A stretch of DNA of 60,176 nt from positions 1 through 60,176 of IMG/VR virus record IMGVR_UViG_3300030451_001785; one strand, written 5' to 3'. The notes beneath the pieces are model-generated. The model ran no database searches. It had not been told where the DNA came from and worked only from the letters and a program-made list of their open reading frames with translations. This DNA is from a virus. Taxonomy: Duplodnaviria > Caudoviricetes. The translations under genes and the position numbers were made by a program. Shown piece after piece: positions 1 to 60,176 of the stretch; position 1 is the stretch's first letter, and every line of letters starts with the position of its first letter.

Positions 1-141
1 TACATCTATGATAATTTTTGTACACAAAAAATTGGAATCTTTTATAAGTTCAAAGAAGAACTCAAAGCACTCAAAGAAATATATGGAGACCAATTATGTA
101 CAGACCTTAGTGTCTTTGAAGACACTGATAAAAGTATAGCA
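1..141. repeat. Terminal overlap with 60036..60176 (circular contig)
   Basis: 141-nt direct repeat of the window end with two substitutions (positions 9 and 72); the helicase reading frame continues across the join. Confidence 0.95.
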
Positions 142-390
142 CTACAAATTGTTAGTGGTCGAGAAGGTATATCATTGAGACAAGCATCTGCTTTAGTATA
201 CTACAACATAGACTTTTCTGCAACTTCTTATTGGCAAAGCAGAGACAGGATGACAACTAAAGATAGACTTGAATCAGATGTTTATTGGATATTTGCTAGA
301 GGGGGTATAGAAAAAGATATATACAAAGCCGTAACAAAGAAGAAAGATTACACCGTAAATCACTTCAAAAAGGATTTGTTATCTTTGTGA
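1..390 (+). CDS. C-terminal part of SNF2-like helicase (continues from 58938..60176)
   Basis: Frame is open from position 1 (YIYDNFCTQK...SGREGISLRQASALVYY...YWQSRDR), resembling SF2 motifs V/VI; the listed 175..390 ORF is its tail. Confidence 0.85.
   Translation, partial: YIYDNFCTQKIGIFYKFKEELKALKEIYGDQLCTDLSVFEDTDKSIALQIVSGREGISLRQASALVYYNIDFSATSYWQSRDRMTTKDRLESDVYWIFARGGIEKDIYKAVTKKKDYTVNHFKKDLLSL
110..125. repeat. 16-bp palindrome copy inside helicase gene (duplicated at 60145..60160)
   Basis: GTGTCTTTGAAGACAC, encodes SVFEDT. Confidence 0.95.
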
Positions 391-391
391 T

Positions 392-598
392 ATGAGGTTC
401 GTTAAGTTTTTACTTATATGGATTAGTCAAAACTTAGCGATACCGTTTTGGGTAGTAGGTCACATACACCTTTCAATACATAACTTTCACGACCTATATG
501 AATTGGGTTGTTCGATTGGTATGAATGTAGTTGTGGCGATAGGATTTTATTTAGATTACAAGAATGACCGAACAACAGATACAGGCAAAAAGAATTAA
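392..598 (+). CDS. Small hydrophobic hypothetical protein
   Basis: 68 aa with two hydrophobic stretches; starts right after the helicase stop; TATCTTTG at 380..387. Confidence 0.55.
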   Translation: MRFVKFLLIWISQNLAIPFWVVGHIHLSIHNFHDLYELGCSIGMNVVVAIGFYLDYKNDRTTDTGKKN

Positions 599-803
599 GC
601 AATTAGAGTCTGAAGGTTATTATGTAATAAAGTTAGTGAAGACTAACAAGAATGGTATACCCGATTTACTTGCGATACCACCTGAAGCAAAAGTTATTTT
701 TAGTGAAGTTAAAACACCGAAAGGAAAAGTATCAAGACTACAAGAATTTAGATTAAAAGAACTAGAGAAATATGGATTTACAACTGAAGTTTTTAGAGGA
801 TAA
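564..803 (+). CDS. VRR-NUC family nuclease
   Basis: TEQQIQ...GIPDLL...FSEVKTPKGKVSRLQ, the PD-(D/E)xK pattern of VRR-NUC; next to an SNF2 helicase as is common in phages. Confidence 0.85.
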   Translation: MTEQQIQAKRIKQLESEGYYVIKLVKTNKNGIPDLLAIPPEAKVIFSEVKTPKGKVSRLQEFRLKELEKYGFTTEVFRG

Positions 804-1209
804 TTTTCTATATGAAATAGATGATTGGTTCTTCTCACAACTAAGAAGGTTTAGTGTTAATGAAGCTACAGTTATTATTGGTCAAGTTCTTTCAATCATA
901 GATGAGTTACCGGACAGAGATGGTTGGTCTCAATCTGTTGCCGGAGTTATTAAAAAAAAGAATCCTACTTTTTTTGTCGTTGAATATTTGAAACAAAAGA
1001 ATGATATTCCTATCTTAGTTGATATAGAAGAAATTGAAGTAGATGAATACTTAGACTACATATTAGAAGCAAAATCAATCAAATCATATCTAAATGCAAA
1101 ATCAATTAAATCCATTACAGACATTATACTTGAGGGAGGAAGAGTTCTCCCACCTGAGACAGATAATAAGGACAGTCTTGGGAGTGGAGGTCAAGAAGAA
1201 CAGAAATAG
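772..1209 (+). CDS. Hypothetical protein
   Basis: 145-aa ORF in a co-directional run; no motif recognised. Confidence 0.6.
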   Translation: MDLQLKFLEDNFLYEIDDWFFSQLRRFSVNEATVIIGQVLSIIDELPDRDGWSQSVAGVIKKKNPTFFVVEYLKQKNDIPILVDIEEIEVDEYLDYILEAKSIKSYLNAKSIKSITDIILEGGRVLPPETDNKDSLGSGGQEEQK

Positions 1210-1654
1210 AATGCAACATATCGTTGATGCCAAGATGATATTCGCTACCATCCTGCACGAAAAAGGTTATGGTTGTAGTGCAATAGCAAGGTATCTTGAA
1301 ATGAATCACGCAACAATTCTACATTATTTCAAAAGATTCCCTTGGTATATTAAAACAGACATTCCTCTTAAAAATAATTATGAAAGAGTCAAGTCTGAGT
1401 TCAATAAAGAATATGACCCTGTTTATTATTTGTCAGAAAATGAACTAAAAAAAGAAGTTTTTTCTTTGAGAATTAAAAATAAAGAACTATCTTCCGAACT
1501 TAATAGGGTAAAAAATGCTTTCAGTAAAATGAAAGACAGAGACTCTCGTTACCAAGACATCTATAAACTAATCGAAGAGAGAACGAGAGCCGGTACAGAA
1601 GAAGAAGTTTTACATAAACTAATCAGGTTTTACAATGGTCTATACGATTACTGA
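1094..1654 (+). CDS. DnaA domain IV-like HTH protein with coiled-coil tail
   Basis: RMQHIVDAKMIF...SAIARYLEMNHATILH resembles the DnaA C-terminal R...AR...IG...DHxTV pattern. Confidence 0.7.
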   Translation: MQNQLNPLQTLYLREEEFSHLRQIIRTVLGVEVKKNRNRMQHIVDAKMIFATILHEKGYGCSAIARYLEMNHATILHYFKRFPWYIKTDIPLKNNYERVKSEFNKEYDPVYYLSENELKKEVFSLRIKNKELSSELNRVKNAFSKMKDRDSRYQDIYKLIEERTRAGTEEEVLHKLIRFYNGLYDY

Positions 1655-1889
1655 TATTGAAAAGATACTAGGTTACAAGACTTGGAAGTCTCAAAAAAAA
1701 ATTGATACTCTACTTCAAATGGATTGTAAAATGTACTGTCATCTTGGAATTGATTCTACAAAACAAGAGAAGGCAGATGTTAAGAAAGCATCTAGAAAAA
1801 TATACCAAGCAATAAAAACACTTAATACTAACCTTGGCAATCTATTTTTACAACAAATGGATTCCAATAAAACGAAAGAACCTTTGTAA
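1635..1889 (+). CDS. Hypothetical protein
   Basis: 84-aa ORF overlapping the upstream stop. Confidence 0.6.
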   Translation: MVYTITDIEKILGYKTWKSQKKIDTLLQMDCKMYCHLGIDSTKQEKADVKKASRKIYQAIKTLNTNLGNLFLQQMDSNKTKEPL

Positions 1890-1890
1890 G

Positions 1891-2085
1891 ATGACCGAAG
1901 AAACATCAGCGTATGATAGAGAGAGACTTACTCACATCAATTACCTGATGGATAATATTCACGACTCTACTACTCACATCTATGAATCCTTAGTAGATAG
2001 AGATTTCGACACCCTTCAAGAGCATATAAAAAATCTTCAGTTAATCCTCAAGGATATTTCAATTTCAGTAGAGGATGATATATGA
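1891..2085 (+). CDS. Hypothetical acidic protein
   Basis: Listed from 1834; the ATG at 1891 directly follows the previous stop and is the more likely start. Confidence 0.55.
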   Translation: MTEETSAYDRERLTHINYLMDNIHDSTTHIYESLVDRDFDTLQEHIKNLQLILKDISISVEDDI

Positions 2086-2512
2086 ATACAAGCAGTTTGC
2101 TAATGAGCAACAACTATATGATTTCATTCACGAATATTTTATAGTAGACCTAAAGCCTAGTGAAACATCTACCTCTAGGTATGATTGTTATTCTAAAAGA
2201 TATAAGCTTGACATAGAACTAAAGTGCAGACGAAAACATTACGATGAATTAATTATTGAACGTGGTAAGTATGATGCATTGATGCATCGTTGTCAAACTA
2301 ATGGAACTATCCCCGTCTATATAAACTCCACACCGAAAGGTGTTTGGGGTTTTTATTTAAAGAACTATGACTTAAAGTGGGAATACAGAGACCTACCTAA
2401 ACAAACAGATTTCTCACAACGGCAAACCATATCAAAAGAAATAAGCTACCTACCAATATCCGAAGGAGTAGACTTACTTCTTCTTCTTTCTTTTTCTTCT
2501 GCGACTTTTTGA
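2075..2512 (+). CDS. PD-(D/E)xK-like nuclease
   Basis: RYDC...DIELKCR motif; last gene of the plus arm. Confidence 0.65.
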   Translation: MIYEYKQFANEQQLYDFIHEYFIVDLKPSETSTSRYDCYSKRYKLDIELKCRRKHYDELIIERGKYDALMHRCQTNGTIPVYINSTPKGVWGFYLKNYDLKWEYRDLPKQTDFSQRQTISKEISYLPISEGVDLLLLLSFSSATF

Positions 2513-2626
2513 TAGCTTAGATTTTTTAAATCCATCTGTAGCGTAGTATAGTTTTACTTGTGCATCAGTAAAGATTCTACCACTTGGACTTACGTTTTTA
2601 TTTTTTCCAACTTTCTTGAAAGGCAT
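2474..2626 (-). CDS. Small basic protein (50 aa, not in the ORF track)
   Basis: Hand translation MPFKKVGKNKNVSPSGRIFTDAQVKLYYATDGFKKSKLSKSRRRKRKKKK; starts 4 nt after the giant gene's stop. Confidence 0.55.
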   Translation of the reverse strand: MPFKKVGKNKNVSPSGRIFTDAQVKLYYATDGFKKSKLSKSRRRKRKKKK

Positions 2627-2630
2627 AACT

Positions 2631-5600
2631 CTAAAATTCTAGTTCTTCTTTTATTTCTTTTCTCATCTCTCTCATTTCTTTCTTTGTTTCATAAGATGGA
2701 CTACCCGGACCATATAGTTCTTTATATAAATTAGGGTCAATCTTTTTCAAGTCAGACTTATTTGTCTTAGGTTTTTTGCTTTTAGACTTACTCTTTCTCT
2801 GACCATATCCCGGTCTGTATGATGGTGTAATACCTGTAAGGTCATAAATATTTTCCTCACTATCATCACCACCTAATAATTTAAACAGTGCTAATGGTGC
2901 ATCTAATTGCATACCTGCATATATTTCAAACAAAGGAACAAGGATTCTAGCTAGTTGTCCACTGTCCTCTACCTCTTTATATTCTCTCTCTATTTTTCTG
3001 AAGATAGCAGAGAATGGATTAACTCCTTCTGTTATAGGTCTTCTTACTCCTTCCATCTTTGCCAATGCTTGTTCTACTCCTGTACCTATAATAGGTATTG
3101 AGTACAATAGATTTAAACCAAATGCTGCATCTCTTAGTGCTCTTAGTGCTCTGTCTTTTTCATCATCCTTTCCGTGTAACAATGCAGGTGCGTAAGACAC
3201 GGCAGTAAAAGCTACGTTGGCTACTGAAAAGTTTAAAGCAAATTTTCTAAGGTCAGTTTTCTTTGGCATTTTACCATTTAAAATAGAAGTTGTTATTGCC
3301 TTTCCTGATTGTCCTACATTATTCATCATCAAGTAAAGTGAACTACCAAACATTGTAAAGAATCTATTGAATGCATTTGTGGATTGTTGAGCAGGTGACT
3401 TCTCAGTGCTTCTTCTTGTTTGCTGCGTAGCATTGTATTCATTAAACAATCTCAATGCTTCTGCTTTACTCATACCGTTTTTAATGGCTCTATTATATAA
3501 AGCTTTGTATCCTAATACACCAAGGATATCTCCTGCTACCGTGGTAAAACCTGCTACTTTTCTTGTTGTTCTAGCAGTTCTACCTAACCTATCTTGTCTT
3601 GCTCTTGTTGGTTTAAATGTTCTACTTCCTGATTCTAAACCAAATATATCTCCCTCTAATCCTTTTCTAATACGATTATCAAATGTGGCAGACACCTCTC
3701 TTGCTTCTCTAATTTGTTTTCGTAAAGTCATTAGAACTTCAGCATAATCTCTGACGAACATAAATAAATCCATACCCGGTATCTTACTACCTGAATCATA
3801 CTTTTCAAATGCTTGAACAAATGAAGAAGCTTGTTTTGGAATTTGAATAAGCTTTAATGCTAAAGCAAATCCTGTAAATCTAGTTTGTAATTTACTTACA
3901 AAGTCATTAGCTACCGTTGGTCCGGAGTCAGGATTGATGGCAAAGTTTAGGTTTTGTCTAAACAACAACCCTAACCCTGTTTCTTCTAAAAGAGTTACAA
4001 TAGATTTATCTTTTAGAACTTCATTCATTTCTTTTACACCAACTGCATAAGCCTTGTACTTCTCCATAGACTTAACGTGGTCTTCCATCACCTCACTGAA
4101 AGACAAACCAATTTCAATATCACCTGTTAGGTCAGTTCTTTCTTTTAATGCAGGTGAATACTCTGCAGTAAATATTTTATTAAACTGACCTTGACCAATC
4201 ATTTCACTTGTTATATCACCTTTAGATAAAGTTCTAGTAGGAAAATAATTTTCTACATACCCAAGGTTAACATCATTAACTTGTTGGTATACCTCATTGG
4301 TTTGTTCAAAGTATGTGTTACTTAAAAAGTCTACAACTTGGTCAACTAATTCAATATTTTCAGGACCTATAAAAGTTTTTATTGCTTCTATATCTATGTT
4401 TTGTTTCTCTAATTTTTTTCTTTGAACATCATTCTTACTCAAAGCATACAAACGCATAGCTTGGTCTACATTAAATGTCTCTGTATATGCTGCACCTGTT
4501 TCAGTGTTTTTTACACCCGGCATTTCCATAGTCTCTGTACCTAATGAATACTTCCACTTCTCCCAAGTTTTGTTGTGAGTAGATTCAGTCATACTATTCA
4601 TTACATTCTCTGTTCTTCTTACACCTTGTAAATTGTTTTCATCAAAATCATTTAACCTGTTGTAAAACATTTCAGTAAACATACCATCACTGTTTCTATC
4701 TAACTGTCTGGTAATTGTACCTAAGTGTGCAATGAAATCTCTAACATATCTTGAGATACCATCAGCCGTAAGCTTGTCTCCGTCTTTAAATTTTTGAAAG
4801 AATGTTTTTATTCCCTTCCAAATACCTGCATCAAAAGCTTTTCTTACTTCTTGTTTTTTATTTCTAAGTTGATTCCTGCTTAAAAGATTTCCATTCTCAT
4901 CAAATAGAACATTGAAATCTTTTTCTATTTGCTCGTTAAATTCTTTTTTAATCTGCTCAACCTTTGCTCTTCTAGCTTCCCTACGATTATTAAGGTTAGC
5001 AATAGACTCTGCTCTTGTAGTTTTTACATCAGTAAACAACTCTTCAACTTGTTCAAGTTCCATATTCATTACGTCTGCAAACGTATCAAGTGCGAGTTGT
5101 CTGTCAATTAATTTTTGTTGTAGTACAGTAATATCTTTTCCTTCTCTTAAAAGTTCTGCTGCAGCTTCATAAGCTTCAGGGTTTATTGATTGTTGTATAG
5201 CAACCAATGCATCTATATCATTATTCATTACTGCTTTCAATACTCCTTGTACTTCAGCAAAATAACTTTGACCTGCAGCATCTAAACCTGCAGACCTTCT
5301 TTTACCTGATGAGGTTTTTCTAGTCTTAGATTTTTTCTTAACTAAGTTTTCTATTTTCTTTATTACTTGGTTCTTCATTAACTGACGTTGCTTCTGAACT
5401 TCAGTAAGAACCTCACTCATTTTACCATCAAAGTTTTTTGGATTGGTTTCGTTGATGATTTTTATAAGCTTATTTATCTGTGTGTTTTTATAGTTTTTAG
5501 AGTTAGGTAATAATCTTCTAACTATCATACGCATTCTTCTTTGTGCTTCAGTAATATTATCTGCACCAATCTTTCTTTGCTTTAATTTATTTCTGATATC

Positions 5601-8600
5601 ACCAATCTCTCTTCTTACTTGTGCGTTACTTCTAATACCAAGTGCTCTATCAAATGCATTAAGTAATTCAAGTTGAGTAGTCTCAGGTTGAACTTTAAAT
5701 ATTGCATTCTCTTTCATAATATCTAAAGCCTTCTGTCTTATTTCTGCAAATGATTTTGTTCTTACCCCTTGTCTACCTCTACCTCCTCTAGGTCCTTCAA
5801 TAGCAAAAGCATTTACCTTATCTCTAACTTCATTAAATAATCTTTGTCCAACGATTGCTCCACCCTCTACATTTCCAAACTCTCTAGGCATAGGCTTTAA
5901 TAAATCTATGTTTACAATCATAGCATTATTAATATCCCTTGCTTTGAATCCTCTGTTTTTTAATACCACCTTGATTGATTCATCACTAAAGCCTTCTCTT
6001 CTTCCTTGTTCTATAATACTATCCATAGACAGTCCGGTACTGAAAGCAGCTTCAGGATTCTTCAACTGTTTCATTTGTTGGTCTGTCATCTTAATTTCTT
6101 TTCCTGCAAAAATATCTGCAAGAGCAGTACCTAAGAATTTATCAAGTGTCATATCCTGTATTTCCTCAGCAGTTAATTCAGTTGACATCTTAAATTGTTT
6201 CTTGATATAGTTCCACATACCAAGAAGCCACTCTTTGAATTTAGATTTCACAGATGCATTTGCTATGGTCTCACCTTTGTTTCCAATCAGTATAGCCATA
6301 GCTTCATTAGTTGCCTTGTCTACATCCCCATCAAATCTTTTTAGTTGTTCTTTAAATGTTTCTGTTTGTTGTACAAGTTCTGCTCCTTTAGCGTATACCT
6401 TTCTACCCTGTTCAGTAGTTTGTAAATAGTCTGTCCAAACGTGACCCATCTCGTGAATAGATGTGTTGAACAGTTGTGATTCAGAGTTATGTACTTCAGG
6501 ATTTAAATAAATATCTCCGTCTACAGTAACTCCATATACCACTTCATTACCTTTTAGATATACTCTTACATTGTCAGACTCTAATACATTATTAAATGTT
6601 TCTGTGTCTGCGTTTATGACTACACCCGGAAAGGCAATATTCATAAATGAGTTTAGTTTATCTACATTACTAGGACTTTCATTAACTATTACACCAACAT
6701 AATCAAACGATGGTATACCTATACCAACACCTGTTTGTTGTGCTCTAATAGTTTTTACTGAAGTAGGTTTACTTTCAGGTGTTGTAGTAGATTCTTTTTC
6801 TATAAGCTTTTCAAATACTTTTTGATACGCTTTTGGATATACTTTCTCCATTGGTTGTGGATTTTCAAGTATACCAATAGACCTACCTTTTACACCATAC
6901 TTATAATTAGGATGCGTAGTTTCTACTATACCCGGATTAAGAACATCAACTCCAACGATAGATACTACATTACCTATAGGAACATTTCTTAGTTGTGGGT
7001 CTGTCACAACGTCTGTAATTGAACCAATATTTATTTTAGATGTCTGACCTTCTACTCCTCTCATTAATACTTTAGGAACTGCCTTACTTCCTTTACCAAC
7101 TTTAGTTACTCTCTTTGAAGGTTGGTTAGGTGTATTAGCTTTACCTGTAGTTATAAGTCTCATTAGGTGACTTCTTACAGGTAGTGGTAATGTTTGAACA
7201 AACTCATCATTCAACACATCATCTAGAGTAGTAGGGTTTAATTTATTTACTGCATCAAGTAATTGCTCAAACTCACCAAGTTCTTTTGGTGGTCTAGCTT
7301 TTTTCTTGTAGAACTTTACTTTGTTTCTTATTTCTTTTTTAAGTACAGGAACTGCTGCCTTTCTATTTCTTTCAGGTAATGTTGTTACATTGTCTAGTAA
7401 TACTCTAAAGACTGCTTCATTTGAAATGATAGCATTCTCTCCCATCTTAACTATATTCATTGGAACAAGACCATTCATCTCAGGATTCTTTGCCCAATAC
7501 TCATCAAACAATTCTTTATTGTTTTGATAAACCTGCTCTGCTTTGAATATAATTCCTTGTGCTTCTTTCTCTGTTACATTTGCCCAAGCTGCATTTTGAT
7601 TTCCTGTTGTTCCATTAAAACCAATTGCTCCTTTTAGATTTTCAATTGTATTGTTTGTTTCAGGATTTGTTATGTTACCTGTAGTAAGTTGGTCAGTTAT
7701 ACTAAATATTGTAGGAACACCTTTAACAACCTCAAGCTTAGTAATCTTTAATGGGTTGTCTGTTCTTGTATTAAGTTCATTAACGTCTATCTTTTGAGAT
7801 TCTTCTTGAGTCTCTACCTGTACATCTACATTAGGTGATTCTATTTCATTAATCTCTGTGGTTATATCTACCTCATCAGGACCAACATTGTCAGAGTTGT
7901 TTTCATTAGTTGTTTCAATTTTGAAATCTACTTTTGGTTTTTGATTTAACTCTGTAGCCTTTAATGATTGTTCTAAATCTGTAACCTCTTGTGCTGCTGC
8001 ATCAGTATCAGCTACTGCTTCTTCAGTTTCGAGTGTCTTTGAAGACACTCCGTCTTCCTCTGTTTGTTGTTGTATTTGTCCAGGAGTTTCTACTGCAGGA
8101 GTTGTAGTCTCTGCTTCAGGAGTTACAGTCTCTGCTACAGGAGTTGTAGTTTCTGTTTCAGGAGTTGGAGTTGTAGTTGATGCCTCACCTTGGTCTACGA
8201 CTAAAGTTCCATCTTGACTGATATTTAATTTTTCTTGAATAGGTTTTACTCTAGATTCTGCTAACTTATTAGCAACCATCTGACTAACCTCTTCATCATT
8301 ATCTATAGATAAACTTACTCTGCTCATTTCTGCAGCACTAAGATTATTTACATATTTCAAGAACTCTTCTTTACTTACTTCTGTAAATCTTCCAAGTGCA
8401 CCTTGTATTCCTTTTCTAATTCTATATCTCTGTCTACCTTCTCTTACATCAGTACCTGAAGCTTGTTCTTGTACGCTAAGTACACCTGTACCTGCTAACA
8501 AGGTTTGTTGTTCAGGACTTCTTAATTGTTTAGTAGTTAAAATTTCTGATAGTTCTGCGTTGATTTCTTTTATTTTAGGACCAAATACTTCTTTTCTATT

Positions 8601-11489
8601 TTGAGAAGAACTAAGTTCATTCTTTGCAGCTAGTAATGTCATTACCCTTTGCTCTACTGCTAAAGCATCTTTACCTCTAAATCTTTTTCCAAACTGTCCT
8701 GTTCTTAATAGTTCTCTTGCAGTCTTTCTAAGTCCTACATTCTCTTGTATTCTTTGATTAGTTACTGCATCTATCTTACCTAATCTTTCCATATTGTTTG
8801 CCCAAGCAGATATCTTACTATCGCTTGACAACTCTCTAGACATAAAGTTTATATTAGATAAATTAGTAGCAAGTTCTAAATCATTCTTTGCTCTTACTTC
8901 AAGTGCTAAGTTGATAGCCATATTAGAGGTGTTGTTTCCTAAACCACCCCCCATTTCTGCCACAACTTCTTTCCAATCTAAGTCATCGCCTACATTTATC
9001 TGTGCAAGTATTTCACCTGTACCCTCACCAATAGGGTCAACTATAACTCTTTCAGCAGTTAATGCTGCCATCCTTTTACCTCTACTTGCAACAGAGCCTG
9101 TTCTGAATACATTACCTGCTAATTTGGCAGTAATTAAATCTACTATAGCAATTGGTACACCTCTTTTTAAACCACGTTCTTTTCCTTCTGCCCAAACCTT
9201 TTCACTTTGTAAAGCTGCTGCTACAGATTCAGGGTCATTAATATCAAACCCTTGATTGCTTATAGCTTCTATTACTGCGTTGGTATATTCCATTGCAATA
9301 CTTGTCGCTGCAAAACCACTTCTAAATCCCCAAGTAAAACCTGTTGCTGCACCTGCTGCAGTACCTGCACCGGGAACAACACTACCATAAAGTGCACCTG
9401 TACCTGTACCTGCTGCAGTTGAGGCTGCTATAATTTTAGAACCATAAGGTAACATCATAGATAAACTTTGTCCTGCCAAAGTTGTCATCCATTCAAAAGG
9501 ATTATCTTGTATTACATCCCAAGACTCATCAAAGCCATTTGCTTTTTGCCACCTATATAAAACTCTTGATTTTTTAGAAGACCTATCTTGTAAATGTTCT
9601 ACAATTCTTTGTGCTGCTATTTTAGTGGCTTCAGGGTCATCTAAATCAATGCCTCCTAAAATATCAGGGAACATAGATGCCATAAGAATAACATCACCTG
9701 CTTTACCTCTAGATAAACCATTTTGCCATTCAGATAAAAACCCATCCATATTCTCTGCGTATTCTCCATTAGCCATTTTATCGTGCTTCATAGAGTACCA
9801 CAGTTGTGACCTTTCATAAACGTCTGCTGCTTTTTCTGAGTTAGCCAATGCATCTACATATCTTTGTTGTAGTTGCTTTTTCATTGCCGTCTCAGTTTCA
9901 TTAACAGGAACAACAGAGTTTAGTTGATTTGGCTTTACACCAAAAGCTAACAAGCTTTGTTTCTCAACCTCATCTAAATTTTGTTTAGCAATATTGTTTA
10001 CTCTTACTGCATTACCTGCACTTTCTCTGAATTTTTTTTGCAGGTGTAAATCAAAGTCTTCTCTAATTAACTCAGCTTCATCATCTAAGTAGTCATCTTT
10101 TAACTCTTCGTATCTTGCATTTAATTCTTTTTCTAATGTACCATAATCGGAACGCAGTCTACCGTTTACATATAGATTAGAAACACCATCTCTTTGTTCT
10201 TCAGGAACATCCGATAATAACCTTGGTGCAGTTTCTAAAAAGTCAAGCATACCCTTTACTTGCTCGTACTCATCTGCTATAGCTTTTTCTCTTTGATAAT
10301 CTCTACCTCTTTCATCATAAAAAGCTTTTGCTTCTGCATCGTGAGTTGATACATTTTTCCAACTACCCTGTGCAAATGCATTTGCTTCTTCCTCGGTATC
10401 AAAAACAAAAACCTCATCTCTTTCAACTGCTTTATTGTAAGCCTCCATACCATCCAACTCCATCCAACTCATATATCTAGATGTATAAGCATCGGGGTCT
10501 TTTGGAAATAAAGTAGGATAAGCCACAAACTTTCCATCTATTTCTGCTGACTGCATTAGTACAGTGGAGATTGTACCATCTTTATTTGTTCTTCCTACCT
10601 CTCTAAGATTCTTAGCCTTCATCGCCTTACTGACTTCATCAGTTGGAGACTCCATTGGCTTCAGACTAAGGTTATTCTTTATAAAGTTTTTTAATTTTTT
10701 AGACTCAGCAATTTCAGTTTTACTTGTAAAAGGGTCAAGGTCTATCTCTATACTTCTTGAACCATCAGGTGAGGTTACAATCATAGCATCACCAATACCT
10801 GTTTCTTCAAAGATGAAACCATACTTACCAAATTGGTCTCTTAAAAAAGGAACAACCTCTTCTTCTACTTTGTCTATTAAATTACCATCTATGGTAGATA
10901 ATGAATTTATAAAATCTTCATCGGCTTGTATACCTAATGCTAAAGATTGTTCTAAGTCTTGTCTTTGGGATTCTGCAAGTCTTTCTGTGTTTTGTCTTGC
11001 TAGTAAGAAAGGTGCATCTTCTGCTTGTTCTTGTTCCATTAACTGCTGAGTGTATTGTATATCAGCAATTTGTTGGTTTTGTGCTCTTTTTAAAGTTCGT
11101 GCATCAGGATACATACCAAGATTATCCATAGGATTTCTGTAATCCTTACCTCTGGTATCTTGACCTTTGCCAATTCTTTCATTAAACTCATAAGAAAGTT
11201 TATCTATATTTTCTTGACTAGGGTCGAATGTAGACAACTCCAATGAAGAATCTTCCCCACTGCCATCCATATTTTCTTGAAAGTCTTTTTTTTTTACCGG
11301 CACATTAACACCAATCAAAGTTGCAAAGTCTTGCTCCGAACCGTTATATCCGGTTGAAGTGAAAGACTTATAGCCATCTAAAAAAGCCTCACGGTTTTCT
11401 TGCATCAAAACCTTGAAGTCTGCTTTAGTTCCTCTATAACCTGTGTTAACGAACTCCTCGTATAAATCTTGAAATGCTTCTTCGTTCAT
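2631..11489 (-). CDS. Giant internal virion/ejection protein with zincin-like HExxH domain
   Basis: 2952 aa at the end of the structural operon; Gly/Ala-rich hydrophobic segment, Thr/Pro/Glu linker, HEMGH motif (6441..6455). Confidence 0.7.
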   Translation of the reverse strand: MNEEAFQDLYEEFVNTGYRGTKADFKVLMQENREAFLDGYKSFTSTGYNGSEQDFATLIGVNVPVKKKDFQENMDGSGEDSSLELSTFDPSQENIDKLSYEFNERIGKGQDTRGKDYRNPMDNLGMYPDARTLKRAQNQQIADIQYTQQLMEQEQAEDAPFLLARQNTERLAESQRQDLEQSLALGIQADEDFINSLSTIDGNLIDKVEEEVVPFLRDQFGKYGFIFEETGIGDAMIVTSPDGSRSIEIDLDPFTSKTEIAESKKLKNFIKNNLSLKPMESPTDEVSKAMKAKNLREVGRTNKDGTISTVLMQSAEIDGKFVAYPTLFPKDPDAYTSRYMSWMELDGMEAYNKAVERDEVFVFDTEEEANAFAQGSWKNVSTHDAEAKAFYDERGRDYQREKAIADEYEQVKGMLDFLETAPRLLSDVPEEQRDGVSNLYVNGRLRSDYGTLEKELNARYEELKDDYLDDEAELIREDFDLHLQKKFRESAGNAVRVNNIAKQNLDEVEKQSLLAFGVKPNQLNSVVPVNETETAMKKQLQQRYVDALANSEKAADVYERSQLWYSMKHDKMANGEYAENMDGFLSEWQNGLSRGKAGDVILMASMFPDILGGIDLDDPEATKIAAQRIVEHLQDRSSKKSRVLYRWQKANGFDESWDVIQDNPFEWMTTLAGQSLSMMLPYGSKIIAASTAAGTGTGALYGSVVPGAGTAAGAATGFTWGFRSGFAATSIAMEYTNAVIEAISNQGFDINDPESVAAALQSEKVWAEGKERGLKRGVPIAIVDLITAKLAGNVFRTGSVASRGKRMAALTAERVIVDPIGEGTGEILAQINVGDDLDWKEVVAEMGGGLGNNTSNMAINLALEVRAKNDLELATNLSNINFMSRELSSDSKISAWANNMERLGKIDAVTNQRIQENVGLRKTARELLRTGQFGKRFRGKDALAVEQRVMTLLAAKNELSSSQNRKEVFGPKIKEINAELSEILTTKQLRSPEQQTLLAGTGVLSVQEQASGTDVREGRQRYRIRKGIQGALGRFTEVSKEEFLKYVNNLSAAEMSRVSLSIDNDEEVSQMVANKLAESRVKPIQEKLNISQDGTLVVDQGEASTTTPTPETETTTPVAETVTPEAETTTPAVETPGQIQQQTEEDGVSSKTLETEEAVADTDAAAQEVTDLEQSLKATELNQKPKVDFKIETTNENNSDNVGPDEVDITTEINEIESPNVDVQVETQEESQKIDVNELNTRTDNPLKITKLEVVKGVPTIFSITDQLTTGNITNPETNNTIENLKGAIGFNGTTGNQNAAWANVTEKEAQGIIFKAEQVYQNNKELFDEYWAKNPEMNGLVPMNIVKMGENAIISNEAVFRVLLDNVTTLPERNRKAAVPVLKKEIRNKVKFYKKKARPPKELGEFEQLLDAVNKLNPTTLDDVLNDEFVQTLPLPVRSHLMRLITTGKANTPNQPSKRVTKVGKGSKAVPKVLMRGVEGQTSKINIGSITDVVTDPQLRNVPIGNVVSIVGVDVLNPGIVETTHPNYKYGVKGRSIGILENPQPMEKVYPKAYQKVFEKLIEKESTTTPESKPTSVKTIRAQQTGVGIGIPSFDYVGVIVNESPSNVDKLNSFMNIAFPGVVINADTETFNNVLESDNVRVYLKGNEVVYGVTVDGDIYLNPEVHNSESQLFNTSIHEMGHVWTDYLQTTEQGRKVYAKGAELVQQTETFKEQLKRFDGDVDKATNEAMAILIGNKGETIANASVKSKFKEWLLGMWNYIKKQFKMSTELTAEEIQDMTLDKFLGTALADIFAGKEIKMTDQQMKQLKNPEAAFSTGLSMDSIIEQGRREGFSDESIKVVLKNRGFKARDINNAMIVNIDLLKPMPREFGNVEGGAIVGQRLFNEVRDKVNAFAIEGPRGGRGRQGVRTKSFAEIRQKALDIMKENAIFKVQPETTQLELLNAFDRALGIRSNAQVRREIGDIRNKLKQRKIGADNITEAQRRMRMIVRRLLPNSKNYKNTQINKLIKIINETNPKNFDGKMSEVLTEVQKQRQLMKNQVIKKIENLVKKKSKTRKTSSGKRRSAGLDAAGQSYFAEVQGVLKAVMNNDIDALVAIQQSINPEAYEAAAELLREGKDITVLQQKLIDRQLALDTFADVMNMELEQVEELFTDVKTTRAESIANLNNRREARRAKVEQIKKEFNEQIEKDFNVLFDENGNLLSRNQLRNKKQEVRKAFDAGIWKGIKTFFQKFKDGDKLTADGISRYVRDFIAHLGTITRQLDRNSDGMFTEMFYNRLNDFDENNLQGVRRTENVMNSMTESTHNKTWEKWKYSLGTETMEMPGVKNTETGAAYTETFNVDQAMRLYALSKNDVQRKKLEKQNIDIEAIKTFIGPENIELVDQVVDFLSNTYFEQTNEVYQQVNDVNLGYVENYFPTRTLSKGDITSEMIGQGQFNKIFTAEYSPALKERTDLTGDIEIGLSFSEVMEDHVKSMEKYKAYAVGVKEMNEVLKDKSIVTLLEETGLGLLFRQNLNFAINPDSGPTVANDFVSKLQTRFTGFALALKLIQIPKQASSFVQAFEKYDSGSKIPGMDLFMFVRDYAEVLMTLRKQIREAREVSATFDNRIRKGLEGDIFGLESGSRTFKPTRARQDRLGRTARTTRKVAGFTTVAGDILGVLGYKALYNRAIKNGMSKAEALRLFNEYNATQQTRRSTEKSPAQQSTNAFNRFFTMFGSSLYLMMNNVGQSGKAITTSILNGKMPKKTDLRKFALNFSVANVAFTAVSYAPALLHGKDDEKDRALRALRDAAFGLNLLYSIPIIGTGVEQALAKMEGVRRPITEGVNPFSAIFRKIEREYKEVEDSGQLARILVPLFEIYAGMQLDAPLALFKLLGGDDSEENIYDLTGITPSYRPGYGQRKSKSKSKKPKTNKSDLKKIDPNLYKELYGPGSPSYETKKEMREMRKEIKEELEF
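8033..8048. repeat. 16-bp palindrome copy inside giant virion gene
   Basis: GTGTCTTTGAAGACAC on +, encodes VSSKT on the minus strand. Confidence 0.95.
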
Positions 11490-13531
11490 TATCCTCCTGA
11501 TGAATTATTATACCTACTCCTATCGTTATTATTGGAGTTGTTATTATTATTATTGTTGTTATTACCACCTCTTAGTGTACCTCTTGTTCTTCTTGTTGTC
11601 TGTCTAGAACCTTGAACCTGTAAAGCCATATCTTCCATACTCAATTGGTCTGCAGATAAATTGTGAAGTGATTTCATAAACGCTTCCATTGCATCATTAA
11701 ATTTAGCCTGAGTACCATAAGTAGATAAATCTAAATTAATGCTAGTAATTTCCTCACCTTCTGCATTCTTAATAACTAATTCATCGGTTACACCTCCACC
11801 CGTTTGAGCCACTGTAAATTGAGATAATCCCGGTAAGCTAGTTACATAAGTCTGTAGTCTTGTGTCAGAATTATTTTCATCATCAGGCTTTAAAATACTA
11901 GAAGCTGCCGGTGCTGATTCCTCAAGTTTTCTTTGATAAGCAGGTAATAAATCTTCCTTCTCTTCAAACTCTTGACCACCGTATCCTACGGATGTTGTAT
12001 TTAATTGTCTGTCAGGGTCAAGTCTTACTCTTTTGCTTACTTGGTTGATATCAGAAATTTTGTCATCTTCACTCAAGAAGAAGTTGGTAGCACCCTCAAC
12101 CCACTGTTGCTGACCTTGGTCACCGAAAGTTATAGTTTCTTGGTTACCATCTGAGTATCTAATTATAACATCCTCACCTGCTCTATCAATATCAGTGATG
12201 TCAGGATTGGTACTTCTCAAGAAGTTGATAGCTTCCATAACTTCATCATTGTCACCATAGTAAAGCTTGGCAACATTACTAAATACATTGTTTTGTTTTT
12301 TCTCTAAATCACCTCTTTCTATTTCACTTGGATTTTTAGGTCTTGCTTCTTTCTTCATAAACTCAGAATCAACTGTAGATTCATAGTCTACTTGTACTCC
12401 CACTTGTGATTTAAGAACTGTCTTAGCAACTTCTCTTTGTTCATCGCTTAATACAGTTTGAGTTTTACCATTAACTGTTTCTAATAATATAATATTTTCT
12501 GCACCCTTTATTCTTGTTCCATCTTTTCCGTTTACATAAACATCTTTAGGATTGAATGTGGTTTTATATTCTTTTCCATCAGGAGTAAAGTTTGCAAAGT
12601 CCATCAATATAGATGCACCTGAAAAATTTTCATCATTGATTTGACCATCTGCCCAATTATTTTGTGCTTGTCTAAATGAATTATATGATTCTAATTGTTT
12701 TACTGTAATTCCTATATCATCTGCAAGTGCTTGTTTTTCTTCCGGTGTCATACCGGGTCTTACTAAGCCTCTGCTAGTAATGTCTTCTACCTTTCTGATT
12801 GTTCCTGCACTTAATGTAGTACCCATAGTTTCAACCACAGACATAACTTCTTTACCTAAAGTTTCAGTCCACTTTTGAGCATTACCAACTACATCGTATT
12901 TGGTTATATTAGTTTTTATTCTGTTCTTTAAGTTTTGTACAGACACTAAATTGTTTGGGTCAGGGTCAGGAATTAAAGCACCATCAGGATTATCAGGGTC
13001 TTTAATCATTTTAGCCATAGAAACTAATCCTGTCTGTGGATTTATAATTAATTTGGCATCATTGAAATTAGCAAACCCTTCTACGTTACCCATAATCTCT
13101 AAATCAATTGCAGAGAGTTGTTCACTAACAGGAAGGTTAGGGTCGAGCATTGCCATTTTTTTGGAATACTCATCATTATAATCTTGTAATAAACCAAAGC
13201 CTTGGTCTGTGCCATCAGCTAGGTTTTGTCTCATTATGGTATACTGCCTAGGGTCTAATTGACCTGACTTCAAAAGAGTTTCTTGCATTAACATTTGCTT
13301 TTGCAAATCATCTGCAAAACCTAAAGCCATACCATTCAGGTCAGTGTTTTCACCCTGTGGTACATTATTTAAAACCTTCTGATATTCTCGTGTAGCTTGG
13401 TCAATGGCATCTTTCTTCTGTTGTCTGACTGCCATTTCTTCTTGAAGCATATTACTAAAATCTGCTCCAACCTCTGCCCAATTAATATTATCAGTGGGTT
13501 CTCTTTTAACGTATTTATAAGCTGTTGCCAT
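11489..13531 (-). CDS. Putative internal virion/ejection protein
   Basis: 680 aa between the small and giant ejection-like genes; poly-Asn C-terminus. Function inferred from position. Confidence 0.6.
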   Translation of the reverse strand: MATAYKYVKREPTDNINWAEVGADFSNMLQEEMAVRQQKKDAIDQATREYQKVLNNVPQGENTDLNGMALGFADDLQKQMLMQETLLKSGQLDPRQYTIMRQNLADGTDQGFGLLQDYNDEYSKKMAMLDPNLPVSEQLSAIDLEIMGNVEGFANFNDAKLIINPQTGLVSMAKMIKDPDNPDGALIPDPDPNNLVSVQNLKNRIKTNITKYDVVGNAQKWTETLGKEVMSVVETMGTTLSAGTIRKVEDITSRGLVRPGMTPEEKQALADDIGITVKQLESYNSFRQAQNNWADGQINDENFSGASILMDFANFTPDGKEYKTTFNPKDVYVNGKDGTRIKGAENIILLETVNGKTQTVLSDEQREVAKTVLKSQVGVQVDYESTVDSEFMKKEARPKNPSEIERGDLEKKQNNVFSNVAKLYYGDNDEVMEAINFLRSTNPDITDIDRAGEDVIIRYSDGNQETITFGDQGQQQWVEGATNFFLSEDDKISDINQVSKRVRLDPDRQLNTTSVGYGGQEFEEKEDLLPAYQRKLEESAPAASSILKPDDENNSDTRLQTYVTSLPGLSQFTVAQTGGGVTDELVIKNAEGEEITSINLDLSTYGTQAKFNDAMEAFMKSLHNLSADQLSMEDMALQVQGSRQTTRRTRGTLRGGNNNNNNNNNSNNNDRSRYNNSSGG

Positions 13532-13539
13532 ATATTATT

Positions 13540-14376
13540 TTATTGTCTACCGGGTATATAAATGTCGAATGGGTTTTGATAATTCTGAACGTATTGTTGA
13601 TTTTGAAACAACATAGCAGATTGTTGTGGTGTAAGGTCTCTTTTAAACTGACGGAATTGTCTGTTACTCATACCACCTATGGCATCAAAGTCTAGGTTTG
13701 TAAAACCTTCAGACCCCGGTGCACCTAAAACTTTATTTCCTTCTACATTTCCAAATGCATCAAATTGTTTTTGGTCAAACTGCATATCACCAACGGCAGC
13801 TTTTTGTGCTGAAATGTTTTGTGAATATAACGGCATCATCTGAATACCTTGTTGAACGGCACTCATTGTGCTTTGTATTCCTTGTTGTTTAGCTGCTTCT
13901 GCTGCTCTTTGTGCATCGGCTGCTCTTTGTTGGTTACCTGCGACTTCTTCTAAATCTAAAGCCACATCTAAATCTCTTAGTCTTGAATCTTCATCAACAA
14001 TAGCTTGTTCAATGTTAGTCATTTCGTCTGCCATTGCACTTCTTACCTGTCCTTGACCTGCTTGTTGTGCAGCATATACTCTACCTGCAGTAGCTGCTGC
14101 TCCTCTTTCGCTTTCTCTACCTGCTTCAGTAGCTTGAGCACCTTGAACATTTAAAGCTTCTCTTTCTAAATCGTAAGCTTCTTTTTTTATAGACATTTGC
14201 TCTGCAAAATTTACGTCTAGTTTACCTCTTGCTTCTGCCATTGCTTTTTCTGCATCTCTTTCGGCTCTTTTTTGTGCCTTTCTTTGTTTTGATGCTTGAG
14301 CAAAAGACATACCTGCAGATGTCGCAGATACTGCGAGTCCACCTATTGCTATTGCAGTTGATGTTGCTATTGCCAT
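13540..14376 (-). CDS. Putative small ejection (pilot) protein
   Basis: Hydrophobic Ala/Gly-rich N-terminus then Ala/Gln-rich helical region, in the position of P22 gp7/T7 gp14-type genes. Confidence 0.6.
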   Translation of the reverse strand: MAIATSTAIAIGGLAVSATSAGMSFAQASKQRKAQKRAERDAEKAMAEARGKLDVNFAEQMSIKKEAYDLEREALNVQGAQATEAGRESERGAAATAGRVYAAQQAGQGQVRSAMADEMTNIEQAIVDEDSRLRDLDVALDLEEVAGNQQRAADAQRAAEAAKQQGIQSTMSAVQQGIQMMPLYSQNISAQKAAVGDMQFDQKQFDAFGNVEGNKVLGAPGSEGFTNLDFDAIGGMSNRQFRQFKRDLTPQQSAMLFQNQQYVQNYQNPFDIYIPGRQ

Positions 14377-14377
14377 A

Positions 14378-14788
14378 TTATAATCCTTTTATCATTTCTT
14401 TTGTGTACGAATCTCCTTCAGTGTAACCTAGTTTTTTATAGGTTTCTATCAAGGATGGATGCTTTAATAATGCGTAACTATATTTTGCTCCTGATTTTGT
14501 ACACAAATTTGTTAATGTTTCTATAAGTAAACCAATAGCATTTTTTCTATTAGGTTTCTTTCTATATTCTTTATTAGATATAATCCAATCAACCCAAGCT
14601 ACACCTGAGTTAGTTAAATATATATATCCTGCACAAACAGGAATATCACCATCAAAAACAATCATACCACCTTTGCCATTATCCGGTAAGAAATCACGAG
14701 TAGGAGGTGTCCATCCCCAATCTTTCCACCAATCAACAAGAATGGTGTCATAATCGTCTAATTCAAGTGGTCTAATATCAAATATCAT
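14378..14788 (-). CDS. GNAT-fold-like protein
   Basis: IRPL...WVDWIISNKEYRK...YKKLGY pattern; lies ahead of the ejection genes as in many podoviruses. Confidence 0.6.
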   Translation of the reverse strand: MIFDIRPLELDDYDTILVDWWKDWGWTPPTRDFLPDNGKGGMIVFDGDIPVCAGYIYLTNSGVAWVDWIISNKEYRKKPNRKNAIGLLIETLTNLCTKSGAKYSYALLKHPSLIETYKKLGYTEGDSYTKEMIKGL

Positions 14789-14795
14789 TCACGAA

Positions 14796-14803
14796 CAAAG
14801 ATA
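14796..14803 (-). promoter_or_regulatory. Bacteroidetes-type -7 promoter element
   Basis: TATCTTTG on the minus strand just upstream of 14788. Confidence 0.55.
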
Positions 14804-14809
14804 CTAAAT

Positions 14810-15646
14810 TTATGGAAAAGATTTCATAGCTTCCGTTTCTACACCAAAAAGTTCTACTTTAGCCGTATTACTATTAGTAACGGTAAATACACCATAGTGT
14901 CCTAAAATACCGTGAGATTCTGAAACTGCATTCTTAATAAATAAAGTATACTCTGTTGTAGTAGGAAAAGCAACAGGTACAGGAACAGGTGTAACTGCCG
15001 GAACAAAGGTGTTACCGTCAGTATTAATTACTATTTGATTTATACCTGCAGGTAAGTTTTGATTTACCTGTGTAACTTGTCCTGCTAATTGTGGATTTGG
15101 ATTTCCGTGGTATATTATATCTCCAACACTTATTATATTTCCTATGTATAAAGTAGTTGGATAATCAATTGTAGTTAGGTTACCTGCCACAGTAACATTA
15201 CTTGAAGTTCCTAAACCATTTAAAGAACGTAATGCATATTCATCTAACTGAGCAGGAACGCTTCCACTGTTTCTTATAAAAGCATAGAATGAACCTTCCT
15301 TTTCTTCAAAATAACTTCCCTCAATAAATCCTGTATCTTGTTGGTCACTTATGATTGTAGTAGACCAAGCATCATCTCCCTCTAAGTTTATAGTTTTAAA
15401 AAGTTTATTCTCTAAAGGATTATCATTAAAAACAGATTGAACTACTGAATCATAATTAACACCATAATATTGGTTTCTAACAGGGTTCGTGTTGTGTCTA
15501 AATAAGTTCCCACCTTTAAAAGTGTAAAAGAAATTATTCATACCAATCATCCAATCTGCAAAGTATGAATAGAATGAAGGAAATCCTTGGACTCCTGAAT
15601 CGTAAGTTAATGTGTATGTATCTGTTTTAGTTACTGTGTTTGACAT
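14810..15646 (-). CDS. Tail structural protein, likely the C-terminal portion of a stabilisation/muzzle-type protein
   Basis: TLTYD...GFPSFYSY...FYTFKGGNLFRHN...KLFKTINLEG resembles, from recollection, the distal half of crAss-like stabilisation proteins. Confidence 0.55.
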   Translation of the reverse strand: MSNTVTKTDTYTLTYDSGVQGFPSFYSYFADWMIGMNNFFYTFKGGNLFRHNTNPVRNQYYGVNYDSVVQSVFNDNPLENKLFKTINLEGDDAWSTTIISDQQDTGFIEGSYFEEKEGSFYAFIRNSGSVPAQLDEYALRSLNGLGTSSNVTVAGNLTTIDYPTTLYIGNIISVGDIIYHGNPNPQLAGQVTQVNQNLPAGINQIVINTDGNTFVPAVTPVPVPVAFPTTTEYTLFIKNAVSESHGILGHYGVFTVTNSNTAKVELFGVETEAMKSFP

Positions 15647-15656
15647 ATCTTAATTT

Positions 15657-16853
15657 TTATTGTGGACAGTGAGTCGCATCATTACAAGCATAAGTAACGG
15701 CTGACTTCTGTACTGCGTTTATAGTTACTCCTTGACCCAATGAACTTATTGTTCCACAATGAACTGTAGGGTCAACACTTGCAGTTGATGTTTGTGGATT
15801 TGTTATTCTATGATATTGTATTACATCACCAACACTTAGTCCTCCACCAAACCTTCTATTCATAGTGTAACTATCTCCGGTCAAGCAATCACTAACAGTA
15901 TAAGTAGAACATATATCTTGAACCTGAACACATATACCACTTTGTAACTCAAAAATACTTCCATCTGCTTGTAGATAAAATCCATCTGCAGGAAAAGAAA
16001 CACCATCGTGGTCGTTAAATACATAATCATCTACTGTGACAACTCCTTGAGTTCCGTTTATTGGAACAGGTTGATGATATAAAGTTGTAAATATTGATAG
16101 AGCACTTATGTTTTGCTGACCACAAACATCTGTTATAGTTTGTGTTTGAGCAGTTCCCATAAATCCTGTTAGTGGTGTAGGACAAGCTATTTGTACATTC
16201 CAAGCAGTTCCACCACAAGGTCCAATAAATTGAAACTGTGCAGTTGCAGGACTTGGGTTAGGTTTTGGAACAACCATTACACAATCACCCGGTGAACCAT
16301 TGGTTAACTGCCCTTGTCCGGGAGCAATACTTACATTTTGTGTAGTTCCTGTATTTACAAAATTACCTTGCTGATAATTAAATACTTGTATTGTTTGATT
16401 ATATGTTCCTGCCTGAACGCCACAGGTATCTGAATTTGTTGAGCCTACATAAGTAGGTACACCTGCTACCGTACTTTGTCTAAGACCTATACCGGGTGCA
16501 CTAAGTTTATTATATACACTGCCATCATAAGTACACATAACACCATCGGGTACTGCTAATGGGTCAAACACTATAACAATAGCACCTGTATCAGTTGCAG
16601 TTCCACCAACATCTAAGTCTAATAAATAAACTCCTTGAGCACCACTTCCTCCAATTGTACCACCACAAGGAGTTGCACAAGTAGGACATATCTGTGGAGG
16701 TAATAAAACACAACCACTACCTTGACTCACTTGCTCTCTAACGCTTATACCATCAGAATAGAATCCATTAGCTGCACAAATAGTTAGTGCTGCATCATCA
16801 TACACTGCAGTTGAGTTATTTAAAGTTGTTCCGTCTATATAATAATTTGCCAT
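15657..16853 (-). CDS. Cys-rich putative virion surface protein
   Basis: 398 aa, about 17 Cys, Gly/Thr-rich, within the tail module. Confidence 0.6.
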   Translation of the reverse strand: MANYYIDGTTLNNSTAVYDDAALTICAANGFYSDGISVREQVSQGSGCVLLPPQICPTCATPCGGTIGGSGAQGVYLLDLDVGGTATDTGAIVIVFDPLAVPDGVMCTYDGSVYNKLSAPGIGLRQSTVAGVPTYVGSTNSDTCGVQAGTYNQTIQVFNYQQGNFVNTGTTQNVSIAPGQGQLTNGSPGDCVMVVPKPNPSPATAQFQFIGPCGGTAWNVQIACPTPLTGFMGTAQTQTITDVCGQQNISALSIFTTLYHQPVPINGTQGVVTVDDYVFNDHDGVSFPADGFYLQADGSIFELQSGICVQVQDICSTYTVSDCLTGDSYTMNRRFGGGLSVGDVIQYHRITNPQTSTASVDPTVHCGTISSLGQGVTINAVQKSAVTYACNDATHCPQ

Positions 16854-16862
16854 AGTTCTAAA

Positions 16863-19800
16863 TTAAATTGTTGTACAACCACAACAAGCTGCCGTAGCAT
16901 CAGGACCATTACATAGGTCTATTAATGTTGGTTTTCTGTAGTCGTAAATAATATATAAATAATCTCCATCGTTTACTGAAGGCATTGTAAAGCTGCCTCT
17001 ATATATGTTTGGTCCTTGTGAAACATCAGTAACCATATCAGTAGATGCTGCTATCAACTGTGCTACAGATTGAGGTGTGTTCACATATTGTGTTGTAGTA
17101 GCTAAGAATCTAAACTTATTAGTTGCCTCATCAAAAACTGCAGTATCGCCTTGCATCTTTCTAAATGCTAAAGTTTCTGTAGCACCTGTAGTTGGTATTG
17201 GTCCTGCTCCTTGATTACCTAATGTAGTTTGGTAAAAAGTAACAATAGGATTCGTACTACCTTGACCGAATGAAACTTGTGTTGATGTTAACGGAGAAAC
17301 ATAACTACCATCTACAAATCTGTGCTCATTATGAACTGTTAATCCTTGTTCATTTGCACTTGTAACACAAACCTCAACAAGTGTTATAGATTTAGCATCA
17401 GGACAAGCTACTGTAAGAGTTAACTGTTGACTACCTGTAGTTGTAATTAACAAGTCCAGAGTAGTAATATTTACATTGTTTTTATTTACAGTAATACTAC
17501 CATCTGAAGTTTGATTAGTAGCTGATACAGTTGTACCACTATAAGTAGCTGAAACATTAAAAGTTCCTGTACCTTTTCCTGCAACCCAAGAAATTAAAAC
17601 AGGACCAACATCTTGACCCATTTCAAAACAGTTTTCAAAAGGTTCTGTAGATGTTATACTAATTGTTTGAGTTATGCCACAGTTAATACAATCTTTAGGC
17701 ATAGGTATATCCTGTTGATTTGCACTTAATACAAACTCATTCATATATGGGTCGAATCCACCTAGCTTTTGTTTTTCAAATTGTAAATTAAATAAATCTC
17801 TAAACCAAGACCTCATACCTTGTGTAGATATATTGGTTAGTTGGTCATTAGCATAAGTTGTGCCGGTAAGTTTTAATGCAACCCCACGTTTTGCATCTGT
17901 AAAATATCTATCTGCTCCATATTGAGCAAAGCTTTCAGGGTTGTGGCTTATACCAAACTCTTCTACTCTAGCTATCTGAGTACCCAATACTTCAGGTACT
18001 GAAACCAAATTACTACCTGCACCTGCATCAGATAATAAATTTTTACCTGCTAAGACATAGGATATTTTATCTTCTTGTAAAGTAAGAACATCTGTTTCTC
18101 TTGCAAATAATTTTTGAATTGGTCCAAAAGATTCTTCTAATGCTTTAAAGTTTAGATTACCTGCATTGAACTCATTCAGTTTATTTACATTGGATTCATC
18201 ATTAAATATTCCACTATAGGTTATATCTGCGAATCTTCTTACTTCTTCGTAATCTTCGTTTTGTGTTGAAGTAACTCTATTTCCTAGTTTTAACTCTTTT
18301 CCTAAAAGGCTATCTCTAATCTTATAGCTTTCTGCACCATTACCAAAAGAAAAACAATTAAAGAATCCTGACCTAACTAAAGCATCTTGTGTTGATGTTT
18401 GGTTTTGTATGTCTCCTAAATGTGAACCTTTCTCTACGGATGTGCTTGTTATTGTTACGTTTGCAGGATTGGTTGGTGTTGTTGCCGGACTAATCGACAT
18501 ACTACCACACTGACCTACCACTGTTTTATTTTCGTCAGGGTCTACCTCTACGGTTTGACTAAAGCCATTTATATCAGTATAATTAAAAGATATTGGGTCA
18601 GGTTCTGCCAATGCTACTGACAAATCAAACTGACAAATATTATCAGTTGAAACTATATCAAATGTTTCTGCACCTTCAAACCAAATATCAGGTGAAGCAT
18701 CTAATGGTTCACTTTCAAAAATAAATGTGTTCTCTGCTCTAAATACTGTTATACAAAGCTTTGTACTAGACCTACCATTTTTTCTCCAAGTAGAACTTGT
18801 ACAAGATTTTGTACCTCTTGCTTGAAACAATAATTGGTTTGTAGTTGGATTTCTGTATATACCATAATAGTTTGTACCAACCGAGCAACTTAAAGCACCA
18901 CTACTTGCTAATAGTCCTTCGTATTCATTTTCAATTGGACCTCCATCACCTCCAACGCTTTGAACCCCTTGCTTTAATACTGCTTGTATATTATCTCCTT
19001 CAAACCATTCATAAAAATTATCATAGTCTTGAGAAACAGTAAGTGTTTTCTTTAATTCATAAGTTCTTCTTTCACAATTACCATCACCACCTCTATATCC
19101 ATTTCTGTTGAATTTAAATTTAAACACAACTCTTGACCCTCCCGGTAAATCATAGTCAATGTGAGTAAAGCTTGGATTGTTTGGGTCAGTTCCTTGTAGG
19201 TTAACAGGGTATGACACCACATAACCACAACCTGCATCTTTTCTAGTTCTTTTCTCACAACCAAAATCTATGATTGCATTCTCTGAAGTTTCAACTGCAA
19301 AGTTGTTTGCTTTTATTTTCATATATGTTCCGGCAGGAACAGGGATATTTTCATTAGGGTCATCTTCAGATGGTATTTCTATAAAGTCTTTTTGTTGTGC
19401 TTGTTTTTCTAATACTGTTGCAAAAACACAACCTGTTGTTGGACCACTTGAATCTGCCTTAACTATAAATCTTTGACCGTCTGTAACCTTCTGAGAGTTT
19501 TCACCTTCAAGTAAAAAATAAGATTCAGAAGAATTAGGGTCAGTAAAAAATATATTAGTATATATTGTATCGTAAGTTTCTTTATCCGGCTTACAAGCAA
19601 ACTTGTATCTTTTTGCCCACGCAGGTGCAATCTGTGTTGTTGGTATTCTTACATTCAAACTATTTTTAGTAGCCGAATCTGCACAAGAAAAATGGAATGT
19701 ATCAAACTGACTAACCAATGCAGGAGTTGTTCTATTGAACTCATCCATATATAGTATACCTATCTCATAACTTCTATTACTATGTAAGCTTCTACCGTTA

Positions 19801-21536
19801 CCTGCTTTTGAATATTCAAAGTCATTAGCATTTATTGAAAAGTATTCTGTACAGACTTGAGTAGGTGTTGCCACATCATCTGCATATTGAATTGCAGGAA
19901 ATTGAAAACTAACTTCTGTAGATGCAGGTGATGCAGTTACTTGTACTGCTTGTTCTATACCACTTATACCACTTTGAAATTTAAGAACTGTGGTAGTTCC
20001 ATCAGAAACTGTTCCCAAAAACAAAGCATTATATTGGTCTGTAAGAGTTGAGCCATTATCAGAAGTAGCCATAGGCTCAATGTTACCTCCCGGTAAACTT
20101 GTTCCTACTGCAGCTAAAAATTCATCACTGCTCACTAACTCATAAACACTATTATAATCTTGTGTAAGTTGAAATACAAAAATTGCATCTAACGGAGGTC
20201 CATTTAATCCGTTGTTTTGGTCATCAGGTAATGGTGCATCTCCTGCCCAAAATTCGTGCTCAAAACTAAAAGTAAAAGATAACTGTGCTCCTTCTACTAA
20301 ATCTAAATTATTTAAATCAAAAGTAACAACTGAATCCCCAACACTCTGTGCTGATTGAATACTGTAGTTACCTGTAGATGTAGTTCCGTCTCGTGCTTCA
20401 GGGTCAAAGGTATCTTTAACTGCTTCTAAGCTATAATCAAACCTAACAGGATTACCGTTATGGTCTATCATATCATAACCTTCTACATAGTTACCATACA
20501 TCAATCTATTACCCATAATAGTTTGACCTTGTGCATACCTAGGTACGTTATCAAACAACCTTAATATTTCTGCATCAGGTAAAATTGTAAAAATCTTACT
20601 GCTTGAAAAACTAAATGTAACCTCTTGATTATCTACATAACCTTGGTCTAACTTAGTTAGCTTCTCAATAATCTTAATAACATTAGTAGCATTGTCTTTA
20701 AAAAGTAAATCAATACCTATAACTAAAGGTCCACCTGTGTTAAATGTTATTTCTGCCGTGTTAAAAAGATTTGTAACACCTTCATTTAAATAATTATCAG
20801 GTGAAAATTCAAATAAGTTTGGAATAAAAGCTGCACTTGTAAATTGTGAAGTTGCAGAATATTCTTCGTCTGCATATTTATATCTATATCCAAAACAAAT
20901 AAATCTTTCTTCTAAAAAGTTTTCTTGACCACCTGTTCTTACCAATTTTATTTTAGGTGCTTTAGCCGGTGGTTTTTTAATAACAAGTATATCTTCATCA
21001 ATAAACCCATCAACTAATGGAGCACCACTTGGCTCATCATAGTTTCTTTTAATATTTATTTTTCTTGGTTGATTGTAGTTGTCTGTAAAAAACAACATAT
21101 CTTCAACCATATTTACACCTGTAAATAAAAACTCTTCATTGAAATTCAAGGTGGTATTTACACCATTCCCATCATTAACACTAATCAAATGATAGGTTAC
21201 TATGGTTGTATTAGTGTTGTATGAAACAACCATATCAAGTTTTCCTGTAGGACTTGATGTATAACTTTTATCGTGAATAAACCAATAGAGAGTTTCTCTT
21301 GCACCATCTTCGTATGCACCTATACATCTAGCAGAAGCTGATAGTGGTGTTCCATCAAACTCTAGGTTTGTAAGCTGAGTATTACCTAAAGAGTTTTCTA
21401 TAACTCCAATCTCTGCTTGTTCAGTAGAACCCATACGAACATTTAACGCATCAATATATTGACCGTTAGGAACAAGACGTTCATCAACCATCTTGTTCAT
21501 TTTTCCTGCCGTAAAGTTCCTTGTTAAATTTGCCAT
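16863..21536 (-). CDS. Tail stabilisation/muzzle-type protein
   Basis: 1557 aa; N-terminus NFTAGKMNKMVDERLVPNGQYIDALNVR and FFTDNYNQPRKIN, typical of this podoviral/crAss-like family. Confidence 0.75.
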   Translation of the reverse strand: MANLTRNFTAGKMNKMVDERLVPNGQYIDALNVRMGSTEQAEIGVIENSLGNTQLTNLEFDGTPLSASARCIGAYEDGARETLYWFIHDKSYTSSPTGKLDMVVSYNTNTTIVTYHLISVNDGNGVNTTLNFNEEFLFTGVNMVEDMLFFTDNYNQPRKINIKRNYDEPSGAPLVDGFIDEDILVIKKPPAKAPKIKLVRTGGQENFLEERFICFGYRYKYADEEYSATSQFTSAAFIPNLFEFSPDNYLNEGVTNLFNTAEITFNTGGPLVIGIDLLFKDNATNVIKIIEKLTKLDQGYVDNQEVTFSFSSSKIFTILPDAEILRLFDNVPRYAQGQTIMGNRLMYGNYVEGYDMIDHNGNPVRFDYSLEAVKDTFDPEARDGTTSTGNYSIQSAQSVGDSVVTFDLNNLDLVEGAQLSFTFSFEHEFWAGDAPLPDDQNNGLNGPPLDAIFVFQLTQDYNSVYELVSSDEFLAAVGTSLPGGNIEPMATSDNGSTLTDQYNALFLGTVSDGTTTVLKFQSGISGIEQAVQVTASPASTEVSFQFPAIQYADDVATPTQVCTEYFSINANDFEYSKAGNGRSLHSNRSYEIGILYMDEFNRTTPALVSQFDTFHFSCADSATKNSLNVRIPTTQIAPAWAKRYKFACKPDKETYDTIYTNIFFTDPNSSESYFLLEGENSQKVTDGQRFIVKADSSGPTTGCVFATVLEKQAQQKDFIEIPSEDDPNENIPVPAGTYMKIKANNFAVETSENAIIDFGCEKRTRKDAGCGYVVSYPVNLQGTDPNNPSFTHIDYDLPGGSRVVFKFKFNRNGYRGGDGNCERRTYELKKTLTVSQDYDNFYEWFEGDNIQAVLKQGVQSVGGDGGPIENEYEGLLASSGALSCSVGTNYYGIYRNPTTNQLLFQARGTKSCTSSTWRKNGRSSTKLCITVFRAENTFIFESEPLDASPDIWFEGAETFDIVSTDNICQFDLSVALAEPDPISFNYTDINGFSQTVEVDPDENKTVVGQCGSMSISPATTPTNPANVTITSTSVEKGSHLGDIQNQTSTQDALVRSGFFNCFSFGNGAESYKIRDSLLGKELKLGNRVTSTQNEDYEEVRRFADITYSGIFNDESNVNKLNEFNAGNLNFKALEESFGPIQKLFARETDVLTLQEDKISYVLAGKNLLSDAGAGSNLVSVPEVLGTQIARVEEFGISHNPESFAQYGADRYFTDAKRGVALKLTGTTYANDQLTNISTQGMRSWFRDLFNLQFEKQKLGGFDPYMNEFVLSANQQDIPMPKDCINCGITQTISITSTEPFENCFEMGQDVGPVLISWVAGKGTGTFNVSATYSGTTVSATNQTSDGSITVNKNNVNITTLDLLITTTGSQQLTLTVACPDAKSITLVEVCVTSANEQGLTVHNEHRFVDGSYVSPLTSTQVSFGQGSTNPIVTFYQTTLGNQGAGPIPTTGATETLAFRKMQGDTAVFDEATNKFRFLATTTQYVNTPQSVAQLIAASTDMVTDVSQGPNIYRGSFTMPSVNDGDYLYIIYDYRKPTLIDLCNGPDATAACCGCTTI

Positions 21537-21537
21537 A

Positions 21538-22461
21538 TTATTTCAACCACTTATCTCTTCCCCTAAGATTCATTAATAGTCTTCCGGGGTGTATATTACT
21601 AATTCTAATTTTTGCATTTCTAAGTAGTGCTTGTTTACGCTTTCTTGCTCTTGCAACCACATACTCTTGAACTCTTAATTTTGAATTAAGAATTGCATAT
21701 TCAATCGCAGCATATATATATTCTTCAAACAGTTTGTTTACTGTAACTAAACTATCATCACCGTTTTCCATACCATCAGATACATACTCTAAGATGATTA
21801 GTTCGTTTGCTACTCCTGAACTAAAATTAATTACACCACCTTTGGGGTCAATTTTAAAAGTGGGATTTGCATTTGCAGTTTCAGTATTTAGTCCATACCT
21901 TGCTCCAATGCCGTACTCAAAATACCATTCACCATCACAACAGTAACCTGCTCTACCATACATCTCTGAGTTTTGATTCAAATAGATAGATTGTTTTCCA
22001 CCTCTAATTCTTTCGTAATCAATTGTAGAATCCTGTGGTCTTAAAGCATTACCATCAATATCAAATAATATTCTACACTCATTATCTTGCAAATAAGCTG
22101 ATGACCAATTAGTTTGAATATTTTCTGTAAGTGGTCTAAGCAATCCATCTTTATACATAGACACTCTAATCCAATTTACATAATCGTCAGGTAATACATA
22201 TCTTAGTGTATCACATACCGTGAGTTCTAAAATTTTAGTTTCTTTAAATGCATCATAGTTAAGTTCTTGTATTGCTCTTTTAGCGTGAAATAAAATCTTA
22301 TATCTTGGCTCATTGTTAATTAAACTATGATTACCATAGTACATAAGCATAAAGTTATTTACTATATCTTCTAAAGAGACATATTGATAAGAACCCCAAT
22401 TGGCATTGTTAGGTGCGTTACCACCATTTTCATAATATTGATATTGTGTTATATATGCCAT
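21538..22461 (-). CDS. Putative tail ring/adaptor protein
   Basis: 307 aa with an LPDDYVNW motif, between adaptor and stabilisation genes. Confidence 0.6.
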   Translation of the reverse strand: MAYITQYQYYENGGNAPNNANWGSYQYVSLEDIVNNFMLMYYGNHSLINNEPRYKILFHAKRAIQELNYDAFKETKILELTVCDTLRYVLPDDYVNWIRVSMYKDGLLRPLTENIQTNWSSAYLQDNECRILFDIDGNALRPQDSTIDYERIRGGKQSIYLNQNSEMYGRAGYCCDGEWYFEYGIGARYGLNTETANANPTFKIDPKGGVINFSSGVANELIILEYVSDGMENGDDSLVTVNKLFEEYIYAAIEYAILNSKLRVQEYVVARARKRKQALLRNAKIRISNIHPGRLLMNLRGRDKWLK

Positions 22462-22463
22462 AA

Positions 22464-23429
22464 TTATTTCTCTTCTTGGTTATTTTGTTGGTCCTCTGCA
22501 GCAGCAAACTGAACTGCTTCAATTTCTCTTATGGACATTCCTGCATATTGAAGTATCTTATTAATTAAGTTTACTTCGTCATCATTAGGTAATTCAAAGT
22601 CCTGATAATCAGGTTGAGATGGGTCAAATGATGGCTCTCCATTTGTAAGTGTAACGAATGTCCATTTAGGTACAAATGGGAATCTTATATATTGAGATAC
22701 TACTTGACCATATCCATCAATTGATTCAGGATACATTTCAACTTCTAATGCTTCTTGTGTATAAGCAGGAAACATTAAGTTAGGTGCAGTAAGTATAGAA
22801 TTGTTTAACATAGTAATTTTACTATGAGTTACTTTCTCTGCTTCCTTGAATGTATCTTTTTTGTATATATAATATATATTACCTGCAGAAGTAAATAAAT
22901 TGGTATTGACTACCATAGTAGTTGCAGTTATTGCTCCCACAACTCTAAATAAATAAGTTATATTATTAATCTCAACACCAACTGCATCACCTTTTTGAAT
23001 ACCTGCAGCAATAAAATCTGCAGTATTATCTTCCAATACATTATTAGTGATTGCAAAACCTGTTGTAACCCCTTCAGCTAATTTCTTGTTGTATACTAAG
23101 TTTTTGTTTATTAAGTAGTAATCATCATTAGTTGTAATCTGTGACGGTAAGAAATACATAGGATTACCAACACCTCCAGACTTAGCTAAAGGCTTTGTTA
23201 CAGAAAACGTATCAATAACCTCCTCAATGCCTTTTGTAATATCGGCATACCCTGTACCTGATGCTCTCGCATTTTCTTTATTTAGTTGGTAATTGTACTG
23301 ATAAAAATAATTCTCAAAGATGTCTAACTGTGCTTGTTTAGCAAATAAGTTAAAATCAGATGGAGAAATGTAACCGTAATTATTTTTATTCAGAGTTGAC
23401 ATTACCGTCTGTCTAACTGAATTAATCAT
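22464..23429 (-). CDS. Putative head-tail adaptor/ring protein
   Basis: 321 aa; LNKNNYGYISPSDFNLFAKQAQ N-terminus and DFELP...LINKILQYAG C-terminus; position after the capsid genes. Confidence 0.6.
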   Translation of the reverse strand: MINSVRQTVMSTLNKNNYGYISPSDFNLFAKQAQLDIFENYFYQYNYQLNKENARASGTGYADITKGIEEVIDTFSVTKPLAKSGGVGNPMYFLPSQITTNDDYYLINKNLVYNKKLAEGVTTGFAITNNVLEDNTADFIAAGIQKGDAVGVEINNITYLFRVVGAITATTMVVNTNLFTSAGNIYYIYKKDTFKEAEKVTHSKITMLNNSILTAPNLMFPAYTQEALEVEMYPESIDGYGQVVSQYIRFPFVPKWTFVTLTNGEPSFDPSQPDYQDFELPNDDEVNLINKILQYAGMSIREIEAVQFAAAEDQQNNQEEK

Positions 23430-23444
23430 CTGTTTTCTTTTCTA

Positions 23445-23452
23445 CAAAGATA
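23445..23452 (-). promoter_or_regulatory. Bacteroidetes-type -7 promoter element
   Basis: TATCTTTG on the minus strand upstream of 23429. Confidence 0.55.
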
Positions 23453-23455
23453 ATG

Positions 23456-23492
23456 AAAAAAAAAGACCCCTTCATTTTTGAAGAGGTCTCTT
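23456..23492 (-). terminator. Intrinsic terminator
   Basis: Minus strand AGACCTCTTCA-AAAA-TGAAGGGGTCT followed by a T-tract. Confidence 0.75.
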
Positions 23493-23515
23493 AAAAGTAG
23501 GCTAGTTAGACTGAA

Positions 23516-23797
23516 TTATAGTCCTGTAGTCATAGTTAATGAAGTAACTGTCATACCTGCTAGGTCAACTATTGAAGTTGTTTTCATCCAATTAGTTTCA
23601 CCTGCAACTTGTAAAGCCTTGTTTACATTTTCTACGAATCCACTTGTGAGGTCAGTTCCTACAACTGCAATGTGAGCCTCAACTCCTTTGAGGTATATTT
23701 TTGCTGCAGTTGAACTTCCTGATTCTGCGTATAGAATCCCATCTGCTGCTAATAATTCTACACCATCAGCAGTAGTAATTTGTATGTACTTTAACAT
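23516..23797 (-). CDS. Hypothetical (possibly virion) protein
   Basis: 93 aa with its own TATCTTTG element (23857..23864) and terminator. Confidence 0.6.
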   Translation of the reverse strand: MLKYIQITTADGVELLAADGILYAESGSSTAAKIYLKGVEAHIAVVGTDLTSGFVENVNKALQVAGETNWMKTTSIVDLAGMTVTSLTMTTGL

Positions 23798-23868
23798 AAT
23801 AAAAAAAATTTAAGGTTAGTAAAAAAACCTACACCTTCGTGGTGTAAGCACTAGCACAAAGATACAAA

Positions 23869-24618
23869 TTAATCTAATAAAGATTCTAAGTGTTTTAGCA
23901 CCTCAATACCTTCATCACTTCTTAAATATGATACCACTAAATCATTACCGTCTGAACCAAAAGGAACATTAAGCATTTTTGTTTTATTGGTTTTGGTATT
24001 GTACCAAACTTCTTTATTACTCTTTCTATATGTAAGTAATCCTTCTTCAAAGAATCTAGCAACCTTACCTTGTATTTGTAAATCAGGGTCTGATATTACT
24101 TCTAAAAATTCTTGAGGATTATTTTTTGCATAAACTAAAACATCTCTTTTTAGTTCTGCAGTAGACATATTAGATACATTGTTACCAAATAAAACTCTAC
24201 ATACAGTTTCAAGTTGGTCAAGCTTTAAAGATTTAGCTTCTACTAAAGCATCTGCTTCTAGCATTATATCTTGAACTTCATCCTTAGCTTCTTCAGCTTT
24301 GTTTATTTCAATAAATATTTTACCATTTAAAGGATGATAGTGTAAGAACTTTTGTAAAATCTGATTTGTTTTATCTACATATAAAAAACCATCTTCAAAG
24401 ATTACAGGTGATAATAAAACATTTTCATCTTGTTCATCTCTGTAAATACTTTTTTGATTAGCAGAATATCTAAGTTCTCTGTTGATTCCTTTTTCCTCAT
24501 CAAACCACATTAATGGAAATCTCTTTGTGTGTCTGATTGGCAGCATAAAAGATAAAGGTGCTGCTTCCTTTGTTAGTTTGTAGGTCTTAGCTACAAATAC
24601 ATTTTTATTCTTTTTCAT
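23869..24618 (-). CDS. Hypothetical protein downstream of capsid gene
   Basis: 249-aa ORF with an AT-rich initiation region. Confidence 0.7.
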   Translation of the reverse strand: MKKNKNVFVAKTYKLTKEAAPLSFMLPIRHTKRFPLMWFDEEKGINRELRYSANQKSIYRDEQDENVLLSPVIFEDGFLYVDKTNQILQKFLHYHPLNGKIFIEINKAEEAKDEVQDIMLEADALVEAKSLKLDQLETVCRVLFGNNVSNMSTAELKRDVLVYAKNNPQEFLEVISDPDLQIQGKVARFFEEGLLTYRKSNKEVWYNTKTNKTKMLNVPFGSDGNDLVVSYLRSDEGIEVLKHLESLLD

Positions 24619-24650
24619 TTTATTTAAAATTTAATTAAAGTTATTAAGTA

Positions 24651-24683
24651 ATAAAAGGGAGTGTCTTTGAAGACACTCCCCTA
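24651..24683 (-). terminator. Terminator-like hairpin after the major capsid gene, built on the 16-bp palindrome (core 24661..24676)
   Basis: Minus strand AGGGGAGTGTCT-TCAA-AGACACTCCCTTTTAT. Confidence 0.75.
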
Positions 24684-24695
24684 TTATTAATCTTC

Positions 24696-26129
24696 TTATG
24701 CGTTGAATAAGAAGAAGTTGTTTGCTCCAAGAACACATACTGCTCTTTCAGAAAGGAAGTTAACCTCCATAGCATCTAAGCTAGAAGTTCTTGCTCCTCC
24801 TGCAGAACCTGTAATCCAAGTCTTGTAACGTCTGTCTTCAGTTTCTGAAGCTCTATATCTAACGTGCAAGAAAGGTCTTTTAGCATTCTTACCTAAGATT
24901 TGGTCATAAACAGATGTAGAACCTGCAGGAACTAATAGTCCACTTACTTTTCCACTACCTGCTACACTTGGTAAATCACCTCTCATAGTAGGGTCATTCA
25001 AGTATTTCCAATCAGACTTATAGAAGTCGTAACCTCTTCTAAATCCTGTGAATCCTAAATTAAGAGCCATCTCTTTCTCGTTGTCAAACAATCCGTAAGA
25101 TACTCCACCTGCAGCATTAGAAGATTGCTGAGATAACATATCGTCAATGTCAAAAGAGTAATCTCTATCAACAAATACAACATTCTCTTCAATCGCACCT
25201 TGCTTGTCAAGTCTTGAAATGATAGTATCCCACTCTGCTAAAGTAGTTGGGTTACCACCACCGTATACATTACCTCTTTGTCCAACTTCGTAGAAGATAC
25301 CTTTTGAACCTTTGTTACCAACAGGGGAAGTAGCTGCTACTGCTGCTACACCACCACCTGCTTCAGCAGGTACTGCTTCTATCATTGCAGTCTCCAAGTA
25401 ATCATCAAATCTAAGTCTAGTTTCGTGCTCAGACTTTAGATACCATAAGTATCCTGATGCTCCATTCTCAGTTGTAACTTCAATCCAACCAATTTGAGCC
25501 ATATCTGAACCTGATACTTCATACTTATCTTTTAAGATAATTGGAGAATTATCAAAAATGAAGTCGTCAGACTCAAGAGAGTTTGACATTCCTAAAGTTC
25601 CTTTTTTAAATTCAGAACCATAAATCCAAACAGAGAATATTTTCCCTGCTCCTGCTACAGGAATACCTGCTGCAGGATAAAATGCAACATCAAAAGTTTT
25701 GTTAGCGTAATCAACATCAGTTACGATTCCTTTTACAGAACCACCACCTGCGTTGTCACTAATAAATACAGTTTGTCCAATTCTAATAGCAATACTATTA
25801 GATGCACCAAACGCAGGGTTACCTGCATCGTTAACTGTAAATACTGCATCATCTGCATTGATTAATGCAGGAGTTGTTACATTAACATACTTTGTGTGTA
25901 ATCTACCTTGCTCTGCCCATTTAATAAGGTCAGAGTTTGAAGGCATTTCTGCTCCTACCATTCTTAGGAAGGAACTAATCGTTCTATTACCATATCTTTC
26001 AAATTCCTTTTCATAAGTATCAGGTAGATACTGATTCAAGAAATCGAAATTAGTAATATAGTTTGATTCCAACGGCACTCGTTGTGCACTTGGTTGTAAA
26101 TCAAAACCGGGTACTGCTTGTACGGGCAT
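24696..26129 (-). CDS. Major capsid protein
   Basis: 477 aa after portal and scaffold, followed by a terminator; assignment from synteny and composition. Confidence 0.8.
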   Translation of the reverse strand: MPVQAVPGFDLQPSAQRVPLESNYITNFDFLNQYLPDTYEKEFERYGNRTISSFLRMVGAEMPSNSDLIKWAEQGRLHTKYVNVTTPALINADDAVFTVNDAGNPAFGASNSIAIRIGQTVFISDNAGGGSVKGIVTDVDYANKTFDVAFYPAAGIPVAGAGKIFSVWIYGSEFKKGTLGMSNSLESDDFIFDNSPIILKDKYEVSGSDMAQIGWIEVTTENGASGYLWYLKSEHETRLRFDDYLETAMIEAVPAEAGGGVAAVAATSPVGNKGSKGIFYEVGQRGNVYGGGNPTTLAEWDTIISRLDKQGAIEENVVFVDRDYSFDIDDMLSQQSSNAAGGVSYGLFDNEKEMALNLGFTGFRRGYDFYKSDWKYLNDPTMRGDLPSVAGSGKVSGLLVPAGSTSVYDQILGKNAKRPFLHVRYRASETEDRRYKTWITGSAGGARTSSLDAMEVNFLSERAVCVLGANNFFLFNA

Positions 26130-26157
26130 AATTTCTAATTTTTAAGTTATTAAACAT

Positions 26158-27273
26158 TTATTTTCTACGTCTAATCTTTAAACCTCGACCTGAGTCAGGA
26201 CTTAAAGATTTGATTTGCACACCTGATTTAGTGTTTGTTACTTCAGGAGCAGAACGAGTAGTCATATTTATATTTTTCAACTTCTTCATTTGCTCATCTG
26301 CAGCAGCACTTTTGCCTTGCTCATAAAAGAACTTAGCAAACTTTTCAGGATGCATTGCCATCGCTAGTGACCTATGGTAACCTGTTGCATCTTCCATAAG
26401 ACCGTCTTTATCTAAAAACTTTCTAATAAAGTTTGTAGGGTCTAACTGTGTCTTTTTCAATTCATCAGCATCACCGGGTGAAAAATAAACTTTGTTATCG
26501 TCTAATGTAAACTCAAAACCTTTGAACTCACTGCCAAAAACATTGTTAGTCTTTTCTGTGAACACCTCACCCTTACGGGTATTTTGTTCTTGAACTGTCT
26601 TCGCTTCAGCTACATATCGCTTATAAGCTTTGTATTCTTCTGATTCTTCCGGAGCAGCTTCCCTTCTCGACTCAAGAGGTACACTGTATTGCTCTTTCTG
26701 TTGCTCAAAATAATCTTTGGCTTTTGCAATAGTCTTTTTTTTCTTTAACTTGATTTTCTTTACTTCCTTTTCATCATCGACTTCTTCATCAAAAAAGTAA
26801 TCATCCATCAAGTCTTCAATATCATCTGCATCCAAACCTTTTTCGGTTGCAGTTAGATATTCTTTTAAAAGTTGGTCAGGATTCATTTCATCGTAATCTC
26901 TATTTAATTTTACGAAGTCATCAAATCCACGACCTGTTTCTTTTTTATACTTTAGATACTTTGAGACATCTTCAGGTAGAGGTTCATCCTCTCTCTGTTG
27001 ATTTAACTCATCAAGAGATTTATACTCTTTTCCGTATCTATCACCAATAAATTTAAGAACGTCTTCCTCTTTTAACTCAGAGGATTGAGTTTCAATTTTT
27101 TCTTCAACCTTTGGCTCTTCAGCTTTTGGTTCTTCTTCTTTTACCTCTGCAACTTCTTGCGTTGGTTTTTCTTCATTTAATGATTGCTCGTGTTTGTCAA
27201 GCAATTCTTGTTCCTTTTCTGCTACAGATTTTTCTTCACCTGTAACATCTACGGCTTTTACTTTTATTTCCAT
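26158..27273 (-). CDS. Putative capsid scaffolding protein
   Basis: Highly acidic and charged with a basic C-terminus, between portal and capsid; TAACTTTG element at 27297..27304. Confidence 0.7.
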   Translation of the reverse strand: MEIKVKAVDVTGEEKSVAEKEQELLDKHEQSLNEEKPTQEVAEVKEEEPKAEEPKVEEKIETQSSELKEEDVLKFIGDRYGKEYKSLDELNQQREDEPLPEDVSKYLKYKKETGRGFDDFVKLNRDYDEMNPDQLLKEYLTATEKGLDADDIEDLMDDYFFDEEVDDEKEVKKIKLKKKKTIAKAKDYFEQQKEQYSVPLESRREAAPEESEEYKAYKRYVAEAKTVQEQNTRKGEVFTEKTNNVFGSEFKGFEFTLDDNKVYFSPGDADELKKTQLDPTNFIRKFLDKDGLMEDATGYHRSLAMAMHPEKFAKFFYEQGKSAAADEQMKKLKNINMTTRSAPEVTNTKSGVQIKSLSPDSGRGLKIRRRK

Positions 27274-27332
27274 ATTTTATTTAATTTAATTTTTTACAAA
27301 GTTACACAAAAATTCTTTGTGATTTAGACGGT

Positions 27333-29768
27333 TTATCTAGGTTCAAACTCTGCTAAATCAAAGCCATCTAAACTATCCTCGTTTGATTCAAAATTAATTG
27401 GAGGTAGATTATTCTTTCTTTGATTTATCATTTTAGATTGCTCACTATTAGCCTGACTAATTCTTTTTGATTTTGCTTCTTCTTTCATAGCTTCTCTACT
27501 GCCAAGTGCATCAGCATCAGCTTGTCTTAATTGCATATTCAATTCAAATTCTTGTTGCATCAATCTAGATTTTAAATCTGCTTCAGCTTTTAGTTTTTCA
27601 ATTTCAAATGCTATATCAGCTTGTCTATACTGCATCTTAGCCTGTGTTTCCATCTGCATCTTTTGTTGAGCAGCTTGTACTGCCATCTCTTGAGATTTTA
27701 ATTGTTGTTGAGCAACCATAGCTTGTTTTTGCATAGCCATCTTTTCTTCTCTTTCTTGCTTAGAAGTTCTTTTCAATTTTAATAATTGATTAGCAAGTTT
27801 TAGATTTTTTATTTCTCTTACATCAATTGCATCTTCTAAATTAATATCTCCTTTAGATAAAGCCATTTGTATATTAGCTTCTAACTGTTGTTTTTGTTCT
27901 TCATCAGGAGATAATTCAATGAATATTCCAAAGTCATATATGTATAAATCATTTATATCTCCTAAAATACTTACATTGTATTTACCAATTTGATTTATAA
28001 ATTCATCTTTGAAATCAGAATACTCTAATATATCTGCAACTCTATAAGTTATAGCTTCTGCTAAAGACTTATATATATAAAGTGCTCCATCTAATATGTG
28101 TCTTGTTGCAACATTAGAATTTAAAGCTGCAAGTTTTTGTAATCCAACTAATGAATTAGGGTCAGGTGTACTACCATCTCTAGCTTCATTTAGTCCGGTA
28201 ACAATTCGTATTTGGTTTAGATAGTGATTATAATTGCTAATCAACATCTGAGTTTTACTTGCACCTGAAGAAGATTGTAATTCTTTAATAGGAATCCTTG
28301 CCTGATTAAAGTCACCATCTTGCGTATAGCTTCTTCCAATAACAGAACCTGTTTGGAAGTATAAACGTAAAGCATCTTCAGGGTTATATGCATTACCTGT
28401 TCCTACATCAACTTCATTTAATCCATCAGCATCTATAAATACACCATCAGGAACAACTCGTGAAATAACTTGTTGTAATTTTAAATGAGTTATTTGACAT
28501 AAGTCTGCGAAAGGAATCATTCTTCTTACCAATGATTCAATAGCACCCTTATACATTCTTGGTGCAACTGCAAAGTAATTAGGTATAGCGTGTTGTGTAG
28601 CAGATTGTGGTCGCACCATATTTTCCATTAACTTCCATTGAAGCATAATGTTAGTTCCCATAACCATAACTCCTTCATACCATACATCAATTGTTTTCTG
28701 CACTTTCTCGAAGTTTCCTTCTTCTTGCATTTCAATTGGTGGATTGAATTGGTCATCCTTTTCAATCATACTTACATTACCATTCTCTTTTACTTTTCTT
28801 TTATAAGTTACTTTTTTTGTGGTTTTGTAATTAAAATACATAACCGTTGCAGTATCTTTATAAAAGATATCATTCTCATAAAACTGAGCAGTGTTGTAGT
28901 AATCATACCAACTTTGTGAATACTGAGATATTTCATCTAAGTCTTCATTAGTTAGGGTAGGGTCAATTTTCTTTAATTCAATTATTGGTAAGGTTTTTAT
29001 TTCACCCCAATAAAAACAATCTTTGAAATGAGGGTCTTCTGTATAGCTATAGATAATATTAGCAGGGTCAACATAAGAAATTTTTACACCACTGCCTTCT
29101 AAAAATTCGTGTTTAGCACAACCGATTCCAATACAAGTAATATCATAATCAATTTGCTTTCTAATATCGTTATACTTGTTCTGCTCGAACATAGTATTAA
29201 TTGCTTCCTCTTCTGCAATTTCTATTGCAGGTTTATAGTTTAGTTGCATATACAACTTCAACTCTTCATCAGATTCAGGAAGTTCATCAGGGTTTACAGT
29301 AAAAGGGTTTACTCCTGATTTTTTTTGTATAGTTTCAAGCATTGGTTTTGCAACCATTTGCCCTGCAATCATTTGTTGATACTTACTTCTTTTAGATTGT
29401 GACAAAGCATCCTGAGCATAAGCATTAGCTACAAACTCACGACCTTGCATTCCATTTACTACAATATCAACAAACTTGGGTAATATAGGTACAGGAGTCC
29501 AATCTAAATTTAGATAAGATAAATCTCCATCAATTGCTAATTCGTTTTTATATTTTCCTATTGGTTGCTCTCCTCTTGCATACAATCTTAACCTATGAAA
29601 GTCTCGAAACTGATTGTAGTATCTACAACTATTTCCATCTTTTTTGAACCACTCATATTGTATTGCTTGACCAATTTGCAACCCAAATTCGTCAGTGGCT
29701 TTTACACTATCTGATACAAATTGACTAGGAAATCCTGTAGATGATATGTTAATTTCTATTTTTTTCAT
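27333..29768 (-). CDS. Portal protein
   Basis: 811 aa directly after the terminase; Gln-rich coiled-coil C-terminus as in P22-like barrel portals. Confidence 0.8.
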   Translation of the reverse strand: MKKIEINISSTGFPSQFVSDSVKATDEFGLQIGQAIQYEWFKKDGNSCRYYNQFRDFHRLRLYARGEQPIGKYKNELAIDGDLSYLNLDWTPVPILPKFVDIVVNGMQGREFVANAYAQDALSQSKRSKYQQMIAGQMVAKPMLETIQKKSGVNPFTVNPDELPESDEELKLYMQLNYKPAIEIAEEEAINTMFEQNKYNDIRKQIDYDITCIGIGCAKHEFLEGSGVKISYVDPANIIYSYTEDPHFKDCFYWGEIKTLPIIELKKIDPTLTNEDLDEISQYSQSWYDYYNTAQFYENDIFYKDTATVMYFNYKTTKKVTYKRKVKENGNVSMIEKDDQFNPPIEMQEEGNFEKVQKTIDVWYEGVMVMGTNIMLQWKLMENMVRPQSATQHAIPNYFAVAPRMYKGAIESLVRRMIPFADLCQITHLKLQQVISRVVPDGVFIDADGLNEVDVGTGNAYNPEDALRLYFQTGSVIGRSYTQDGDFNQARIPIKELQSSSGASKTQMLISNYNHYLNQIRIVTGLNEARDGSTPDPNSLVGLQKLAALNSNVATRHILDGALYIYKSLAEAITYRVADILEYSDFKDEFINQIGKYNVSILGDINDLYIYDFGIFIELSPDEEQKQQLEANIQMALSKGDINLEDAIDVREIKNLKLANQLLKLKRTSKQEREEKMAMQKQAMVAQQQLKSQEMAVQAAQQKMQMETQAKMQYRQADIAFEIEKLKAEADLKSRLMQQEFELNMQLRQADADALGSREAMKEEAKSKRISQANSEQSKMINQRKNNLPPINFESNEDSLDGFDLAEFEPR

Positions 29769-31993
29769 CTAATAATTTCGCTATATTTACCCTTATTACT
29801 ATACCTTGCAAAGTTAATCTTTATTTTTGAAACTTTTTTATCAGGTAAATATAAGTGTTTTTGGGTAGCCATAATTGCTAACCCTGAACTTATAGAGGCA
29901 TCATACTTGGTTCTATTGTTTATTTCAAACCTTGCCCAATCTTCTAAAGTTCTTGTAAAAACCATATCTCCCATCTCTAAATCTTCTGTCATACCCACCT
30001 GTGATTCAATATAAGATTCTATTGCAGATGCGTGTGCTTGTTTAACTGCTTCACTAGAGTTGGGAATACCTCCTAACTCTCTTTCAGTTTTAGATAATTT
30101 AGTATAAACCTTATCAGGTCTATTCATACAAAAGTGTCTATATCCTCTGTTTTTAAAATGATATAGTAATCTAGGTTTATTGTTCTCAATTAGAATAGGC
30201 ATACCATAAAACACACAAGCCATTAATACATCTTCAAAAAATATTTCTGCAGTTTGTGGTCTTGCTATGTATTCTAAAAAAAATTGGTTACTTGGTGCTT
30301 CATCCATAGTAAACATTGTTTTACCGTGTAATGCACCGTTAGAACCTCCACCTCCTACGACACCTGAAATATCATAACTATCACAACCAAACGCACCTAT
30401 GTGTTCGTTGCCCGGATATTTCATCCCTCTTTTTTCTACTACATTATTTTGTAGATTTTTATTTGGAGTCCAAGAAACTAAAAATCTTCCTCTATTATTA
30501 GGACTAAAAATTACCTTAGTATCCTTAACTCCGTTTAACCAACTTAAAGAACCTCGTGTAACGTGGTGCTCTATAATCAACGAATCATTGTAATCTATCT
30601 GTTGATATATTTTAGTTAGGTTAAATAAAGACTGTTTACTTTCATCTCTGAATGCGTGTGATTCACTTCTAGGAAACTGTCTATAATATTCGTTTAATGC
30701 ATCAGGGTCATTCTTTAATGATTCTACTTCATTTTCCCAATAAGCTACAGAACCCTGATAAATCATTTCACCATCAATACCTTCAACCTCTTTGTGTGGA
30801 GTTCTTAAAACAGGCATTCCGTATTTATCTATGAAGCCTTCCATATTCCATTCCATAGGAATAAATAAACTATACAACCCACTTTTGGTTTGACCGTTTG
30901 CATTTCTTTTCTCTACATCAGAATCGTAGTATAATTTTTTAAAATTATCTCCACCCTTATCTAGTGCGTTAGATGTAGAACCCATCATACACTTGCCAAT
31001 AATTTTACTACCTAATCTTAAACAGGTTTTTGTTACTCTCCAATTGTTTAAAATATTATTAGGCTTAATCCATTTACCACTTTCATCGTGAACTAAAAGC
31101 AAAAGCTTTTCTCCATCATAAGAGTTATCATCAGTATTCTTCCAATCTATTGTTGTATCTAATCCAAATAATTCATCATCATTTGTTTCATACATATTCT
31201 TTTTTGTAATCTTAGATGCAGGAATCCTAAATGCTAATTCAGTTTTAGGTTTATCCATACCATCCATAATAGGTTTGAAAAAGAATGGTAATCTACTATT
31301 TATAGGAACTACCTTATCTGTAAACATTTTCTTAGCATCAGAACCTGTTTTAGATAAAATACCTACTCTAGAATCTTTAACTAAAGTTCCTGTGTTTACA
31401 CATTCAGATGAACTCATAAATGAAAAACCTGAACGTCTAATTTTTAAGTAGCACATTCCAAAACTTCTTGGGTCTGCTTTACAAGCTTCCCAAAAAATAA
31501 ATAGTAATCTATTAGCTTCTCTAAAATCAGGATAACCCACATCAATAGAAGTCCATTGTAAGTACATATAATGTGCTCCTGTTATATAGGTTGGTATACC
31601 GTTTGACATAAACCAAAGTCCTTGTTCTCTTCTGTCAAACTCTTCTTCTATATAGTCAACCCATCTATCTTTAAATTCAGAAGCCATTTCATTCCATTGA
31701 AAGATGGATTGAATTTTGGAAAGAGGTTTTGGAATCTCTACTCTTTCCCAATATTGTTCTTCTTTTTTTGAGTGTCTTTGAAGACACTTTTTAGGTTGTG
31801 CAGGTAAAGCAATCTTCAAACCTTGTATCAATACAATATCACCTATCTCTCCTGTTTTAGAGATAATAATAACATCATACTTAGAATCATACCCATATTT
31901 CCACGTTTTAGCCTTGTTCTTGGACTTTAAAACATTTTTAGGTATCAACCCCTCAATTACTTTATATATGCTATTTAGACCTTCTTTCTGCAA
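29765..31993 (-). CDS. terL: Terminase large subunit
   Basis: LKIRRSGFS Walker A variant, LLVHDESGK Walker B, GSTSN motif III, nuclease GCDSYD and YDASISSG. Confidence 0.9.
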   Translation of the reverse strand: MQKEGLNSIYKVIEGLIPKNVLKSKNKAKTWKYGYDSKYDVIIISKTGEIGDIVLIQGLKIALPAQPKKCLQRHSKKEEQYWERVEIPKPLSKIQSIFQWNEMASEFKDRWVDYIEEEFDRREQGLWFMSNGIPTYITGAHYMYLQWTSIDVGYPDFREANRLLFIFWEACKADPRSFGMCYLKIRRSGFSFMSSSECVNTGTLVKDSRVGILSKTGSDAKKMFTDKVVPINSRLPFFFKPIMDGMDKPKTELAFRIPASKITKKNMYETNDDELFGLDTTIDWKNTDDNSYDGEKLLLLVHDESGKWIKPNNILNNWRVTKTCLRLGSKIIGKCMMGSTSNALDKGGDNFKKLYYDSDVEKRNANGQTKSGLYSLFIPMEWNMEGFIDKYGMPVLRTPHKEVEGIDGEMIYQGSVAYWENEVESLKNDPDALNEYYRQFPRSESHAFRDESKQSLFNLTKIYQQIDYNDSLIIEHHVTRGSLSWLNGVKDTKVIFSPNNRGRFLVSWTPNKNLQNNVVEKRGMKYPGNEHIGAFGCDSYDISGVVGGGGSNGALHGKTMFTMDEAPSNQFFLEYIARPQTAEIFFEDVLMACVFYGMPILIENNKPRLLYHFKNRGYRHFCMNRPDKVYTKLSKTERELGGIPNSSEAVKQAHASAIESYIESQVGMTEDLEMGDMVFTRTLEDWARFEINNRTKYDASISSGLAIMATQKHLYLPDKKVSKIKINFARYSNKGKYSEIIR
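31772..31787. repeat. 16-bp palindrome copy inside terminase gene
   Basis: GTGTCTTTGAAGACAC on +, encodes CLQRH. Confidence 0.95.
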
Positions 31994-32252
31994 ATCCTTG
32001 TTTAGTATCTGTTTTACTCTTTCCTTTTTCTAATGATTCTATAGCTTCTTTTTCTGCTTCAATACGATTAAGTATTTCAAATGCATCAAAGATTGCTAAC
32101 TTCTTTGTTGCTGCTGCATTCTTTAATCTGTCTGCTGACAAATCATCTTCAGGGTCAGGTTTAATAATCGCTTCCTTCGCAACCTTTATCAATTGCTCCA
32201 CTGCCCTGTGACCTGCCTCTATTATTTTTAATTTTGTTTCTTTTGATTTCAT
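31971..32252 (-). CDS. Candidate terminase small subunit
   Basis: Helical 93-aa protein (start MKSKETK preferred over 32324) overlapping the terL start; inferred from position only. Confidence 0.5.
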   Translation of the reverse strand: MKSKETKLKIIEAGHRAVEQLIKVAKEAIIKPDPEDDLSADRLKNAAATKKLAIFDAFEILNRIEAEKEAIESLEKGKSKTDTKQGFAERRSK

Positions 32253-32351
32253 TTTTAAATCTTTTCTTTTTTCTAATAACAGTGTGGAATGGAATGGGAG
32301 TACCATCGTGTTCATTCCACTCATCTTCCCAATAAATGTGAGTGTTCATTA

Positions 32352-32819
32352 TTACACTTTTTTTAAAAAACAAACTTGAATTAATCTAGCCTTATCGTCT
32401 TGTCCAAAGTTTTCATAAATATTTCTTGAGTGAAATAAATTTGATGGAAAAACAATTAGTCTATTATATGCTGACCTTAATATACACATTTTATTTCTAC
32501 CCATATACAGGGTAGTTCCATCTTCTTTAGGATGTTCTTTATTTAAATATAGTATAGCAGTTAAATCTCCCATCATTTCATCCGTATGAATAAAATTAGG
32601 TTCTTCTTGATTTTCAGGAGATTTTCTTACAAAATTTAAATCTGCTTTATACATTGGATACTTCTGATGCAAAAACATAACTAATTGGTCTACTCCTCTA
32701 GCTTTTACATTTTTAAATAAATCGTGTCCTAATTGTACATCCTCAAATCCCTCTGCTAATATATCTTCTACATACTCATCTACACCACTAATAACATCTT
32801 CGTATATACCTATATTCAT
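32352..32819 (-). CDS. 2OG-Fe(II) oxygenase superfamily protein
   Basis: HTD (HxD), TAILYLN, GTTLY, NRLIVF..NLFHSR and a distal RLIQV Arg. Confidence 0.8.
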   Translation of the reverse strand: MNIGIYEDVISGVDEYVEDILAEGFEDVQLGHDLFKNVKARGVDQLVMFLHQKYPMYKADLNFVRKSPENQEEPNFIHTDEMMGDLTAILYLNKEHPKEDGTTLYMGRNKMCILRSAYNRLIVFPSNLFHSRNIYENFGQDDKARLIQVCFLKKV

Positions 32820-33379
32820 AACTGCATTGTTATTTGGTGGTCATACATTCTATAAAGTTTTTCTTCATCAATATTAAATTCATATTCACTATCCGGCTGA
32901 AAAGAAACTCTATCACCTTCTTTTAATCCTTGGTCTTTTAAATATTGATTTGGATATTTTATTTCACCAACTAAAGGTTCTTCAGAAAATGGTTTGTATA
33001 TATAACTTTCTTCAACGGCAACAGGTTTTATAAAACAATACCTATCTACTGCATTCCATTTTCCATTTTGTTTGTAAGCAAAGTATTGGTCAGGTTCTAT
33101 AAAAAACAAATCATCTTTAAAAAAACTTTTACCACTTCTTTCTTTGCCTTGGATATCATTATAGAATTTAAAAACATTATGGTGTACTAATAAAATATCT
33201 CCCACCTGTATTGGACCTTTATATCCTAGGGGGAGTTCTATAACCTCAGCTTGTCTATTAGAAAAGTTATGGTCTTCTTTTGAAGTGCTAATAACAAAAT
33301 CAACACCTCCTATATTTTTTGTGTTATTGTATCTTTTACCTTTTATAGGTTTTACGATGAAGGAATATGGTGATTGCAT
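32816..33379 (-). CDS. Tandem GroES-like domain protein
   Basis: Two repeats of a FIVKP/FIKP...EV...(I/L)xxGDx(I/V) pattern resembling Cpn10. Confidence 0.5.
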   Translation of the reverse strand: MQSPYSFIVKPIKGKRYNNTKNIGGVDFVISTSKEDHNFSNRQAEVIELPLGYKGPIQVGDILLVHHNVFKFYNDIQGKERSGKSFFKDDLFFIEPDQYFAYKQNGKWNAVDRYCFIKPVAVEESYIYKPFSEEPLVGEIKYPNQYLKDQGLKEGDRVSFQPDSEYEFNIDEEKLYRMYDHQITMQL

Positions 33380-33393
33380 TTAGTTTCATTAGA

Positions 33394-33618
33394 TTAAAAA
33401 TTTATATTATATTCAATTGATATAGGCATAGTATCGGTAAACTCTTTCCACATTCTAATGCCCTCTTCATTTTCTATATAAATAACTATGGATTCTCTTT
33501 CGTAATCTTGCTTTATCAAATGAATTGTATAGTTGCCACCTAATACAGGTTGACCCACTAAATAGTGCATAGCACCTGATTTATAATCCGGTCCTATAGA
33601 AATTTTTCTGATATCCAT
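33394..33618 (-). CDS. Hypothetical protein
   Basis: 74-aa ORF coupled to the upstream stop. Confidence 0.65.
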   Translation of the reverse strand: MDIRKISIGPDYKSGAMHYLVGQPVLGGNYTIHLIKQDYERESIVIYIENEEGIRMWKEFTDTMPISIEYNINF

Positions 33619-35369
33619 TATGTTAATCTATATATACTAAGTGCTGCAGATGGAACATTATCTATTGCACCAATTGGTGATACATAAGAACCTAATCTAG
33701 TTTGTGCACTCGTAGCAACACAAGTAAGTGTCAATACAGTAGTGTCAGATGCAATAACAAGAGGTATGCCTAAGTTCCATCCATTAGGACTTAGAACTCC
33801 TGTTACTTGTACAGTTTCTGTTTCTCTAAACTGACTACCTCCAATAAGAGGTGCAATTAAAACAACTCCATTACTAACTGCATCTACGTTTTCAAAATTC
33901 AAACTGAAGTTTACAAAGTAGCTTCCTGCAGTATTAAAAGTTATTGTTCCACTTTTATCTACATCAACTCCAGAGTAAGAGTTTGTACTACCAAAAGTAA
34001 TTTGCTTCGCTGCTGCAGTACCTATAGTCTGAAAATTATTTTCTTTTTGTTGATTTTCAGTTATCTTAATCCAAGCTGCTCCTGTTGCTGAAGTGTATTG
34101 AGGAATATTTAAAACCTGTGAAGTAGCATTAAAAGTAGCTGCTCCTGATGTACCGTTTGTAGTTAATGTCATTTCAGGAACAAATGCTAATCCATAATTA
34201 GTTCCTGATATAGTTGATATTTTTAATCTGTCATTAAATCCATTAGGAACATTTGCAGGTAAGATTAAATTCATTGCCTCACCTGTAGAAGGTGCTAGAA
34301 TACCTATTGTTTCAGGAGCAGATTTCCCTGTACCTGTTTCAAGTGTTATCTTTCCACCTACTGTGCTACCGTTTCCTTCTATATGTAAAGTTCCATTTTG
34401 ATTTGCCGGTGCATCTGATTTACCTATTGTTACTAAACAACTTGATGAATCAAATTGGAATAAATTACTTCCACCAAAAGAACCATTGTCATTAAACTGA
34501 ACTGCACGATTAACACCTGCCGGTGATGTGCTACCACCTGCATTAGTAGGAATGTTTAAGTTACCTGCTGCATCTAAACTTGCTGCACCTGAACCTGTTG
34601 TAGTTAAAGTAAGTGCAGTTTGTTTGTCGTTAAAGGTATTCCAATCTGCTGAATCTAAGAATCCATCAGTAGTGGTATTAGCTTGTGAAATACTTATATC
34701 CGGAGTAGTTCCTCCTGAAGAAGATATAGGTGCACTTCCTGTAACAGAAGTTACTCCACCACCACCACCTGAACCATTAGAAATGGCAGTTATAATACCT
34801 TGTTGATTTACAGTTATATTACTATTAGTAAATGAACCTGCAGTAAATCCTCCTTGTGGGGATATAGATAAATCTACTGATGCCGGAGGACCTACTTGAG
34901 ATTTAATAGTAAGACTACTATCTGCACATTGCACCTCAAGTGTTTCGTTAGTATTATCAATTTGAAGTGTATCGCCTGTAACAGTTCCACCTGCCGGTTT
35001 CCATATCCATTTATTAAAGGTAGAACTAGCGTTTTGTGTTAAAGTAATTGTACTTCCTGCTGCTGCTACTGTAAGTCCACCTGCACCTACAATATTTAAT
35101 GCACCAATAAGTCCATTTAAAGAATCAACTCCTGTTCCTGTAGTAGAACTTGTAATAGTTATAGTATTTCCACTAGCAGAAATCTGAGTTCCACCTGAGC
35201 CAACAATATTTAATGCTCCGGTTAATGTATTTAAACTACTAACCCCTAACCCACATATATCTGAAATCTTATAATTCAGAGTTATGTTTTCATCATCAAC
35301 ATTAGTTCCAATTACTTTATCATTTAAAGTTGGTGTTGAGTCAATCGGGTAAGTAGCTATTTTTGCCAT
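33618..35369 (-). CDS. Fibre protein
   Basis: 583 aa, Gly/Ser/Thr-rich; repeated VxSLNxLxGALNIVG, VTSVTGSAPISSSGGTTPDISI and VQFNDNGSFGG fibre motifs. Confidence 0.8.
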   Translation of the reverse strand: MAKIATYPIDSTPTLNDKVIGTNVDDENITLNYKISDICGLGVSSLNTLTGALNIVGSGGTQISASGNTITITSSTTGTGVDSLNGLIGALNIVGAGGLTVAAAGSTITLTQNASSTFNKWIWKPAGGTVTGDTLQIDNTNETLEVQCADSSLTIKSQVGPPASVDLSISPQGGFTAGSFTNSNITVNQQGIITAISNGSGGGGGVTSVTGSAPISSSGGTTPDISISQANTTTDGFLDSADWNTFNDKQTALTLTTTGSGAASLDAAGNLNIPTNAGGSTSPAGVNRAVQFNDNGSFGGSNLFQFDSSSCLVTIGKSDAPANQNGTLHIEGNGSTVGGKITLETGTGKSAPETIGILAPSTGEAMNLILPANVPNGFNDRLKISTISGTNYGLAFVPEMTLTTNGTSGAATFNATSQVLNIPQYTSATGAAWIKITENQQKENNFQTIGTAAAKQITFGSTNSYSGVDVDKSGTITFNTAGSYFVNFSLNFENVDAVSNGVVLIAPLIGGSQFRETETVQVTGVLSPNGWNLGIPLVIASDTTVLTLTCVATSAQTRLGSYVSPIGAIDNVPSAALSIYRLT

Positions 35370-35620
35370 TATTCTTCTTTTATTTTTTCTTTTTCAGTTA
35401 TTACTCCTGTCTGCACATCAATTCGATTATCCTTACCATACTTTTTAGTAAGTTCTCCTTCGACCTTGGAGTAGTCTTTTTTTAGTTCGCTTATCTGAGT
35501 TAGAACAAGTTGTTTGCTTAGTTCTGCATCAGCAAGTTTAATTTTCATTTGATTGAAGGCATTCAACATAGATTGAATTTTCTTCAATTCGTTTTCGGTT
35601 ACTTTTTTTTCTTTCGCCAT
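35369..35620 (-). CDS. Coiled-coil protein, possible fibre chaperone
   Basis: 83 aa heptad-rich, ends LTKKYG...IDVQTG; TATCTTTG at 35652..35659. Confidence 0.55.
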   Translation of the reverse strand: MAKEKKVTENELKKIQSMLNAFNQMKIKLADAELSKQLVLTQISELKKDYSKVEGELTKKYGKDNRIDVQTGVITEKEKIKEE

Positions 35621-35678
35621 TTTATATAAATTTAAGTTAGATTAATAAGTACAAAGATAGTAAAATATATTTTCACTA

Positions 35679-36317
35679 TTAGAAAGTGCTTTCATCATAA
35701 AGCCTGTATTTTATTTTGACTTTCATACTCTGAAAGCCGTTAGGTACTGCACCACTATTTATTTTATGAATTGTAGTTGCTTTATTTGGAAGATAGTTTC
35801 TTTCAGTTACAGGTACATCTCGTGATTGTATACCTCCACCTGCTCTTAATATTCTATTGAATTGTCCTGTAGTAAAAACAGAAGTAGTAGCAGAACTGCT
35901 TGTAGCATTTGCTTGTCTTATTTCAAAACCCACATTACCTGTTGTGCCTGATTCGCTTTCTGTAATAATTAAGTAAGCAACATCTAATATTACTACATAT
36001 TTATTTGCACCGGGTGCAGAAATAATTGTCAATCCACTACCACCAAAACCTGTGTTTATTTGTGCAGCAGTAAAAGATATAGTTGCTTCTTGGTCTCCTC
36101 TTACAATTTTACCATCAGATGTAACTGCTAGTTCTGTTAAAGAATCTGAGCCACTACCTGAAGCTTGATAATTTTGATTAGGAGATACTGAACTGTTAGC
36201 AGCAGTATTTGTAGAGGTAAAACTAACAAATTTAGGCTGAGAGGAAATCTCTGTATTACCATCTGCGTGTAAATCCCCTGCTATACTAAGTCCATCTAGT
36301 ACGTCAGTTTGAGGCAT
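35679..36317 (-). CDS. Putative fibre tip/structural protein
   Basis: 212 aa, Ser/Thr-rich, in the fibre cluster. Confidence 0.55.
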   Translation of the reverse strand: MPQTDVLDGLSIAGDLHADGNTEISSQPKFVSFTSTNTAANSSVSPNQNYQASGSGSDSLTELAVTSDGKIVRGDQEATISFTAAQINTGFGGSGLTIISAPGANKYVVILDVAYLIITESESGTTGNVGFEIRQANATSSSATTSVFTTGQFNRILRAGGGIQSRDVPVTERNYLPNKATTIHKINSGAVPNGFQSMKVKIKYRLYDESTF

Positions 36318-36318
36318 A

Positions 36319-38394
36319 TTAAATTATTTTTTTAATCATATAAACAAATGCATTAGCTGCAGGTGTTTTTGCCGTTTTAAATGTAACAATATCTGCTGAT
36401 GTTCTTTCTACTTTAAGGTTAACAGTATCATAAGGTGAAGAGTTTCTATAAACTTCTACCATAACATTTCTTGTATTAAGGTTATGTGTTACTGCCATAC
36501 TTGTTGAACCTCCGATAGTACCGGTTACTTCGTTTGCACCTACACAAGAATCAACCTCATCACAGAAGCTTGTAACCTGTGATGCAGCAATTTGAATACT
36601 GTTTTCTTTTACTGTTGTTACCCTACCTTTAGCATCAGTAGTTATTTCTAGTGATTTAGATGCACCACCTTTTGTTGCTGCACTACCTACTGCAGGTAAG
36701 CTTACTTCACCTGAAGAAACAGATAATCCACCTGCAGTTGGGAAACTAGCAATACCTTTTACGGTTGCAGTAGCAACATCAATGTTCTTGTTAACCTCTG
36801 TCCAATCTGCTGCACTTGTAGGTGTATCTGAGTTTGCAATAATTAAATCACCAACCTCTAGTTGTGGATTCCAGAATCCTGCAGGACTTCCTGTACCTGC
36901 CGTGGTTACTGCATAAGTAAATCCTTTCTTAACACCTGTAGAAGGTGCTGCAGTTGATGCATCATATCCACCTTGATAGATTAATGCTCCTGAACCTGCT
37001 ACATTAGAATCTACATAATTTTTAGTTGCTGCATCTGTACTTGCAGTTGGTGCTCCTAGTCCTGTAATCTTTTGACCACCATAAGCAACTGAACCATCGG
37101 GAGTACCCCAACGATTAAGTTTTAAATATTGTAATGCAATTTTTGCATTTCCACTATCTATACATCCTACTAAATAATCAGTTCTTGCTGCTGATTCTAT
37201 ATCATCTAGTTCACATAAATCAAGATTAATAGTTACCGTGTCAGTAGCACCTACAACTGTATCAATACCTTTGCTTCCTGAAATATCTAATGTGTTTCCA
37301 TCTTGAATAGTTTGATTAGTTCCTGAGTCAGCAGTAAGAGTAAAGCTACTCATTGTACCCGGTGCACTACCTGCAGTAACTGAAATAACGTGACCTTGGG
37401 CATTCGTTTGAATAGATGCAGGGTATGCGTAAGTTCCTGCAGTACCAAAGTTATCGTGGTTAATAGTAACAGTGTCAGTAGCACTAGCGACACCTGTTAA
37501 TGCAGTACCACCACTAATAGTAACTTCATCTCCATCACTAATAGTTTGCTTTGAACCACTATCTGATTTAAGAATCCAACTTGACATTGAACCCGGTGAA
37601 CCACTACTTGCAGAGGTAATTCTACCTTGGTCATCAACTGTAATAGTTGCGTGGTTATAAGTACCTGCAGTAACTGACGTATCTGCTAAGTCTATAGTTA
37701 AAAGATTAGGAGTACCTGAAGCTACTGTGGTATCTATTCCTGTACCTCCTTTAAATTCTACTTCTAATCCATCAGTGATTGATACTTTAGTACCACTATC
37801 AGCATCTAGTACCCAATCAGAATATGCTCCTGCAGGAGTTGCCCAAACATTATCACCTCTAAGGAAGGTTGTAGCACTTGGTGTTCCTGTTGCAGAAAGG
37901 TCTGATGAAATAGAAGGAGTAGTTCCTCCTGATGAGGTAGTATCTATAAATGTTCCATTAGATGCACCAACACTTGTTACAGTTCCTGTATTGTTGGTAA
38001 ATGGTAAATCTTCAACTAATCCTTTCTTTACATTACCATCAGTAGCATCGTTATAGATAATACTGTCTTTTCCATTAATTGCAGTTCCTTCTAAATCGGT
38101 AGCTTTTTCTACTACGTTGTTAGTTCCTGTATAATCTACTGCAACTGTAATTGCACTTGTGCCGGATATTGCTATACCGTCACCTGCACTAATAGAATCA
38201 ATATTACCTGAGCCATCTAATTCAACCCATTGGTTATTTACATCATCATAATATTTTATTGTACCTGCTTGGTCATCATAAACGATTTGTCCACCACCTA
38301 AATTAGAACCGGGTGTACCTGAGGAATTTTGTAATAGAACATTGGTTATCTCTAATCCATTTAAGTCTATCGCATCTAAAAAACTTATTGCCAT
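36319..38394 (-). CDS. Fibre protein
   Basis: 691 aa; three L.(A/S)DSG...I.DG repeats, DAATKNYVD motif, C-terminal THNL domain. Confidence 0.8.
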   Translation of the reverse strand: MAISFLDAIDLNGLEITNVLLQNSSGTPGSNLGGGQIVYDDQAGTIKYYDDVNNQWVELDGSGNIDSISAGDGIAISGTSAITVAVDYTGTNNVVEKATDLEGTAINGKDSIIYNDATDGNVKKGLVEDLPFTNNTGTVTSVGASNGTFIDTTSSGGTTPSISSDLSATGTPSATTFLRGDNVWATPAGAYSDWVLDADSGTKVSITDGLEVEFKGGTGIDTTVASGTPNLLTIDLADTSVTAGTYNHATITVDDQGRITSASSGSPGSMSSWILKSDSGSKQTISDGDEVTISGGTALTGVASATDTVTINHDNFGTAGTYAYPASIQTNAQGHVISVTAGSAPGTMSSFTLTADSGTNQTIQDGNTLDISGSKGIDTVVGATDTVTINLDLCELDDIESAARTDYLVGCIDSGNAKIALQYLKLNRWGTPDGSVAYGGQKITGLGAPTASTDAATKNYVDSNVAGSGALIYQGGYDASTAAPSTGVKKGFTYAVTTAGTGSPAGFWNPQLEVGDLIIANSDTPTSAADWTEVNKNIDVATATVKGIASFPTAGGLSVSSGEVSLPAVGSAATKGGASKSLEITTDAKGRVTTVKENSIQIAASQVTSFCDEVDSCVGANEVTGTIGGSTSMAVTHNLNTRNVMVEVYRNSSPYDTVNLKVERTSADIVTFKTAKTPAANAFVYMIKKII

Positions 38395-38410
38395 AATTTT
38401 ATTTTTTTAT

Positions 38411-39142
38411 TTAATTGCAATAAGCTTCTCCCGAAAACTTATTAGCAAATGTCACTGTTAATCTATTTTTATTTATATAATCTACCCTTCCAAAAACTGT
38501 TTCTTTAAATGAGTCTACCACACTTACTGATGGAAACTTATCTAAGTTATGTGTTATATCCCATTGAAAAGACGGTGTACCTTGTGAAAATACAAAGGTT
38601 TTGTCACCACCTGTGCTCGATGGGTTATACTGTAGCAAAGATATAAAATATTCTTCATCCTTTTCTAACGCACCATTTGATGCTATTAAAGACACTCCTA
38701 TATCATAAAAATCAGGTTCTGTTGCATTTTGAGTTGAACTATCCCAATTGTAAACTGCGTACTCACTTATATTCTTAGTATTAGATACAAATACAATTGA
38801 ACCAACTAATGCAGAATAAAAAGACGATATATCTGTTGCAGGACTTTGTGCTACATATTTAAGTGAAAATTTACTAAGTAAAAATGTAGTTATGGTATTA
38901 AAATTTACCGTGTCTCCTTGGTTGGGTTTAAAAGATATAGTTCCTTTTGCTCTTGGTTCTACAACCGGTACTTGAAACTTATATCTTAATGTTTGAGAAT
39001 CAATAGATGAAGACTTATTTAGAAAGTCTGCAATATCAGATACCGTAAAGTTTTTGGTAGCCTTCGTGAATGAATCTGTACCTATTACTTTATCACCTCC
39101 TGTTACATCAGTATCTATTGGATATAGCCTTATCTTCGACAT
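38411..39142 (-). CDS. Putative fibre-associated structural protein
   Basis: N-terminus similar to the 583-aa fibre; C-terminal WDITHNL domain; TACCTTTG at 39167..39174. Confidence 0.6.
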   Translation of the reverse strand: MSKIRLYPIDTDVTGGDKVIGTDSFTKATKNFTVSDIADFLNKSSSIDSQTLRYKFQVPVVEPRAKGTISFKPNQGDTVNFNTITTFLLSKFSLKYVAQSPATDISSFYSALVGSIVFVSNTKNISEYAVYNWDSSTQNATEPDFYDIGVSLIASNGALEKDEEYFISLLQYNPSSTGGDKTFVFSQGTPSFQWDITHNLDKFPSVSVVDSFKETVFGRVDYINKNRLTVTFANKFSGEAYCN

Positions 39143-39191
39143 CTATATTATTCGTTTTAACAATTACAAAGGTAAGAATTTTATTTCAGGA

Positions 39192-39587
39192 TTATTTTTT
39201 TGATTCGGCATAAGATGACATCATCTTTTCTCCTGTTCTGCCTATAACATAGCCTCCAATACCTAATTGTAATAGATTCCAAAATTCATTTTCTAATTCA
39301 GGTATTCTTAAATCAAAGAGTGGTGCTATGAACTTTACATAGATTACTATAAAACCAAAAGCTAACATTAATATTGGTCTCCAACTTCTTTGAAGCCAAT
39401 TACCTTTTGCTTCTGTAACTATGATTTCGGTTTGCATTTTTTGTAACTCTAATTGCTTTTGAATTAGAATTTGTTTGATAGCATTTTCTGCTAATATCTT
39501 TTCTTCTTTAGATGTGAAGAGTTTATCGAGTCCTCCCATAATGTCTTTTACAACACTACCTCCGAACCAATCAATTATTTTTTTCAT
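39192..39587 (-). CDS. Holin (GTA-type 3TM-like)
   Basis: WLQRSWRP followed by hydrophobic segments and GGYVIGRTGEK; overlaps the endolysin gene. Confidence 0.75.
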   Translation of the reverse strand: MKKIIDWFGGSVVKDIMGGLDKLFTSKEEKILAENAIKQILIQKQLELQKMQTEIIVTEAKGNWLQRSWRPILMLAFGFIVIYVKFIAPLFDLRIPELENEFWNLLQLGIGGYVIGRTGEKMMSSYAESKK

Positions 39588-40023
39588 ATTTAATTTCGCT
39601 TATATAACAATATTCTTCTGTCGCATCAAAACTTGGACAAGCCTTAGCTGCAAAATCTCTATGACCGTGAACGATTGCATCAGGGTGCATAGCTTTTAAT
39701 GTGAAGAGCAAATGCTCAAGACTTGTTTTTTGTTCAGGAGTTCTAGTATCTTTTGCTATCCATTTTCCATCTGCTCCTCTCTCAGACTCTACACCCCCAA
39801 TATAACAAATTCCCAAACTGCTTTTATTGTATTTTTTACAATGAGCACCGGGAACATTATCCTGTCTACCTTTATGTATTGTACCGTCTAGATAAATGAT
39901 ATAGTGGTAGCCTATATCTTTCCATCCCCTTCCGTCAACGTGCCAACTTCTTATTGTATCTACATCTATGTGTTGACCTTCTCTAGTTGCTGAACAGTGT
40001 ACTATTAATTTATTTACCTTCAT
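39571..40023 (-). CDS. N-acetylmuramoyl-L-alanine amidase endolysin (T7 lysozyme-like)
   Basis: LIVHCSAT, DIGYHY, GAHC, GHRD and KACPSF zinc-amidase motifs. Confidence 0.95.
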   Translation of the reverse strand: MKVNKLIVHCSATREGQHIDVDTIRSWHVDGRGWKDIGYHYIIYLDGTIHKGRQDNVPGAHCKKYNKSSLGICYIGGVESERGADGKWIAKDTRTPEQKTSLEHLLFTLKAMHPDAIVHGHRDFAAKACPSFDATEEYCYISEIKYEKNN

Positions 40024-40186
40024 TTTTTTTCTTCTCCTCTCTTAAATATAACCACTTATTAATTGTATAGCCAATTGAAACAATCAGCAATAAAATTTTT
40101 AGTACCATATCTATTTGCGAAAAAGAAATCGCTAACGTACTTACATTTAGTAAGTATAACTTCACATCTGACATCCAAGCATTCAT
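40010..40186 (-). CDS. Small membrane protein, possible second holin (58 aa, not in the ORF track)
   Basis: Hand translation MNAWMSDVKLYLLNVSTLAISFSQIDMVLKILLLIVSIGYTINKWLYLREEKKKNEGK; overlaps the amidase start. Confidence 0.55.
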   Translation of the reverse strand: MNAWMSDVKLYLLNVSTLAISFSQIDMVLKILLLIVSIGYTINKWLYLREEKKKNEGK

Positions 40187-40290
40187 TTTATCGTGTAATT
40201 TATTTCTAACTCTTCAATCATTAGTGTTGTACTTACTGTCCAATAATTTTTCATATTCTGATTGATATTGCTATTCCTAATGTTTTCATT

Positions 40291-40773
40291 TTACCAAAGT
40301 GCTATTATGTCGGTTGCACTAGAACCTGTATTAAAAATTTTCTTTACTTGTACAGGGAAGAATCCGACAGGTACTGCTTTGAATGTAACAGTTTGTCCTG
40401 CTATAGTAACTACCTTTAAATCTCCTGTTCCTCCAACATATAATACACAACCATTGTTAGCATCATCTGCACCACTTGCAGGATTAGCTACATATATAAT
40501 ATAACTTTCTCCGTTTGCCATTATGTTAGCATTCAGAACTAGCTTTTGATTTGTAACCTGTAAAATCTGTGCACAGGTTTTATCTGTTGTATTGTAAACA
40601 ATATCTCCCTCTTTCACACCGTCAACTAAAAAAGATGCATTTGTGTCTATTAACTCATCTGCAGTTGTTGCAGTCGTTGTACCTCTAGCTACTTCATTAG
40701 GAAATGGAATGTTTGTGTTGTCACACAAAAAGACTTCTAATGCTACATAACCTTGTAATTTTTGATAACTCAT
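40291..40773 (-). CDS. Putative capsid spike-base protein
   Basis: C-terminal LYVGGTGDLKV...GQTVTF..VP.G..PVQV...TG..ATDIIAL resembles the RcGTA Rcc01079-type spike base. Confidence 0.55.
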   Translation of the reverse strand: MSYQKLQGYVALEVFLCDNTNIPFPNEVARGTTTATTADELIDTNASFLVDGVKEGDIVYNTTDKTCAQILQVTNQKLVLNANIMANGESYIIYVANPASGADDANNGCVLYVGGTGDLKVVTIAGQTVTFKAVPVGFFPVQVKKIFNTGSSATDIIALW

Positions 40774-40778
40774 ATCTT

Positions 40779-40964
40779 TTATTTTTTATATAATACTTTA
40801 TTTACTAATAGGTCAGGATTATTTAAAAAATCTCGTCTCTTCCCACAACCACAATCTTTTCCTGTAGCTTTAGAAACAGTATCTACAACTTTTTTAATGC
40901 CTGTGGCTTTAGTAAACTTTTCAATAGAGTCACCTAAACCTTTCGATTTATAATGTGCTTTCAT
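40779..40964 (-). CDS. Small basic protein with CGC motif
   Basis: GLGDSIEKFTKATGIK...DCGC.KRRDFLN. Confidence 0.65.
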   Translation of the reverse strand: MKAHYKSKGLGDSIEKFTKATGIKKVVDTVSKATGKDCGCGKRRDFLNNPDLLVNKVLYKK

Positions 40965-41229
40965 TTCTTACAAACACATTGAGCCACCGGACAATCTTTT
41001 ACATCTACAATTAGTTTAGAAATCATCCAATTCCATTTACAACAGAACTTGCACCAAACATTTTGCATCCAAAGTCCTAGCTTTACTAATAATTTTCCCA
41101 TCTATTTCTTTTTTTTCTTAGGTTGAATAGATTTCAACATTCTGTCAATCTTTGCAGCTTGACCTTTATGCATAGCCGAAGCTTTCTTCAACTCACTTGA
41201 AATCTGTTTTAGCTTCTTAGCATCCATAA

Positions 41230-41424
41230 TTAATGTTTATGAAATTTTAGGTTATTGCTATGATACGGTCCTTGAGCAGAAGACTTGTTGCCAGAGTATG
41301 CTTTCATACCCATAGCTTTCTCCATACCTTTTGACTCATCTCTTCTGTCTTTAAAAGACTGAGACTTCTTTCCGTTTCTAGAACCCATTGATTCATCCAA
41401 CCTTGCGTTATATCCTTGTTTCAT
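41230..41424 (-). CDS. Small basic protein
   Basis: 64 aa; TATATTTG element at 41445..41452. Confidence 0.6.
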   Translation of the reverse strand: MKQGYNARLDESMGSRNGKKSQSFKDRRDESKGMEKAMGMKAYSGNKSSAQGPYHSNNLKFHKH

Positions 41425-41452
41425 TTTTAAATAATTTTATTTTACAAATATA

Positions 41453-41746
41453 CTAATATTTTCCTTTTCTATTTTTAGGTGAAGATTTAGTGCTACCACC
41501 CTTACCTGCCCATAGTTTCTTGCACGACCAATAACGTGCAGTCAACTTACTTTTTGCAGTTCCACATTTGTGTCTTGCCTTAAAAGACTTTCTAGCTGCA
41601 GCCGAATAATTATGACCATAACCCTTTGCACCAAAGTGAATTAACTTCTCTTTGCCACCTTCACAAGCTTTGACCATTTTCTTTTTACCCGGTCTTGTGC
41701 TAGGTCTTACGACATTACACTTCATATTTTTTTTACTGACTGCCAT
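41453..41746 (-). CDS. Small basic protein
   Basis: 97 aa, IHFG...RKSFKARHKC...ARYWSC, a pattern I recall from many environmental phages; function unknown. Confidence 0.7.
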   Translation of the reverse strand: MAVSKKNMKCNVVRPSTRPGKKKMVKACEGGKEKLIHFGAKGYGHNYSAAARKSFKARHKCGTAKSKLTARYWSCKKLWAGKGGSTKSSPKNRKGKY

Positions 41747-41907
41747 TAATATCCGGATTCAGTCATTTTCTTATTTGGATTATTCTTAATAGAACCACCC
41801 ATAGTTTTTGCAAACTCAGTTGCTTGTGCTTTTCCTACTGCATTGTATGGAAAGCTTTTAGTTTTCATTTTGCCTGAATCAGGACAACTATATTTAACTG
41901 TTGGCAT
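41746..41907 (-). CDS. Small basic protein (53 aa, not in the ORF track)
   Basis: Hand translation MPTVKYSCPDSGKMKTKSFPYNAVGKAQA...; its stop overlaps the next start. Confidence 0.55.
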   Translation of the reverse strand: MPTVKYSCPDSGKMKTKSFPYNAVGKAQATEFAKTMGGSIKNNPNKKMTESGY

Positions 41908-42058
41908 TTTTTCTTTGTTTTAATTTTTTAAAATCTGCTCCTGTAATTCTATCAAAAGGAGGTGCGACCTTCGCAATCTTTTTTTGTTTTTCAGTCAACT
42001 TACTGATTACATTATTCCTAAAAGGAATCTTATCCATTTCTTTTTTACTTACTGACAT
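41894..42058 (-). CDS. Small basic protein (54 aa, not in the ORF track)
   Basis: Hand translation MSVSKKEMDK...LTEKQKKIAKVAPPFDRITGADFKKLK. Confidence 0.5.
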   Translation of the reverse strand: MSVSKKEMDKIPFRNNVISKLTEKQKKIAKVAPPFDRITGADFKKLKQRKNANS

Positions 42059-42174
42059 TATCTCTTAACTTTATTGCTTCCATTAATTTAACTAATTCCT
42101 GATAGCTTTTTACCCAATCGCTTTGTTCTCTATTACGATTGTATTGCTCAACGTACCACTCTTCACTTCTAACT

Positions 42175-42417
42175 TCAGGCATTTCTAACTTTTGCTTTTT
42201 TAGTATTAGAAACAAATTGTTTTGAAAAACCTCCTTGTCTCTTTTTCTTACGAGCAGTCTTTGCTCTTTCTTGCTTAGATAAACTTTTAGCTTTAGCTAA
42301 AGGTAAACACCTGTCAGGATTTTTTTTATTCTTACTTGTACCACAAGCACCTAGGATTGAACCATCAGTTCCAATCCTCACCCACTTCTGTTCTCTCCAT
42401 TTTTTTAACTCTCCCAT
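42175..42417 (-). CDS. Small basic protein
   Basis: LKKWREQKW...RCLPLAKAKSLS; coupled to the upstream stop. Confidence 0.65.
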   Translation of the reverse strand: MGELKKWREQKWVRIGTDGSILGACGTSKNKKNPDRCLPLAKAKSLSKQERAKTARKKKRQGGFSKQFVSNTKKAKVRNA

Positions 42418-42707
42418 TATAACTTTTTACTTCCGTCTTTTTTTCTCATTATTTTTAATTTGTATGGGTTCGTATCTTTTGGGTCATTAGATTTTACTAT
42501 CTTATTATCTTCAGAGTTTTTAATTTCATTAATAACTCTTCGACTAGATTTCTTAGACATTTCTATTCCCCTTGGATTATTTGAACTCAGCGTAGTGTAT
42601 GTGGTATCAGTAGCTACATTAAATTGAGGAAATATTTTTTTGCTATTGCTTTCATATTTCTTCATACACCTTTTAAGTGCTCTTCCTTTTAATCCTTTAC
42701 AACTCAT
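42417..42707 (-). CDS. Small basic protein
   Basis: 96 aa, Lys-rich, overlapping start/stop on both sides. Confidence 0.6.
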   Translation of the reverse strand: MSCKGLKGRALKRCMKKYESNSKKIFPQFNVATDTTYTTLSSNNPRGIEMSKKSSRRVINEIKNSEDNKIVKSNDPKDTNPYKLKIMRKKDGSKKL

Positions 42708-42871
42708 TTCTTTTTCTTTTTACCTTTTGCACCCTTAGCATAGTTAGGGTCTTTACAATATTTACTTGCAGCCATATTAGCATAAGCAGATGGGTAACGG
42801 TCAAAAGTTCTTTTTGCCCAAGCTATTCCTGCCGGACATATTTTGTTTTTTCTTTTCTTTAATTTACTCAT
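42704..42871 (-). CDS. Small basic protein (55 aa, not in the ORF track)
   Basis: Hand translation ...KICPAGIAWAKRTFDRYPSAYANMAASKYCKDPNYAKG...; ATGA overlap with the next gene. Confidence 0.6.
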   Translation of the reverse strand: MSKLKKRKNKICPAGIAWAKRTFDRYPSAYANMAASKYCKDPNYAKGAKGKKKKK

Positions 42872-43081
42872 CTACTTTTTATGTTTTATAAATTCTAATA
42901 TAATGTCAATCTTCTTTTTTATCTCTTCCATATTTTCTGCATTCTTTTCGTGATGCTTTGAAAATGTACTCTTTACCTCGATGATACTAAAAAAGAAGAA
43001 TCTGTATAAAGCATACAGTGAGCCAAGCAAGAGTACCAATGGTAATCCATAACCCTCTATTAGTTCCAATATTTCGTTCAT
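42872..43081 (-). CDS. Small membrane protein
   Basis: N-terminal hydrophobic helix plus a charged tail. Confidence 0.6.
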   Translation of the reverse strand: MNEILELIEGYGLPLVLLLGSLYALYRFFFFSIIEVKSTFSKHHEKNAENMEEIKKKIDIILEFIKHKK

Positions 43082-43199
43082 CTTCCTTGACCTCTATATT
43101 TTTTTTTATATCCTACTTGACCTCTACTCGCATTCTTATTATGTGGATGCGATTTGCGTTTTGGTTTTCTATAGGTAGTTACATTAGCCTTACGAGCCA

Positions 43200-43499
43200 T
43201 TATACTAATCTATTATTTTTTTTAATTCTTTTTCTTCTTTGTCTACGCTTACCAAGAACAGTTCCACCAAAGGCTAAACTACCTGCACTTGTTGTCTTGG
43301 GTTTTTTCTTATTGGTATTAGTGGTATTGGTGTTCTTGTTTTTATTTTTATTTTTTTCGGCATCCTGTAACTTCTTAATAGTCCTGTTTGCAAAATTGAT
43401 TGCATTCAAATCAGCAACGGTGTTTTTGTTAGCATCACCGGATTTATATTTGTTTGAATCCTTTTGTTCGTTAGGTCTTTTCTTTTTCTCGTCTGCCAT
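43200..43499 (-). CDS. Low-complexity Lys/Asn-rich protein
   Basis: 99 aa with a KNKNKN tract; first gene after the divergent promoter. Confidence 0.6.
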   Translation of the reverse strand: MADEKKKRPNEQKDSNKYKSGDANKNTVADLNAINFANRTIKKLQDAEKNKNKNKNTNTTNTNKKKPKTTSAGSLAFGGTVLGKRRQRRKRIKKNNRLV

Positions 43500-43507
43500 A
43501 ATAAATG

Positions 43508-43526
43508 TATCTTTGCTACAAAGATA
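43508..43526. promoter_or_regulatory. Overlapping bidirectional -7 promoter elements
   Basis: TATCTTTG-CTA-CAAAGATA: one TAnnTTTG on each strand between oppositely oriented genes. Confidence 0.65.
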
Positions 43527-43540
43527 TTAAATTAAATCGA

Positions 43541-43969
43541 ATGCTTGATTACTTAAAATATTGGAGAGTAATCAGATACTTTATAAAATCTAAGTACGGA
43601 TTATCCCAAGCAGAACTAGAGATGCTTCTCTTCTTGAGAAGCGAAAAATATTTTTCAAAAGATTCGTTTGATGAATACAACGAACTAATCAGTTGGGATA
43701 AAAACCGATTTGAAAAACTAAGAAGTGAAGGTTGGATAGATGTCTTCCGAAAGAAGGAAGCTAATAGAAGAGTAGTGTACCAACTATCTTATAAAGCACA
43801 ACGTATGCTTACTACTCTTTATAAAAAACTAGAGGGTGAGGAAATACCTGAAAGTAAATCCTCCAACCCATTGTTTTTAAGAAACATATCTTATACTGAT
43901 AAAGTATATAGAAACTATATTAAAAAGCTTAATAAGTTTATTCGACAACAACGACATCCCTCTCAGTAA
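43541..43969 (+). CDS. Putative winged-helix (MarR-like) regulator
   Basis: GLSQAELEMLLFL...LRSEGWI...RRVVYQLS; sole plus-strand protein gene in the minus arm; start MLDYLK preferred over 43505. Confidence 0.6.
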   Translation: MLDYLKYWRVIRYFIKSKYGLSQAELEMLLFLRSEKYFSKDSFDEYNELISWDKNRFEKLRSEGWIDVFRKKEANRRVVYQLSYKAQRMLTTLYKKLEGEEIPESKSSNPLFLRNISYTDKVYRNYIKKLNKFIRQQRHPSQ

Positions 43970-44195
43970 TAACAGTATACTGTTCACCATTTATTACCAT
44001 AGTATATCCTGCTCTACCATCATAGTAGATTATATTATCTGAATCAATTACGGAAACATCTGTACCGGGTTTTATTACTTTGCCTTTCTTATACCTAATA
44101 TCTTTTACATCATCGGCAGAAAGTAATAATCCTGATTCAGTTTTTATTTCTTCTTTGATTTGTTGTATTAATATATACTTACCTATTGGTTTCAT
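43938..44195 (-). CDS. groES: Co-chaperonin GroES
   Basis: MKPIGKYILI...TESGLLLS...INGEQYTVITERDVV. Confidence 0.9.
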   Translation of the reverse strand: MKPIGKYILIQQIKEEIKTESGLLLSADDVKDIRYKKGKVIKPGTDVSVIDSDNIIYYDGRAGYTMVINGEQYTVITERDVVVVE

Positions 44196-44347
44196 TTTAC
44201 TGTCTTTGCTGATAGAACTCTTTTGGAAGTTTCATCCTTTTGAAGTTTGGTTACAGAATAACCGTGTCTTCTTAAAAGATTAATTGCTTTGTTTAGTTTC
44301 TCTTCCTGCATTCTAAAGTGCTCGAATATTTGATTATGTATTGCCAT
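44192..44347 (-). CDS. 51-aa ORF between groEL and groES (not in the ORF track)
   Basis: Hand translation MAIHNQIFEHFRMQEEKLNKAINLLRRHGYSVTK...; ATGA overlap with the groES start. Confidence 0.6.
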   Translation of the reverse strand: MAIHNQIFEHFRMQEEKLNKAINLLRRHGYSVTKLQKDETSKRVLSAKTVK

Positions 44348-44362
44348 TTGATTATATTAAAA

Positions 44363-45952
44363 TTAATTCTTATCTTCGTAAGTTCGTGCCATTGTAACTA
44401 TAGCATTGGTTGATAGTAATGTAACTGCAACTGAAACGGCATTCTGTAATGCACACTTAGTTACCTTCAATGGGTCAATGATTCCCATTTCATACATACA
44501 TCCAAACTTATCATTCTTTACATCGTATCCACCGGAGAATACATCAGTGTCTTTAAAGACACCATTATCATATTCCTCTCCTGCGTTTTCCCATATTTGT
44601 AATAGTGGTGCTTGTAAAGCTTCAGCTAAAATATTTATGTGCTTTTGTTTTTTATCTTCTTCACTATAGTCAAGTGATTCTCTAAATAAAGCAAGACCAC
44701 CTCCCGGAAGTATACCTTCTTCTAAGGCAGAACGCACTGCACAGACTGCATCATCAACACGGTCATACAGTTCCTTCTGTTCCAAATCAGTATTACCTCC
44801 TACATAGATGACACCCACACCTCCTGTTAAAGAGGCAATCCTACTTAGTATAAAATCTTTATCTGCTTTTAGTTTTGCATTCTTTGCAGCTTCTTTTAAT
44901 TGTGCAACTCTTTCTTTTATTACATCTGCATTATTGTTATCCTCTTTAATGATAACAGTTGAGTCACGACCAACTATCACCTTGGAACAATGACCCAAAT
45001 CGTTTTCTGTTATCAAACTCAAATCATCACCGGTCTTCTCAGAAAAGTAAGTTGCACCAACACTCACTGCTATGTCCTGCATAAGTTCGTGTTGCTTATA
45101 CCCAAAGGAAGGTGGACCAATAGTGCAAAGCTTGAGATTGCTTTTCATCACGTTGGCAGCTAATGTGTTTACGACATTGGATGAGGTTGGTGCTATGATT
45201 AATAATTTTTTTCCACCATTTATAATTGGCTTCAATACATTTTCAATTTGTAATATATTTTCAATAGGAGCATCGCTAACTAAAATCTGACAGTCTTCTA
45301 AAATACACTCGTCTTTCTTTTGGTCATTAATAAATAGTGGAGATTCAAACCCTCTATCTATTTTCAAACCGTTAGTGGTTTCAAAATAAGTTTCAGAGTT
45401 TTGAGATTTATCTACTGCAACGATTCCGTCACGACCTACCTTACGGTAAACCTTTGCGATTATATCGCCTAGGTAAGAATCATTATTAGCAGATATAGTA
45501 GCAACATCTTTTAGAGTTTTACTATTTACTTTTCTTGCTTTCTTCTTTAGTCTATCAACTATGCAAGTTGTTTCGTGTACAAGGTCTCTAAGTACCTGTG
45601 TCTTATTCTCGTCTAAATCTCTACCTGCATTGACTAAAGCTTCTGTCAATACTATTGCAGTAGTTGTTCCGTCACCGGCTTGAGTAGCAGTTCTATCTGC
45701 TGCCTCTTTCATAATTCTTACTGCTAAGTTTTCTGTGGGGTCAATAAGTGAAACTGACTTTGCTACAGTAACTCCGTCTTTGGTTACTGTGATTCCGTGA
45801 GAGTGTTGTGGGGATTCTATTAATACTGTTTGTCCTGATGGTCCGAGTGTAGACTTAACTGCTTTGGAAATCTTTTCAATTCCTTTGTAAAGTTTATCTC
45901 TACCTTCTTCTGCAAACAATAGGTTCTTTGGGGTGTATCCTATTTCTGACAT
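44363..45952 (-). CDS. groEL: Chaperonin GroEL
   Basis: TLGP, VTKDGVTVAK, AGDGTTTA, GILPGGG, GIIDPLKV; TATATTTG element at 45975..45982. Confidence 0.97.
   Translation of the reverse strand: MSEIGYTPKNLLFAEEGRDKLYKGIEKISKAVKSTLGPSGQTVLIESPQHSHGITVTKDGVTVAKSVSLIDPTENLAVRIMKEAADRTATQAGDGTTTAIVLTEALVNAGRDLDENKTQVLRDLVHETTCIVDRLKKKARKVNSKTLKDVATISANNDSYLGDIIAKVYRKVGRDGIVAVDKSQNSETYFETTNGLKIDRGFESPLFINDQKKDECILEDCQILVSDAPIENILQIENVLKPIINGGKKLLIIAPTSSNVVNTLAANVMKSNLKLCTIGPPSFGYKQHELMQDIAVSVGATYFSEKTGDDLSLITENDLGHCSKVIVGRDSTVIIKEDNNNADVIKERVAQLKEAAKNAKLKADKDFILSRIASLTGGVGVIYVGGNTDLEQKELYDRVDDAVCAVRSALEEGILPGGGLALFRESLDYSEEDKKQKHINILAEALQAPLLQIWENAGEEYDNGVFKDTDVFSGGYDVKNDKFGCMYEMGIIDPLKVTKCALQNAVSVAVTLLSTNAIVTMARTYEDKN
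44547..44562. repeat. 16-bp palindrome copy inside groEL
   Basis: GTGTCTTTAAAGACAC, encodes VFKDT. Confidence 0.95.
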
Positions 45953-46002
45953 ATTATAATAAATTTAATTTGGTCAAATATACAAATTAAAAATAAAACG
46001 AC

Positions 46003-46160
46003 AATGTTGAAATGTTGAAACTTACTTTCCCTATAGTAGTAGTAGTAGTAGTAGTAGTAGTATATTGCGTCACGGAAAGTTTAGAAATTAAATTAACATT
46101 TTCAACACTACTACTGATTATCAGATAGTTAGCTAATAATAATCAACACTAAACTAACAT
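46003..46160. other. Origin-like non-coding element A
   Basis: TGTTGA/TCAACA boxes around a trinucleotide run, and a 31-nt core shared with 56282..56312. Confidence 0.45.
46034..46062. repeat. (TAG)9 microsatellite
   Basis: Nine perfect TAG units plus TA. Confidence 0.95.
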
Positions 46161-46218
46161 TGTAATTTTAAGAATTAACACTTTGATTTTTTAATTAGAA
46201 AATAATTAGAAAATAATT

Positions 46219-46290
46219 GCACCCATAGTTTAACGGATAAAACAAATCTCTTCTAAAGATTAAATCTAGGTTCGATTCCTAGTGGGTGTA
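46219..46290 (+). tRNA. tRNA-Arg(TCT)
   Basis: Acceptor GCACCCA/TGGGTGT, anticodon arm AATCT-CTTCTAA-AGATT, T arm CTAGG-TTCGATT-CCTAG; CCA not encoded. Confidence 0.9.
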
Positions 46291-46294
46291 CTAT

Positions 46295-46379
46295 GTCCTA
46301 TTGGTGAAATTGGTAAACACAACAGACTTAAAATCTGTCGAGCAGTATGCTCTTGTTGGTTCGAGTCCAACATAGGACA
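46295..46379 (+). tRNA. tRNA-Leu(TAA)
   Basis: Acceptor GTCCTAT/ATAGGAC, anticodon arm ACAGA-CTTAAAA-TCTGT, long variable arm, GTTGG-TTCGAGT-CCAAC. Confidence 0.9.
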
Positions 46380-46382
46380 CTA

Positions 46383-46456
46383 CCTCGTTTAACTCAGTTG
46401 GTTAGAGTAGCATCCTTATACGATGAAGGTCGTAGGTTCAAGTCCTACAACGAGGA
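46383..46456 (+). tRNA. tRNA-Ile(TAT)
   Basis: Acceptor CCTCGTT/AACGAGG, D arm ACTC/GAGT, anticodon arm CATC-CTTATAC-GATG, GTAGG-TTCAAGT-CCTAC. Confidence 0.85.
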
Positions 46457-46457
46457 C

Positions 46458-46493
46458 AAAAAAAAAGAGAGGTAAATGACAACCTCTCTCTTT
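46458..46493. terminator. Bidirectional terminator
   Basis: A-tract, GAGAGGT/ACCTCTC stem and T-rich tail between the converging tRNAs and the 67-aa ORF. Confidence 0.7.
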
Positions 46494-46515
46494 CCATCAA
46501 TCAAATCAAAATCAA

Positions 46516-46719
46516 CTACATTCTGTAGAAGTTCTTTCTACCTTCAGCTAGTTCGATACCGTCTGCATACATATCTACTTTCTTAGCACGTTTGAATGCT
46601 CTTCTTAGCATTGCAGCTTCTTCGATACCTGACATACCTGTAGGTCTATCATTTATTAGGCGACCTCCCTCTACTTTGAGACCTCCCATACTTTGATATT
46701 TCATATTCATCTTATGCAT
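46516..46719 (-). CDS. Hypothetical protein
   Basis: 67 aa; TATCTTTG at 46737..46744 and a terminator downstream. Confidence 0.6.
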   Translation of the reverse strand: MHKMNMKYQSMGGLKVEGGRLINDRPTGMSGIEEAAMLRRAFKRAKKVDMYADGIELAEGRKNFYRM

Positions 46720-46994
46720 AACAAATTCTTTTGCTACAAAGATAGTAAAAATTTATTAAGTATATGCACTGTTTATGCTCCCCCCCATCTCACGCTGCTG
46801 CACCCTCTACCGAAAACGATTTTTTTCTTGGGGGGTGGGGGTCACATTTTGTCCTTGCATCTAGACTTTTTTAGCTTTTTGTGTGTGACCTGTTGACTAG
46901 GTAGAGGAACGACCTGTTCCTCTCCCTCTTTCCCTCTCTCGTTACACGATTCACTCCCTATCACCCTTCCCTTACAGAGACCTTCCCTCGGTCA

Positions 46995-47010
46995 GTGTCT
47001 TTGAAGACAC
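46995..47010. repeat. 16-bp palindrome copy, intergenic
   Basis: GTGTCTTTGAAGACAC flanked by GAGAC(C)TTCCCTC direct repeats. Confidence 0.95.
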
Positions 47011-47112
47011 AAAGAGACTTCCCTCAACCACTGAACGAAAGTTTTTGAGCATAAACAAAACATAGTATTCTTCGAGGAATAGAAAAAAAATAAAAGAAAA
47101 TTGAAATTAGCC

Positions 47113-47143
47113 ATTGTCAATTGAAAGAAATAGACTATATTTG
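47113..47143 (+). promoter_or_regulatory. Early promoter, Bacteroidetes type
   Basis: ATTG-N19-TATATTTG upstream of the first plus-arm gene. Confidence 0.6.
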
Positions 47144-47224
47144 AAAAAGATATGAACGAGATGACAGCCCTAAAACAATGTAACTGCTTGATTCTCAATT
47201 GTTTAACTAAATAAAATCAAAATT

Positions 47225-47869
47225 ATGAGTACATTACTCCCAATCGAAACTGCGTTCCTCAATTCAACAGAGATTAAGAACGCTTTGAAACTTACTGAAG
47301 TAAAACGAGTTCAGAGAAGTATCAACAATGCTCACAAGAGCAAATTCAATCACACAACTAAACTAGCTACGCTAATCGGACAGGCAGTGCAATGGTTCGA
47401 TAGTGAAGAGGGTAGAGAGAAGTTCAGAGAAGAGGGTATTGAATGGTCAAAAGCCGAGTTCGGACAGAAGACTTTTGGATATCAGAAATCATTCTTCTAC
47501 AAGCTAGTTAAGGTTGCTAACCTTGACCCAAGAATACTTGATGCATTCAACACCAAGTGCGATGAAATTGGACAGGATGCAAACAGAAGTATTGCAGGGT
47601 TGCTTGAGTTCTCAAGAGATGTAAACCTTGATGCGATAGAGATATCAGAAGATGCAACTGAAGAAGAGGTTGCTATGGTACAACAAGAGGCAATTGACTC
47701 TACTCCTGTAGAACAGGAAAGAACAAATTACTTATTCGTTATGACCTACAAAAATCCTCAAGGAAACAACTTGTCAGTTCGAGTAGATGACCAAGGAAAT
47801 GTAAGTGGAAATAACCTAGAAGAAATTGCTAATGCAATTCAGTTCTTACAAAATTCAATTAATCAATAA
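47225..47869 (+). CDS. Hypothetical first early protein
   Basis: 214 aa preceded by an AAAATCAAAATT leader. Confidence 0.75.
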   Translation: MSTLLPIETAFLNSTEIKNALKLTEVKRVQRSINNAHKSKFNHTTKLATLIGQAVQWFDSEEGREKFREEGIEWSKAEFGQKTFGYQKSFFYKLVKVANLDPRILDAFNTKCDEIGQDANRSIAGLLEFSRDVNLDAIEISEDATEEEVAMVQQEAIDSTPVEQERTNYLFVMTYKNPQGNNLSVRVDDQGNVSGNNLEEIANAIQFLQNSINQ

Positions 47870-47872
47870 TCA

Positions 47873-47888
47873 GTGTCTTCAAAGACAC
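47873..47888. repeat. 16-bp palindrome copy, intergenic
   Basis: GTGTCTTCAAAGACAC. Confidence 0.95.
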
Positions 47889-47905
47889 ACAATACCACAG
47901 ATAAA

Positions 47906-48847
47906 ATGACAAATGAAATCACATACGAAATCTCTAACGAGTACGGAAGAAACCGAGTTCAGAGATACCACGGAACACCAAGTCCTAGAAACCTTTCTAA
48001 AGGTGCTAAATCTAGCGATATTGCTAACTTGAAGTCTGCATCCAAGAGAAACCTAATTGAGTTAGGTAATGGCGATGTAGATAGCAAGTTCACTATTGGA
48101 ATGGAAGTAGAGAAGAGTAGACTATCAAGAGGTGCAGTAAAAGAATACCCACTCTTCTGTGGGTTTGAAAGAGACTCCTCTTGTGGCTATGAAGCTATTA
48201 CTAATATCATACCTTTACTACCTAGTGGTAAGTGGCGAAACAAAGTGTTCAATATGATGTTTGAAGCTAGAAAAATCATTGAAGACCAATACTCTCCTAG
48301 TGACAGGAGATGTGGTGGTCACATTACTCTAGCAGTTCAAGGTATGACAGGTGCAGAGGTTATGTCTGCTATTCGTAAGAATTGTGGAATAGTTCACTCT
48401 CTGTTCTTCAAGAGGTTGAACAATGGGTACTGCCGAAACAATATGACTATGCTACCTAGCGACCAAGAGATGATGAATGGTGGTGGAAGATACCAAGTCT
48501 GTCTAGACAAGGGTAACACTATCGAGTTCAGAGTAGTGTCAAGGTTTCAATCTGTAAAGCAGATGATGAGAAGATACGAGTTATTCTATGAGTTACTTGA
48601 CTTTAGCATCAACAATCCAAATGGAAACCACAATACATTCCTCAAGAGAATCACTCCAATTGTCAAGTCTATGTACAATGGCGATATGGACAAAGTGAAT
48701 GAGAAGTTAGAGTTAGCAAAGCATTTCAGAACGATGATACTGAAGAACAAAGTGAATCGTAATGTAATCAACTATGTTGACCCAATGCGAAGACTTGACC
48801 CACAAAAATGGTACGACAGAGACCTTAACAGAAATGGGTATAGGTAA
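47906..48847 (+). CDS. Putative amidoligase (COOH-NH2 ligase type 2)
   Basis: TIGMEVE, ERDSS..YE, CGGHI and TIEFR motifs; ATG at 47906 preferred over the GTG inside the palindrome. Confidence 0.75.
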   Translation: MTNEITYEISNEYGRNRVQRYHGTPSPRNLSKGAKSSDIANLKSASKRNLIELGNGDVDSKFTIGMEVEKSRLSRGAVKEYPLFCGFERDSSCGYEAITNIIPLLPSGKWRNKVFNMMFEARKIIEDQYSPSDRRCGGHITLAVQGMTGAEVMSAIRKNCGIVHSLFFKRLNNGYCRNNMTMLPSDQEMMNGGGRYQVCLDKGNTIEFRVVSRFQSVKQMMRRYELFYELLDFSINNPNGNHNTFLKRITPIVKSMYNGDMDKVNEKLELAKHFRTMILKNKVNRNVINYVDPMRRLDPQKWYDRDLNRNGYR

Positions 48848-48855
48848 TCAATCAA

Positions 48856-48883
48856 AGGGTAGTGTCTTTAAAGACACTATCCT
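48856..48883 (+). repeat. Hairpin with palindrome core 48862..48877
   Basis: AGGGTAGTGTCT-TTAA-AGACACTATCCT with one G-U pair. Confidence 0.9.
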
Positions 48884-48933
48884 CTGTCTATCGGTGTGTG
48901 CCGATACTGATGTGTTCAAAAGAACGAAACAGA
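48883..48933 (+). ncRNA. Type III hammerhead ribozyme, variant core
   Basis: UCUGUC | UAUCGG-UGUGUG-CCGAUA CUGAUGU GUUC-AAAA-GAAC GAAA CAGA: three paired stems, GUC cleavage triplet, U instead of A at core position 9. Confidence 0.8.
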
Positions 48934-48957
48934 AACATTAATTTAATTTAAATCATT

Positions 48958-49209
48958 ATGAAAAACACAATTAAAAAAATCGGTTTGTATACAGAATCAA
49001 GTCTGTATGTATTAGTAACATTAGGAGTTTACTCCTGTATCATTAGGTTGTTTGCACATATTATTATGGAAGACCTACGAGAAGTTAATAGTATCAGTGG
49101 AATCCTAGCTATCGTTTTGGTAGTAGGTTTCTGTACATTCTGTGCTATTGCAACAGGCAGTCTTTTGGTTGCAGAAATCAAAGAGAGACACAAGAAGTTT
49201 AACCAATAA
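48958..49209 (+). CDS. Two-TM membrane protein
   Basis: Two hydrophobic helices with basic termini. Confidence 0.7.
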   Translation: MKNTIKKIGLYTESSLYVLVTLGVYSCIIRLFAHIIMEDLREVNSISGILAIVLVVGFCTFCAIATGSLLVAEIKERHKKFNQ

Positions 49210-49220
49210 AATTAAATCAA

Positions 49221-49721
49221 ATGGAAAAGTTTATATGGACAGATGAATCTGTCAAAGCATTCGTACAAGTGTATTCAAGTAACTTTAATTCAAAGCTACT
49301 GAAAGATAGTGCAGTCACTTACAAAAACTATGCAGGGAAAAAGATAGATGAAAAGGTAGAGCAGTTTAAAAGAGACTACATTAAACCAAGAGGAATGTAT
49401 GTAGTCCTCTTGCAGTTCGATACTCATAAGATAACTTATGGAACGAACAGAGGGCAGTGGGTAGTTCGTAAAGAGTTCAATGACCTAAAGCATTGCAACA
49501 ACTTTATTGACTATATCTGTCGCAAGAAAGGATACTCACTTGATGAGATGTGGTACGAATCAGGATACCCATTTAACGAGGGCGACAAGTATTATACCAT
49601 CGAAGATAAACAGATAGTGGAATCTTGGTGGGATGATGAGTCAGAGGCATTGTTTGACAAAGACAAGTTATACTTTGCGACAATGGAGGATGCAGAGTAT
49701 TACAGAGAGAGTATTGTTTAA
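49221..49721 (+). CDS. Hypothetical early protein
   Basis: 166 aa with an AAATCAA leader. Confidence 0.7.
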   Translation: MEKFIWTDESVKAFVQVYSSNFNSKLLKDSAVTYKNYAGKKIDEKVEQFKRDYIKPRGMYVVLLQFDTHKITYGTNRGQWVVRKEFNDLKHCNNFIDYICRKKGYSLDEMWYESGYPFNEGDKYYTIEDKQIVESWWDDESEALFDKDKLYFATMEDAEYYRESIV

Positions 49722-49745
49722 TCTGTGGTAGATTAAATGTGAATG

Positions 49746-49779
49746 GAGGGTAGTGTCTTCAAAGACACTGCTCTCTTTT
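49746..49779 (+). terminator. Terminator-like hairpin with palindrome core 49753..49768
   Basis: GAGGGTAGTGTCT-TCAA-AGACACTGCTCTC-TTTT with two G-U pairs. Confidence 0.65.
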
Positions 49780-49802
49780 CTTACCACACAAAATTTAAAA
49801 CT

Positions 49803-50117
49803 ATGACTAAAAGAGAACAAATAATTAAAGAGTTAACAAGAAGAATGCAGATAGCTAAAGACACTCAAGCTATAGGCAGAGAAAAATATCTAGCTACACT
49901 TATAGATGGTGTGAAGAATGAGTTCAAACCTGCTTATCTAGAATCAGACAAAGGGAAGAAGTATAGTACCTGCTTTGACAATATGGAGACCTGTGGTTGT
50001 GAGACAAGTCAACTTGAATGGTGGAATTACTTTGGCGATTATGTCGAGCATCATAGACCAACTTGTTACAACAACGCATTGGAATACGCAGACGAACAAG
50101 AACAAAAAAATAAATAA
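49803..50117 (+). CDS. Hypothetical early protein
   Basis: Start MTKREQ preferred; the listed start at 49743 would read through the hairpin. Confidence 0.65.
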   Translation: MTKREQIIKELTRRMQIAKDTQAIGREKYLATLIDGVKNEFKPAYLESDKGKKYSTCFDNMETCGCETSQLEWWNYFGDYVEHHRPTCYNNALEYADEQEQKNK

Positions 50118-50120
50118 GAT

Positions 50121-50282
50121 ATGGAAGAGCAAAGATATTATCAGTTATACTACAAAGGGAAACCTTTGTTTATGCAATTAGGTTATTCAGTCTACCACGC
50201 AATAGACCAAGCTTATAGTATGCTTATAGGCAACGGTCACAAGGTTGACCGTAAAGACTTGACTGCAAAAAAGTTACGGTAG
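50121..50282 (+). CDS. 53-aa hypothetical protein (not in the ORF track)
   Basis: Hand translation MEEQRYYQLYYKGKPLFMQLGYSVYHAIDQAY...; fills the gap exactly. Confidence 0.55.
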   Translation: MEEQRYYQLYYKGKPLFMQLGYSVYHAIDQAYSMLIGNGHKVDRKDLTAKKLR

Positions 50283-50284
50283 GA

Positions 50285-50316
50285 TTTGGATATGTCTAAA
50301 TTTTGTCGTATATTTG
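50285..50316 (+). promoter_or_regulatory. Bacteroidetes consensus promoter
   Basis: TTTG-N20-TATATTTG matches the -33/-7 consensus. Confidence 0.8.
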
Positions 50317-50343
50317 TTTAAATTAATTATTAATCAGAGTTCT

Positions 50344-50359
50344 GTGTCTTCAAAGACAC
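50344..50359. repeat. 16-bp palindrome copy in 5' leader
   Basis: GTGTCTTCAAAGACAC between the promoter and the ATG at 50381. Confidence 0.95.
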
Positions 50360-50380
50360 TGCTCACAAATCAAATCAATT

Positions 50381-51460
50381 ATGTGCGTTATTATTATAAA
50401 GCAAAAAGACAATGTAATGTCGAAAGAGGTAGCCAAAACCTCATCAAGAATTAATCCTCACGGATTAGGAATAATTTGGTTAGATACTTTTGAAGTCGAG
50501 TATCACAAATCAAAAGACTATCACAAGCTACTAACAAAGAGACCATTCATTGCTCACTTTCGTTATGCTACCAAAGGTAAAATCAACAGAGCCAACACGC
50601 ATCCATTTGTGTGTGGTAACAACAAGGATGAATACCTTATGCACAATGGAACAATACAAGGTATGGGCAACAAAGAATGTTGCGATAGCAAGATGTTAGC
50701 CAACAAGCTTGGAACAATCAATCGTATGCATTGGAAAAAAGAGTTAGAACAATACGACTCAAGGTTTGTGTCGGTCAATGTTCGCACTCGTTCATTCCAA
50801 ATCTACAACAGGAATCTCTATACTTACAGGGATGGCATTTGGTATTCAAAAGCCAATGTATTACAGGACAATCTTATCGCAGTGTATGGTACACTAAAGA
50901 AAGGTTATGGTAATTACTATGCGTATCTAACAAACGCAAAGCACCTTGGTCGGGGAACAACTAAAGACAAATATCCTTTGGTTGTTTCGGGTCTACCATA
51001 TTTGGTGGATGAAAAAGGCAGAGGTCACAATGTGGTTGTTGATGTGTTCAAAGTATCTGATGCACAACTACAAAGGGTTGACCAACTTGAAGGTCATCCT
51101 CGTTGGTACAAGCGAAAGCAAATAGATATCAAACTAAAGAATCGTACCTTGAAGTGTTGGATATATTTCAATCCACAAGTAATCACAAGCACGACACAAC
51201 TGCACAGGTCTTTTGAAAGAACTGCAAGACCAACGCAACAGGTGTTTACATTCCAAGATGTTGAGCCAACTTATGATACCACAGAGTTTCACGAGGCAAT
51301 AGATATTGGTTGGGATGATAACGACTTTCCAACAGACCAAACACCAACTTGTATTGACTGCTTTAATGACTTGGAACACGATGCGTTCCACAACTACTAC
51401 TGCTCATCCTGTGGTGGTTGGTTTAAGGAAGATGAAGTGTTGAGGTTTAACGAAGAATAA
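50381..51460 (+). CDS. Class II glutamine amidotransferase / gamma-glutamylcyclotransferase / Zn-ribbon fusion
   Basis: N-terminal MC, NPHGLG, HFRYAT, THPF, MHNG, DS; then AVYGTLKKG and DQLEG; C-terminal CxxC...CxxC. Confidence 0.85.
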   Translation: MCVIIIKQKDNVMSKEVAKTSSRINPHGLGIIWLDTFEVEYHKSKDYHKLLTKRPFIAHFRYATKGKINRANTHPFVCGNNKDEYLMHNGTIQGMGNKECCDSKMLANKLGTINRMHWKKELEQYDSRFVSVNVRTRSFQIYNRNLYTYRDGIWYSKANVLQDNLIAVYGTLKKGYGNYYAYLTNAKHLGRGTTKDKYPLVVSGLPYLVDEKGRGHNVVVDVFKVSDAQLQRVDQLEGHPRWYKRKQIDIKLKNRTLKCWIYFNPQVITSTTQLHRSFERTARPTQQVFTFQDVEPTYDTTEFHEAIDIGWDDNDFPTDQTPTCIDCFNDLEHDAFHNYYCSSCGGWFKEDEVLRFNEE

Positions 51461-51543
51461 TATTAATCAGAGGGGTGGTGTCTGTAACGAGAGGATTCAC
51501 ACACTACAAACAAGCAGACCCACTCCTCATAAAATCAAATCAA

Positions 51544-51828
51544 ATGAAAGTAAAAATTCAAAACCGTAGTGTCTATCACAAATTCGCAGAAGTAGAAATA
51601 GAGATAGACGAAAATAAATTAAAAGAGTACACCGATTCAGGTGCAACTATTCAGGATTATCTGTTTGACCATTCAAATTTGTATGATGATAAAATAGACA
51701 AGGCAATTAGCGAGGCAAACTTTGAGTATGGTAGTGGGATAGATGACTACCGAGGTATGGTAGATGAACTAGACTCATCTGAATGGAGGTTTGAATGCGA
51801 GGACTTAAAAATGGGTGGACACCTATAG
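51544..51828 (+). CDS. Hypothetical early protein
   Basis: Start MKVKIQ after AAAATCAAATCAA preferred over 51475. Confidence 0.65.
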   Translation: MKVKIQNRSVYHKFAEVEIEIDENKLKEYTDSGATIQDYLFDHSNLYDDKIDKAISEANFEYGSGIDDYRGMVDELDSSEWRFECEDLKMGGHL

Positions 51829-51842
51829 TATTAATCAGAGGG

Positions 51843-51858
51843 GTGTCTTCAAAGACAC
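51843..51858. repeat. 16-bp palindrome copy in leader hairpin
   Basis: GAGGG-GTGTCTTCAAAGACAC-TCCTC. Confidence 0.95.
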
Positions 51859-51879
51859 TCCTCATAAATCAAAATAAAA

Positions 51880-52131
51880 ATGGCAGACTTAAAAGAAATA
51901 TCAAGCGAAGACTTGAGACAAGAGTTAGAACTGAGAGGTTACTACACTCAAAACTTGTGGCACACAGATGATGTGATGCAGAACTATGATTGTAAATCAG
52001 AAGATGCACAAGAGTTACTAGACAGAGTAATGACAGGCGAATGGATAACCGAGCAAATATTTGTAGCGATAGATGAAGTAGCTAGTGGAATGATGGAACG
52101 CAGATTTGCACCTAAAAATATAAACCAATGA
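51880..52131 (+). CDS. Hypothetical acidic early protein
   Basis: 83-aa ORF. Confidence 0.65.
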   Translation: MADLKEISSEDLRQELELRGYYTQNLWHTDDVMQNYDCKSEDAQELLDRVMTGEWITEQIFVAIDEVASGMMERRFAPKNINQ

Positions 52132-52442
52132 TACATATAACTGACGACCATTTTGTTTGGCTCGATGTGACAGACAGAATGAAATATGGAATGAAAATGA
52201 TTGAAGAGATATGGCTCGGTCACGAGTTGTATGAAGTTACAGAAGAGGGAAGAGATAGTTTAATAGAAGATGTAGACTTAATCAAACCTGCTATCGCAAG
52301 AGGTAGCAGGATTTGTATTGAGGTAGGACACCTACCAAAACACTACCATCCAAAACAAACTTGGGATGGAACAGACAAGAAACTTATTGATGGATATTGG
52401 TATGTAAAAATGTCTGATTTAAATTTGGTGGGGTCTAAATAA
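52128..52442 (+). CDS. Hypothetical early protein
   Basis: 104 aa, ATGA-coupled. Confidence 0.65.
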   Translation: MIHITDDHFVWLDVTDRMKYGMKMIEEIWLGHELYEVTEEGRDSLIEDVDLIKPAIARGSRICIEVGHLPKHYHPKQTWDGTDKKLIDGYWYVKMSDLNLVGSK

Positions 52443-52455
52443 TTTCGTACTTTAG
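52424..52455 (+). promoter_or_regulatory. Bacteroidetes-type promoter, variant -7
   Basis: TTTG-N20-TACTTTAG. Confidence 0.5.
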
Positions 52456-52478
52456 TATAAATTAAAATCAATTTTATT

Positions 52479-52865
52479 ATGAAAAAAAATATGAGACATC
52501 TGCAAAATGAACACCTCATCAAAATGAAACTAGAGGGTGCAGATAAAAAGAAAATTCAAAAGGTTCAACAAGCAATTGATAGAGATACTTATGGTGTAAA
52601 ACAATACCGTACAACACGGGATAAGTATACCGTTAATGAGTTCATCAATCGTTGGGCGAACCCACCATTTATTCCACGCAGAAGTGTGGCAGTTTACTTA
52701 TACCTTGGACACAACTATATCTTTGAAATAGAGACAGGTAAGAAAAAAGATGATGTAAGTTTAGAGTTCCAATGGACAGACCACGATGGTAAGGTGTGGA
52801 AGTACAAAACTTTGCAGGGTGCAGAGAAACGAATGTGTGATTACATATTCGATGTTAGTAATTAA
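52479..52865 (+). CDS. Hypothetical protein
   Basis: 128-aa ORF. Confidence 0.65.
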   Translation: MKKNMRHLQNEHLIKMKLEGADKKKIQKVQQAIDRDTYGVKQYRTTRDKYTVNEFINRWANPPFIPRRSVAVYLYLGHNYIFEIETGKKKDDVSLEFQWTDHDGKVWKYKTLQGAEKRMCDYIFDVSN

Positions 52866-52876
52866 AATCAAATCAA

Positions 52877-53125
52877 ATGACTTTTAAATTATTTCAAGAC
52901 TCTGGTATGATTTCTAAAACAGAAGTGCTATCAGACACAAGCAGACTCCATCGAGACACCACTGATGTTATTATCTATTTAGGTAGATACTACATTGAGA
53001 TGTTGAAGAATGGAAAGTTTTTGTACCGACCAAAAGGTACAGGTCAGGGCAAGAGGTCTAAGTTCTTGCATATTGTAGAACAATTTATGTACAATCAAAT
53101 CAATGAAGACGGAAGATTTAATTAA
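52877..53125 (+). CDS. Hypothetical protein
   Basis: 82 aa with an AAAATCAAATCAA leader. Confidence 0.65.
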   Translation: MTFKLFQDSGMISKTEVLSDTSRLHRDTTDVIIYLGRYYIEMLKNGKFLYRPKGTGQGKRSKFLHIVEQFMYNQINEDGRFN

Positions 53126-53393
53126 AGAAGTAGGCAGGGAAGTTGTAATGCTATTGCTAGAAAAGAACAAAGCTTATGGCGACACGGCTAATCAACCACC
53201 TAAAATTTTCAGTAAGCTTTCTGCAAAGGAAGGAATACTTGCAAGGATAGATGACAAGTTAAGCAGGATAAAAACCGTAGGCATCAATGATGAAACGGAG
53301 GATACTTTGCTAGACTTAATCGGATATCTAATTCTGTATAGAGTTCAGTGCAAAAAAGAAGAAGTGTCTTCAAAGACACAACAAAAAAGTTAG
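53103..53393 (+). CDS. DUF1599/Nmad1-like all-alpha nucleotide-modification-associated protein
   Basis: KNKAYGD...RIDDKLSR...EDTLLDLIGY. Confidence 0.75.
   Translation: MKTEDLIKEVGREVVMLLLEKNKAYGDTANQPPKIFSKLSAKEGILARIDDKLSRIKTVGINDETEDTLLDLIGYLILYRVQCKKEEVSSKTQQKS
53364..53379. repeat. 16-bp palindrome copy in 3' end of CDS
   Basis: GTGTCTTCAAAGACAC, encodes VSSKT. Confidence 0.95.
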
Positions 53394-53399
53394 ACAAAA

Positions 53400-53431
53400 T
53401 TTGGTCAAGTAATAAACTTTGACTATATTTA
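53400..53431 (+). promoter_or_regulatory. Bacteroidetes-type promoter, variant -7
   Basis: TTTG-N20-TATATTTA. Confidence 0.5.
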
Positions 53432-53466
53432 CAGACTATTTTTTATTAATCAAAATCAAATCAATT

Positions 53467-53670
53467 ATGGGTAAAATGAAAGAGGTGTTCCAAGAGGAAC
53501 AAGAGTCTCGTTCAGTTCAAGATAAGTTCTTGGATGAAGAATGGGAGATGCGAGTACGACAAGTACAAGAGCAACAAAGACAATTGTTAAACCAAATCTT
53601 TGAATCGTGGGGAGAAGTCTTCGGAGTCAAAGATGTTAAATCAAAATCAAATGAAGACAACCATTTTTAA
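53467..53670 (+). CDS. Hypothetical protein
   Basis: Start MGKMKE after the AATCAAAATCAAATCAATT leader. Confidence 0.6.
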   Translation: MGKMKEVFQEEQESRSVQDKFLDEEWEMRVRQVQEQQRQLLNQIFESWGEVFGVKDVKSKSNEDNHF

Positions 53671-53947
53671 TCAGTATGTAGACAAGGTTTGTTTTCTATT
53701 TAATGTAGACCGAGAGGTGTTATTTAGTAAAACAAAACGAAGGGATGTAGTAGATGCTAGGCAACTACTATATTATCTGTGTTCTCAAAGACCAATGAGG
53801 TTAGTTTACATTCAAGAGTATATGTCAGACAACGGTTACGAAATCAATCACAGTTCAATCCATCACGGAATATCTGTGGTCAAAAAGAAAATGGAAACCG
53901 ATAAGGATTATATATCTGAAGTGAATCTTATAGTAAATGAACGATAG
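53651..53947 (+). CDS. DnaA domain IV-like HTH protein
   Basis: LFSKTKRRDVVDARQLLYYLC...NHSSIHHG; start MKTTIF. Confidence 0.8.
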   Translation: MKTTIFNQYVDKVCFLFNVDREVLFSKTKRRDVVDARQLLYYLCSQRPMRLVYIQEYMSDNGYEINHSSIHHGISVVKKKMETDKDYISEVNLIVNER

Positions 53948-54380
53948 ATTATTAGAAGTATTTGAAGAGGCAACTAATGATGGTTATGCATTGAAGATGG
54001 ATGGTCACGGTTACCAATCACGAATGGTGTATGGTGTTAAGATTATCAAAGACAATGAAACTAATAGGGTTGACTTTCTAAATACAATGTTAGGTGGAGA
54101 CCACTACAAAAAACTTACATCAGAACAACTACAAAATTTTATAGATTATGGTTGGAGATATGGAGTTTATGTCTTATCTTTGTCTAACTATCGTTCAAAG
54201 CTTGACATCATAGAGAAACGAATACATAAGTTTATCAATGATAAAAAGTCAGAGAAGCAGATAAGAATATTAAAAGAGAGTAGGGAAAGAATCCTTGCTC
54301 GTTATAGTGAAATCAATTTTAAATTAAATCAATTAGATTATGGCAACAAAATCAACAACGAAGAAGCAGACAACATTTGA
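53937..54380 (+). CDS. Hypothetical protein
   Basis: 147-aa ORF. Confidence 0.65.
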   Translation: MNDRLLEVFEEATNDGYALKMDGHGYQSRMVYGVKIIKDNETNRVDFLNTMLGGDHYKKLTSEQLQNFIDYGWRYGVYVLSLSNYRSKLDIIEKRIHKFINDKKSEKQIRILKESRERILARYSEINFKLNQLDYGNKINNEEADNI

Positions 54381-54993
54381 GAAGCTATCTTCAATCAATG
54401 TAAATAAATTCATTGAGAAAAAGAACGGACTGAGTTATTTGTCTTGGGCGTATGCTTGGGCAGAAACAAAAAAGAATTGTCCTGATGCACAATACAAAAT
54501 CCTTGACACAACTTATGATGATGCGACAGGGTTTATGTGTCACACTGAAGTTACTATCGCAGGAGAAACATTAGCAATGTGGTTGCCTGTAATGGATAGT
54601 AAGAATCAGTCTATGAAAAAGCACAAGTATACTTACTCAACTAGGTATGGCGAGAAAGAAGTACAAGGTGCAACAACTACCGACATCAACAAGACTATTA
54701 TGAGATGCTTGACCAAGAACTTGGCGATGTTCGGATTAGGAATTTATATCTATGCAGGAGAGGATATGCCAATGGAAGAGACAAACGAAAAGGTTGTGTC
54801 TTCAAAGACACCACCTAAAAAAATGAGTGGTCATCCTCAACTTGAAATGGGTACAGAGAATTGGAAGAATGTAAGCAAGTTTGTTATCGAACATTCCAAA
54901 GACCTGAATCAAAAGCAATTGTTTGACAAGATTATGCTGAAGTATTCGCTGACTGCAACTACTAAAGCTGAACTTAAAAAGCTAATGAAATGA
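54340..54993 (+). CDS. Sak/Rad52-like single-strand annealing protein (DUF1071-like)
   Basis: EKKNGLSYLSWAYAW...WLPVMD...INKTIMRCLTKNLAMFGLGIYIYAGED. Confidence 0.9.
   Translation: MATKSTTKKQTTFEKLSSINVNKFIEKKNGLSYLSWAYAWAETKKNCPDAQYKILDTTYDDATGFMCHTEVTIAGETLAMWLPVMDSKNQSMKKHKYTYSTRYGEKEVQGATTTDINKTIMRCLTKNLAMFGLGIYIYAGEDMPMEETNEKVVSSKTPPKKMSGHPQLEMGTENWKNVSKFVIEHSKDLNQKQLFDKIMLKYSLTATTKAELKKLMK
54796..54811. repeat. 16-bp palindrome copy inside annealing-protein gene
   Basis: GTGTCTTCAAAGACAC, encodes VSSKT in a linker. Confidence 0.95.
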
Positions 54994-55715
54994 GTGTAGA
55001 TATAATTAACAAACTAAAAGATGATGCTCATTACTATGGCGAGTTTGGTTCACAATACTTATCTAACAGTGACATCAGTAAACTTCTTGGTAATCCAAAA
55101 GAATTTGGACAACCTCAAGAAGACAATGTAAACTTTCATAAAGGAAGATACTTCCATCAACTTATTCTTGAACCTGAGAAAGCCAAAGCTACCCCGACTA
55201 TCGAGGTAAGTTCTAGGAACACGAAGGCATACAGAGAACAAGCAACAAATGGAATCATTATGCTAGAAAAAGAGGCAGAGGAAATAAGGGAATGTGTAAA
55301 AGCAATGACCCAAAACTTTGCTTTCTTTGATGGCATAAGAGCAGAAGGTTGTGAGTATGAAGTACCTGCCATTGCAATGATACACGGTTTGCAGTGGAAG
55401 GGAAAGGCAGATATCGTCTGTCCTGACAAACTCATTGACCTGAAAACTACAAGTTCAATTTCTGATTTTAAATGGTCGGCACGAAAATATAATTACGATA
55501 GTCAATGTTATATCTATCAAAAGTTATTTGGTAAGCCGTTAGTATTCTATGTTGTAGACAAGACAACTAAGCAACTAGGAATCTTTAGACCATCAGAAGA
55601 TTTCATTGAACGAGGCGAACAAAAAGTAATCAAAGCCATTGAGGTTTATAAAAATTTCTTTGGCGATAATCCTAAATATGATATCAATGAATACTATATT
55701 GAAGAAACTCTTTAA
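54990..55715 (+). CDS. RecE/ExoVIII-like PD-(D/E)xK exonuclease (DUF3799-like)
   Basis: LSNS, G..FH...LEP, KGKAD, IDLKTT, YDSQ..IY; coupled to the annealing protein. Confidence 0.85.
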   Translation: MSVDIINKLKDDAHYYGEFGSQYLSNSDISKLLGNPKEFGQPQEDNVNFHKGRYFHQLILEPEKAKATPTIEVSSRNTKAYREQATNGIIMLEKEAEEIRECVKAMTQNFAFFDGIRAEGCEYEVPAIAMIHGLQWKGKADIVCPDKLIDLKTTSSISDFKWSARKYNYDSQCYIYQKLFGKPLVFYVVDKTTKQLGIFRPSEDFIERGEQKVIKAIEVYKNFFGDNPKYDINEYYIEETL

Positions 55716-55841
55716 CTATGATAGTAACAGGCGAGTGTTTTGGTATGAAGTTCCAATGTACTGTAGCAGTCGCAGAGAAAAGGATTTCCTTATCTCAGAT
55801 TTAATTAATCAATTGGAACAGAAAATTAAAATCAAATAATT

Positions 55842-56114
55842 ATGGCAGAAGAAAAAATCTTCGCAGATGGTTTCTCGTTTAAGAGAAACGACAACGCACC
55901 TGAATTTGTGGTGGGTAAGCAGTCCATTAAAGTGGATGAAGCTATTGCATTCCTAAAAGCGAATGCAAAGAATGGTTGGGTAAACCTAGATATTAAACAA
56001 GCAAAAGGAGGAAACTACTATTGCGAATTGGATACTTGGGAAGCTAAACCAAAGGCAGCACCGGCAGCAGCAGTTGCTGCAGATACTGCAAGTGGGGAAG
56101 ACCTACCATTCTAA
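55842..56114 (+). CDS. Putative single-stranded DNA-binding protein
   Basis: Small beta-rich domain, Ala linker and an acidic EDLPF C-terminal tip. Confidence 0.7.
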   Translation: MAEEKIFADGFSFKRNDNAPEFVVGKQSIKVDEAIAFLKANAKNGWVNLDIKQAKGGNYYCELDTWEAKPKAAPAAAVAADTASGEDLPF

Positions 56115-56115
56115 A

Positions 56116-56131
56116 GTGTCTTTAAAGACAC
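56116..56131. repeat. 16-bp palindrome copy, intergenic
   Basis: GTGTCTTTAAAGACAC one base after the SSB stop. Confidence 0.95.
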
Positions 56132-56147
56132 AGAGTGTTTTCATAAT

Positions 56148-56180
56148 GAGAGAGGGGGATTTAGTTCCCTCTCTTTTTTT
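56148..56180 (+). terminator. Intrinsic terminator
   Basis: GAGAGGGGG-ATTTAG-TTCCCTCTC followed by T7. Confidence 0.75.
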
Positions 56181-56187
56181 ATCTAGT

Positions 56188-56342
56188 AATGTTAATTGTC
56201 AGAAAAAATATACCACTATATCTTTTTATATATTATTATTTTTTACTTTCTTTACACATCACAAAGAAAAAATCAACATAATCAACATTACCACTGATAA
56301 TCAATGAGTTAGAAAATTAAAATCAACATAAAATCAACATAT
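56188..56342. other. Origin-like non-coding element B
   Basis: Very AT-rich, four AATCAACAT repeats, directly upstream of the primase-helicase gene. Confidence 0.5.
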
Positions 56343-56344
56343 AA

Positions 56345-58753
56345 ATGACATCGAAAGTAACAATCTTCAAGAATATCAAAGAAACAGAGACACCTTTTGT
56401 AAGGGATATCACAGAGATACTAGACCGTATCAAGGATGGTGCAACAAAGAATTTAGTCAAGACAATTAGAGTCACCAAGGACAAGGCAGAACGAAATGAA
56501 TTAAAGAAAAGACTACCTGCCATTTGTTTTTCAGGAGTCTTCACCAAGCGAAATGATAATGCTTTGAAAGAACATTCAGGTATTGTTTGCTTAGACTTTG
56601 ATGGATACGAAAAGAAAAAGCTATTGTTAGAACACAAGGAGAATCTTTGCAAAGACCCTTATGTATATTCTGTTTTCATATCTCCGTCAGGCAACGGACT
56701 TAAAGTATTAGTCAAGATACCACCCATTGTAGAGAATCATATCAACTATTTCAATTCACTTCAAAACTATTTTGAATCTCCATACTTCGACAAGATGTGT
56801 AAGAATGTGAGTCGAGTTTGTTATGAATCATACGACCCACTTCTATATCTAAATACCAATAGTAATGTTTGGGATACTATAGCAGAGCCACAATACGAAC
56901 AGAAAGAAAAAGATATTGACCCTCCTACTATTCCCATCAGCGATGAGAATAAAATTGTAGAGATACTAATTAAATGGTGGGAGAAAAAATATCCAATGGT
57001 TGAAGGTCAACGAAACCAACACTGCTTTGTTCTTGCTATGGCATTCAATGATTATGGAATAAATAAATCATTAGCAGGTTATGTACTGAATCGTTATGCA
57101 ACAGATGACTTTACTCAAACAGAAATTAGCAGGACAATAGACAGTGCATACAGTAACAGTTCAAACTTTGGTACAAAGTATTATGAAGATGAAGAGAAGC
57201 TTAATCAAATAAAAGATAAGTTTCGTAGAGGTGTATCAAAAAAAGAAATAAGAAACCAACTGAGTGAGACAGGAATGGATAGCGATGCTATTGAATCTGT
57301 CGTGAGTACCATTGAAAAAGAACAGGCAAAGAAAACCTTTTGGGAAAAGAATGAGAAAGGAACAATAAAGATTGTACACTTCTCTTTCAAAAAGTTTTTA
57401 GAGGACAATGGCTTTTATAAATATTGTCCTGAAGGTGGTAAGAACTATGTGTTTGTAAAGGTTACTAATAATCTTATTGACCATACCTCAGAAAAAGAAA
57501 TTAAAGATTTTATTCTAAACTATTTACTTACGCAAGATGATATAACTGTATACAATTATTTTGCAGACCAAGTAAGATTTTTTAGAGAAGAGTTTCTTAC
57601 TTTACTTAGCACGATTGATATTTATTTTATTGCCGATACAAGAGACAGTGCATATCTATACTATCAAAACTGTGCAGTAAGAATTACAAAAGGTTTAATA
57701 GAACCTATTGATTACTTAGACTTAGGTGGATATGTTTGGAAAGACCATATCATACCAAGAAAGTTTAAGATATGTGACGACCATATTTGTGACTACTCTT
57801 TGTTTATTAAAAACATTTGTGGTGGAGAAGCAGACAGGGTAAAGACTATGGAAAGCACCATAGGATTTATGATGCACGGATATAAAAACTTATCATACTG
57901 CCCGGCAGTAATATTAAATGATGAGGTTATATCAGATAACCCCGAAGGTGGAACAGGTAAAGGAATATTTATGAATGCTTTATCTCAAATGAAAAAGTTA
58001 GTTACTATTGATGGTAAAGCTTTTGCTTTTGAGAAATCATTTCCTTATCAATTAGTATCTGCAGATACACAGATACTTTGTTTTGATGATGTAAAAAAAC
58101 ACTTTGACTTTGAAAGATTGTTTAGTGTAGTGACAGAAGGATTGACCCTTGAGAAAAAGAATCGTGATGCAATTAAGATTCCATTTTCTAAGTCACCTAA
58201 GATTGCTATTACAACTAACTATGCTATCAAAGGAACAGGTAATTCTTTTGAAAGAAGAAAGTGGGAAATAGAATTACACCAACACTACAACAGAAACTTT
58301 ACACCACTTGATGAGTTTGAAAAACATTTCTTTGCAGATTGGAATGAAGATGAGTGGTGTTTGTTTGACAACTATATGACTTCTTGTCTTCAAGATTACT
58401 TAACTACAGGACTTGTTAAGAGTAAGTTTATTAATCTAAAGATTAGACAACTATCTGCTCAAACTTCACACGACTTTATTGAATGGTGTGGATTGATTGC
58501 AGGTCATCAAAAGAATGATAAGCTTAGGTTTGAAGAGAGATTAATAATGCAGGACCTCTACTTTGATTTCATTGGCGAGTATCCTGACTATGCACCAAAG
58601 GCAAAGATGACTATAAGTAGAACTAGATTTTATAGATGGCTTATTGCTTATGGAAACTTTATGTGCAATGATGTAGATGAAGGAAGAGATTCAAACGGTA
58701 GATGGTTTACTATGAAGAAACCAAAACCTACACAAACTTCAATGGACTTATGA
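56345..58753 (+). CDS. Primase-helicase (VirE-N/BT4734-like primase, PriCT-like region, SF3-like P-loop)
   Basis: KKRLPAICFSG, CLDFD, FISPSGNGLK, GQRN, GGTGKG Walker A, CFDD Walker B, ITTN motif C. Confidence 0.85.
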   Translation: MTSKVTIFKNIKETETPFVRDITEILDRIKDGATKNLVKTIRVTKDKAERNELKKRLPAICFSGVFTKRNDNALKEHSGIVCLDFDGYEKKKLLLEHKENLCKDPYVYSVFISPSGNGLKVLVKIPPIVENHINYFNSLQNYFESPYFDKMCKNVSRVCYESYDPLLYLNTNSNVWDTIAEPQYEQKEKDIDPPTIPISDENKIVEILIKWWEKKYPMVEGQRNQHCFVLAMAFNDYGINKSLAGYVLNRYATDDFTQTEISRTIDSAYSNSSNFGTKYYEDEEKLNQIKDKFRRGVSKKEIRNQLSETGMDSDAIESVVSTIEKEQAKKTFWEKNEKGTIKIVHFSFKKFLEDNGFYKYCPEGGKNYVFVKVTNNLIDHTSEKEIKDFILNYLLTQDDITVYNYFADQVRFFREEFLTLLSTIDIYFIADTRDSAYLYYQNCAVRITKGLIEPIDYLDLGGYVWKDHIIPRKFKICDDHICDYSLFIKNICGGEADRVKTMESTIGFMMHGYKNLSYCPAVILNDEVISDNPEGGTGKGIFMNALSQMKKLVTIDGKAFAFEKSFPYQLVSADTQILCFDDVKKHFDFERLFSVVTEGLTLEKKNRDAIKIPFSKSPKIAITTNYAIKGTGNSFERRKWEIELHQHYNRNFTPLDEFEKHFFADWNEDEWCLFDNYMTSCLQDYLTTGLVKSKFINLKIRQLSAQTSHDFIEWCGLIAGHQKNDKLRFEERLIMQDLYFDFIGEYPDYAPKAKMTISRTRFYRWLIAYGNFMCNDVDEGRDSNGRWFTMKKPKPTQTSMDL

Positions 58754-58986
58754 GAGAAAAGGATGTAGAGATAGCTTTCAATAATTCATACAAAGTAATT
58801 ATACTTGGTTATGATTGGGAAGATATTATGGAAGGAGACTTCCCATACTTTGCTCACAATCCTGCACGAAGAGTGCCTAAAGTAAAAGATGTTAGACAAC
58901 TATATGAATACTATACAGAAACAAGAGACTTTAAAAAATGCATAGCGATAAGGAATTACATCAAGGAAAGACGGATTATGTTATAG
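58750..58986 (+). CDS. Hypothetical protein
   Basis: ATGA-coupled to the primase stop (MREKDV). Confidence 0.6.
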   Translation: MREKDVEIAFNNSYKVIILGYDWEDIMEGDFPYFAHNPARRVPKVKDVRQLYEYYTETRDFKKCIAIRNYIKERRIML

Positions 58987-60176
58987 AAAGAACGGCAGGG
59001 TACACAGACAAAATGATGTACGAACAGTGTAAACTTTTCTATGATATAATTTTTAGAACTGAAAAGGTAAAGGTTGGAAGAGGCAAGAACGCAAAGTTTG
59101 TAGACCAAAGAGTATACGGTGCAGAAGAAGAAGTAGAACGCAGAGCAATTGAGAGTCTTGAATATTATAAAAAGAAAATGGAGAACCCTAGTAAAATAAA
59201 ATACAGAGAATACCAAAAGAAAATTATAGTACAGGGTGCAGAAAGTATTTTGAAAAATGATTTTCTATACCTTACAATGGAGGTGCGAACCGGTAAAACT
59301 TTAACGAGTTTAGGTATCGCAAGACTGCTGAACCGTAAGAAAGTTTTATTCATCACAAAGAAAAAAGCTATTAGCAGCATAGAAGCTGATTACGAAATGC
59401 TCAATCCTGATTATGATTTAGTAGTAATAAACTACGAATCATTACATAAAATATCAGACAGAGACTTTGACTTTATAATATTGGATGAAGCACACAGTAT
59501 GGGTGCATTTCCAAAACCAAGTAAGAGAGCCAAGCAAGTAAAAGATTTATTGAGAACCTGCGATGCTCAAGTAATTTTGTTATCAGGAACACCAACACCT
59601 GAATCATACAGTCAGATGTATCATCAAGTGTATGGAATAAAAAACAATCCGTTCAAAGAATATATTAACTTCTACAAGTTTGCTAAAAAATATGTGAAAG
59701 TAAAACAACAAAAGATAAATGGTTTGTATATAAATAATTATCACGATGGACTTCAGTCTATCATAGATGATATGAAACCACATATAATATCTTACTCACA
59801 AAAAGAAGCAGGGTTTAAAGTAGACACAAGGGAGCACACGCTTGAGGTTGAAATGAAACCTATCACCTATCAACTCACCAAGAAACTTCAAAAGGATTTA
59901 GTGGTTGAGGGTAAAGAAGAAATAATTTTGGGTGACACTCCTGTAAAACTTATGATGAAGCTTCATCAATTATACTCAGGTACAATAAAGTTTGAGTCAG
60001 GAAACTCTACAGTTATTGACCACAGTAAAGCACAGTACATCTACGATAATTTTTGTACACAAAAAATTGGAATCTTTTATAAGTTCAAAGAAGAACTCAA
60101 AGCACTTAAAGAAATATATGGAGACCAATTATGTACAGACCTTAGTGTCTTTGAAGACACTGATAAAAGTATAGCA
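58938..60176 (+). CDS. SNF2-like superfamily 2 helicase, N-terminal part (missing from the ORF track; ends at 390 across the join)
   Basis: Hand translation gives YREYQ, MEVRTGKT, INYESLHK, ILDEAH and LLSGTP; same frame as 1..390; about 495 aa in total. Confidence 0.85.
   Translation, partial: MHSDKELHQGKTDYVIERTAGYTDKMMYEQCKLFYDIIFRTEKVKVGRGKNAKFVDQRVYGAEEEVERRAIESLEYYKKKMENPSKIKYREYQKKIIVQGAESILKNDFLYLTMEVRTGKTLTSLGIARLLNRKKVLFITKKKAISSIEADYEMLNPDYDLVVINYESLHKISDRDFDFIILDEAHSMGAFPKPSKRAKQVKDLLRTCDAQVILLSGTPTPESYSQMYHQVYGIKNNPFKEYINFYKFAKKYVKVKQQKINGLYINNYHDGLQSIIDDMKPHIISYSQKEAGFKVDTREHTLEVEMKPITYQLTKKLQKDLVVEGKEEIILGDTPVKLMMKLHQLYSGTIKFESGNSTVIDHSKAQYIYDNFCTQKIGIFYKFKEELKALKEIYGDQLCTDLSVFEDTDKSIA
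60036..60176. repeat. Terminal overlap with 1..141
   Basis: 139/141 identical to the window start. Confidence 0.95.

Follow-up and report, generated by a model that had tools for sequence, protein, structure and literature searches.

A predicted type III hammerhead ribozyme with uracil at core position 9, and its relatives in the gene spacers of marine phages

The window, by which we mean the whole stretch of 60,176 nucleotides analysed here (positions 1 to 60,176 of the IMG/VR virus record IMGVR_UViG_3300030451_001785, a member of the Caudoviricetes), encodes portal, terminase and virion proteins in a minus-strand block, and a primase-like protein and a GATase/GGCT protein in a plus-strand block which also carries the RNA element described below. 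The original prediction placed this element in an early operon; the label is plausible because the plus-strand block codes for the primase-like and GATase/GGCT proteins, the timing being read from gene content alone. The closest terminase is that of MW202828.1 (75%), followed by those of Flavobacterium (68 records), Cellulophaga (15), Tenacibaculum and Maribacter phages, all below 60%. A Cpn60/GroEL-type chaperonin (44363-45952, minus strand; Pfam E 3.1e-52) and three adjacent tRNA genes (46219-46456, plus strand) immediately precede the plus-strand operon. Positions 73-141 recur as the final 69 nt of the record (60108-60176), so that the record overlaps itself near its ends, though IMG/VR lists it as linear without end repeats. 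The element lies in the spacer between two plus-strand open reading frames, and the features of the locus are as follows:

47873-48847, plus strand: upstream ORF, 324 aa as listed (ORF list; 43 homologous loci)
48856-48883, plus strand: extended palindromic hairpin (minimum-energy fold), with the core GTGTCTTTAAAGACAC at 48862-48877
48883-48887, plus strand: 5' strand of stem III, UCUGU, last base U16.1 (Rfam alignment, covariation)
48888, plus strand: C17 of the GUC triplet, predicted cut at 48888/48889 (alignment to RF00008)
48889-48906, plus strand: stem-loop I, UAUCGG (48889-48894), UGUGUG, CCGAUA (48901-48906) (family covariation)
48907-48913, plus strand: core C3 U4 G5 A6 U7 G8 U9, with U9 at 48913 in place of the conserved A9
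48914-48925, plus strand: stem-loop II, GUUC, AAAA, GAAC, with the G10.1-C11.1 pair (sequence, family alignment)
48926-48928, plus strand: core G12 A13 A14, invariant in the family alignment
48929-48933, plus strand: 3' strand of stem III, ACAGA, first base A15.1 (Rfam alignment, covariation)
48934-48957, plus strand: A+U-rich leader from the hammerhead to the next start codon (23 nt after the 53-nt aligned element)
48958-49209, plus strand: downstream ORF, 83 aa, with two hydrophobic stretches (ORF list, hydrophobicity)

The upstream ORF probably starts at the in-frame ATG at 47906, because the listed GTG start falls within another copy of the palindrome. Its product had been labelled an amidoligase, a label we do not retain: no Pfam or PHROGs family matched the 324-aa protein, and its language-model neighbour cluster, in which 12% of the members carry Amidoligase_2, is a weak lead only. 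No Pfam or PHROGs family matched the downstream 83-aa protein either; its two hydrophobic stretches agree with the membrane protein that had been proposed there, and the product is probably a small membrane protein.

The motif at 48883-48933, a type III hammerhead with U at core position 9, is present on the plus strand exactly as the original prediction described it (UCUGUC / UAUCGG-UGUGUG-CCGAUA / CUGAUGU / GUUC-AAAA-GAAC / GAAA / CAGA). Three helices surround the core, with the open ends at stem III and loops on stems I and II, which is the type III topology, and every position of the consensus core (C3 U4 G5 A6 N7 G8 A9, G12 A13 A14, the A15.1-U16.1 pair and H17) is retained except A9, which is U at 48913. 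The Rfam model Hammerhead_3 (RF00008) aligns with the motif end to end over model positions 1-54 with a score of 34.7 bits (E 3.6e-6 for the 221 nt searched). This is below the RF00008 gathering cut-off of 48.5 bits, for which reason a default Rfam scan at gathering cut-offs returned three tRNAs only and did not list the hammerhead; the Rfam search that had been suggested as a check thus gave a full-length match that falls short of the family threshold. The cut-off rejects the healthy members of the phage family as well, since a natural copy with A9 (locus L207) reaches 41.7 bits and the top relatives 47.5 bits. By alignment, the window element is a hammerhead by descent, one substitution away from the canonical copy in L207, and the type III assignment holds on topology and, through the RF00008 alignment and the covarying relatives, on descent. 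When 2 kb were compared with GenBank phages by blastn, a single weak match to coding sequence was obtained, the hammerhead itself being unmatched.

Relatives of the locus were recovered through the upstream ORF, giving 43 IMG/VR loci with 35-84% identity. RF00008 matches at E<=1 occur in 33 of these 43 records, none of them above the cut-off. In 30 of the 43, a hammerhead detected with our own descriptor starts 25-54 nt past the stop codon of the upstream ORF on the same strand, and two further loci, L015 and L017, have by eye a hammerhead with a 2-bp stem II in the same slot; the structural conservation in related phages on which the original prediction had been staked is therefore present, including covarying stems. 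Across all fetched loci, the descriptor yielded 187 distinct candidates, of which 183 were kept, so that the family comprises at least 183 distinct type III hammerheads. The four left out are 63-74 nt long, compared with 51-54 nt for the family form; two have off-consensus cores and two are without the family loops. In the closest terminase relative, MW202828.1, RF00008 found nothing at E<=1. Flavobacterium phage vB_FspP_elemoA_7-9A carries a match to the model with 36.3 bits, in the region of MT497017.1 19083-19139 on the minus strand, which ends 14 nt before a gene, and that gene heads the leftward gene block. The carriers of the family are marine podophages akin to Flavobacteriaceae phages.

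The 145 of the 183 copies that are exactly 53 nt long were aligned (alignment A1). Paired cells make up 92.5% of this alignment, compared with 66.4% in shuffles and 34-49% with slid partners, a percentage which is partly built in because the descriptor requires pairing; the many pair types are not built in. Both sides vary in 14 of the 16 pairs, and the covariation score is 0.731 as against 0.211 in shuffles, with none of 500 shuffles reaching the observed value. All six pairs of stem I covary, with 100% of their cells paired. The first base of loop I is invariably U and the last base of loop II invariably A, in agreement with the tertiary A-U Hoogsteen pair known from natural hammerheads (PMC2553840). 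A family model (R1) built from A1, with the window and many relatives in its training set, found 60 copies in 36 of the 43 records, zero to three per record. In the window it found a single copy with 70.7 bits, a score to be read in the light of the window's place in the training set, and the next best match there scored 14.7 bits. On this comparative evidence, the window element is a member of a large type III hammerhead family located between genes of marine phages.

The base at the cleavage site of the A1 copies tracks the 10.1/11.1 pair. With G-C at 10.1/11.1 the base is C in 90, A in 22 and U in one copy; with U.U (27 of the 145 copies) it is A in 24, C in one and U in two; and with A.A it is U in all five. 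Shared descent or structural coupling may account for this pattern. The three subtypes can share one genome and one site. The A10.1-A11.1/GUU form is not described in the paper sections covered.

The hairpin adjoining the hammerhead, also noted in the original prediction, is found in the minimum-energy fold at 48856-48883 (-32.3 kcal/mol, z -5.71, a stability that none of 200 shuffles attained), and its last base, U48883, is also the only one that it shares with stem III. Its core belongs to the palindrome GTGTCTT[T/C][A/G]AAGACAC, of which the window holds 15 copies where 0.64 would be expected. Each copy is 16 nt long, and they start at the following positions of the window:

110, 8033, 24661, 31772, 44547, 46995, 47873 and 48862: palindrome copies
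49753, 50344, 51843, 53364, 54796, 56116 and 60145: further palindrome copies

Additional G/C-rich pairing often occurs outside the core, and in the plus-strand operon most of the palindromes stand 17-40 nt ahead of start codons. The two central bases are CA at 47873-54796 and TG at six other sites, implying that the element has a direction. It may act as an RNA hairpin, a protein site or a promoter. The proposed link between hammerhead and palindrome is borne out in the family: a GTGTC..GACAC palindrome lies no more than 45 nt upstream in 90 of the 187 hammerhead candidates, and in 80 of those 90 it ends 5-12 nt before H17. The same spacing is seen in the window, where the palindrome ends at 48877, C17 is at 48888 and the next ATG at 48958.

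The placement of the family between genes was measured on the 163 hammerheads with 400 nt on either side. An ORF of at least 50 codons ends no more than 150 nt upstream of 155 of the 163, and one starts no more than 150 nt downstream on the same strand in 148, at a median distance of 23 nt (interquartile range 20-28). The next ORF starts no more than 60 nt downstream of 139 of the 163 hammerheads, compared with 211 of 915 random positions. Between co-directional genes the family thus carries a module made up of a GTGTC..GACAC hairpin, the hammerhead and a leader of about 23 nt. Cleavage of the polycistronic transcript by the ribozyme after H17 would leave an upstream message that terminates in the hairpin and bears a 2',3'-cyclic phosphate, and a downstream message that starts at a 5'-OH and runs through the ribozyme body into the short leader rich in A+U. 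Gene-flanking phage hammerheads do cleave in vitro (PMC3088659). The family context, comprising the palindrome partner, the spacing to the ORFs and the sharing of the slot with other elements, supports the role in transcript processing that had been put forward for the window element, the cutting itself being what we infer from it.

The same slot in the 11 remaining relatives contains other elements and no hammerhead. In L016, L018, L025, L026 and L041 it is occupied by an acceptor-like stem stacked upon a T-arm whose loop is of the GUUCGAGUC type, the element of L026 having a tRNA-like fold with an extra arm, and in L042 and L043 by a terminator-like hairpin followed by a T-run. L010 (3955-4010) and L013 (3985-4040) have in common a 9-bp covarying hairpin with the loop AGAAAC, followed by AUUUGGUGGUAGAAAC; no Rfam family matched this motif, which has just these two instances in all loci. 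The content of the slots of L033 and L034 could not be read. A DUF805b RNA (RF02914; 39.0 bits, gathering score 35.6) occurs at L033:2202-2236, about 0.8 kb upstream of the ORF homologue. The acceptor/T-arm elements belong to a set of half-tRNA mimics of 41-44 nt in operon spacers, which consist of a 6-bp acceptor-like stem, a linker and a 6-bp T-stem, and are found at the following places among others:

L016:3925-3968, half-tRNA mimic
L018:2928-2969, half-tRNA mimic
L026:2926-2966, half-tRNA mimic
L027:2929-2970, half-tRNA mimic
L179:3142-3182, half-tRNA mimic

The UGG within the linker and the T-loop (UUCGAKU) of these mimics are invariant, and in 13 aligned copies, selected with a descriptor that requires pairing, all 12 pairs are formed and both sides vary in 11 of them. 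The mimics are called neither by ARAGORN nor by the Rfam tRNA model at E<=0.5. A range of devices that cut or end RNA, such as those predicted here, is to be expected of a slot that serves for processing. In run X8, a strain approximately 98% identical over window positions 47800-49800 has a different hammerhead in the same place, from which it follows that the cassette is exchangeable between near-identical genomes. From the listed changes, the X8 hammerhead reads as the GUA/U10.1-U11.1 subtype with A9. The stretch 48869-48925 accounts for 12 of its 39 substitutions and for both indels, as though a swap had replaced the cassette from the palindrome up to the conserved leader.

Two rival readings question the motif itself or the role of its family. 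The motif could be a chance hammerhead look-alike, as its score below the Rfam gathering cut-off might suggest, and weak RF00008 matches at E<=10 are also found in 7 of 14 control genomes. The RF00008 E-value of the window motif for the whole 60-kb record is nevertheless 2.3e-7, and the score of 18 which it attains with our descriptor (CUGANGN, GAA and three stems of at least 3 bp) was reached in none of 300 dinucleotide shuffles of the window, the top shuffle scoring 15 and only three of the 300 scoring 14 or more. With syntenic and covarying relatives in addition, this reading is refuted and can be set aside almost with certainty. The family could also be mainly a folded RNA or DNA cassette, acting as a translation leader or a recombination module, with cleavage secondary. 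The tight spacing to the start codon would suit such a cassette, as would the swap in the X8 strain, but all catalytic-core positions are kept over the 145 copies, which a mere fold would not need, and elsewhere the slot is filled by putative substrates of the RNase P/Z type or by hairpins resembling terminators; we consider a mainly structural role improbable. Transcript processing is retained as the proposed role of the family.

Position 9 is A in 144 of the 145 copies of A1, U9 being a singleton, and A in all 134 matches listed for a pattern that leaves this position free. A scan of IMG/VR that required a base other than A at position 9 yielded one further hammerhead, L194, which also has U9; in its lineage U9 is found in one of six contigs, the five closest contigs (approximately 94% nucleotide identity) having A9. 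Among metagenome contigs with the hammerhead type of the window, U9 occurs in one of 16 (scaffold L201, with flanks identical to the window) and A9 in the other 15. The 54-nt hammerhead of L207 is identical to that of the window apart from A9 and represents its natural A9 twin; the difference between their Rfam scores shows that U9 costs 7.0 bits. Over the aligned element the window matches L207 at 52 of 53 and L002 at 51 of 53 positions, compared with only 77-79% identity in the flanks of about 2 kb. Nine non-A9 matches from a scan for the U.U/A.A subtypes were rejected as chance, hammerhead stems being absent. From this distribution we read U9 as confined to lineage tips and as a recent, derived mutation.

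U9 is probably a real allele, because it recurs in two other assemblies. A 5,907-nt contig of the Logan assembly of run X3 (depth 8.5) keeps T at 48913 and differs from the window over 2,001 nt at one position, 48869 (T>C); scaffold L201 has U9 as well. The X6 contigs end at 48868/48973, and the RNA run X19 covers 48502-48662 only, so that neither bears on the site. A sequencing or assembly error in a phage which truly has A9 might be imagined for a single base of a metagenome assembly, the more so as X3 and L201 may derive from the sample of the window itself and hence speak more against a slip of the assembler than for persistence in independent samples. X3 was, however, assembled separately and has T at 48913 though it differs at 48869, and L201 carries U9 too, which makes an error very improbable.

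What U9 would do to catalysis can be judged from the roles of A9. In the natural fold, G12 and A9 form a sheared pair with three hydrogen bonds, including one from the G12 amino group to A9-N7, G12 acts as the general base, and N1/N6 of A9 lie close to the phosphate that is cleaved (PMC2553840). The L-platform scheme makes A9 the L-anchor, whose pro-Rp oxygen holds the metal together with N7 of G10.1 (PMC6961537). U9 would be without the N7 and N6 groups that A9 uses for pairing with G12; it would keep the phosphate and lose the base contacts of A9. It may instead form a wobble pair with G12, lengthening stem II and occupying the Watson-Crick face of G12, and the pair probability of U9:G12 computed with ViennaRNA is 0.59, compared with 0 for A9. 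No measured rate for an A9U change was found in the passages of the hammerhead literature searched, which included PMC9901934, PMC11620745, PMC12192606, PMC6155905 and PMC6257768; the single-mutant table of PMC9901934 may contain one. A clear loss of activity from U9 is on these grounds rather probable, and useful residual activity is doubtful.

A copy that still works, perhaps slowly or conditionally, as a tuned core variant processing the transcript, has several observations in its favour. U9 originated twice independently, and both non-A9 copies have U, with C9 and G9 never found; the rest of the element is intact, given its match to L207 against diverged flanks; and the U and A of the two loops, which suit the stabilising tertiary pair of Hoogsteen type (PMC2553840), are conserved in the family. 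A conditional role has been proposed for slow phage core variants (PMC3088659), and uracil is the natural, preferred and best L-anchor in the hairpin ribozyme (PMC6961537). Set against these are the two sole occurrences of U9 as single tips among A9 relatives, the absence of any accompanying change in the window copy, the loss of the A9 groups that pair with G12 together with the predicted competing wobble, and the possibility that in a cassette swappable by recombination the identity to L207 is recent and not maintained. We regard a functional U9 copy as rather unlikely. Since U9 is a singleton and a single change from a natural A9 twin, a weakened allele is likelier than a working 'U9 type'. 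The reading which we prefer, and hold to be somewhat probable, is that the window copy is a real and recent allele whose self-cleavage is reduced or lost, the defect being tolerated because single hammerheads are, as we propose, dispensable in this clade. Taken by itself, the window copy is an ordinary phage hammerhead, probably with a defect.

A broader interpretation, which we advance tentatively, is that the spacers hold interchangeable RNA 'punctuation' cassettes, namely three hammerhead subtypes, half-tRNA mimics (RNase P/Z) and terminator-like hairpins, which would be swapped by recombination beside the palindrome and would all serve to close a message with a hairpin and to open the following one, with the U9 copy as a hypomorph or slow cutter among them. 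If this is true, a punctuation system with a natural U9 hypomorph would be a direct test of the role of phage hammerheads. PMC6155905 describes the function of hammerheads in phages and bacteria as still unsettled. The family offers a handle on this role through its many covarying copies, the fixed distance to the start codon and a hairpin partner in about half of the copies, and the sharing of the slot with half-tRNA mimics and terminator-like hairpins points to transcript cutting and 3' end formation. The pair formed by the window (U9) and L207 (A9), which differ by one core base, offers a natural comparison for testing whether a tertiary-stabilised hammerhead requires A9, and end mapping in infected cells is feasible since the cultured phage vB_FspP_elemoA_7-9A has a hammerhead match.

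In its architecture, the window element resembles the sTRSV-type hammerheads of RF00008, in which the stem II tetraloop contacts the closed loop of stem I. It has the same open stem III, GUC triplet, CUGANG..GAAA core and G10.1-C11.1 pair, the same stem II of 4 bp capped by a tetraloop whose last base is A, and a stem I of 6 bp whose loop begins with U, an arrangement that suits the conserved A-U Hoogsteen tertiary pair (PMC2553840). It differs in having U for A at position 9, and the whole phage family differs in scoring below the cut-off. Hammerheads of phages and prophages, several per operon between small genes, have been proposed to process long transcripts (Perreault et al. 2011, PMC3088659), and the family of the window is likewise intergenic in phage operons, here of marine flavobacterial-type podophages. 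The hammerheads of that study are mostly type II with pseudoknots, whereas those described here are type III with a fixed palindrome and about 23 nt to the start codon. A halovirus hammerhead is located 13 nt before the start codon of an early transcript, with a mapped 5' end no more than 3 nt from the site (PMC3088659). Natural core variants include the A6C of phage Bcep176, U10.1-U11.1 and U15.1-A16.1 (PMC3088659); like A6C, the window has a single deviation from the core consensus in a phage intergenic hammerhead, and the U10.1-U11.1 variant is found in the family of the window too. A change of A9 is not among the core variants in section 8 of that paper, the supplement of which (Figures S6, S7) may list more. 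Phage intergenic hammerheads, their cleavage in vitro, slow core variants and U10.1-U11.1 are already known (PMC3088659). The fixed palindrome partner, the 23-nt spacing and the sharing of the slot with half-tRNA mimics did not occur in the literature searched. Full-text searches brought up no paper whose title or abstract reports hammerheads and half-tRNA mimics sharing a slot in phages, which does not prove its absence.

Transcripts can be punctuated by tRNAs, and acceptor/T-arm minihelices are model substrates of RNase P. The relatives similarly hold acceptor and T-arm mimics in the same spacers, which are predicted substrates; unlike in those relatives, the site in the window holds no half-tRNA mimic. 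In phage T7, RNase III hairpins lie between early genes, and cuts in the intergenic regions leave upstream messages that end in a hairpin. The outcome proposed here is similar to that in T7, with the difference that the cut in the window would be independent of protein, and the hairpin would not itself be the cut site.
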